A DNA stretch of 63,768 nucleotides, the filler included, from Phoronis australis (Eukaryota; Animalia; Phoronida), in NCBI GenBank assembly GCA_002633005.1. It is 7 parts of 7 records of this genome, joined end to end, with 100 filler letters (N's around TTAATTAATTAA, not from the genome) between each part and the next. Parts side by side here need not be neighbours in the genome. Positions count along the whole stretch, not along the records: positions 1 to 10,589 come from NMRA01001744.1; 6 more parts are not named here. One strand, written 5' to 3'. The notes beneath the pieces are model-generated. The model saw nothing but the letters and a program-made list of their open reading frames with translations, searched no databases and had not been told where the DNA came from. The translations under genes were made by a program, and so were the position numbers. Below are positions 1 to 63,768 of this stretch, piece by piece; positions within the stretch are counted from its first letter, which is position 1; the number at the start of each line of letters is the position of its first letter.

Positions 1-88
1 CAGACAGCCACGCATGCGCAATTTAATCACCACTAGTACAGCAGCGACACCACGAGGAGAATTCTCCGAATAGCCCCGTTATACACTT

Positions 89-641
89 TGTAGTAATAGC
101 CGAGATTACCCGACCTGGGAATCGAACCAGCGACCCCCATAAAACCGGCAAACGTGCTAACCATTCAGCTATTAGGTAATTGCCCATTAGCGAGTAGCTA
201 ACAGAGGCTCATATATGATTCACCGAAAGCACACCTACAACATTCCCCCCTTTCCTACGGAACAGGCACGCCACCAGAAAGGTGAACACCAGGATGTCTC
301 ACATACAGGTCATCAACGTCATCAACGTCCCTTGGTACCTTTACCACCACAACACAGGTGAACCCAAGGTCGTCTCTCATACAGGTCCTTGCCTCCTGCA
401 ACCTTCCATGCGCGCTGTCCCGAGGTCTGCAGGTACTAGTTGGCAGTGCTTCATCGGTAGATCATCCGTTTTGCCGACTACGGCATTTGTAATTATAGCC
501 GAGATTACCCGATCCGAGAATCGAACCAGCGACCCCCATAAAACCGGCAAGCGTGCTAACCATTCAGCTAATAGGCAATTGCCCGTTAGCGAGTAGTTAA
601 CAGAGGCTCATATATGATTCACCGGAAGCACATCTATAACA
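89..641 (-). mobile_element. TRIM (miniature non-autonomous LTR retrotransposon) with tRNA-derived LTRs
   Basis: Two 154-bp direct repeats (89-242, 488-641) differ at 13 positions by manual alignment and have TG...CA ends. On the minus strand a PBS-like TGCCGTAGTCGGCA (485-472) follows the 5' LTR and a PPT AGGAAAGGGGGGAA (256-243) precedes the 3' LTR. Each LTR contains tRNA-like A and B boxes. No clean TSD. Confidence 0.85.
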
Positions 642-2363
642 CCTATAGGTAAAAAAGGGAGTACAGCCATTACATCATTATATCGAACAGCTGGAAGTCT
701 GGCAAGGTTCGCAATTGGCTCCTGCATGACTTTCAATCTGCCAACATATCTGAGTCAGATAATGAAAGACCAGGATCGAGCCTCAAATTGCAACCAACCA
801 CAGCGATAGCCTCATCAGACTTCCAGTAGTTCTATATAGCGATGTAATGGCAAATGCTATACTCCCTCCTTTACTTATGATGTATTCTTGAGATATGTTC
901 TAAAAGATCGAATTAATAACCTTGCTATGCAGCAGAGGTAGGGTGAGCAAACTCAAATACAAATTTCATCAGAAACACTTGAAAAGAGTGTTAAATGATA
1001 GCCTTAGACATGCCATTTATACAAGTTTTTGAATTTTTCAAATCGGTTCAGCGGTTCTCGAGTTATTTGAATTTTAGAGCCTCAAAAATGGCCTTTTTTT
1101 CAGCAAACGGCACCCAGAAATTTCAGGCCACAGAAAATGGCAAGTTTAGACAACTATATTTGGGAATCCATAGCTCACNAAAAAATGAAATGAACTGTGA
1201 ACTCAAGATAAGTTGTCGCACTAGAAATTTCATGTGAAAATTTCATAGTTTCTTAAGTAGACCAGCTAAATTAGTAAATTTCAAATCAAATATGGACCAG
1301 GTGATCAGTTTTAATGGCATCATTAAAAACAATGATGTTTTAAAATAAATGTTGAAAAGGTACACCCTTGTCGGAAGAAAACACACTGTCACAGACAAGA
1401 CAACAAACAACAGAAATTTACTTGACTCCATTAAGCATTACCTTCTTTACTTTTGGAACTGTGGTGTTCTATATACATAAATATTTCAAATTATCAGCCT
1501 GTTAATGCAACTACATACACGGCTTCCATAACAAAGTCAAGGTAAAAGTTAAGTTTTCAGAAAAATAAACATGTAGTAACACCACTGACTTTTGTTGCAA
1601 ATCAAATCACAAATTAAAGAGTTTTAGTGAATACAGAACTCGTCATTGTATGACAAGGAGGGAGATTGCGGCCAGCATTCGAAATACAAGCTGGCCCGGG
1701 GTCAGTGGATTTGCGGCCGGGGCCAGTGGATTTGCGGCCGTGCCAGTAAACTTTCACATATAGGCCTATCTGGATGCAGCCTCATATTCAAGAACCTAAC
1801 CTGGTGGGCCAGCACATTTATTTGCTGAAGGTCGAACACTGATTGAACCACAGTGATTCAAGATAGAGAAAGAATGACATTTAAAACAGCATCAATCAGC
1901 CTCATCCCTACATGTTTGTTTAAAAAGTTTTGCACTATGTTTGGAAATATTAAGCCAAGTTTGAAGACCCCTGAGCAAGCTTTGAAAAGCTAAAAGCTAT
2001 TTTTTTCTGCTTCACAAGATAAATGGTTAAAATATAGTACTGTGCAGAGTGGTACTTAGCTCAGTTTTTTGCAGTGGAAATGATATTGACATGCTTGAGC
2101 AAGTGAAAACAATATGCAAGCAATAGTTGTTCTTGTGAATTAATAGAAAGAAAATTAGGACACAAAAACATAATGCGGAATTCGCACAATGTTTGAATTT
2201 TTGCTCAAGGAGAACCCTGATCAATAACAAAAACATACATAACTGACCTTAAATAATTTTGCATAAGCAAAACTGATTTCAAAAAACAATATGTTTCTGA
2301 TGAAGCAAGTACATTCAAAATAAAAAATTCTATCATGAACTACAAGACATAAGACACCATTAC

Positions 2364-2531
2364 CATTCATTTTGACATTCCAAGTAAGCAAGAAGCCATC
2401 AGATGTTAGATAAAAGTTTTTGAGATCTTCAGGCATCATACAGGAATGTTTCTGCTCCCAAGTCAGAATTTCGTGGTGCTCTGCGGCTGCTTTATGGTGA
2501 TGACAAACATCCTTCACAGCAGGTCGCAGCA
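2364..2531 (-). CDS. TPGS2: Tubulin polyglutamylase complex subunit 2, coding exon 2 (later exons not located)
   Basis: tttcAG acceptor; encodes ...AAEHHEILTWEQKHSCMMPEDLKNFYLTSDGFLLTWNVKMN, matching the TPGS2 motif WEQKNNCVMPEDVKNFYLMTNGFHMTWSVK; GTAATG donor. Confidence 0.92.
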
Positions 2532-2990
2532 CTGAAACAAAAGCAACAATACAGAAAATAAAATTTCTTTCATGGCAACTGTTTTGAAACCGAGTCCGAC
2601 TTTTTTGTTACAAAAGCGGGAGAGGGATCCAAGAAAATGACGTCCATCAAATTGTTTCAATTTTGAACGACTGTAATGAACAATGTACATGTCATTTGAA
2701 TGTCAGAGTATCAAAACCTTAAGCACTGTTGGGCGAGCTACACTTTGATTAAGTCTCGTGAGAAAAACGCAGATTCATTTGTGAACTGAAAAAGTGAACA
2801 GTAACCTTTCCCAATTTTTACACACGATCCTTTACTAGCTGTGTTGTTACTTTCAGTTACAGTTAGCTAACTGGCTAAACAGCAGGTAGCCAAAATAGAG
2901 TGCGATATCTGGGGACTTCTTGTGATCGTGGGAATTCCAAGAGAATTTCCTGGGCAGATAAACTCAGAGTCAAAGACCCTACTCTATTGT

Positions 2991-3330
2991 GCCTGTTAGC
3001 CAGTAGTTAACAGAGGCCCATATATGATTCACCGGAAGCACATCTACTACAACTATAGGTAAAAAAGGGAGTACAGACATTACATCATTACATCGAACAG
3101 CTGGAACTCTGGCAAGGTTCGCAATTGGCTCCTGCATGACCTTCAATCTGCCAACACATCTGGGTCGGATAATGAAAGACCAGGATCGAGCCTCAAGTTG
3201 CAACCAACCACAGCAATAGCCTCATCAGACTTCCAGTAGTTCTATATAGCGATGTAATGGCAAATTCTACACTCCCTCCGTTACTTATGATGTATTCTAG
3301 AGGTATGATCTAAAGGATCGAATTAATAAC
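2991..3330. repeat. Local duplicate of ~581-920 (partial LTR plus ~280 bp flank) in TPGS2 intron 1
   Basis: Colinear high-identity match from 'gttagc.agtagttaacagagg' to 'gatcgaattaataacct'. Confidence 0.85.
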
Positions 3331-3401
3331 CTCCAGTGGCAGTGCTATCACGCAGATGACGTTCTGCACATTAGACAGTCCTTGTGAGAAAAACAGCGTA
3401 C

Positions 3402-3468
3402 TTAGAGTTTTGATTACACCCAGAGTTAGCTGCTCAAAGTGTTCCTGGATACTTGACAGGCCACTCAT
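3402..3468 (-). CDS. TPGS2: Tubulin polyglutamylase complex subunit 2, coding exon 1
   Basis: MSGLSSIQEHFEQLTLGVIKTL resembles the TPGS2 N-terminus (human HLEKLTLGITRIL). GT donor at 3401-3400, phase 1, compatible with exon 2. Confidence 0.85.
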
Positions 3469-3915
3469 GATTACAGTGGTATAAAAAGAGTGAAAATCTA
3501 CATCAAACAATGGTAAAAGCAATCCAAGCACACAGAGTCAACAACACAGACTCCAAAAATCCGTCGACGGAAATTTACCGCGCCACCTGCTGGTAAATAT
3601 TTGATGTTTGTATTCGATTAACTTTAGGTTTACTTCCATTTTGACTGAAGTTAAAGCATTTAATTGTTATCATGAAAATTGTATTTTTATTTATACAAAA
3701 TTATCAATTTAAAATTGCGGTTAATGTTAATATGTTTCATTCTCTTAAAATTCGTTTGACATATAATCACCGGATGTAAACAGGGAAATTGTCGAATGGT
3801 GCGAAGAGGGAGGTTACAGTTTTCAACTTTCATGTTTTGGTAGACCGTGCTCCTCAGCACCGTCCGGTTTTGTTTTGTGAATGGCACCATCATTGAAGAT
3901 TTGTTAGACTACAGC
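3469..3915. promoter_or_regulatory. Putative bidirectional promoter/5'UTR region between TPGS2 and STYX, with a CTCF-like motif at 3580-3593
   Basis: Divergent start codons at 3468 (-) and 3916 (+). GCGCCACCTGCTGG reads CCAGCAGGTGGCGC on the minus strand. Confidence 0.6.
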
Positions 3916-3969
3916 ATGGAATCTTTAACTTTCCCCCCAGTCCCTTTCAACATTGAAGATTCCGAATCT
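3916..3969 (+). CDS. STYX: STYX pseudophosphatase exon 1
   Basis: MESLTFPPVPFNIEDSES (cf. human MEDVKLEFPSLPQCKEDAE), GTAAGT donor. Confidence 0.85.
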
Positions 3970-5403
3970 GTAAGTGATCGTCTGTCTCACTCAGTTCTCT
4001 CTGACTAGGTTAGGTAGAATAAACAGGCTGATTTTTACATTGCGCTCTGTGGAAAACCAGCATTATAAGGCACTGGCGGGAGATGTCCTTGATTTATTTA
4101 GAAAACCAGTTTCATCCATTGAATGACGGATCAAAGGCAAAGGGCCACGACATTCAATAGTTGCCATGATCTCTAAATAATGCAGAGACCTGCCATATCC
4201 TAACCCCAAGGCATAAAATGAAGGTTTTTCTTAAAAATAACATGCATATGCTGAAAACAGCGCTTGATTCAGCTACTCAGACATTGTCCACTAATCACAA
4301 CACTGTTAGGGAACCAGGAAATCATTGAATCAGGTCCGTTAGGATAAGAGTTGCCTGAAGAATTAAGATGTTTGATTTCATTTGAAACAAAGCCAGTGAT
4401 AACAGTGTGTCCAGCATATACCCCGTGAAGCCCCTAAGTTCATTTCATAATCAAAATAGCAAAATAATTGCAGGCGGTCTGGTACAACATGTACCAGCCC
4501 TGCGCAGGTCACTCAGGTGGGCCCATTGCACTGATTACCTGGAACCATTTTCATGCTTTATTAATGTGTAAAAGCAGAGCTGTCCTTGAATATAAAAAGC
4601 AAACGCTTATCCCAGTTGGCCACACTACCTCCTCTGAGCAAGAAACAAAGTACCTGAAAATATACAAATAAGTTCAAGTTACAGAGGTTATTTCTGTAAA
4701 TTATTTTTAGACTATGATGTGCTTATAATAACTTGGCTCAAGTCTTGTTTAGTAATTGAGGAGAAGTGGTAGCGTAAGACCAAATTTCTGTCTTTTAAGG
4801 CTTAAGTCTTAAGTCACGTTTCATGAAACAGTCCCCAGACCAAGATTTGTCCACCTCATCGAAGTTTTATCACACACGCTAACGATTATGTCAAAGATGA
4901 AAGAAGTAGTTACAAATCTTATCAAACTACGAGTTCTGTTTTTAAAAATTGCTGCACTATTTGCTTACAAAAAATTCTACAAAAAGTCAAGATTTTCCAT
5001 GACAGTTTTGCCACCTTTGGAGATCTCTCATTGCAACCTGATTCAGGCTGGCTAAAACCTGATCTGACATTTCCAAATAGCAACTTGATTTTGTAAACTG
5101 TTTCTCTGTCCACTTCAAGTATAACGTTTGCCTTTTTTCGTAAAGCAGTAGTACATCTACTGCACAGCATTGGAAATTTGGTGGCATTGTAAAGCAGGAA
5201 AGGTGTTAAAACGTTGTTTTCTCGTCCGCATTACATGGGATCTGTAGGTGCTGAATGTCTGTCCACCAAAGACCTGATCGCCATCTGGCGGGATAATGAA
5301 TTTCAATATTGCACAGCTATTTCGAAAGTCAGCTATTGTTGCAAGTTTTCTTCTGTTACTGAACTAAAATACTTGTATTTAATTGTAAGTATTTCTACTG
5401 CAG

Positions 5404-5490
5404 GACTGGTCTTATGTGATGCGTCGTGAGATGCAGGAGATAGTACCAGGGGTCTTCCTTGGCCCCTACGCAGCAGCCAACAAGTCAAAG
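5404..5490 (+). CDS. STYX: STYX exon 2
   Basis: CAG acceptor; DWSYVMRREMQEIVPGVFLGPYAAANKSK; GT donor. Confidence 0.95.
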
Positions 5491-6372
5491 GTATCATCAT
5501 AATAATGTAAAATGAAATGGATGTTCCATTAACGTCAGAATTGGTCTTCTAAATTGTTTTCATAAACTGATAAACTTCATTGTTCTAGATAACCTTTTTA
5601 AATGGAGTAACCATGTGTTCATGTAAGTTGTCTTGAATGGATAGCGGTGTTTTCCACAACCTGTTTTGACTTGTCACTGCATCGATTAGGCAAATTAACA
5701 AATATAATTATAAATATGATGAGGATCATTACTGACAGATATCAAAATTACAAAAGATAATTTCTGAGGTATAACAAAATAATACATAGAATAATGACCA
5801 GTCTAACTACAAATAATTTAAACAGTATTATGAAAAAATACAGAGTGGCTATATCGATGAGACTGTTAAGTAATTAAAATTAAAATTTGCTATTAAAAGT
5901 GAAAGTGGATACTATATCTATTAGAAAGTTTAAGCGTTTGAAAACTATGCATTTATTAGATGACAAGGTTCTACAGTTTGATGCACTGAATTTGATTTAC
6001 ATAAACGAATTAAGAAAAATTATGAGGGATTAAAAACTAAGGCACAATTCTTAAATTTTCGTAAAATTGTGTCCTTCTGTTGTTAAAGAGATAAAGTAAG
6101 TTGGAATGTTTATCAATTTGAAGTCTAAATACTTATGTGTTGTTTTTCAATGTCTGCACTGAAATCCACTCTGTCACAGAACCCGATCTAAAAACTTGTA
6201 ATTCAAGAATTCTGGAAAAATCACTTGAATTTTTTTCCTGATGGTAGGGGAGCCATGTGTGTTTTTCTTCAGAAGTTTCCAATTATATTTTTTCGCATCA
6301 TGATCTTTTCCTGGATGTATGATAGTGTCCAATACCTAGTAACAAAGACCTGCTTTGCTATTCTGTTTTCAG

Positions 6373-6470
6373 TTCAACTATTTGAAAGAAAACGGCATCA
6401 CTCATGTCATTTGTATTCGCCATGTGATGGAGGCAAACTTTATAAAACCAAATTTTACCAATGACTTCAG
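6373..6470 (+). CDS. STYX: STYX exon 3
   Basis: FNYLKENGITHVICIRHVMEANFIKPNFTNDF(R); ttttcAG acceptor and GTGAGT donor. Confidence 0.95.
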
Positions 6471-6834
6471 GTGAGTTTTAAGCAAACGAATGCGGTTCAA
6501 TTACCGTATTTTCATTTAGAATCAAGCTACTATTTGTGAAAATCTGTTATTTACTTTTGCATCATTTACATTATTTTCGTAGCTGTGCATCTTTGTTACA
6601 ATTAGCATTTTTCTTTGATAGGAACTTAGCTTTTTAGACAATACATGCATTTTCATGTGCTCCAAATACCATGGTTTGTTTTTTATTCATTATTTTATAG
6701 TACCTTTTGGTGTTTTGCAGTTGCTTTCAAGCTCATAACTATGGACATATCATCCTAAATTAAAGAAATATTATAATTGTAAATTTTTACTGAATTCATT
6801 TTATACAAAAAGATTTATGTGTCATTTATTATAG

Positions 6835-6932
6835 GTACCTTGTCCTTGAGATATCCGACTCATTAACAGAGAACATAATTCAACATTTTCCACAAGTCAG
6901 TCAGTTCGTGGATGGATGCCTAGAGTGTGGTG
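6835..6932 (+). CDS. STYX: STYX exon 4
   Basis: YLVLEISDSLTENIIQHFPQVSQFVDGCLECG; AG acceptor and GTAAGA donor; phases consistent. Confidence 0.95.
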
Positions 6933-7712
6933 GTAAGAATTATGGCAAAAATTACTTACAAAGTGAGAAGAGAAGAAGCCATATACGTTGTTCCGTCAAA
7001 AACTTTTGATTTAGACAATTAAACATTATGAAACTGATCTCGACTAGTTTCTTACTAAGGTTAGAGGTAATCTCTGTGCTTGTGCAGGGCCCTCAATTCC
7101 TCATTATTCGGCCCCATATCCCTCTGAAAAATATTGAAAAATCATGCAAAATTCCTCTCACGAGGCCCAAAAAGTGATTGAAAAATTCTCCTTGAGGTTC
7201 AAATCACCTGTAACTCACACTGGTAACAATTTGAAAGAGCACAAAATGTTAATTTTGGCTACTTGAGGCAGAGGCTATGGGGGCTTGCATCAGGGTGGGG
7301 GGTGCTACTGATGGTGATCGGGAGGTAGAATTTTCCCCGACCGGGCCCAAATATCCCCTCTCAGAAGGTGGAGGTACCTCTCCACTCGGACGAATGATGG
7401 CCCTGTTGTAAAGAACTGACGGCTCATTATTGCGTGAAATGAGGATGAACAAGTTGGCGGGTCATTTTATGCACTGGACATAACGAAAGAGAAATGAAAT
7501 TTGTTCAACTGGACTTCTGTACTCATGTCAAGAATTGTACGATGACACTTGGCTTACCACAAAATTCAACTACTGTCTGGTGGTTTGGTTCTTAACTAAA
7601 ACCCTATCTGTGCAACTGTCAGGTTTTCAGTACTTGAACTTTCCTTGATTTTTCTAAGGAAACATATGGGAGTCACTCATTAACATTGTTTTCTTTTTTG
7701 CTTAATCTTTAG

Positions 7713-7752
7713 GTAAAGTTCTTGTGCATGGAAATGCTGGTATTTCACGTAG
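7713..7752 (+). CDS. STYX: STYX exon 5 (inactive P-loop VHGNAGISRS)
   Basis: KVLVHGNAGISR(S): Gly replaces the catalytic Cys of HCx5R, the diagnostic STYX change; GTAAGT donor. Confidence 0.95.
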
Positions 7753-8442
7753 GTAAGTAATCAATCATCAGTCATCTTGCTACTATGCGGCAGACAGGCT
7801 CTGAGAAAGCATCCACAGTTGTCTCACTGTTTGAAGCAAGTGGTCATTGTGTTTCTTCGCAGTGATTTCATGTATGACACTGCAAATGTCAACACCACGA
7901 ATTACATTGTAGCAATTTCCTAAGTGTCTGCCATGGTGTTAAAGCTATATTTTGCCGTGCTTAGCTGGCTAAAAATAAAAATGAAATGGGGCCTTCTACT
8001 CTGAGACTCAGAAATTGATCTCGTAATATTCCGTACTGTGATAAGATTCCATTTCTGTTGGATGTAAAGTTTTTAAAGAATTTCAGTATCACAAAATTAC
8101 AACAAACCTAGGTCTGGCATTTTTTATGGTGTGAGGTAAGAAATGCCCGTTTCTACAAAATAAGGGTTTATACAGCACGAGACAAAAGTAACCATATAAA
8201 TACTGTTTTCCCATCATGTTAGCTAATTGTGCTAATACTTATTAGGTGGAAAAATTCTAATTGCAAAAAGACTTGGACACCGTACTAACTTTTCTGTTAA
8301 TTCCACTTCATTATCAGTCATGAGAGAAGACCAAGCTGACGATGAATTCGGCTTCTGCTCAGCTGTCACTTAGTCTGAATACTTTTGGCTTGTACTGTAT
8401 TTTGTACGTTTTGCTAACACCTGTTCTTCTTTGTATTTACAG

Positions 8443-8493
8443 TGCTGCTTTAGTCATTGCATATATTATGGAAAAATATGGACTCCCATACAG
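8443..8493 (+). CDS. STYX: STYX exon 6
   Basis: AALVIAYIMEKYGLPY(R); branch-point-like CTAAC and pyrimidine tract upstream; GT donor. Confidence 0.93.
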
Positions 8494-9826
8494 GTGGGTG
8501 TGTGGTTACGCGGGAAATTTGTTTATTGTTACCGTAGTCTAAGAGGCGATGATAAGTTTTAGAATTTGTATTTTGTGACTGCTTTTCTTACACTTTCCTC
8601 ACAAAAGTACATTTTGTGCCATGTCCAAAAGTAGGGCGATTCTCCTGTAAATATTTGGGTCATTTCTGCTACCTTACTTAAAGATTGGTAAAATAGCACG
8701 AGGGACAGATCCTCTTGATAAGTGTACAACTAGACTGATCAGTTGCACAGAAAATACACAATTTTTCAACAAAACTTGAATGGTATGCTATGCACACCTG
8801 CCACCTTTCCTATTGCCTGCAATACTCCACCTGTTGTCATTTCTTTTTGCAGACATAGGTCAAATCTAACCATGCGACCACTAGAACCTTTAATGGGCCG
8901 AGGATTACAATTTTGCACAAAGAGATTTACATCTTATTTATGAAACTGAACACGATACTGACCATGTGTGCCAACTTGTTTAGAACATAAGCCACCAAAG
9001 CTTTGGTACCTTTCTTGGTGACTTATTTTCAAAATGGTACTGATTTTAATAGCTTTTAAAACATTTTACTATCATTTTGCTTGTCAGCTTCTTATTAATG
9101 AACTGAGATGTTAGATTTATAGGACCTTGCTGTCAAATCTGTGTATTTACCCACATCTCTACAAAAGATTTCCACTCTGTAAAAGTTGAAACCCTGTAGA
9201 ATTTATTTTTTACTCTTTACCATTCTGCCACTTATTGGGTCACGTGACCATGTCTTTGTATTGAATTTATAAAAACAAAAGGCGCATTGATTGCATAGCA
9301 ACAGTATCATTAAGATGGACAAACTTTAGTTTACATAAGTGATCAAGATGAGATCTCAAAAACGCTGTTGTACACATGGTCTCAACCATAAATGAAATTT
9401 CAGTTTGTCAGGTCCAGGAACTGCTAGTCTGAGTAAGCTGTAAGTTGAAGCCAGTTTTATGACAGTAACTCATCGATATAAAAAATAATATTGTTTAACT
9501 GAAGGCTGGTACATGTCAACTTTAAATGAACGGGCTTTTTCTTATTGTTTTTTAAAAAAACATGGGAAAGACTCTTACCTGAACTAATTTTTGTTGGTGC
9601 AATTTTTGCTCATGCATCATCTCACTGTTCATTTTAAAAGTAACAACAGTTAAAATAAAAATTAGTTTGTCATCCTACAATCATGTAGATTTCTGACAAA
9701 AAACATACAAGTTCGGCATCATGGTTGTTTTCAACTTTGACGTTCAAGAAACCTTTTTTGTGTTAAGAAATAGAATATGTAATCTGTTGTGCTCTAAATT
9801 AATCTTGTTGTGGTTTGTTATTTTAG

Positions 9827-9899
9827 AGAAGCACTTAGAATCGTACAGGCCAAGCGATTTTGCGTCTTCCCTAACGAAGGTTTTGCCCGTCAACTTTTG
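9827..9899 (+). CDS. STYX: STYX exon 7 (gene cut off by contig end at 10589)
   Basis: EALRIVQAKRFCVFPNEGFARQLL (cf. human VQERRFCINPNAGFVHQL); GTAAGT donor. Confidence 0.93.
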
Positions 9900-10589
9900 G
9901 TAAGTTATTGCTTCAATTGATATTTCCACATACAGATGCCAATGTGCTAAAAGTAAAGTAATCCATGAATTTCATTGTGAATTCGGGCAAATGCATTTTT
10001 ATGAACGTGACTTCAGATGACAAATTTTGGACAAGGTTTCTGACTACCACTGTACCCCTAGTGGCAGTTTTATTTTTTTCGATCTTGGTAGGTGTGTTCC
10101 TATTGAGGAGAGCATTGCCTACATGCTCTGCACCCTCTAGAGGCTATTTTAAATTCGGTAGCATTGCTCCCTTTAGTGGGAATGTTTGAAATAGTAACCG
10201 TCCTTTTTATCTGCAGCACATGCAATGCACAGAGTGAGAATATCAACACTACATGTTGCTTTTGTTTTACTGTGGTCGTAATGGTGCTTATAGAAGTTAA
10301 TTTTTACTTCTATGTGGTAGATAATTATTTTTGCATGTTATACATCAAAATGAATTGTTATCTTTGATCTGGGGAAAATACTCTAAGCCATAAGTCCTTA
10401 CATTCTCTGAACAGTATAACAGAGAAAATACAATTAGTTTACCAGGAAGGCCTGTAAAATGCCAAAGAAATTCCCATGACCTCACCATGATTGTGAAAAA
10501 AAAAATAAAAACACTGTTTTGTCCTTTAATAATTACTAGTTTGAAGTTGGTGATGTTTTAAACATCAAAGCCACTTACTTACTTCGCAC

Positions 10590-10689
10590 NNNNNNNNNNN
10601 NNNNNNNNNNNNNNNNNNNNNNNNNNNNNNNNNTTAATTAATTAANNNNNNNNNNNNNNNNNNNNNNNNNNNNNNNNNNNNNNNNNNNN
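10590..10689. other. Artificial contig linker
   Basis: N44 + TTAATTAATTAA (stops in all frames) + N44; the same structure occurs six times. Confidence 0.98.
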
Positions 10690-10789
10690 GGTTAATTTAT
10701 TTGACCCTGTGCTAAGACGAATATGCATCGACACGCAAAGTGGTATCAGCCTGACAACCTATTACGCAACTGCTACTCTAGCCTAAAAA

Positions 10790-10965
10790 TAGCAGCCGAC
10801 CAGCTGGTCGGCTGATGGCCGGTCGGCTGAAGGGTCGGCTGGGGAGTCGCCTTATGAGTCGGCACTGCGGGCGGCTGCCGGTCGGCTAATTTTTAGCCGA
10901 CCGGTCGGCAAATTAGACGACCGGTCGACGGCTAGTCGTCGACCAATTTCCGACCGGGCGGCCAA
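10790..10965. repeat. GC-rich palindromic short-motif cluster (GCCGACC/GGTCGGC), probably transposon subterminal repeats
   Basis: Repeated ggtcggctg, gccgaccggtcggc and gaccggtc motifs in both orientations. Confidence 0.5.
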
Positions 10966-11897
10966 AAATTCGTGATGTGTGCTGTACTTCCGAAGTCAGA
11001 CTCAGATGGTTTCAATTCCGTATCAACCACAGGTTTATCGGTACAAATTCTTATTGAAAGAAAATATATGTAGGTCTTGGCGTTCTTTCTGTGACAAACA
11101 CGAAGGAACAATTGTACATTTGTATTGAGAATGTTCACTTGTTTAGAGGTTTGGGGGATGTTTAAAATTAAAGATGATAAATCAGTGAAATTTCACTCTA
11201 CAGTTATAAATGTCTACCTTGTTGTTTGGAAATCTAACCTGTAGATTAGAAGTTGTAAATTTAATTTTTGCTTACCGAAATTTCACTTATATAGGCCAAG
11301 ACTGCAAAAAGCTAAGCCTTTATTTTCAGTTATTTTTACGTGAGGTACTGCCACGACCTGGAAAAAATATTTACAATTGTAAATTGGATCCTGAGAGATT
11401 CCATGCAAGGTGGTCTTCTTAATTGCCTAGCAACAAGCTTTTATAGGGTTCGATAATGTTCGAAATTTGTTTGATGTCCTTGAATAGATTTTTTTTGCTG
11501 TACAACTATGCACTGGGTGTGAGAAATAATAAAGTTTCTTTCGAAAAAAGAAGATCTACCAACCCAACATTCTCAAGGAGCACATCTAACTATATAAAAT
11601 AAACCCTTTATTGTCGTAGGCCCTCGTTAGCACAAACTGAAAATTTTGCATGTATTGCCTCTCTCTCAACACTGTTGAGAGAGAGGCAATACATGTGTAT
11701 CTTGGTGTTTTGTTCTGCAGGGGGAGCTGTAAATCTGGGAAAAGCTAGTTTCGAACACAACGTGTGTGTCGTGAGTTTTTAAAAGGCGGATCCTAACTGT
11801 CTTAAGAGCCCAATTAGGTTCTGATAAGAATTTCCGTGACAGAGGATGATAAGAAATCATCCGTTTCCGGTTTTGTAACAGTACTTGAAAGTGTCAG

Positions 11898-14591
11898 CAA
11901 GGAGTGTAGTAGTATAGGAGAGTTCACTCCGCCATTTTAACATTCGCCGAAATGATTACCGGTCGAAACACTAGCGCTCCAAGCGGTGAATAATCAACAC
12001 TTACTTAGGAGCGCTGTCCGAACAATGTGAACACTGATGAATTCATAGTTTAATGAAGTTCAACGTGCAATAAAATTACTGTGTTATTGAAAATGGATAG
12101 AATACGTAAATTAACATCCACTTATAATCGAATGAGAAAGAAAATGTGTATTTTAATCAATATTAAAGTGTATTTGTTTTTATTCTCTTGAAGCTCCCTT
12201 CAAAATCTATCACGGTTTTGTTTCATGTTTGAGTTCTTAACAAGGCAAATTATCTTTCCTTATAACTGTTCATACCTCCACGGACTACAAAATTTGAATG
12301 ATTGCTCCTGGGGGTTCAGAGAGTAATTCCCCCAGGTGACAGCTAAGGGGGTACCAGGCAAAAACCAGGTGGGCGCCAAATGGGTGTTGAACCCCTCCCA
12401 TTGTCACAAATTTTTGTTGCTCCCCTGACCTTTGACAAACATGTTGCTCCCAGCTCACTGCTGGTTTCACCTCCATCCAACACTGAATTTCGCATGCCGG
12501 TGTTCTCTATTCAATGCACCAGGATACTAGCACTGTGAACAATTGTTTGGTGTAGTGGGTGTTACACATGTAAGAAGAAGAAAGCAATTCATCACTACCA
12601 CAAAATCGTAATATAATTTTAGAACATTCTATTATTTCTTTGACATGGCAGCATAGGGTAAACTCAATCGCACTCTCCCACACGCGCACCCAGGGAGCTC
12701 GGGGGCTCAAACGAGGCCCCCATTTGGCAAAGTGGTCAAAAAGGTCCGTCCCCGAGAGACAAAAATTCCGAGAAAATGGGACAAAAGTCCACTAAAGAAA
12801 CGCAAACGCGCAAGTCACAGTGGTGGTCTCGTTTTTTTTTGTTTGTTTTTTTTTTTAATCCGCCCCGGGTACTCATTTGTTGGCAAAAGGTCTACATCAT
12901 CAAGAATTCTAGCCCCCCACATTGAGTATATCACCACGCATAACTAGTCCAAGTTCAACATGTCATGACAAAAAAGTTAAGAGGTACTGAACAGCAATCA
13001 AAATATTCACTAGCCCCACAACTTCATACAAAACTGAATTAAAAAGACTTGGATGATAAAAATAAAATTTTTATTTTCTATACCCACTGTTCATATTATC
13101 AATAACAGTAAATATTTCAGGTAAGCTAAAGCTAGACCACAATATCATATTTGTTACTTAGCCACAACTGGGGCTTAAATTAATCACAATCTCCAAAAAC
13201 GTACAAAATAGGCAACACATGCATCAATACAACAAGAAAATCTAACCAACCTTCTCACTCTCTATTAATTTACTAGTAAACAACAGCTATTTTTGCCAAG
13301 GAATTGCGTTGAAGCTGATAACTAATTTACTCACAGAGGTGTTTGTCATTGAGAAGCAAAATGGTACGGATAGCTTGGGTATAACAAAATGTCAGCCCAC
13401 CATTCAGACTCTAAAATACCCATCAGTTTCACTTTGGCTCTCTTCAAATCACAGAGTAACCATTCATAAAATGTTTCAATCTGATCAATCTTAGTAAAAT
13501 ATGAAAACCAGACTTTGACTAATTGTCCTTTCTATACGTGATGTTCCAGAACTTGCTTTGTGAGACGATAACCAGAAATGCAAAAAAGCCTATTGCACAG
13601 CTGTAACATAATTTCCGGAGAACTTTTTGAAATCTTCAGTTTTGGTGGATTCGGGACATCAAATATTGTTCGGACACTGCATTCAATACCAGCTTGTTCT
13701 TCATTCATGAACACGGACTCCTCTAAGTAATGAGAGCATAAGTTGCAGTTCTTGGACAAGTAGGTTGCATCTCTATTCATAAGGTCGGCTCCCAGTGCTT
13801 GCACCTGAACAGAAATCAATGAGAGACTCAGGAACAAACCTCATGCTCACCAGGTTCACAGAGACTGGTAGCCTACACTAAACTACACTACAGAAGTCCT
13901 GTCGTACTGTGATTGTGATAGAGACAAAAGCGTCTTGGTGTCAACTAAAGAAACTAGAACTCAAATGTCGATCCACGGGTATTTTAAGGGCAGCACAACT
14001 TTTCACCGAGACCCACAGATTATCTAACTTGACTAATGAAAGACTTAAGGCCCTGTGGCCTGTGGCTGTGATTGTGCCATGGCTGTGTCGCCACGATTCA
14101 TATTCACCCATGGCCATGGGAATGTTTTCCTAAAATTATCTCTGCGATCGTTAGAGTGACATTTTGATTTGGAATACATGGACTGCAATATATCCAAAAA
14201 GCTGACGATCACATCGTACGTTAATTATAGTCCTTCCGCCGGCTGCCCAGTAGGTCTAGCCTACACTGCAGACAACAGATAGTGCCGGGCACCGGGACTG
14301 CGATCGACTTGTCTAACAACCGTGAACAGAACACACAAAATGAAAGACAATGTATCATATTATTGAAAAACAGATAATCCTTACCTTTCTGGATCCTTAG
14401 GAAACCTACAAAATGACATGTCTGGGGTTTTCGTGGATGAATTCATGCAATTTATCGCACTGCAAAATGCGTCCTTCCCCATTGTTTTGGCGCTTCCTGG
14501 TTGACCGTTGCTTGTTCACCACTTGGCGGTGCTAGTAGTAGCGGTAACAGAGAACTCACAAGTGAACCCTCCTATACTACTACACTCCTTG
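11898..14591 (-). mobile_element. Non-autonomous P-superfamily DNA transposon
   Basis: ~30-bp TIRs CAAGGAGTGTAGTAGTATAGGAG(A/G)GTTCACT at both ends; 7-bp TSD with one mismatch (GTGTCAG/GGGTCAG); internal THAP gene remnant. Confidence 0.8.
13620..14482 (-). pseudogene. Spliced THAP zinc-finger pseudogene inside the P-like element
   Basis: Exon 14482-14385 encodes MGKDAFCSAINCMNSSTKTPDMSFCRFPKDPE(R) with a GTAAGG donor. The exon from 13804 reads RCKHW, then frameshifts to ADLMNRDATYLSKNCNLCSHY...RTIFDVPNPP, giving the THAP C2CH and AVPTIF-like motifs. Confidence 0.85.
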
Positions 14592-15439
14592 GGGTCAGTT
14601 TTTTAAGGCGCGAGTGCGCAGCAATAACTTGGCTCGTTTTTGCGTTCTAAAACGTAACGCATACGTGTAATGAGAAATGGGTACTGACGGATTTTAGAAG
14701 AAAATTGAGTCGTCGTTTTGCCCAGAGTTGTTAATCTCTGCAACGACAACGCTTTGAGGTCTTTCGTATGATACAAAACCAGGTTTTGGTGATTTGTTGA
14801 TGGCAACACACTCTAGATGTGCGACCTAAAAATACAACATTGCTGATACATTTCAGAAATAAAAGCACCAATAAAAAGCAAGTACTCAAATTTTATAATA
14901 CCCTCAAAATTCTTCATGTAAGTGAGTGTTTTTTTTTCGTACGGGCAGAATTTCGACAAATTTCGCAAAATTGCACAATTCAGGGTAAAGTTCAATTGTT
15001 GTCTCGCGACTACAAAAGTACAGCAAAATCACATGTTCTCATTCAAAATACTCGTCAACATCTCACGTAATGTCGCGAAGTCTTGCTTTTTAGCGACTGG
15101 TCCCATTGTTTGTTCTGGCGTTAATGAACACAGTTTTATTGCTGATGCCCACAAGGTGTCAACGTCCGCTTCTTCCCCAACTGCAGACATGCTGTCCTGT
15201 ATGATATTACCACCATTCAAAACTACATTTACCAAGACATACTAAATATAGTCAACATCGTCTCTTTAGTTTCCCGAGTCATAAACGATGACTCAGATCA
15301 TTCAAAACGCAATATATATTTTACATAATGCTCAGGTGAGGGTATTGAGAGATAACCCAAGTATAGAACAGCTTATTATTTAAAATGACTTATTCTTATT
15401 AAAATGGCATAGGCAAAAAATTGAATTTCAGGTTTCAAG

Positions 15440-15830
15440 AGCGAGGCCCTCTATATTTAGCGAGGCCCTCTATATTAATATAGAGGGCCCCGCCGTAAAA
15501 CGGGGCCGGAGAGCGGGCCCTCCTATATTAATATAGGTATGCCCCGCTCTCCTGCTGCTTTTCGGTAAGGACCCCTATAATAATATATTAGGCCTTGCCG
15601 AAAGGTGGCCGGAGAGCGGAGCCTGTTATATTAATATAGACGGCTCCGCTTTTCGACTGCCTTTCAGCGAGGTCCCCTATAATAGTATAGGGGGCCTCGC
15701 CAAAAGGCGGCCAGAGATTGTGGCCCCCGATATTAATATAGGGTCCCTTCCGGAAGGCAGCCTAAGAGCGAGGCCCACTATATTAATGTAGAAGGCACCG
15801 CCTGAAGGTGACTGACGAGCGAGTCTTCAC
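15440..15830. repeat. Alternating-orientation satellite: ~40-bp GC-rich units separated by TATATTAATATA
   Basis: About seven TATATTAATATA-like nodes at ~52-bp spacing; successive units are reverse complements of each other. Confidence 0.8.
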
Positions 15831-15834
15831 TGGA

Positions 15835-16300
15835 AAAACTGCCACAGTAGCCAGATTAATCCGAAAATCATCGACAGGCTTTCTCTTCATAGTAAGAAAT
15901 TACATGCATGCCAATTTTTACAATCATCTTTAAGAGCAGTTTGATTGATAGAGAGGCGAATGGTCATTAGGTGGCGCAAAATACCTCGACTCCTTCCGAA
16001 AACAGGAATATAGCATCATTCTACTAACAGGTGCCTATATGCCAAGTTTCACAAGAATCAGTAGACGACCTTTAAAGATACAGAGGTAAACGTAAAAAAA
16101 TAAATTGCCACTAGGGGGCACAACGGAAGTCAGATCCATCCGAAATTCGTCCTCTTCTGTCGTCATCTTCATATAAACCCACCTGTCAAATTTGGTGAAA
16201 ATACTTTGAGGGGTTCAGGAGATACAGCTGCGGACGCTGGACGCCCAGACAGAGAAGAAGGCAATTTGCACCCACATATAGGTACAGGTGTATGTGGGCG
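15835..16300 (-). mobile_element. Degenerate fragment of the HINE family seen at 28139 and 34203
   Basis: Reverse-complement matches to the ~150-bp subunits, e.g. ccactagggggcac and catgccaatttttacaatcatc. Confidence 0.7.
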
Positions 16301-16685
16301 CATAGAAATGCCGCCTCTATGAGCATTCGAATCTGACTTCGAATACAAAATAGGCAACACGTCCGCCCTTTTGAATATGATCATGATGAACGACCCTAGG
16401 CTTCTAGCACTTCGGGGAATAGAAGTTGTGGGTGAATCTTTTGCCAATTTGACAAATAGTGCAACCTGTATGTAGAGTGCAGACAAAAAAACTTGATGTC
16501 AGAGCAACATACTTGATGAAATTTCAATTGATGACAGATACAATAATTCACCATGTACCGGGTAATTAGGTAAATTAACAATGGGAGGGGTTGACAATGC
16601 CTGCTTTTAAATTAATGGACAGCTATATAGTTATGACTTTCTGTCCACTAAATCCAAGTTGCATTCTTGGTCTTATTTATAGACA

Positions 16686-17324
16686 CCGTATTAGCCCTAG
16701 TAAGCGCCTAGGGCACTTATTAGAAAAATTCGTTTCAGGAGAGCGGGTGCGCTTATTGGAGCCTAAGGTTGTTAAAACACAGTGTCCGAAACAGGTGAGA
16801 TCCGAAGCTAGGATTCATCAAGTTTATGCTCTACAACGTGTCTGTAGCCCACTACAGATCGACTTTCCACAAAATTGTGGTACATTGCTATCAAGCTTCG
16901 TCATTAAATTACGATCCTTTATCAGAAAATTGTGGGAAAATCCCAGGGCGAAAACTTGCCGAATGATGGCAAGATTCACTTCCGTTGACAAGTACACTGT
17001 CTGTTCTGAAAAGCCAGACCATAATAGGACTCATACCTCGTGAGATCTGCAAAAATTTTAAATTAATTCTTTTTGAAGCACTGCAGAAGTTTGAAGTGTA
17101 TATTCACGGCTAAATACCAACATAGCGGCGAGGCCTGTGGTCTAGAAATTTGGCCCGCACTATGATTGTTTTCAGGACTGTCAGATATTATTGATAACAT
17201 TGAAGATGTTACTGCAGAATTTAAGAAACCTGGGTAAGGCACACGTCCATTGGCTGGGCGCTTTTAACGAAGTCTGAAAACACTTATTGGGCAAAATTTT
17301 GGGCGTTTATTAGGGCAAATACGG
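16686..17324. mobile_element. pogo/Tigger-like MITE
   Basis: TIRs CCGTATTAGCCCTAGTAAGCGCC and GGCGTTTATTAGGGCAAATACGG; TA on the right flank, CA on the left. Confidence 0.7.
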
Positions 17325-18036
17325 TAGTTGTGAATTTTTGTCCACCAAATCTCAGTTGCTTTCTTGGTCTCATTTATACTTTAGACAGTTCCTATATGAA
17401 AAGACCTCTGTTGCAGGGATAAAAGTTAACATTGTCCATGACCCTGTTGCCTCTAACTTTTGTTCAGAGTCCTTCTACTCAACAGAGCAGTGTTGGGACT
17501 AGGATATGATCTGTCCTATTATTAATTTGGTCAGGTATCCATTGTCAGCTATGGCAGCTGTTATACCAATTATCTACAATATTTCCAAAGAGATAACCAA
17601 AGGCATCCATTGAATGAATTGTTCCCACAGTGGTTAAGGTCTTAGTTATGTTTGGGCAAAGATCAAACAAAAGGCCTGGTTGTTTGTTCCTGTAAATGAT
17701 ACAGTGGGTAAGATTAAATTCCAGAATTTAACTTGAATTAAAAATTACCAGGTGATTTTTTTAGTTTCAGTTGCATAACCAAAGCAAATGGTGCAAAAAG
17801 TGATGGTGTGTGCGTGTGCACATCTATGTGAAGGCATTAATTTGTACAATTTGGTAATTAGGGCTAGCTAGGCTTCTGAGGAGTGGAAAGTGCAAACATT
17901 ATTTGAAGATAGAAAACCTATTTTGGAAATTAATTGTTTTGTAATGAACTCGATACCGCTGAATTTTAAAGTGCATTGAACTCACACAACCTGACTCACA
18001 AATATGTGGGCTTATTTTTGACTCACGAGTGGCTAT

Positions 18037-19888
18037 TTACATACAGTATGATTTTATAAGTAAGAGGAGAGTGCCTGAGAAACCGTAAGATTGTAATTTA
18101 TGTAGAAGCAGGTCATGGGGAACGACATCAAAAGCTGACGCAATGTTTAAAAATACGGATCTCACGTTGTACCCTTGCTCAAACTGGAGGTGGATGTCGT
18201 GTACAATTTCTGTAAGTTGCGGCACAGTGCTGTTACCAGGCATGAATGGCGACGATATATGAGGTTTTGTGAAGAGAGGTAGTCAAACATGTGCTGAGAA
18301 ATGATTTTTCTAAAATTTTGGATAAGTGTTAAGTAGAGTTACGGGGCGATAGTTGGCAATGTCTGTCTGGAGTTCTTTTTGTGTATTGGTATCATAACGC
18401 CAAGCTTCCAGTTCAAAGGAAATTTTCCAGATTGTAGTATTTTGTCAGAGGAAGTGTAAGCTCTCTTGCTATTATCTTGATCATTTTATTGGTTATGAGA
18501 TTGGTACCGTCGTTTTTGTTTTCGTCAATTTTTCTAGTAGTTTTCTGACTTCAGATGGTTGGGCCTCTATATAAGAGAGGTGTTCTAATGTTCTGAATGG
18601 GAATTCTGGATAGTTTATTGTTGGTGCAATGTGACTCTTGGCAGTGAAGTAGTCTACAAATAAGATACTTTTATCGACTTTGGATGACGCCTGAGAGTTG
18701 GATTCTTTTGAGTGGATGGTGGGGTATGATGATTGCTTTACCTGTCCTCAAATTTTGTTTACTATATCCCAATATTCCTCAGAATTTTGGAGACATTTCT
18801 GATATTGGAGATAACTTTCATCTTATAGTCTTGTTTTGTCTTTTTTTAATTCTTCCACACTCTGGCACTGTTCTTTGTAGCACCTGAACGTGCATGGGTT
18901 ATTTGATCTTCTGAGCGATCTGTACAGTTTATTTCTTTTATTTATTTCAGACTTAATGTTATTGTTAAACCACGGTTTGTTCTTGTTTCTTATTGTTTTC
19001 ATGGTTGATACGATATCATTATCTAATATGTTGTAGAGTGACTGTGTGAATATTGAGACTGCGTCATTTATTTCACTTTTGTTAAGTATTTCAGTCCAGT
19101 TGAATGTGGTTATGTCAGAGCGCAGTTTGTCCATGTTAATGAGATCTTCTTCATAAAGTCTGGTTCTTTAGGTGCGCAGTTGAGTGTGAATGTTGTTTCT
19201 ATAACGTGGTGGTCTGAGTTACCAATGGGAGACTTTACAGAAGTGGATTCAATTAATCCGAGATTCCTTGTTATACATAAATCAAGGCAAGAATGCGAAT
19301 ACTCTGGTAAACGTGTCGGCTCGTTTATTAGTTGTATACAGTCATTGGTGAGGAGAATATCGAATAATTCGAGACCGGCTTGTCTTCTGAGTACCAAGTA
19401 CTATTTCGTGCGTTGAAATCCCCGTTGATAACAATTGTTTTATTAGTTTGAGAGAGTTCTTGCTATTGTTCTGAAAAGGTTTTGAAATATGATTTCCTTT
19501 CATGGGACGTCTGTGAGGGTGAGCGATAGAAAAAAACGTAATATACCTTTTTGTGGTTGACGTAAAGTTCAATCCAACAGTTACTCATTGATTGTATAAT
19601 TTTATCATCAATTGTTTTGTAATTTACGGAGTTGCGGACAAACAAGATCAACCCCCTCAAGGCGTTAGTGTGGTAGGCAAAGTAGTATTCTGGATGAATA
19701 AGTGCACTGAGATTGTCTTCGGACAGTGTTCCAGATTCACATATAGCAATGACCATGTAATTGCTGTCTGTAATAACTTGCTTGAGAACATCAAATCTTG
19801 AAAGATTGTTCGCCTTGATACTGTTGATATTAGCAATATTATGAAATCCAATAAAACTTTGGCTTACATGTAAGTATGAAATTGGCAC
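18037..19888 (-). mobile_element. Decayed LINE ORF2 (CR1/L2 group): APE endonuclease and N-terminal RT
   Basis: APE motifs (NINSI, IAICES, YRSPS, GDFNAR, NEPTR, CLDL, SDHH), KPWFN linker, and RT motifs (NYRPVTLL, VFLNIASAFDVVPH), with several frameshifts. Confidence 0.9.
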
Positions 19889-20499
19889 AAGAAATAAAAT
19901 GCATCAATTGCATTGTTCTTTCCAGGAAGAACAAATACGTTAAAGGAAAGGGGAATGCTCAAAATTGTGAAAGGCCGTTGGGTGTATCACTGGACAACAA
20001 TCATTTGTCTTTCAAACAAGATATTTTGTACATCAATGAGACAACTATCAACAAGCTGATCTATAAGTGATTTTTTTGCAAAATTTCATACATGTTTTGT
20101 CCCCTTGTGTGGCAATATTTTATCATCATAGGCAGTGCACTGACTGGAAAAGCATATTGAGCCCTCAAAATACCCAACACTTGAAGTTGATAGAATCTAC
20201 AAACTTACGTTTGAGGTTTTTATTAAAGCTCGTGGTCCATTGTGTGGTGATGGAAAGTTTTAATTGACTTGAAGACATTGGCTATGATTTTCGTGCCCAT
20301 TCATGTTCTGTCATGTGATTGGAGGGGCCCAGCCCGAAGGCGACTGAAGAACAGATTTTTGTATTATGATAGGGAGCCTTATCAGTCAAAAAGCGGGCCA
20401 ATTATGCAGTTTTACAGGAAACCCTGAGAAGATGTATGAACATTGGGACCTCCTGTAATAGTCAGGGGCTGTGACCAAAGGTAGTCAAACAGTGGTGCC

Positions 20500-20980
20500 T
20501 CCAAACCAATGTTGGGTATCCTAATACTATAACGCACTTTGCTCTTCGGCAGCCTATAGACTGTGTGGCCCCCTTCAAGTGGGCTGACTGTATTAAAATT
20601 GACGGTCTCGCTCGTCGGGCGAGGTCACTCGTATTAATATAGGAAGCCTTGTCAGAAGACGACCGGAGAGTGGGTTCCATAGGAGTCCCCGGTCTCCAGC
20701 TGCCTTCCGGTGAGACCCCCTATATTAATACAGGAGCCTTACTTTCCGGTCGTCTTTCAGCGAGGCCTCCTATAATTGTACAGGCGGCCTCGCTGAAAGG
20801 CAGGACCCTTTATATTATTATAGAGTGCCCCACTCTCTGACTGCCTTTAAACGAGACCTTCTATATTAATAAAGAAAGGCCCCGCCCTCCGGCCGCCTTT
20901 CGGTGTCGCCGTCTATATTATTATAGGAGGCCTCGCCAAAAGACTGTCGGAGCGCGCGGCACTCTATGTTAATATAGGGA
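20500..20980. repeat. Second array of the alternating-orientation TATATTAATATA satellite
   Basis: Same GC-rich unit (e.g. ctccggccgcctttcgg, ggcctcgccaaaag) and the same AT palindromic nodes as 15440-15830. Confidence 0.8.
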
Positions 20981-22449
20981 GGACTGAGGACGCCAGACCC
21001 TGTTTTGCTTGTTCCTGGTTTATTTCTCTGACAATATTCTATGTGTTCTTGATAACAGCACGTCAGCTTTTGTCTTAAACCAAGTCCAAACTCACGTCGT
21101 TGTGTAAAATATATAACGGCGCACTTCCATTGGTCTGCCAGTCCAACCTCCTATCTCCGGCTCTGGTAAGAATCAGCTGTAATTCCGATATACCTTTAAA
21201 CTTCTGTGGCACTTAGCACGACCTCAGATGACTTCTGACGTCTTTAACACAGCTAATGAAGGCCACATTTCCTCCGCGATCACACTTTAGTAAGTAACCA
21301 AAATTGACCAAATGTACAAGAAGGAATTCCTCCATATTCCTTGCAGTGACAGGAAGTGCATGTAATCTCGAACCCTAAAATGCTATTGGTAAAGTTAAAC
21401 AAAGAATGGAGTGTTTTAGAAAATTGGGGTCTCAAAAATGAAATTTGATTTTTTTGTGATATTGCATTGTTGATATTACATAAATATTTTAGGTGTCTAA
21501 ACTAAGAGTAACCTCAATTCTCTTGTCAGTCAGAGTAAGGCCACATTACAAAAATGCCCGAATTCAAGGGCCACGTTTAAAACTAATTTTATAAGAAACA
21601 AGTTTTTTTGAAAGCAAATATCAAAGTTCAATCATAGAAGTGTCTACAAAGAGAATTTCAACTTAAAATATATTCCGATATAGCAGGCAGGTTAAGCAAC
21701 ATCTTGCCACTTGTGACTGGCCAGAAAAGTGGTCTCGGAGTTTTCTCCCCTGTTGGAAATTTAATTGTACCTATGAGTTGCAAATTTTATTTTCTTACTA
21801 ACCTTACATGAGTCTTTATGACCATCAATGTCAAACTTTGTCACCAGTTTTCCAAGTCTGATTTTTTGCCGTTCAAAAAATGCAGTTTTACTGACATGAA
21901 AAATGCAAAATATGACTTTATAGCCAAGTAGGTCATATCTTGGCAATCAAAGGTCATTGAGAGCAAACATTGCAGCAGTGTACTTTGGGCCAGCATCCCA
22001 ACACATGTACAAAGTATTAGTTGTGTTTAAATTTTTGAGTACATAGTGATTTTTCATTTCCATATGTTTTTATATGGAATCATTCTTAACATGCAAGTAT
22101 TGGGTCATTGCTGGCCCTCTCATGTCTTCTGTATTGGCCCAATGATATAGGCAAAAACTGGCCCGATAACACTTTCCACACCCGCTGGGTATTGGGCTAG
22201 TATAAGATTGCGATTTGGTGCCAGTACCAGGCCATTACTGGGCCAATACACCAAAAACCGGTTTCGGCCGTATAAAGGACCAGTATTGACAGACTGAACA
22301 GGACCGTTGATGGGCTCATATTAACCCGGTTTACAAAATTACATGTTTTTTGGCGAATGTGCAGTGGTGGGCCAGTACAGTGCCAGTATTGGTTGGACCG
22401 TTAATGTTGACATTACAGATCCAATGCAGGAAATTTTCTGTTTGTGGGT

Positions 22450-22878
22450 ATACAAACTTCGTTAAACACGACTAGCCTTTTGTTAGCAAACTTGATACTG
22501 GTACATGTACGTTCGTAATTTCGGAACATTCTCCTTTGTTTTGGTGTACAGGTATGAAGTAGCAAACCGAGATATAACAAACAAACAAAAATAGTATTGC
22601 TATATTTCGCGACTTCATATCACAACATCAGGCAATGAGTGGAATGAATACACACTGTTTATTTTGCTCTATATATGGTCATTCAACTTATTCCCTAATG
22701 ATGTGATGTGCAGTCACGAAGTATAGCTACTGTTTTTGTTTATTTGTTCCTTGTGTCTCACTGTTTTTTACTTCGTACTTGCATACCAGAAGAAAGGAGA
22801 CTGTTCCGAAATTACGAACATACCAGTATCAACCTTGCTAATTAAAATTCTAGTCATGTCTTTAACGAAGTTCGTGTA
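22450..22878. mobile_element. Foldback-type MITE with ~170-bp imperfect TIRs
   Basis: The arm acaaacttcgttaaacacgactag...ttcgtaatttcggaaca is mirrored by tgttccgaaattacgaac...ctagtcatgtctttaacgaagttcgtgt. Related to 41257-42199. Confidence 0.75.
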
Positions 22879-23116
22879 AATGAAGGGCTACTACCGAACT
22901 ATACTGATGTGTGGGTATAACGATACAACTTGTTTGATTTTTTTTTCAATCCTGCATGTTTTTAACTCCTACAACGTGCGCTTTGTTCGTCAGGTCAATC
23001 CTATTGCATGTGCAGTTATGACTTACAAGAAGATAAACACCTTGTTCTTTAATATTTGTATTATTATAAAACGTGCTAAGGTAAAATACTTACAAAAATC
23101 ATAAATTGTCTACATA

Positions 23117-23216
23117 NNNNNNNNNNNNNNNNNNNNNNNNNNNNNNNNNNNNNNNNNNNNTTAATTAATTAANNNNNNNNNNNNNNNNNNNNNNNNNNNN
23201 NNNNNNNNNNNNNNNN
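23117..23216. other. Artificial contig linker
   Basis: N44-TTAATTAATTAA-N44. Confidence 0.98.
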
Positions 23217-23689
23217 GCGAAAAGAATATAAAGAAAGGGTGTCGAAAATAAGAATTTAAGTAGTAAGTATTTTCGGATACTGGAACCACATGGGCAGTTT
23301 GCAAGAAGGACTTTAAGTTGTAGTATTCAAATTCCGATCAAAAGGGATTTCTGGACTTGGGAAGAGCTGAAACATTGCTGCTGAAAACTGATCTCAAATC
23401 ATAATTCGGGGTCATCATTTTATATTCACTAGATGGAGTTACTGGTTCTGTGACCTAACACTAGATGGAGTTGGTACTTCTACAATCTAACACTAGAGGA
23501 AGATACTGATTGGTGGTTTTAGGCATTGCCTTCACATTTTTGAGAAAGTTGCTACACACCACTGATTATTTACAATAGAGAGGGCAAACTTAAGTAGCAA
23601 AATTAATAGATTTTATGATTGTTATTTTTTAAAATTTGGTTCTCAAGACTTGCCATGGCATATTTGGTCTCTATTATAGTAGCTTACCT

Positions 23690-25810
23690 ATTTTAGTCAT
23701 GGCTAAAGGTTCAGTCATAACTAAAATGTGACTAAAATGTGACTAAATAATTAGTCGTGACTGGAATGTGACTAGAGTATGTTGTAGTATTTGATGGTGA
23801 CTTAGATATGACTAATATGTGACTAAATAATTATTCAGTTCTAAAATGTGACTAGATCTAGAATGTGTGAGGGCGTGACTAAAATGTCTTTGTTTGTGTG
23901 GATGTGACTTAAATGTTACTAAAACACCTTTGCTTTGTTTGGATGTGCGTGAATTATGACCTAGTTTTGGAGTTGATCTGTGATTGGCTGATTTCAAATT
24001 TCACAAATAAGGCAGCTGGGATAAAAAAGGCTGTGTTCCAGGAGCTGAGATTTTTAATTTGTAACATGAAGAGCAACAGTGTGTTGCGGACTGTATCAGG
24101 TCAGGATGATTTTAGAAGAAACTTTTATAGTTTTAAAAGTTACAGCCACAAGTGAAAGAACGATCACATAATTTGTTTTAGGTCAAAATTTGATGAATGA
24201 GAACTTTAAAATCAGCACATACGTAAACAAAGATGTTGTATTAGTGGATGTTTCGGTTTATTATCAGTAAACCATTCTCAAGACAAAATGGTCTTCACAA
24301 TAAAGCGTCCTCAATTTAGTGTGAATGCAGAAAGCCTTTTAATTTAAATGATTTGGACTGCTGTAAAAGCATGGCAGTTTATTTCTATCTAGAGCTGTGA
24401 AGAATTATTATCACTAATACGTGTAGGGGTCCAGGTTTGGTACGAGAATACAGCATGTATCAGGGTTTTGGGGCTTGTTGAATATGTCTCTCAAAGATAC
24501 TAGGAATGTATGTGTGGCCATTCATTGTGTACACAACATTCATAGCTTGGAACTGTGGAATTGAAATGACTGATGATTGTGTAATGTAGTTGCATGGGTA
24601 TTACTAGTTGTTTGGAGGATGTGCAGTGTAGATTTCGCCCAAAACACGCCAATGCAATGTTATCCTTAAATTTAGGAGGTAGAAACCAAACCAGTTTTAG
24701 TGGTATGTGGAATAATACTCTTTCGGAAGCCGATATCCAACAATGTACGCTTCATGTTCACAAAAATCATACAACGATTTCGCTGTAAAATTATCTTTCA
24801 AGCTTCTTTAGTCACCCATAAAAAGATGAACCGAGAAGTGGGGAGTGCGTTGTCCATTTTTTAATTAATTTGTAACCGTACAAAACAGAAAGCAAAGAGT
24901 TCATGCATGCGGACCGCATGGGAACATCTTTGTGACTTTAGCACCAGTCATGACTTAATATCCCACACTTCTAGCCATGACTAATGCTGGAGTTATTCAT
25001 TGTACATGTGTGCATTTGAACAGATTTAGTCACGTTTCAGTCACATCATTTGCATACTTGGGACACTCTAAAGCTCTAGTCATGACTATAGGGCCTTTCA
25101 TACTAATGTTGACGCGTCGATGGTTTGTGGAGTTGCCGTCATTATGAACGCTTAACTCCGGTCCTGTGTTTCAGTTAACAGCTCTAGTTAACATCTCAGT
25201 TAACGGGTGGATTTAATAGCGCAGCGTCGATTCTGCAGTGCAGTATGAATGCTTAACTTCGGGCCAATCGAAGTTATCGCCAGGTTCCACTGTTATCGTC
25301 AACAGTTACAGGGTATTGTTGTCACTAATATCTACTTATATTTTGGTCTAATAATAACCAATCGATTTAAAAATAAGTTTAATGTCATTTAGCACTTGTA
25401 AAGGTTCTCAAATTGTCTCATTGAAAAAATCTTTTAGCGTGCAGCGCTACCTTGCGATAACTTCGATGACGACAGCGTCACCAACCGTTTACTTCGATGT
25501 TCATTAACTACCGAAGCCAGTATGAACGGTCCAGTTAACTGTGCTGTTTACGTCGACGCTCCACTCAGACCGGAGTTAAATCAATATGAAAGGGCCTTAA
25601 AGCTCTAGTCATGAAAAGAAAAAATGTACACAGTTTAGTCATTGACGTAAGTTACATCCCAGTCATGTAAATGAAGTGACTAAAACATGACTGAATTTAT
25701 TCATGTGCACTCATGCACAGTTCCTAGTCATATATTAGTCATGACTAGAGTGGTTCTGAAAATGTGACTTAATGGTTTGTGACTAATAAAATGACTAAAA
25801 TATAACTAAC
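23690..25810. repeat. Dispersed GTGACTA/TAGTCA(T/C) motif clusters (23690-23970 and 24930-25810), likely subterminal repeats of an old DNA transposon
   Basis: Many tgtgactaa and tagtcatgacta motifs in both orientations. Confidence 0.5.
25091..25596. mobile_element. PIF/Harbinger (Tourist-like) MITE, copy 1
   Basis: TIR GGGCCTTTCATA...TATGAAAGGGCC with ATA/TTA flanks; an inverted homologue lies at 32115-32529. Confidence 0.75.
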
Positions 25811-28138
25811 CTATGGTTAGGTTATATCATTACTAGACTGTAGGTACTAGCCTGCTGTTCACACCTGTAGCTGTTTCAAGCCTCCTATCACAGCATCAAC
25901 CCAAGACAATTATGAGAAAGGTAGTGTGATCACATACACCATTGTTATGCTTGGCAATATGTTTCTCACCTCTGCGGAACGCACGCAGCCCTGATTTTTT
26001 CCAAATGCCGTATATGTTAACATGACTAATGACCACCTAAACGTCATCAAAGTCTACATAACAGGATGCAACGTCTGTGCATGACTGAGTTACTTTGAAG
26101 CTTAGCATTTCTGTATCATTTTTTACTGGCGAGATCAGGTAGCGATACGATTTCTGTCTACTTTCAAGTTTTAGCTGTTGTTACAGTAACATGAGTGGGC
26201 TTGAAATCATAAAACATCTTGTGGCTACAACCAAGTACACTCATTTATCGTTGATCAAACACAATATTAGAAGATTAGTCAATTGAAAGAAGATGTACAG
26301 AATGTTGTCATCCTAATAACCACTCATCTATAAAGATTTCTTAGTTACTGATAGTGATTTCAGAAGATCGATGCAGATGGTGAAAGCCAGATGGTAAATT
26401 GACAGAAACCAGTCCATAGATTGATCCTTTGTTCTGAGAGATTTCTTTTGATTGACAACACCACGTCTCACTTGTCAATCACACACACTGCCCCTTGTGT
26501 AGAGGGCAACATATTTCCTTTCCTGTTGTGCCATAGATGTCTCTGGGGTATTGTACAAAAAGTGCATTACGAGCAACCTCACTTAACTTGGCACTCTCGG
26601 GACCGTGCTAATATTGATGTCTACTCCGAGTGACGGCTTATGTGTAAGCTTTTGTTTTGATGAGATGAATGCTAAGGGACTCGGACCTGCATATGTCCAG
26701 CTGTGTCAAGTTCTGGATCATCAAATTTACGTGTAAAAAGTTTACAAGAATTGTTGCGCATTTTGTTTAGTTAAGTTACTGTTACTAAACTGGTCATCAT
26801 CGTCGTGATTGATTATTTTAGAAGTGATATGGTAAAATTTCGTCACTTTAGGAGATTATAAGGTGGATGAGTTCAGTTTTTGTTTTTGTTTCTGGCACTA
26901 AATTAATTCTTTCCAAGCTCTATCATAAAAGGTAATATCCGAGTTTTGCTTTGCAAAAAACGTTGGCATTTACAACAATGTTAGAGCCCTTGAAATGAGA
27001 AAACGTTCAATCCACATCTATTTTTGGTCTAACGTTTGTAAGAGTTTACCGTAGTGCCAAGAAATAAACAAAATATTGCGAGGATCGCTTAACGATAACA
27101 TTTTGGCATCCGAACCTCATTCTAAACCCATCTCAGTTTTTACGGTTACCCATTGGAGACATTTAACCATGAAAAATTATAAAGTGTTACTTTTGTTGGA
27201 GGCTTAATTTTTACTTGCAGCACGTCGCAACAATTTTTGAATGCTGCGGAAGTTGTCTGTTGAGTATATGCCCTCAACATGTGTTTGAAGTGGTCATGAC
27301 TTATGCCAAGACTTTGCTTTGGATCTGTTGAATGAGGTCTACTCTGAGTGATGAATTGAACACAAACAAAAACTACCGTGCTAGGGATTGTTTTTGGAAT
27401 GTTCGACTTTTGCATGAGGAGCCATCAAAAGTAGGACTTAGACAATTTTTCTAAAAAAAATGAAGAAAATTGCGTGAAACAAAATTGAAATTATAATAAA
27501 CTAAAACAGCATGTTAGAGATTTTATCTTAAATATTGATGCCAAATGTTTTTGCTGCTATTGTTTTGCTGTGAACCTACATTTCTTTTGAGCGAAATGTT
27601 GCCAAAAGACATCGTCCCTGGACGTAATTAATGGGAGATCAGTATAATGTACAGACTTTCTACTTTCAGAAAATATATTCTTTTGCTTTGTGAAAATGCA
27701 TGTCTCTGTAGATACTTGGCTAAACACACAGAGACCTGTCGGTAATGTCCTGCCTAACCTTAACAGATCTTGTAACAGTAGTAGTTTCTTTTTTCACAAC
27801 CAGTAAGAAGATATTTACCCTTGACAGTTTCGGCTCCTATCAGCAGCAATCTTCCGAAAGTATTGGACACTAGGTGGCGTAGTGATCAGGATGTTCCAAA
27901 TTCTGGCCAACTTATACCCCCCATCGACCCTGTTCATGACCGATCCACTTTTCTTGACCCAGATTGACTGTCATGGTTAAGTGTTCTTACGGGTTGTGAG
28001 AAAAGAAAGTTCTACTCATCAACTCCACCAACCTTATGAAATTATTTAGAAATCTTGTAACAACTGAAAAATATGTGGTACTGTAAAGTGTCTCCAAGTT
28101 AGGACTCAGTATGATGGAAAAGTGAATTTTTCCTTTTT

Positions 28139-29619
28139 ATGCGCCCACATAATTATATGTGGACGCATTATGCCCGTCATCTCCGTCCGTCCGTCTGTCC
28201 GGGCGGCGTCTGTCCGGCGTCCGCTGCTTTATCTCCAAAACCCTTTGACATACGTTCATTAAATTTGGCACATATGTTCCATTCATGAATGGGACGGATT
28301 CCACCATCGGTGTGCCCCCTAGTGACAATTTTAGTTTTTTACGCTTACCTTTGTATCTTCAAAAGTGCTTAACGGATTTTCATGAAATTTGGTATGTAGG
28401 CACCTATTAGTGAGATGACGCTATCCTCCTGTTTTCAGATGGATTCGACATAGTTTGCGCCACCTAGTGGCCATTTTTACTGTTTTCGAGTCTGTATTTT
28501 TGCGTCCACCCCTCTATCAACCAAACCGCTCAAAGGATGATTGTGAAAATTGGCGTGTATGTGCTTACTATAAGGAAGACAGCTGACAATGATTTTCAGA
28601 TGATTTGGACTACTGTGGCGCCTCCTAGTGGCAGTTTTGTTTTTTTGCGCCTATGGGTATATCTCCTAAACCGTTTGCAGGATCTTTACGAAATTTAATA
28701 AGTGTATTCATATGATGTTAACAACAGAGGATGACGACTTTTGGACGGATCCGCCTACCAGTGTGCCCCCTAGTGGTAATTTTATTTTTTTACGTTTACC
28801 TCTGTATCTTCACAAGTCCTTAACGGATTTTCATGAATTTTGGTATGTAGGCACCTATTAGTGCGATGACGCTATCCTCCCGTTTTGGGATGGATTTGAC
28901 CTAGTTTGCGACACCCAGTGGCCATTTTTACTGTTTTTGAGTCTGTTTATTGGCGTCCACCCCTCTATCAACCAAACCGCTCAAAGGATGATTGTGAAAA
29001 TTGGCATGTATGTTCTTACTATGAAGAGGACGGTTGACGCTGAATTTCCCATGTCTTTGATTACTATGGCGCCTCCTAGTGGCATTTTTTTGCGCCCATG
29101 GCTGTATCTCCCAAACCGTTTGGAGGATCTTTACTAAATTTAGCAAGTGTATTTATGTGATGTTGACAACGGACGATGACGACATTAGGATGATTCTGAC
29201 TACCGGTATGTCTCTAGTGGCAATTTTAGTATTTTACATTGACCTCTGTATTTTCATAGGTGTTCAGGTGTATACTTTGTGTTACTTCGTGCCTATGAAG
29301 GAAAAGTTCCAAGAAGAAATTTGTTTCTGGCATTCTAATGCTGTGCTAATCTCGTATGTTGGTAAATTTGTTTTTAATTCTATGTTTCTGTGATGCTTTA
29401 AGCAACTGATGTATTGGATGTGCTTGTATTATGAAGATACTCACATTTTGCCCCTAGCCTATTGAGGAGACAATGACCATGCCTTTCCATTTTGCAAAGT
29501 ACAACATACTACATATATGCCCTCTACTGGCCACTTTATGGTACCAATAAACAACCCCAGAAGGATACCGTATACGGTGCAATTATGGGCGCATTTCAAC
29601 GCTCTGCGTTGCTCTTGTT
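28139..29619 (+). mobile_element. Helentron-associated interspersed element (HINE/DINE-1-like), copy 1
   Basis: 5' subTIR ATGCGCCCAC with a nearby inverted copy; (GTCY)n microsatellite; ~150-bp internal tandem subunits; 3' subTIR ATGGGCGCAT; CAACGCTCTGCGTTG stem-loop; T-rich ends. Confidence 0.88.
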
Positions 29620-31032
29620 TAAATTTTTAGCATAAAAGATAAGTAGGAGTAAATAAATATTTTATAATTTTTAATTTCTATATCTTTTATATATGTAATC
29701 AAAGTTGAAAGCATATAAACTAAAAAGAAACACGAAGTTGTACAAAGTTCATAGCATGCTAAAAGATTTTGATTCTGTGGCTTTATTTAAGTATGACTAA
29801 TATACTTGCATGTGGACACACAAATAATTGTTTAGAACATGTCGTTGGCGTGTAAACTGAATCTTTTGTTGCTGAAAAGATGTGACCCTGGAAATTTTTG
29901 TTTTCGTGCAATTTTCACTTCTCGGATCTTGGTGACATTTATCACATGTGTCGTGCATCGCTAGAACCACTCCTCAATGTGCTCCACTCCCGCTGGGACA
30001 GAGGGGCTGGGGTTAACAGGGTCTTGTGGGAAGAGTGTTTCCAGATATCTAGAGAGAACTGATGAATGGATTTCAATGAAACTTTACATAGAGGTAATTG
30101 CGGTGACAGTGTGCCTACGCCAGTTGATTTTTAAGGCAGATTGGACCTCTCCAGCACCCCCTAGTGGCTGTAACGGTCTCAAATGGGGATTTTTCAGTCG
30201 TACATTTTTGGGGAAGAGTTAATTTCTGGGTGAGATCTAGAAATCAAGTGACGGATTTCAATGAAGTGGAAAACAAAAATGATACTAGAGTGCAGCATGA
30301 AAATGGCATTTCAATATCAATCAGATATCCTCAGGTACGTATTATAATAGGCAGAAAACAAAATATCGTTACAGAATGTTCAGTTCACATCACAAGGCAT
30401 AGCACAAGATCTGTCAACAAAAAAACTACCGCAGCTTCAACTAAAATGTTCCAACATTCCTAGTGAGTGACCTCTCTGCGCCTCCGTTGTTTTCATGCTG
30501 CAACACTCTAGCGTCGTTTTTGTTAAAATTAATATTATTTCAATCATTATACTTGATACAAATGTGTCTGATGACGATCTGCCAGCGCCGAGATCTTGAC
30601 GATTGACTTTCTGAGTACTTTGTGGAGAAGCATGTTTACGGATGATATCTAGAGAACTGATTGATGGAGTTTAATGAATTTTGATGTGGTAGCAATTTGT
30701 CGGCACCTTTGGATTCAACCTCTGCAGTAGCCTCTTATGGCCATTTTGGTTTCAACAATCTGTCTGGTATGGATGAAACTTGTGTACTGCTTATGAATAC
30801 AAACACCAAATTGATGTGGATGTTGATGAAAAAATAATACAATTTACTGACTGTACTTATCTTCCTTTCATAACTTAGTGTGTTTTTAGATGTTAAAATT
30901 AACACATTATTTTGTGAAAAAGTGAGTAACTTTAAAATACCGCTTCACCGACTTGATTTTCGGAAAAAAATGGACCCAAGCCACTTATGGTTTTTGGCCT
31001 ATCATGTAATTCATTCAATGTTCGTGTTGCAG

Positions 31033-31098
31033 GCATCTGTTGAATTTGCCGAGGCTGTGGCGAAGAACTACACGTTTGATCCGACTCTGAATCGCAAG
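31033..31098 (+). CDS. Orphan 66-nt candidate coding exon (ASVEFAEAVAKNYTFDPTLNRK)
   Basis: ttgcAG acceptor and AAG|GTAAGA donor; length divisible by 3; only phase 0 is open. Weak resemblance to the VWA_N region of alpha2delta/CACHD1 proteins (unverified). Confidence 0.5.
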
Positions 31099-32114
31099 GT
31101 AAGATAGTTAGAAGCACTGTGAGAGCATGAAAATTGCAGAGAAGTTATTAAAAACACTAGGAATTCCTGCTGTGTTGTATTCTCATTTGAGAAATATGCC
31201 AAACGCTGTCGGGGTCCTTGGTGCCTCGATACTGGGTATGGTATTTGGCCCGTGATCATTAAATTGCAATTTAGGCAAGGAATTCACTTTAACTTTGGTT
31301 TCGACAGCCAATTACCTCCAATAATGGATGCTCAAGAATCTTGCAAGTGATGTTGGTGCATTTCATCGGAAAGATGCTAACTCATGGTCCATGGAAGTAA
31401 TTGGTTTATTCAATAAAGGCAATAATTATCTTTTTGATGGAATGTGTCATTTTGCTGAAAACTTTGACGCGGTCGAGAAATTGATGTCCGAACGTGGGTA
31501 TATTACCCTTATTTCAACAATAGACTGAGGTGTATTTGTGTTTTGACTCGTAAATAATAATTTTATGATGATAATAATAAATTGAATAGTAGGTATAACT
31601 GGCATGGGTACACGTATCTCCTACATTAATTGAGATTTCGGCGATCGATCCATGACTGTATAGTATTTGTCATGACAGAAATTTTTAATAATAACAAGAC
31701 TGCACTAAAATTTCAATAAAACTAAGTTAAGGTCAATATTTTTTGTGCTTGAGACTTTTGTGGAGTACTCTGTGAACTTGCATGTTCACGTGAACATTTG
31801 CTATTTCAGTCACGGGATGGAAAAGGTTTTTCATTGCTTTCTGATGATATGAAGACTATGGTCATATTCTTTTAAACTGACGCATAAATTTTGCCAATTA
31901 ATGCATTTAACCTTACGTGTTAACTTAATTATCTAGTACTGAAAAAGTAATTGTAAGTAATCTCTCAGTGTTGTTGGCTTGTCGTATCAAACCTTTGAGC
32001 TTTAATATCTGTCACACTTTAAGTAAGTCCAACATTAAGCATGTCATTGAAAAGAATTAACATTTAAATGATGCCTTTGAATATGCTCAAAATTCCATTA
32101 ATTTCAACCTTTTA

Positions 32115-32529
32115 GGCCTTTTCATACTGACTTTAACTCCGGTCTGAGCGAGCGTTGACATAAGCTGCGAAGTAACGCTGCACGCTAAGATTTTTTTAAT
32201 GTGGCAATTTGGGAACATTTACATGTGGTAATTGATGAAAAACTTATTTTTAATTCGATTGGTTATTATTAGAGCGAAATATAAGCAGCTATTAGTGACG
32301 GCACAACCCTGTAATTGTTGATGATAACAGTGGCACCTGGCGATAACTTCGATGGAACCAAAGTTGACCATTCATACTGCACCGCAGCGTCGACACTCTG
32401 CTCTTAAATCCACCTGTTTACTGCGATGTTAACTGGCGCTGTTAACTTCGATCCAGGACTGAAGTTAAGCGTTCATACTGACCGCAACTCCCCAAAACAT
32501 CGATGTGTCGACGTTAGTATGAAAGGCCC
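32115..32529. mobile_element. PIF/Harbinger (Tourist-like) MITE, copy 2 (inverted, internally shorter)
   Basis: GGCCTTTTCATACT...AGTATGAAAGGCCC with TTA on both flanks. Confidence 0.8.
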
Positions 32530-34202
32530 TTAAAAGTATTTGCCTGACGATTTGATTTTAAAATGTTGAACTGGGCTGTTTTAGTGACTTCATGATGGTC
32601 GTTAAGCGGAAAGTTTCTTCAAAATATATTATTGAAACAGTGGGCACCTGCGTATTAAATTGTATTTGTGCATAATGCTGTCATAGCTGTAGCTCTTAAA
32701 ATGGATCGCAAGAAGATCTTCATGAAATTTGAACATGATAATGCCTAACGTACATGCTGTCGTCTGCTGCTATGGCTTCATGATGTGTGCCCCCAATTTA
32801 GTATTTTGGGCTCTGTTCTTTGGCTATACCTCTGTTTAAGACAAACAATTTGAAGGATCGTCACGAAATTTCAGTGCATCTTGCCATAAGTAGCAAATGT
32901 TGGTGGTTTATATCCTCAAACAAAAAACACAAATTCTCTAACTCTTATCTACAAACAATAAGATGGCAGCACCAGTTTAAACACTTAAATGGCAAGACAT
33001 GACAATCTTATTGTCCAGAACGTCATCAATGGTTGAAGTTGAGTTCTATATGGATACAAACACTGCTACGCCTTGTAGCAGCAGTTTTAATTTTTGCACC
33101 TCAGTGTCTAGCAAGTTCTCTGGAGGATTGTTGTGAAATGTCATAGATGTTTCGAATGAGGAGTACATGACTGACAATGATCATCAGACGAATCTGGCTA
33201 CTGCTATGCCCCCTAGTGACAATTTTATTTTTTTGCGTCTGGCTCTGTCAGTATTTGCCAAGTTCCTTAAAGGGACTTCACAGAACTTTGTAGACATATG
33301 TTCAGACTGTTAGTGAAAGCATGCTCTGTGTTGACTTTTGGATGAGACTACTACTGTGCGACCATGTGGCAATCTTGCATTTTTTTGAGTTTGCCTAAAA
33401 TTTAATTGACAGGTGTGCTTCTCAAGTGAAGAAGAGCTGTCCAGTTTCCCATAGCTCTGACATGTTCTGCATGCCTTGTGGCAGTTTTAGCATCTTGGTT
33501 TGAAAAACATTATGGCATTTGATGAAGGTGCCTCTGTTGATGGAAACCTGGCTGATGTTGATTATTGGACAGCTTTTCTACTAGTACGCCCCCTAGTGGA
33601 TTTTTTTTGAAATTTCACAGATGACATGTAATCCAGGTGAGAGCAGCATTTGCCCAATGCACTGTTCTGAGTTGCGTTTGAAAAAAATAGCATTGCCACA
33701 TATGTGATGCAAGTGGTTAGTGTATACCAGTGCCTCCTGCAGTGTATACCAGCGCCTCTTGGAGAGTATACCAGCACCTCCTGCAGTGCTCTGGTGTGAA
33801 ATGAGGATAGAAAATGAAACCGTTAAGTCCTGGAGTTTCAGTGGTTTGGAAGAAATGATTTTACAATGACTCTGCCTACTTGGTCCCATCATCCAATCAA
33901 GCCATTGTTTTGAAAAATGAAGACCCAAAGTAGACAGGAAATTAACAGGATGTGTGATCACAAGTAATTATCTTCTTGCAGTGGAAAGTTGTTTTTCTGT
34001 CTATGGCTAATAATAGTGCAAGTATGAGCAACCAGGAAGGAAGGTTGTTTGTGAAGTATATGTCTCAGTGGCATTGTTTCTTTTTGTTGAAAATTGGTGT
34101 TGAACAAGAAGCTTGATGTTCATCACTGTCCTTAATCTACTGTCAGGGTGTAGGGTCTAATCTTGTGTGCTAAGTCGAAATCAAAATTATTTTGTCATTT
34201 TT

Positions 34203-35712
34203 GTGCGCCCACATATTTATATGTGGACGCATTATGCCGTCATCTCCGTCCGTCCGTCCGTCCGTACGGGCGGCGTCCGTCCGGCGTCCGCTGCTCTATC
34301 TCCAAAACCCTTTAACACATGTTCATGAAATTTGACACATATGTTCCATTTATAAATGGGACGGCATGTGCGAACTTTCGGACGGATCCGACTACCGGTG
34401 TGCCCCCTAGTGGCAATTTTAGTTTTTTTACGCTTACCTTTGTATCTTCACAAGTCCTTATTGGATTTTCATGAAATTTGGTATGTAGGCACCTATTAGT
34501 GAGATGACGCTATCCTCCCGTTTTCAGATGGATTCGACATAGTTTGCGCCACCTAGTGGCCATTTTTAGTGTTTTCGAGTCTGTTTTTGTGCGTCCACCC
34601 CTCTATCAACCAAACCGCTCAAAGGATGATTGTGAAAATTGGCATGTATATGCTTACTATGTAGAGGACGGTTGACGATGATTTTCCGACGATTTCGACT
34701 ACTGTGGCGCCTCCTAGTGGCAGTTTTGTTTTTTTTGCGCCTATGGCTGTATCTCCTAAACCGTTCGCAGGATCTTTACGAAATTTAATAAGTGTATACA
34801 TATTATGTTAAAAACAGACGATGACGACTTTTGGACGGATCCGCCTACCAGTGTTCTCCCTAGTGGCAATTTTATTTTTTTACGTTTACCTCTGTATCTT
34901 CACAAGTCCTTAACGGATTTTCATCAAATTTGGTATGTAGGCACCTATTAGTGCGATGACGCTATCCTCCCGTTTTCGGATGGATTCGACCTAGTTTGCG
35001 ACACCCAGTGGCCATTTTTACTGTTTTTGAGTCTGTTTTTTGGCGTCTACCCCTCTATCAACCAAACCGCTATAAGTATGATTGAGAAAATTGGCATGTA
35101 TGTTCTTACTATGAAGAGGACAGTTGACGCTGAATTTCCCATGACTTTGATTACTGATGCGCCTCCTAGTGGCAGTTTTTTTTGCGCCCATGGATGTATC
35201 TCCCAAACCGTTTGCAGGATCTTTACTAAATTTAGCAAGTATATTTATGTGATGTTGACAATGGACGATGACGACTTTAGGATGATTCTGACTACCGGTA
35301 TGCCTCTAGTGGCAATTTTAGTATTTTACATTGACCTCTGTATTTTCATAGGTCTTCAGGTGTATACTTTGTGTTACTTCGAGACTATGAAGGAAAAGTT
35401 CCAAGTAGAAATTTGTTTCTGGCATTCTAATGCTGTGCTAATCTCGTATGTTGGTAAATTTGTTTTTAATTCTATGTTTCTGCGGTGCTTTAAGCAACTG
35501 ATGCATAGGATGTGCTTGTATTATGAAGATCACTCACATTTTGCCCCTAGCCTGTTGAGGAGACAATGACCATGCGTTTCCATTTTGCAAAGTACAACAT
35601 ACTACACATATGCCCTCTACTGGCCACTTTATGGTACCAATAAACAACCCTAGAAGGATACCGTATGCGGTGCAATTGTGGGCGCATTTCAACGCTCTGC
35701 GTTGCTCTTGTT
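34203..35712 (+). mobile_element. HINE copy 2
   Basis: Colinear with 28139-29619. Boundaries are confirmed by the empty-site duplicate at 36314-36762. Confidence 0.92.
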
Positions 35713-35950
35713 CTTTTTGTTTTTGTGCGAACTGAAGACAGGCGTCTGTTATTCTGTATTCGTGTACATTATGGTTTACGTGGATGACTGTCTTATAATT
35801 TCCTCTGGAGGACGCAAGCATTTAAGCTATAATTTCGTGTTTGAACTTGAAATATCAAGGTTTTGCTTGCAATCGAGTTTTTACTCGAGATTGAACCTCA
35901 AATTTAGGGTCACCAAGTGCAAACTTAGACCAGACAGTCATCTGCATTAA

Positions 35951-36312
35951 GCATAATGTACTCAAACACACAGAATAATAGACAAAGCATAATACACTCA
36001 AACACACAGAATAATAGATAAAGCATAATACACTCAAACACACAGAATAATAGACAAAGCATAATACACTCAAACACACAGAATAATAGACAAAACATAA
36101 TACACTCAAACACACAGAATAATAGACAAAGCATAATGCACTCAAACACACAGAATAATAGACAAAGCATAATGCACTCAAACACACAGAATAATAGACA
36201 AAGCATAATGCACTCAAACACACAGAATAATAGACAAAGCATAATGCACTCAAACACACAGAATAATAGACAAAGCATAATGCACTCAAACACACAGAAT
36301 AATAGACAAAGC
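35951..36312. repeat. 36-bp minisatellite, ~10 copies
   Basis: Unit gcataat(g/a)cactcaaacacacagaataatagacaaa; ends at the N at 36313. Confidence 0.95.
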
Positions 36313-36313
36313 N

Positions 36314-36762
36314 ATGAACAAACAGGAAGGAAGGTTGTTTGTGAGGTATATGTCTCGGTGGCATTGTTTCTTTTTGTTGAAAATTGGTGTTGAACAAGAA
36401 GCTTGATGTTCATCACTGTCCTTAATCTGCTGTCAGAGTGTAGGGTCTAATCTTGTGTGCTAAGTCGAAATCAAAATTATTTTGTCATTTTTCTTTTTGT
36501 TTTCGTGCGAACTGAAGACAGGCGTCTGTTATTCTGTATTCGTGTACATTATGGTTTACGTGGATGACTGTCTTATAATTTCCTCTGGAGGACGCAAGCA
36601 TTTAAGCTATAATTTCGTGTTTGAACTTGAAATATCAAGGTTTTGCTTGCAATCGAGTTTTTACTCTAGATTGAACCTCAAGTTTAGGGTCACCAAGTGC
36701 AAACTTAGACCAGACGGTCATCTGCATTGAGCATTATGCACTCAAACACACAGAATAATAGA
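36314..36762. repeat. Duplicate of 34023-34202 joined directly to 35713-35985, lacking the HINE (probable alternative haplotype)
   Basis: Near-identical flanks are fused at gtcattttt|ctttttg; the block starts right after a single N. Confidence 0.85.
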
Positions 36763-47681: not shown

Positions 47682-50600
47682 TCCAAACCTGCAGAAAATG
47701 TAATTAATCTATAAAAACATAGCACTCATACAACAATATTATGTTAGCAGTTAATTAAAGCCACATTACCTCAATTTAAAAAAAATTAATTAAGCTAGTT
47801 AGCCCTATCCAAATGCACTTTTTTACCGTGACAGTACATTAAAACCTTGGGCAGAGTTTAATTGAAGCGTCTCAAATTTCAGCGACCTCGCCATCCAAAG
47901 TGACTGATGTATTAGTTTTCACATATCGCTAATTATATCCTAGAAAATCAGTTGCTTTGAAAATCTCAGCAATGACCAGTCAATTAAATGGTGAAGAAGA
48001 TGTCACCTAGCCAGGTAATTTGCAAGTCCATGACAGTGATGTTGTTAATTTGCATGTTTTTTATTTCACGAAGTGGAGAGGATGCGCTTTAAACTGGGTG
48101 CTATGAACCCGCTCTCATCACAGAAATTAACTTTTGGTTTAAACCACTATCCGCTATGAAACTGATCTCAAATTGTCCCTCAATAAAAACGGAGATGATT
48201 CCAGGGATTTGAAATAAATGACATGTCGTCAGTGCTGGAGACTAGGGTATACAATATGTTGGCTTGTCACGACCGCCGTGTCATTTTATGCGCTTAGCGG
48301 CAATGTCTCGACGAATAACCAACTGTCAGCTCGTTGCAATTTCAGAAATCACGTCTCATCTTAGCATGGAATACGTCGAGACCAATTTTATAACGGCAAG
48401 AAGTCTAAATTTAAGGTCCGCGGAATTACAATCGCTTTAACCTTAAGTGGATCCAGTGTCGTAGTTTTTTCATCGTTCATAAACACATCCAACGTCTTGA
48501 GATCAACGCGGCGCTCATTTGAAGTAAAAAATAACTTCAGGAGGAGATTAAATGACATAAACGCTCTGTTTACAATCTCACAGCAGAGGGTATTCTAGAT
48601 TTTGTTCTTGAACACCAAAATTATTTCTACAGGTTAAGAACAAAAGGTTGTTGACATAGGCGAAAACAAATGCCTTTGAAAAATTCACCCTCCTACGTCT
48701 TAAAATACTTACTTTTGTAAATTTTCTGAACTGTTTACAACAATTTCGCAGGTCGACCAAATGCCACTTTGTTTCAAAACTCCCTGTCTAGACCCATTTA
48801 TAGACACGCGTAGGGTTTCCCCAAAATGACGGAAACCCTTCTCTTCATATCTATTGGGCAGTTTACGGAGTGACGTCACTTGTTTATCGGGAATCACCAC
48901 TACTCATGTTGCCGGGTGTGCGATCATAGAAGTAAGTTTTACGACCAAATTTGTTTGATAACTCGGTCACAAAAGTTCATTCTACGGAAAGTAGAGAGTT
49001 AGGAATGACCTAAATTTCTTGTATCACAGGGTATTACAGAAGTTCATTCTATGGAATGTCGAGACTTAGGTTTGACCTAAATTTCTTGTGTCACAGCGCC
49101 GCACCAGGCTGACCGAGCCCAAACATCCGTGTTCAATCGGGGTTCATTTCCGTCTGGCCAAGACTCAGTCGACGCGTATTTGGATCTGCGGCAGGGCATG
49201 ATGTGCACTTTGGAGGTTTACGGATACATATTACAACGAAAGGTGTGTCTGTGCCCTCCTTGCGACGGGCAAGACCCGCCAATTGCACACATTCCCATGA
49301 TCCAACCCATGTCCTATCTCCAATTATCCGGGAATGCTACTGTTTAGCACATCAGAATTTTTTATTATTCACTGTAACACCAGGAAGATAAATCCTTGAG
49401 TCACGTATACTACGGAATACTGTGTATTGCTGTTGTTATACATTCAGCGTATAGTACAACGTTGTTGTTGCTGAGTAGATTTGTTTGTTCAACGTAAGTC
49501 GAACACGTAATGCCGTACACTCCATGACGGCGACATCCCATTGCTCCCAACTTGTTCGAAGTTTACCCCCGTAGCCAATATCTTACACGACTGATTAACT
49601 CCAGTCTGGCATTTATGGTTGAAGGGCCTGCGCTCTTTTGTTCGATAATTGCTCTAATCTCCGATCAGATCATACCTAGTCTGACTGGGCTGGGCTGATA
49701 AAAATGAAAGTTAAGTTATAACATATTTGAGCTTACAATAGCATTTCTGAATTCCTCGTCAAATGCTGAACATGTTAAGTTTTTGAATCACCAAAATCGC
49801 CCAACTACAACAGAATTTAAGACTATTCTGTCCAAACGGATTAACAACGCACTAGGTTTGACTGTGTTCTGAATACGCGTTCGGTAATAGCGTGCAACCA
49901 CCATACGTTTCCTTTGAAGCTTGGGAGATAATCGGCCTGCTTGTTATCATACGGGACACAAGACTGAGCTGGGCAGTTAACAAAAGAGCCAGATGTTATC
50001 GCACGTTCAGCATCCCTCACGTCTGGAAAAGTTACTGAACTACAGAACGCTGTAATGAAAGTCAAACCTCTACTGAATACCAATACACAAGAGTGAATGG
50101 ATATTGTAAAATAAATATATTTATTTCATTTGTATTTCTATGGTGTATTTGTATAGTGAGGTGATCCAGTAAATCGTTGAAAGCCTCAGAAGTCCGTCCT
50201 ATAATCCTTATAAAATGTTCACTTCTTTACAAACAGAAACTGCTTATAAGTAATGTGAGTTTTCGCTCTTTCTTTGTCCACATGTCACTGTGCTGACTTG
50301 GTTTTTGCTGCGGATGACACGACTACGAGAGCCGAATACTCCGATAAGGAATAATGGCTGCGAATAATGAGCACGGTTTAAGACAATTCGTTGCCGGAAG
50401 ACTTTTCTAACTGACAAACATCGTTATTGGTGGCAACTTTCTCCATCTGCTGAAGGCACACTCAAAATATTGAACCAGGAAATAGGCTATGTCACTTATG
50501 TGGAGTCAATGCTTCACTAAATCAAAACTGATGTTTTTTTGTTGCTGTACTCTATATCACGACTAGAAAACGATATAATGAGGCCAACAACTTGCATTCT

Positions 50601-50694
50601 ACTTTCTGAATTTTTGTGACGTAGATACATGTTTAAGCTTATTTTTTATTGTGTAATTAGTTCAGGCAGCTTTCTGTTTTTTGTTCATGCAAAC

Positions 50695-50970
50695 TGAAAA
50701 AAGTGGGGGGCTAAAGCCCCTCAGCACCCCTATATTGCACCGCCTAGTATAGACCACATGCGGCGTAGCACTGAAAAAAGTGGGGGCTACGGTCCCCTCC
50801 CCACATGGGCGGCGCAGCACTAAAAAAGTGGGGGGGGGGGGGGNGACCCCCGGGGTTCACCGCCTAGAGACCATGTGCGGCGTAGCATTAAAAGAAGTGG
50901 GGCTATAGTCCCCCAGTCCCCTATTGTGCGCCGCCCATGTCCCAGCCCCGTATGGTGCGCCGCCCATGTC
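50695..50970. repeat. Tandem degenerate copies of a G-rich hAT-MITE-like end motif
   Basis: Repeated aaaaagtggggg(c)ta...cccc...cgcc(gcccatg) units. Confidence 0.55.
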
Positions 50971-52639
50971 GAAATGAAGCATTTTTAAACACAAGGCTGG
51001 GGTATTGTTAAACGCTGCTTTGTAATCGGTGACATAAGTCCAATGGGCTTGTACGTTTTTAAATTTTGAATTAATTGTTTAAATTAAAGTGCGTGTCATC
51101 TTAATAAACAGATAATGCCACTACTACTGCGACTATTACTATACTGGTATCACCATAGTCACATCGCAGCAGAGGATTTTTTTACCGTTCGTTGTGAAAT
51201 ATTTACGTATTGTTTTAGGTGACTAGAACGAATGTTATCCCCACCAACGCCAGGATCAGTAGCTGAATATTGTTTATAGTTAGCTTATTCACTAAACTTG
51301 ACTGCAATACATACAGCCCAAGTTATATAACTATTAGGTACACGTGGTCCTAACCAGAGCATCCCCCGTTCAGGGCCTTCAAGGAAGATGCACGGACTCG
51401 TGGCACTCCAGGTCTAATTATAATGCACCGCTCGGGAATTTTCAAACTCATCGAACTATTGAAAAGGGAACAAATAAAAGGGCATTTAATTCATAAGCCA
51501 ACACAAGCGTGTATTACCTTTGCTTCAGCAGCGACCTTGATCGGTTCAGATTATTTCAGACGTGATGCGGTATTTTCAGACAAAAACATGACCTTATCTC
51601 ATAATATCAGAGATGAAGAGCAATGACAAGCAACCATTGCTGCTTTTGATTACTATGGATCCTTTCTATCCGTTCTCATCCTTTGCCGAACTATTTTTGA
51701 GCGGTCACTCACGAAATACCTTCGATTTCCACGATATGATATTGCCAGTTAAAGGTGAGCCGACTCGAGACAGTCTCCACCTTGTGACTAGATAAAATAC
51801 TACAAACTGACTGGCTGACCACCACTCGACGTCAACCAACTCCCGTGAAGCGAACAAAACAAGAGGCAAACACGTAAAAAAGTGAAAACATATGACGGTT
51901 AACCAACTTCAATGCGAATAGAGATACTGGTGATTGGTCGGAGTGGCTGGAAAGTTGAGTTGTGGAGAAAGATGTAAGCACGCTATTTACGCCCGATCCC
52001 AAGATTTCTCCCTCCAGTACCTCGAGTCTTGCAGCTCTGTTGAACACGTTTGGAACGTTCTGACTCACTGAGAGATATGATTTTTCCAACACGTGACTTT
52101 TTAACGATACATCTGTAGGATGACCACGTTTAGGAGTGATTCAATAAAGACCAATTTTAGGCTCGTCAAGCTAACGACCTCAAATGCTAAACTCGAGTGT
52201 CTCCCACTTCGCACTGGCTCAATGTGCCACCTGTTGTGCCGATCGACAGACTTGACCAACAGCTGTATCGGCTCCCGATTTAAAACGCCAAAATGACACA
52301 AGCCACACCAGCAGAAATCCCTCCTAATCGGTAAGGATTGAAAGGCTCGCCATTTCCACTTTTCCTGTCTTGATTGTCTTCACTTTCGTTTGCGTCTTCG
52401 ATAAGTTTTACTCTCGACAACCACTCCATAAAATTTCAAGATGTGCAGGTGGGGTTGGGCCTTCAAAAAATTCATCTACCGGCATGCTCGACACTACAAC
52501 CACTTGGGTGACATTCTTTAAAGAAGAACAATTCACTAGATTGCCGTAAGAGTATTCGAGTACTACGGTGAACCTGGGATCTCGTGAGACGTGCGTATCG
52601 ATGACGTTACGTGCCAGTTCCACAGTTGCATATTGGAGA

Positions 52640-54130
52640 ACTTCGCTAACGACAGACAAAATCGGGGGATAGAAATGATTCAATGTTTTTTACGTGTTTT
52701 AATGATGTTGTCTGTTCAACTGCAGGTTGAAAGTCTGAAAGCTCGGGCCATAAGATAGATTTGTACCTGAAAGGCGCGTAACAGGCAGTTACAGTGCAGT
52801 GGGTGGATAGACACAGAAAAGAAACGGACCCGGTTTTTACTGCTCACTGACCGCTATCAAGATGTCCAATGGGAGAACGTCCATAGTGTTATCACGAAAA
52901 AACAAACGTTGCAATTATTTATATTTTTCAAGGCTCCTTCCTCAATTCTTTTTACGCCACAGTATTCCATTTCAAGAATTTCAAGACAAGAAAACCGAAT
53001 ACGCCATGACTTATTATTCGAATTCTGTTTCCAGACAAGATACAGTCAGTTCCGCAAAGAAGTCAAACTATTGAAGGCAGTTTTGCCAATGTACTCAATG
53101 TGAGCATTGGACATGCGCAGTTGTCAAATCTTTGGCAGCACCGAAAACATTTTGTCCGTCACGGAAGCGAGATTGTTACCGCTTACGTTTAGGACAATAA
53201 GGGCGATTATTCTGAAGGTCGTAAAACTTCCAGCATAGTTATTCTAAATGTCACTCAAATCGGATAGGTTGCAGTCCGACAGTTCCAAGTAAACAAGGTT
53301 TCGCAGATTTTCAATAAATGTCTTTGAAACGACATACTGCTCAAAATTTCCTTTCACTTTCAGTCTACAGACATTCGTAAGAGAGGGCACGTTACATCAA
53401 TGTCACATTTAGGTTGCTAATGTCAACTTGGGCATTTGGAAAAAGTAAGAGAGAAGCGAATTGTATACTTCTAACTGGATTGCCGTCTATCGCCAAGGAT
53501 AGGGTTTGTTTTGGTCTCACAAAATCTGCAGAAGCTATTGTGGAAATCTTATTGCCACGGAAATAAAGAAATTTCAAGGCTGTTAAGTCTTCAAAATATT
53601 GGTAGCCGAGAGAAATTAGGTCGTTGAGACTTAGGTCAAATACATACAGTTTGAAGAGATCTCTAAGCATTTCGCGATGACATTTCATTTTGTAATTCTA
53701 TTTGAAAGATATAGATGTTCCAGTGCTCTCATGTCCAATAATGACCCTTCCTCTATTGTCGTTATTCTGTTGCGATCTCGCGCGAGTAATCGTAGAGATT
53801 CCAGACAAGCGAACGTAGACCTGTTTACCATTTTCAGCCTGTTTTCATTGAGTGAAAGCCCTTCAGTCGAAGAGAGCAGAAATCGCCGATTTCAAGTTCT
53901 AAAATCCAGTTGCCAAAGGATTAGGTCTATAATGACAAAATAGCTAGAAGAAACACACCCAGCCTCCAGTTTCTACAAGTGATTGTGCATTAAATCCAGG
54001 TACTGCACTGAGGGTAGCACTAAGCCATAAATCTCACTTATGGAATTGTTTCTCAAAGTCAAAACAACTAAAGTTCCCAATCCATGAAAAACGTCCTGGT
54101 GCACTGCGGTTACATTACGGCGTTTTCCCG
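52640..54130 (-). pseudogene. Decayed leucine-rich-repeat receptor-type gene
   Basis: LRR units in several frames (LVVLTLRNNSISEI, VQYLDLMHNHL, LYVFDLSLNDL, LKFLYFRGNKI, LAIDGNPV) and an LRRCT-like HPLHCNC near 52805, interrupted by stops and frameshifts. Confidence 0.75.
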
Positions 54131-54383
54131 TTGCTCCCAACTTGTTCGATTCTATGCCCAACAACAAGTTGGGAAGTTTACCCCTGAAGCCAATATCTTA
54201 CACGACTGGTTAACTCCATTCTGGCATTTAGGGTTGGAGGGCCATCTCTCTTTTGTTCGACAATTGCTCTAATCTCCAGTGAGATCATATCTAGCCTGAC
54301 TGAGCTGTGCTGCTAAAAATAAAAGTTAAGTTATAACATATTTGAACATAAATTGACCAATAGTATTTCTGAAATCCTCGTCA

Positions 54384-54483
54384 NNNNNNNNNNNNNNNNN
54401 NNNNNNNNNNNNNNNNNNNNNNNNNNNTTAATTAATTAANNNNNNNNNNNNNNNNNNNNNNNNNNNNNNNNNNNNNNNNNNNN
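54384..54483. other. Artificial contig linker
   Basis: N44-TTAATTAATTAA-N44. Confidence 0.98.
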
Positions 54484-54725
54484 CACTTATCAGAGTGTCA
54501 AGTACTTCATAAGTGTAAATGCTTATTCTCCACATGTGCATATCACTTATCAGAGTGTCAAGTACTTCATAAGTGTAAATGCTTATTCTCCACATGTGCA
54601 CACCACTTATCAGAGTGTCAAGTACTTCATAAGTGTAAACGGTTATTCTCCAAATGTGCACACCACTTATCATAGTGTCAAGTACTTCATAAGTATAAAA
54701 TTTATATGGTTATTCTCCACATGTG
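54484..54725. repeat. 60-bp tandem repeat, ~4 copies (about 2 copies in the duplicate at 55409-55530)
   Basis: Unit cacttatcagagtgtcaagtacttcataagtgtaaatgcttattctccacatgtgcacac. Confidence 0.92.
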
Positions 54726-54812
54726 CAATGCAACCTTGAAGTATGGTAAAATGTGTCCACTTTGGGACAGAGAAAATTTTATCATTTCGCTCAAGGTTGG
54801 AACTTGTCACAA

Positions 54813-54925
54813 ATAAGTATGGTATGGCTATAACACAGATAAGTATGGTATGGCTATAACACAGATAAGTATGGTATGGCTATAACACAGATAAGTATGG
54901 TATGGCTATAACAGTATGGCTATAG
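54813..54925. repeat. 26-bp tandem repeat (second array at 55618-55755)
   Basis: Unit ataagtatggtatggctataacacag. Confidence 0.92.
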
Positions 54926-54949
54926 CACACACAACTTTCATGGTAATCA

Positions 54950-55170
<221 letters not shown>

Positions 55171-55780
55171 NCATGGAGACTACAACACACAACAAGAGTC
55201 CTTACATGACACATGGAGACTACAACACACAACAAGAGTCCTTACATCAACACTGATAATAGGAAATGGTCAACTTTCAAGTCACTGAAGTTCTAGAGGT
55301 CGGGCTGTCCACGTGAGAATAAATTTCAAACTGTTTTTGAAATTACTGTGTCTAAATGTACAAACAGATTTAACAGAGGAGCCATCAAGTTTATCTCCAA
55401 CAGTCAACCACTTATCAGAATGTCAAGTACTTCATAAGTGTAAATGGTTATTCTCCACATGTACACACCACTTATCATAGTGTCAAGTACTTCATGAGTA
55501 TAAAATTTATATGGTTATTCTCCACATGTGCACAGCAACCTTGAAGTATGGTAAAATGTGTCCACTTTGGGACAGAGAAAATTTTATCATTTCGCTCAAG
55601 GTTGGAACTTGTCACAAATAAGAATGGTATGGCTATAACACAGATAAGTATGGTAGGGCTATAACACTGATAAGTATGGTATGGCTATAACACAGATAAG
55701 TATGGTATGGCTATAACACTGATAAGTATGGTATGGCTATAACAGTATGGCTATAGCACACACAACTTTCATGGTAATCA

Positions 55781-56065
<285 letters not shown>

Positions 56066-56280
56066 TCAGATTTTCACAAATTAACGATTATTCACAACAC
56101 CATTATCACATGTACAAAAAATACAGGATTTAGGGAGTTGTTGTTATTGTATGGTTTAGATAGCAAAATGGTGTTGTTTCTAATCAAAACTATACAAAGA
56201 CCTGTTTGAGAATACTTGTTTAATCGTACCACATTAGTGTGACGATGATGAATAGCTGTGGTGAAAAATACACCAGTCTG

Positions 56281-56552
56281 GTACACTGTCAGAGGGAGGA
56301 CAAGGAAAGTGTACACTGTCAGAGGGAGGACTAGGAAAGTGTACACTGTCAGAGGGAGGACTAGGAAAGTGTACACTGTTGGAGGGAGGGCTGGGAAAGT
56401 GTACACTGTCAGAGGGAGGACTGGGAAAGTGTACACTGTCAGAGGGAGGACTAGGAAAGTGTACACTGTTGGAGGGAGGGCTGGGAAAGTGTACACTGTT
56501 GGAGGGAGGGCTCGGAAAGTGTACACTGTTGGAGGGAGGGCTGGGAAAGTGT
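56281..56552. repeat. 30-bp G-rich minisatellite, ~9 copies, in a PKN intron
   Basis: Unit gtacactgt(ca/tg)gagggagg(a/g)ct(a/g)ggaaagt. Confidence 0.95.
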
Positions 56553-56793
56553 GTGCTTTAAACGTTGTCTGAGGAACACAGCTGGGACAAGCGTGCATTT
56601 TGTACACTGTTGCAGAGAAAGGGATGGGAAAATGTTTGTTTTATAAATTGCTGAAGGGAGAGGGCTTAAAACCTAATCAAATGTGCATGCAGTCAGTTCA
56701 GTCACAAATAATTGACCTCTGTATGCAAATATTACACACACTGGACAAAGGACTCGGGACAATCCAAAAGTATGAGAGCGAACAGTTGTCTCA

Positions 56794-56946
<153 letters not shown>

Positions 56947-57079
56947 CTAAGAAGAAAGAATGAGGAAACAACGATTAGACAAACGAACAATGATGGCAAA
57001 GAATTCCATCAGAAAAGTAGCTAACTTGTCTACGACATTCTACCAAATTGTCTTGGCAAATTAATACAAATTGTAATGG

Positions 57080-57268
57080 AAGCGTGCATACAATGGATGT
57101 CTTTAGGCATGCGTGTATACAACGGATGTTTTTAGGCATGTGTGTATACAATAGATGTATTTAGGGATGCTTGTATACAATGGATGTCTTTAGGCATGCG
57201 CGTATACAACGGATGTCTTTAGGCATGCGCGTATACAACGGATGTCTTTAGGCATGCGCGTATACAAC
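57080..57268. repeat. 29-bp minisatellite that resumes at 60931 after a ~3.7-kb interruption
   Basis: Unit gtatacaacggatgtctttaggcatgcgc. Confidence 0.9.
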
Positions 57269-59512
57269 CAGAAATTTGGAAATGCGAGCTGAGATTTTTG
57301 TCAGCTCGTATCAAGTCACTAAATGCGACCTGGAATTTCCAACTATACGAGCTGAGTTTTTACACTTCTCAGAAGAAACCTGTTTCCAGTTCAGTAACGC
57401 TAGGACCTCGCTAAAAAGCAAGACTTCGCGAGATTACGCGAGATATTGCCGTGCATTTTAAATGAGAGCACGTAACTTTGACTAGGTTTTAGCTAGGTTC
57501 TAGCATAGGTCCTAGCGTCTACTGAGCACACGCCTGGCAAATTTAAAGCAACTCTTGTTAATCCGACCGTTATTTGGTTGTTGCCAAATCCAAGTTCAAA
57601 AGAATGCCAACCGACAACAGCCCTCCCGATGACTTGTACACGTCAGCAAGTCGCGTGAAAATGGGATATGCAGAATCGATCTTTGTCGCGTTTCATTTGC
57701 TAACACTTTCGGCAACTTTTGCCAAGTTTCCGGAATCGGGCCGGAAAGTTTCGGGCCACTGCATAACACGTGATAAAATGTCACAACACGGCAGTGTTTC
57801 CACTTAATTCTTAAGCGATCAAACTTTGTGGTGAAAATATGTTTATTTTTTTGCGTAAGATGTCCTTGTTACATGTACCAAATATCCACGACAACATCCC
57901 TGATATTGCGGCACTGATCGGTCCGGTTGTTAGCGCAGACAATCGTGACTTAAAGATGTGCGTCTCATTTTTATTGCCTATGACAGCCAAAGTCAGGGAC
58001 GGATCCAGGATTTTTATTTGGGGNGTCTGCAACTGAATGTAAAAATGAAAACCCTATTAATTGCCAAAAGACGGCCACGTCTTTACTTTCAGTTACCAAG
58101 AAATTATCTAACCCCTTTACTTGTTTCTGGGGCTACATGCGCGAAATATGATTTAACTTTCACACGTTGCTGCCATCGTAAATAATGGGCGCACCCAGGG
58201 GGGATCGGGGGCTCGAACGAGCCCCCGAATTTGGCGAATTGGGCGAAAAATTTCGCCTCAGTGAAACAAAAAGTCCACCGCAAAGCCCACAGGAATTCGG
58301 CGCGGATGCACGATGTGCAAGCCTGAACCTACTGGTCCCGTTTTTTAGTCATCGTTGATTTTTTTCAGTAACAGGTCCGCATATGGAAGAATTCGAGCCC
58401 CCCTATATTTTAGGCTGGGTGTGCACATGTAAAGTGTAGGCCTGCTCCAGCGATTCAAGTGGGAGGACTTCAAAGCTGCAAATCAAAAGAGAACAGCTGC
58501 AGTCCTAAATGAAAAAGTATACCAGCTTGGCTCTGTTAAGCACCCGGGTACGTGCAAGTGGTTTATTTGAAAATGAGCTCATAGATTCCCGGCGGTTATA
58601 AAAGACCCGATGCTTTACGATATTCCCCGGGACCGATAGAATCCAGAACTGATATTTCCTGTGACGATGTTTCCCGAGGTCGATGTTCCCTAAACCCTAT
58701 ATTCTATGCCCATAGCCAGCTGTTGCAACTGAACGGGTACTAGATGTGAAATTGTGGTCGACGATTTTTTATTCTTCTCTTCATACACCCCCCTGGCAAG
58801 TTTTCGCTCCCCGGACCACCGTCACCGTAAAATGTTTCAGACTCTAATTGAAACAATCTTGTTCCAGCTGAAGCAGGCAATTAAAAACAAAGTTATTCCG
58901 GGTGGCTAAAAAGGGTACAATGTAGGTGGTAACGATATCCAGAAAGTCACCCCTATAATATTATAACGTTTCTTACCATTGCAGTCATTTAATATCTTGT
59001 TAACGCAAACACTCAGTAAACAACAATGCTCACGCACAAGCCTACTACCTACCCAGGCCTTCATGCAGTGTACGACATGGACGCCCTAGCACTAATGTGG
59101 ACACTCTGGCAAGGACGCCCAATGTATCATTTGGACGCCCTGTCAATCAGAATTTCTCCAGTTTGTACACCCACATTGTAAGATTACTAAGACTCCCAGT
59201 TAATCAAAGAGAGAAGGTGGCCCTTTCAACTCAGAAAGAAATATACAATGTATTTCAAATGTTGCAATGTTCAAACTATTTTCAAAGTATTTGGTAGACC
59301 TGTCAATCATTAGCACATGTTTGGTTGCCAGAGTGTCTGCTTTCAGTACACTCACGTGCCACTGCAATTCTGTACTTTATATAGGGACATGGACCTTGCT
59401 CAACTCCAAACTGGTGTTTCAGAGCTGTAGTTTAATCTACTTCATCTTTTTTTGAAAACACCAAAAGCGAAATAAATGTCATTATTTTAATAATATGATG
59501 TGCCGCAAGAAN

Positions 59513-59869
59513 CTATACTCTATGCCCATAGCCAGCTGTTGCAACCGAACGGGTACTAGATGTGAAATTGTGGTCGACGATTTTTTATTCTTCTCTTCAT
59601 ACACCCCCCTGGCAAGTTTTCGCTCCCCGGACCACCGTCACCGTAAAATGTTTCAGACTCTAATAGAAACAATCTTGTTCCAGCTGAAGCAGGCAATTAA
59701 AAACAAAGTTATTCCGGGTGGCTAAAAAGGGTACAATGTAGGTGGTAACGATATCCAGAAAGTCACCCCTATAATATTATAACGTTTCTTACCATTGCAG
59801 TCGTTTAATATCTTGTTAACGCAAACACTCAGTAAACGACAATGCTCACGCACAAGCCTACTACCTACC
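59513..59869. repeat. Near-identical duplicate of ~58697-59053, starting after a single N
   Basis: Colinear match from ctatgcccatagccagctg to ctactacctacc. Confidence 0.9.
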
Positions 59870-61144
59870 TTTGAAATGTTTTGTAATAAGTGGTCACTGA
59901 TTTACTAAGCGTTCTCCCTCAACCTTTGAGAATTTCCCATTAATCGCCCACGGTTCAGGATAGCGCCCATCATAGCGCACGACAAACGACCGCGCATGAT
60001 TAAAAATTGACACGCAGCCTATATAGTGTGTCACTCTCATTTTACACAACAAATTCAGTTTTCAAAAACATCTTTTCTCAATTATGTAAAAACCAAATCC
60101 CGGCTTTGTTTCATACCTGCTAAAGAAACTTTGTTAACACTAGTGACATGCGTGTCGTTTCGTGACTGACCTATTTTCCCCGTACTTGGAAGGTATTGAG
60201 GAGCAAACTCAAATTACGTGATGGAATCCCGCACGCAGTCGGGAATTATTTCGAGGCTATTCATTTCATAGAAAACGAATTGTTGAGTACGTAAACAGCA
60301 TAAATACCACATTTTTGTTATGAAATTTGCACTGAATTGTTCCCGCGCATCCAAATACGTTATTCGGTTAAGGCATCGTTTCACGTTTTTTTGTCAGATG
60401 TTTTTCAAATGTCGAGTTAAGTTGCAAAATTTGGGTTGCGGACAAAAAGTGGAGGGAATTTGCACTCCGAGTTAGTTAGGATCTTTAATGACTTTGATGA
60501 CACCTAGTATAAGGTCAGACCTAGCAAAATCGCGGATACTTTTTCAAGGGTCATTTTCTTCCTTTTCACATCGCAAACATTGATACTCGAACGCACGTGT
60601 TAGTTAGGGAGCACTGATTCAATTTTCACGTCGGCAACTTGCCTTGCGCTTCAGGGCCTTTCAATGGCGGTCGTGCAGAACAGTAATACCGTACCTGCAT
60701 CAACGAACTCAATTTTGTGATCTGAAATTTGTCAGTATTTAACGCTGCAGGTAAGAGCATAATCTAAACATTTTCTCGGTTATCTAAAAAATCGATTTTG
60801 GAGCGTAAAAATGGCAGGAAATTTTTGCGACCTGGCATTTATGAATGCGAGCTGGATTTTGAAAATGCGACCTGGGATTTTGGCTAGGTCGCAAAATGCG
60901 ATCTGGCGATTTGAATAGCGTCGAGCCCTGACAACGGATGTCTTTAGGCATGCGCGTATACAACGGATGTTTTTTTAAACATGCGCGTATACATCGGATG
61001 TGTTTAGGCATGTATGTATACAAGATATAATGCCTTTTTATTGTATATGGATTTCTTTAGGCACCCGTGTATACAAGATATAATGCCTTTTTATTGTATA
61101 TGGATTTCTTTAGGCACCCGTGTATACAAGATATAATGCCTTTT

Positions 61145-61244
61145 NNNNNNNNNNNNNNNNNNNNNNNNNNNNNNNNNNNNNNNNNNNNTTAATTAATTAA
61201 NNNNNNNNNNNNNNNNNNNNNNNNNNNNNNNNNNNNNNNNNNNN
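61145..61244. other. Artificial contig linker
   Basis: N44-TTAATTAATTAA-N44. Confidence 0.98.
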
Positions 61245-61312
61245 CGACCGGTAACCATTGCGGCGAATGGTAAAATGGCGGAGTGAACTCTCCTATACTC
61301 GTACACTCCTTG
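61245..61312. mobile_element. Terminus of a second copy of the P-like family at 11898
   Basis: Its reverse complement matches 11898-11965 (caaggagtgta...gagttcactccgccatttta.cattcgccg.aatg.ttaccggtcg). Confidence 0.85.
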
Positions 61313-61399
61313 ATTGAAGTGTCGGATAAAGCAGTTGTGATGTTCATTCACTTAAAAAGAACATGCACATATTGTTGAATTTGTCATTGTTTATATGGA

Positions 61400-61615
61400 T
61401 TTTAAAAATAATGTTGTCGACTTTTGTAATTATTGTTATTATTACATTTTCATTTTTATAATCATCATTATCAGTATTGTTATTTTTATTTGTATAATTA
61501 ATACTATTACAGTTAACATCATGAGTATCATCATTAATATAACAATAATGATAATTTTGATAATGATAATGATTATGATAATGATAATGGTAATAATAAT
61601 GATGATAACATATAA
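61400..61615. repeat. AT-rich (ATA/ATG/TTA)n low-complexity tract
   Basis: Degenerate trinucleotide repeats that generate the Ile/Met/His-rich pseudo-ORFs. Confidence 0.9.
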
Positions 61616-61728
61616 ATATGTAAATCTTAAACCGGCGTTGAAATGCATATCGCAACCATTTACATATTTACATGCACTCGGTAGTTCAAGGGCGAGATGT
61701 CTGCAACTACGTCGGATTATCGACCTAT

Positions 61729-61800
61729 GATTCCTATGGCTCAATGGACGAGAGCATCAGTACGGTTAGCAGAAGGTCCCGGATTTGAGTCCAAGTTGAG
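61729..61800 (+). mobile_element. tRNA-derived SINE-like head (degenerate)
   Basis: A-box TGGCTCAATGG and a decayed B-box GGATTTGAGTCC at tRNA-like spacing; no intact acceptor stem. Confidence 0.45.
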
Positions 61801-63768
61801 GAAGTCACGTGATGTGGTCACAGATGGCGCGCTGACCAGACTTAGAAATGGCTACGAAATAATGATGATAACGACAACAATAGCGACAACGACAACAACA
61901 AAAACAACAACAAAAGTAATATTTTATTACCATATATGCGCGTTTTCAGGCCCATGCACGTAGTTCTGAAATAGTGCATTTTCCTCGAAGTTCTTGATCG
62001 AGTCAACTGTGTTACGCCGTTACCAAAAAACCCTTAGTTGCATTGCTTTGAGACCTTCTACAGGCCCACTGACACAAATGACGATTTATTTTCACCGTCC
62101 CTGCTTGGTCAACTTACCTCCCTGTTTGAGAAATTTTGGAAGTACATGTAATGTTCTTGTCAACTATGCAGTATTGTTATGGCTGCTTTCATGTGGACGC
62201 AGCTATCTTTCATTGTGACAGCAAGATTTTTGGTCTACACCTATGTGGTCACGTGACCAGAACGTTATTTCATACATATCCCTAAGGCGGAGCTCCCACT
62301 AATAGTCCTCTACTATCCATTTTAAAGACAATTTTACCTCATTGATCATGCCTTGGTCGGAAATATACCGATCACTCATTGCACACACCTTTATGCACTG
62401 TACTGATTTGGGCTTAAAGCACTGGATCAGGGTTCCCTTGATTTTGTTTACCAAGATCACTGTCCGTTTTAATAAACTGCAACTATTCAAGACAAACGTG
62501 GTCACCATATCCGGTAACTGTAAACTGAAATTGGTTTCCCAGATTTCAACATATGGCTGAATGTTATGACGTCACTCACATTATTTTAACCAAAGAGAAG
62601 CCATTTCAAGCAACATTCGCAGGTGTTACATTTCATAGCAATGTGAAAGATTGTATATACGGGGCGACCTAGCTGTGATACCTGGCGGAAAAAAATAATT
62701 AGATCCTATATATGTTTGGTTCGTAGAGTGCATTTTATTGCGTTTTTTTAGAATATTTTTGGGAATTCATGCACATTTGTGTAACGTAAATGAGGATTTG
62801 TCACACCGAAAATTGCAAAATATGAAGAACTGCTACTTGAGATTACGGTGACGCTAAGGCCACTTTAAGATGCTTCGAGTTAGTCACTTGCTACCATCGT
62901 GTAATGTTTTATGCTAACCTTACAGCTACAAGTAACTTATCTTGGCTTCGAGGTAGCCCCCCTGGCTGAATGCCAGGAATAGTCTGGATTCTGTTATCTT
63001 TTCAACTCCATTGGTAGAAACACTTTTGATAGCTTGTCAAACTTCATGTCAAGAGTTTTTAACAAGTCATTTTTGGGTATTAAAATCTCGTTATAGTATT
63101 TTACGGAAAGAAGTGGCATTTGGTTTCTCAATGTTTGTTTTCAATTACTAATAAACTGTTTAGCTCCTAATAACAGTTATGTTCCAGTAACTTTCGAAAA
63201 ACTACTAGGAATTGCGTAGCTACGTGCGTGCGTGTGCGTATGCGTATGGGTGGGTGGTTGTATCTGTGCGTGTGCGTATACATGCATCTATGTTATTTAT
63301 GTTTTCAATTGTTTATATGAAAATTCATTTCCACATTGGTAATTGTTGCCCAGATGTAGTTTATGTTAATTTGTTTTCTGAGCAGTACTGTGATCTGTAA
63401 TATTCACTTGTACACCTGTGAAATAAAATTTTAAGGAATGAGCATCCAATATTTTGTGTTGCTGACAGCGTACAGTTTACCTGCCAATTGCCCCCGCGTT
63501 TGGCTACTTTTTTAATTTTCCCGCCATCTCGCCACACCATCAAACTGTCCCGCATTTGATACACGGCGGAATAGACATATTATCACATACTATTGTAGTT
63601 TTCCACTTGACATGACCATATTTTCCCGTTCGACTAACAAGAACTAAAACGGGAGGTTTCATGGGTCTTGTAGCAACCGCAGTTTCCCATTCAACTGAAA
63701 AAACAAAAAACACGATGTCTGTAATGTTTATTACGAAAAATACAATGTTCTATAATAAGAGTTAAGCC

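What the first reader, a model, noticed from the sequence alone, without database searches (positions are those of the whole stretch)
89..641. Miniature LTR retroelement whose LTRs carry a tRNA-derived Pol III unit
Seen: two 154-bp TG...CA repeats, a PBS matching 13/14 nt of the complement of the eukaryotic tRNA-Ser 3' end (TGGCGTAGTCGGCA), a 14-purine PPT, and a ~245-bp non-coding core. Inside each LTR (minus strand, 177-108) is a ~70-nt tRNA-like sequence with A-box TAGCTGAATGG and B-box GGTTCGATTCC. Known: plant Cassandra TRIMs carry 5S rRNA in their LTRs. From memory, tRNA-LTR TRIMs have been reported as Helenus, so the architecture has precedent. Inference: this is a SINE/LTR hybrid transcribed by Pol III and mobilised by a tRNA-Ser-primed autonomous partner, probably an undescribed family in this lineage.
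Basis: partly seen in the sequence, partly recalled or inferred. Interest (0 to 1): 0.75.

Follow-up and report, generated by a model that had tools for sequence, protein, structure and literature searches.

The report
Helenus mini-retrotransposon with fold-back LTR
This is an aged copy of a small, gene-less, multi-copy jumping element whose end repeats carry tRNA-type promoter boxes (a new family of the Helenus type described in 2024), and each end repeat holds a self-complementary stretch, seen by eye in many published relatives too, that likely lets the two ends of its RNA pair.

Summary
Observation confirmed. A 553-bp non-coding LTR element lies on the minus strand (641 to 89): two 154-bp TG...CA repeats (13 mismatches), a tRNA-Ser primer site, a 14-purine tract, and box A/box B in each LTR. 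Public runs show a dispersed family with these exact ends. Other copies have the primer site intact, and both loci whose two flanks could be read have 4-bp duplications, as in animal Helenus (Kojima 2024); this copy's own flanks match 3 of 4 at best. No listed Helenus family has this PBS or these lengths, so it is a new family of a known kind; this scan has noted Helenus in at least 17 other genomes. By eye the same fold-back is in 33 of 51 bivalve and 3 of 3 nemertean Helenus, in coelacanth, sturgeon and zebrafish families and in 5S-bearing Ajax; I found no mention in the paper's text. It likely pairs the RNA ends (rival: a 3'-LTR-only terminator). Pol III transcription, the partner element and the fold-back's role are untested.

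The parts
488..641 (-). 5' LTR, 154 bp, TG...CA
   Evidence: loose ends at 641
472..485 (-). primer-binding site for a tRNA-Ser 3' end (13 of 14 here; base 483 intact in the family), after a 2-nt spacer at 486-487
257..471 (-). non-coding core with a decayed two-copy repeat (271-334 / 347-410, 70%)
   Evidence: overlapping frames give no Pfam hit
243..256 (-). polypurine tract, 14 purines, abutting the 3' LTR
89..242 (-). 3' LTR, 154 bp, TG...CA
   Evidence: loose ends before 89
507..577 (-). tRNA-like part of the 5' LTR: box A 570-560, box B 527-517; stems degenerate
   Evidence: not called by ARAGORN or Rfam
108..178 (-). tRNA-like part of the 3' LTR: box A 171-161, box B 128-118
554..602 (-). 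fold-back of the 5' LTR: U3 arm 602-581 pairs with 576-554 (20 pairs, 3 G-U); perfect 10-bp palindrome 583-574 at the centre
   Evidence: (I3)
155..203 (-). fold-back of the 3' LTR (19 pairs, 4 G-U; two private changes at 172 and 177 weaken it)
540..543 (-). only run of four T in the element's 5' LTR, 10 nt behind the fold-back, between box A and box B
   Evidence: no variant listed at 538-544
141..144 (-). same T4 run in the 3' LTR, predicted end of the transcript under the terminator reading
   Evidence: inference
85..88 (.). left 4-bp flank ACTT, possible decayed target-site duplication
   Evidence: 3 of 4 with the duplicate's ACTA, chance 0.057
642..645 (.). right 4-bp flank CCTA
2990..3332 (-). 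local duplicate of 580-922: the U3 end of the 5' LTR plus 281 bp of flank, 93.6% identical, broken off at the centre of the palindrome

Best explanation
A 553-bp non-coding, multi-copy LTR retroelement with tRNA-type box A and box B in both LTRs, a tRNA-Ser primer site, a purine tract and 4-bp target duplications at the two loci that could be read (a Helenus-type TRIM), which is likely transcribed by RNA polymerase III from the 5' LTR and likely copied and integrated in trans by a Gypsy-type element, with an inverted copy of box A in U3 that would let the two ends of the RNA pair. Shown: anatomy, dispersed copies with fixed ends, intact family PBS, 4-bp duplications at two other loci, a 20-pair predicted fold-back. 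Inferred: Pol III starts near 577-585, the centre of the palindrome; tRNA-Ser primes the minus strand; the U3 arm is transcribed only in the 3' LTR, where it can pair with the box A/D-arm at the RNA's 5' end, bringing a short R region next to its acceptor for strand transfer (about 0.45 for end pairing or dimerisation as the main role of the fold-back); the purine tract primes the plus strand; solo LTRs arise by LTR-LTR recombination. This copy is old (LTRs 8.4% apart, PBS changed at the TGG) and probably immobile.
For: Anatomy. Family: 1497 and 1905 contigs laid on 1-1100; summed depth in the element far above the flank; unrelated flanks before 89 and behind 641. TSD: in run X8 119 reads loose before the LTR end in GGGC and 88 reads loose behind it begin with GGGC; a second locus gives CTTC on both sides in X6, X7, X8 (37/41, 29/22, 35/45 reads); 5 bp match in neither; chance per 4-bp match 0.0047. 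The first locus is a solo LTR (minus-mate depth 84-274 in the LTR, 5-7 in the core). Animal Helenus make 4-bp TSDs and share PBS types with Gypsy elements (PMC10886601). Fold-back: z -3.5 and -3.2 for 113-nt pieces; the 5' LTR duplex is reached by 1 of 2000 shuffles of U3 and 2 of 3599 window stretches, the 3' LTR duplex by 21 of 2000 shuffles; sense folds better than antisense (-21.8 vs -17.2, -18.3 vs -10.3); the two common family variants in paired positions (595, 597) keep the pair and none is listed at 554-580. The fold of 578-141 pairs the RNA's 5' end with the 3' U3 arm. By eye in the paper's DataS1: such an arm in 33 of 51 bivalve, 3 of 3 nemertean, coelacanth (19 of 21 pairs), sturgeon and zebrafish families, and in both Ajax families (13 of 13, 12 of 13) where the downstream sequence is different; centres are mostly loop-less palindromes of different sequence, which fits pairing between two copies better than a local loop. 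End-to-end pairing is known for Ty1 (PMC7969010, passages) and predicted for Cassandra (PMC7215508, passages).
Against: This copy lacks an exact TSD. The two TSD loci rest on pairing left and right loose ends by read number and linked variants; 151-nt reads cannot bridge a 154-bp LTR, and the other loose ends are mixtures. tRNA origin rests on the boxes and their spacing only (negative). No partner element and no Pol III transcript were seen; 68-74% of laid RNA reads run on into unrelated sequence. Two rare variants (581, 590) break pairs and no double compensatory change was seen within this family. The long-range fold is favoured here partly because the 3' LTR has decayed. The folded pieces were chosen after the palindrome was seen. 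The cross-family tally is a hand count on consensus sequences of related families; 18 of 51 bivalve, 3 of 3 brachiopod and the ctenophore family lack the arm, so it is dispensable.
Confidence: 0.85

Rival explanations
1. Same element, but the fold-back works mainly as a conditional Pol III terminator: the hairpin can form only in the 3' LTR part of the RNA, 10 nt before a weak T4 run, so polymerase would read through T4 in the 5' LTR and stop at 144-141, giving an RNA of about 440 nt with an R of about 40 nt.
For: T4 at 543-540 and 144-141 is the element's only run of four T and shows no listed variant. A hairpin 10 nt upstream makes a U4 tract terminate in human cells (bioRxiv 10.1101/2020.09.11.294140, abstract and section 7); in yeast a hairpin at 0 or 7 nt but not 18 nt does (PMC9278858, passages). 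Cassandra ends inside the 5S part of its 3' LTR with an 18-bp R (as summarised in PMC10886601). By eye a T4+ run behind the tRNA part is in 19 of 21 arm-less but 16 of 36 arm-bearing mollusc, brachiopod and nemertean families.
Against: Most published arm-bearing families have no T4 at this place (by eye, 2 of 36 do). If transcription starts 5 nt upstream, the 5' LTR RNA also folds (-10.8 kcal/mol) just before T4. In the whole-transcript fold the local hairpin has pair probability 0.01. No pile-up of read ends at 141-144 (table 6; fragmented libraries cannot show it well).
Confidence: 0.25
2. The fold-back is a passive relic: one snap-back of the cDNA at the RNA's 5' end made an inverted duplication that was inherited, or it acts on DNA (cruciform, second box A on the other strand, factor site) and not on RNA.
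For: The symmetry axis lies at the expected start site, as a snap-back would give; many families do without it; the local duplicate breaks at the palindrome centre, as DNA hairpins can cause.
Against: Complementarity is kept while the sequence changes between phyla and between tRNA- and 5S-derived LTRs (by eye); mismatches are mostly G-U compatible on the sense strand.
Confidence: 0.25
3. A chance tandem pair of tRNA-derived SINEs, or a Pol II TRIM with an inert SINE remnant in its LTR.
For: LTR depth exceeds core depth many times over, as a free SINE would; this copy has no exact TSD; RNA reads are mostly inside host transcripts.
Against: TG...CA ends, PBS and purine tract in canonical places, no A-rich or repeat tail, 62 nt upstream of the tRNA-like part, 4-bp TSDs around lone LTRs; box A region without listed variants.
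Confidence: 0.1

Closest known systems
Helenus TRIMs (TRIMp3), Kojima 2024, PMC10886601. Read: text parts 1-4 and 6 of 6; supplement parts 1, 5, 6, 7, 10, 11 of 11 and two searches of the whole file
   Same: Under 1 kb, two TG...CA LTRs with box A (TRGCY..YGG) and box B (GGTTC), PBS for a tRNA 3' end, purine tract, no ORF, 4-bp TSD, solo LTRs; most members are not working tRNAs.
   Different: No listed family has LTR 154 / core 245, this PBS (0 hits; the 4 hits of the shorter string are in fungal purine-tract regions) or any of eight other LTR and core strings tried (one more string hit only fungal cores). The only T4 lies between the boxes, none behind the tRNA part.
Mytilid Helenus-2 (Helenus-2_MyGa, -2_MoPh, -2_LimFor)
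   Same: tRNA-Ser PBS, LTR 141-156, core 226-268, same fold-back (by eye 22 of 22 pairs in MyGa, 21 of 22 in LimFor, with one double change between them).
   Different: Another tRNA-Ser 3' end; no sequence likeness outside the boxes that I could see by eye; three T, not four, behind the fold-back.
Ajax (nemertean) and Cassandra (plants), 5S-bearing TRIMs
   Same: Pol III gene piece inside the LTR; Ajax has the same palindrome-centred arm (by eye); Cassandra LTRs are predicted to pair with each other (PMC7215508, passages).
   Different: 5S instead of tRNA boxes (no 5S hit here); Ajax makes 5-bp TSDs. The 2008 Cassandra paper was not held; what I say of it comes from Kojima's summary.
LTR retrozymes
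   Same: Small non-coding LTR elements.
   Different: No ribozyme family matches 60-680 at E up to 10; only about 20 nt follow the tRNA-like part.

Membership tests
Helenus | TRIM under 1000 bp with two LTRs | tested here: met
   553 bp, 154-bp TG...CA LTRs; fixed ends in many copies
Helenus | tRNA-derived sequence in the LTR with box A TRGCY..YGG and box B GGTTC | tested here: met
   both boxes, 43 nt apart, in both LTRs; 0.01 expected by chance
Helenus | direct similarity hit to a tRNA or SINE2 library (how the paper screened) | tested here: inconclusive
   ARAGORN and Rfam negative; Censor, Repbase and tRNAscan-SE not available
Helenus | PBS complementary to a tRNA 3' end just behind the 5' LTR | tested here: met
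   13 of 14 here, base 483 intact in the family; compared with human tRNA-Ser, not the host's
Helenus | polypurine tract before the 3' LTR | tested here: met
   14 purines, 256-243
Helenus | no protein encoded | tested here: met
   four frames of 68-125 aa over the element, no Pfam hit
Helenus (animal) | 4-bp TSD, family level | tested here: met
   2 of 2 loci with both flanks readable; pairing of ends inferred
Helenus (animal) | 4-bp TSD, this copy | tested here: inconclusive
   ACTT / CCTA, duplicate ACTA; 3 of 4, chance 0.057
Helenus / TRIMp3 | transcription by Pol III | not testable with these tools
   also unproven for published Helenus
Helenus (animal) | Gypsy partner with the same PBS | not testable with these tools
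   no genome held
Cassandra / Ajax | 5S rRNA-derived sequence in the LTR | tested here: not met
   no 5S hit
LTR retrozyme | self-cleaving ribozyme in the LTR | tested here: not met
   no Rfam ribozyme at E up to 10
SINE2 pair | tRNA head at the 5' end, tail, variable ends | tested here: not met
   62 nt precede the tRNA-like part; fixed TG...CA ends; no tail

The most novel reading that the evidence does not exclude
A large part of animal Pol III TRIMs (this family, bivalve, nemertean, coelacanth and fish Helenus, and 5S-bearing Ajax) share an overlooked, selected RNA module: a U3 arm complementary to the first 20-25 nt of the transcript around a loop-less palindrome at the start site. It tells two identical LTRs apart, by pairing the RNA ends or by making termination specific to the 3' LTR, and points to one ancient LTR scaffold that has swapped its small-RNA promoter, against the proposed repeated independent origins.
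Probability: 0.45. Interest if true: 0.68.

Novelty: new member of a known kind. Interest (0 to 1): 0.42.

Why it matters
The class is known since 2024 and this scan meets it often, so one more family matters little. What could matter is the fold-back. A Pol III LTR element has a logical problem: the same LTR must start transcription at one end and end it at the other, and with a short R it must still do strand transfer. A U3 arm that exists only in the 3' part of the RNA offers a simple answer that a reporter assay and a covariation analysis can test directly, and it gives a structural marker for whether animal Helenus and Ajax share one origin. In practice, such LTRs also add many Pol III-like boxes to a genome and turn up in host transcripts.

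Tried and rejected
Genome-wide copy and TSD count: no genome held; replaced by two lays on public runs, whose summed depths are no copy numbers (they suggest hundreds of cores and thousands of LTRs, no more). No RNA holder listed except one guessed run with a small share that I did not lay. RNA lays: reads cover the element on both strands, mostly inside other transcripts; one place with many read starts (223, 6 molecules), none; no evidence either way on Pol III. Empty-site allele: not among the 15 of 61 joints shown. Collection scans: viral 1 and 0 hits, metagenome 1 hit, prokaryote genomes 0; both hits are the same viral coding stretch and chance. Functional tRNA: rejected. Ribozyme: rejected. 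Host lineage: not determined; two protein searches found nothing, PDB nothing, 153 frames of the 246 listed plus long ones scanned with Pfam gave only LINE remnants and a CD20-like frame (frames beyond 43.5 kb mostly not scanned). Earlier notes of this scan: none by sequence, none for the hairpin words. Literature: searches (listings) and word searches in Kojima 2024 (hairpin, palindrom, inverted: 0 each), Satovic 2019 (hairpins in the core only) and a 2026 meeting report found no description of the U3 fold-back; figures, Repbase entries and subscription papers could not be seen. The published LTRs were compared by eye only, so covariation across families remains uncomputed.

Full report
Observation. 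The two repeats are at 89-242 and 488-641, 154 bp each, TG...CA, with 13 mismatches, 11 of them transitions (K2P 0.091). The element reads on the minus strand: 5' LTR 641-488, a 2-nt spacer, PBS 485-472, core, 14 purines at 256-243, 3' LTR 242-89. The PBS matches 13 of 14 nt of the antisense of human tRNA-Ser printed in PMC3299991 (passage). Box A (570, 171) and box B (527, 128) are the only such pair in the window, 0.01 expected. The tRNA-like part is not a cloverleaf: ARAGORN finds only two tRNA-Pro genes elsewhere, Rfam has no tRNA, 5S or ribozyme hit, and the 70-nt pieces fold like shuffles. Frames over the element have no Pfam hit.

Is it a family? No genome is held, so I laid public runs of the same species label. 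1497 and 1905 contigs lie on 1-1100; summed depth over the element is orders of magnitude above the flank at 667-925. Unrelated sequence hangs loose before 89 (37 and 40 contigs, agreement 0.37-0.38) and behind 641 (14 contigs, 0.44), so the ends are true element ends. At 483 the other copies carry the base that completes the PBS (418 of 446, 2805 of 2926, 130 of 136 depth; 27 of 28 reads). LTR depth peaks far above core depth (306,882 against about 3,600 in X2; core up to 25,750); the tool warns this is no copy number, but it fits an excess of solo LTRs.

Target-site duplications. This copy has ACTT on the left and CCTA on the right; a local duplicate of 580-922 at 2990-3332 (93.6%) reads ACTA, 3 of 4, chance 0.057: compatible with a decayed 4-bp TSD, not proof. 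Two expressed loci could be read on both sides. In X8, 119 reads loose before the LTR end in GGGC and 88 loose behind begin with GGGC; a block of variants carried by 98-148 reads runs across the LTR, and minus-mate depth is 84-274 in the LTR against 5-7 in the core, so this is one solo LTR. A second locus has CTTC on both sides in X6, X7 and X8 (37/41, 29/22, 35/45 reads; its terminal TG reads TT). Five bases match in neither. Chance is 0.0047 per match. The pairing of ends is inferred, as reads are 151 nt; the remaining loose ends are mixtures and were not used.

The fold-back. One search showed a palindrome at 567-590. U3 (602-581) is an inverted copy of the acceptor 5' strand, box A and D-arm (576-554): 20 predicted pairs in the 5' LTR, 19 in the 3' LTR, z -3.5 and -3.2 for 113-nt pieces (pieces chosen after seeing the palindrome). 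The 5' LTR duplex is reached by 1 of 2000 shuffles and 2 of 3599 other window stretches, the 3' LTR duplex by 21 of 2000; the two tRNA-Pro genes show background values; sense folds better than antisense. Of six listed family variants inside it, three keep the pair (584, 595, 597, the last two common), one is unpaired (585) and two rare ones break it (581, 590); none is listed at 554-580. The centre is a perfect 10-bp palindrome at the place where Pol III would be expected to start. The element's only T4 runs follow 10 nt behind (543-540, 144-141), with no listed variant.

By eye, on the consensus sequences in the supplement of Kojima 2024 (hand count, related families not independent), an arm with an inner stem of about 10 pairs or more is present in 33 of 51 bivalve and 3 of 3 nemertean families, in the coelacanth (LTR1_LCh, 19 of 21 pairs), sturgeon and zebrafish (LTR-11_DR, two stems of 10) families that I checked closely, and in both Ajax families (13 of 13, 12 of 13), whose downstream part is 5S-derived. 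It is absent from 18 of 51 bivalve, 3 of 3 Lingula and the ctenophore family, and I did not see it in the fungal and wasp entries shown (only part of them was read). The paper's text has no 'hairpin', 'palindrom' or 'inverted'; searches and word searches found no description of it, though whole-LTR pairing has been predicted for Cassandra. Figures and Repbase notes were not visible.

Mechanism. Shown: anatomy, dispersed copies, intact family PBS, 4-bp duplications, predicted fold-back. From established LTR biology and Kojima 2024: tRNA priming at the PBS, plus-strand priming at the purine tract, integration by a Gypsy-type partner. Inferred: Pol III starts near 577-585. The U3 arm is then present only in the 3' part of the RNA. 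It can pair with the RNA's own 5' end, as in the fold of 578-141, like Ty1 cyclisation; loop-less palindromic centres of changing sequence fit this or dimerisation (about 0.45). Or it folds locally and turns T4 into a terminator in the 3' LTR only; hairpins 7-10 nt upstream do this to U4 tracts, but most published arm-bearing families lack T4 there and the 5' LTR RNA can also fold before T4 (about 0.25). Or it is a relic or acts on DNA (about 0.25). RNA lays do not decide: 68-74% of reads run on into other sequence.

Comparison and novelty. All testable defining features of animal Helenus are met, save a library hit to tRNA and this copy's own TSD, which are inconclusive. No listed family has these lengths or this PBS; mytilid Helenus-2 are nearest in plan. 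The host lineage was not determined; the window looks like an animal genome (spliced genes, a CD20-like frame, LINE remnants). The scan has 81 notes with Helenus-type words in at least 17 genomes, none on this sequence or on the hairpin; two notes on twister-bearing relatives prompted the ribozyme test, which was negative.

Verdict. Real; a new family of a known kind. Interest 0.42, carried by the fold-back rather than by the class. The novel reading, a selected U3 arm shared by many animal Pol III TRIMs, has probability about 0.45 and would deserve about 0.68.

Noticed in passing
window 1-77: End of another, very high-copy repeat: summed depth 36,000-54,000 in X1, unrelated flanks behind 77 starting ATT in four runs; looks like the terminus of a non-autonomous DNA transposon. 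The TRIM lies 11 bp from it.
   Followed up: partly
window 580-922 and 2990-3332: 343-bp local duplication, 93.6% identical, holding the U3 end of the 5' LTR and its flank; it shares private 5' LTR bases, so it postdates the insertion, and it breaks off at the centre of the palindrome.
   Followed up: yes
window 666-851: 36-bp inverted repeats, 86% complementary, 114 bp apart, low depth in the runs; a possible low-copy MITE relic.
   Followed up: no
window about 938-1100: A third dispersed repeat begins here.
   Followed up: no
window 2366-2531 and about 3400-3510 (minus); about 3916 onward (plus): Exons of a gene whose second exon has SMI1/KNR4-type features (0.94); from recall it is TPGS2-like, head to head with another gene. 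The TRIM would sit in its intron in the same orientation. Names and exon bounds are read by eye and recalled, not from a call.
   Followed up: partly
window 18040-19900 (minus): Broken LINE remnant: endonuclease and reverse transcriptase pieces below the Pfam cut-offs.
   Followed up: partly
window 42265-42336, 43925-43996, about 40852-40937: Two tRNA-Pro genes (TGG, AGG) and a decayed third copy, 80% alike.
   Followed up: partly
window 47064-47708 (minus): Single-frame 214-aa CD20-like membrane protein (E 0.00026, below cut-off); no homologue at E 0.001.
   Followed up: partly
window 28119-29619 / 34183-35712, 54602-55170 / 55407-56001, 58697-59053 / 59513-59869: Further direct duplications (92-99%), without TG...CA ends; two border on N gaps and may be assembly artefacts.
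   Followed up: partly
run X8, laid at window 520: 19 reads show a copy whose PBS is joined close to the LTR's inner part, a variant with a shortened LTR end.
   Followed up: no
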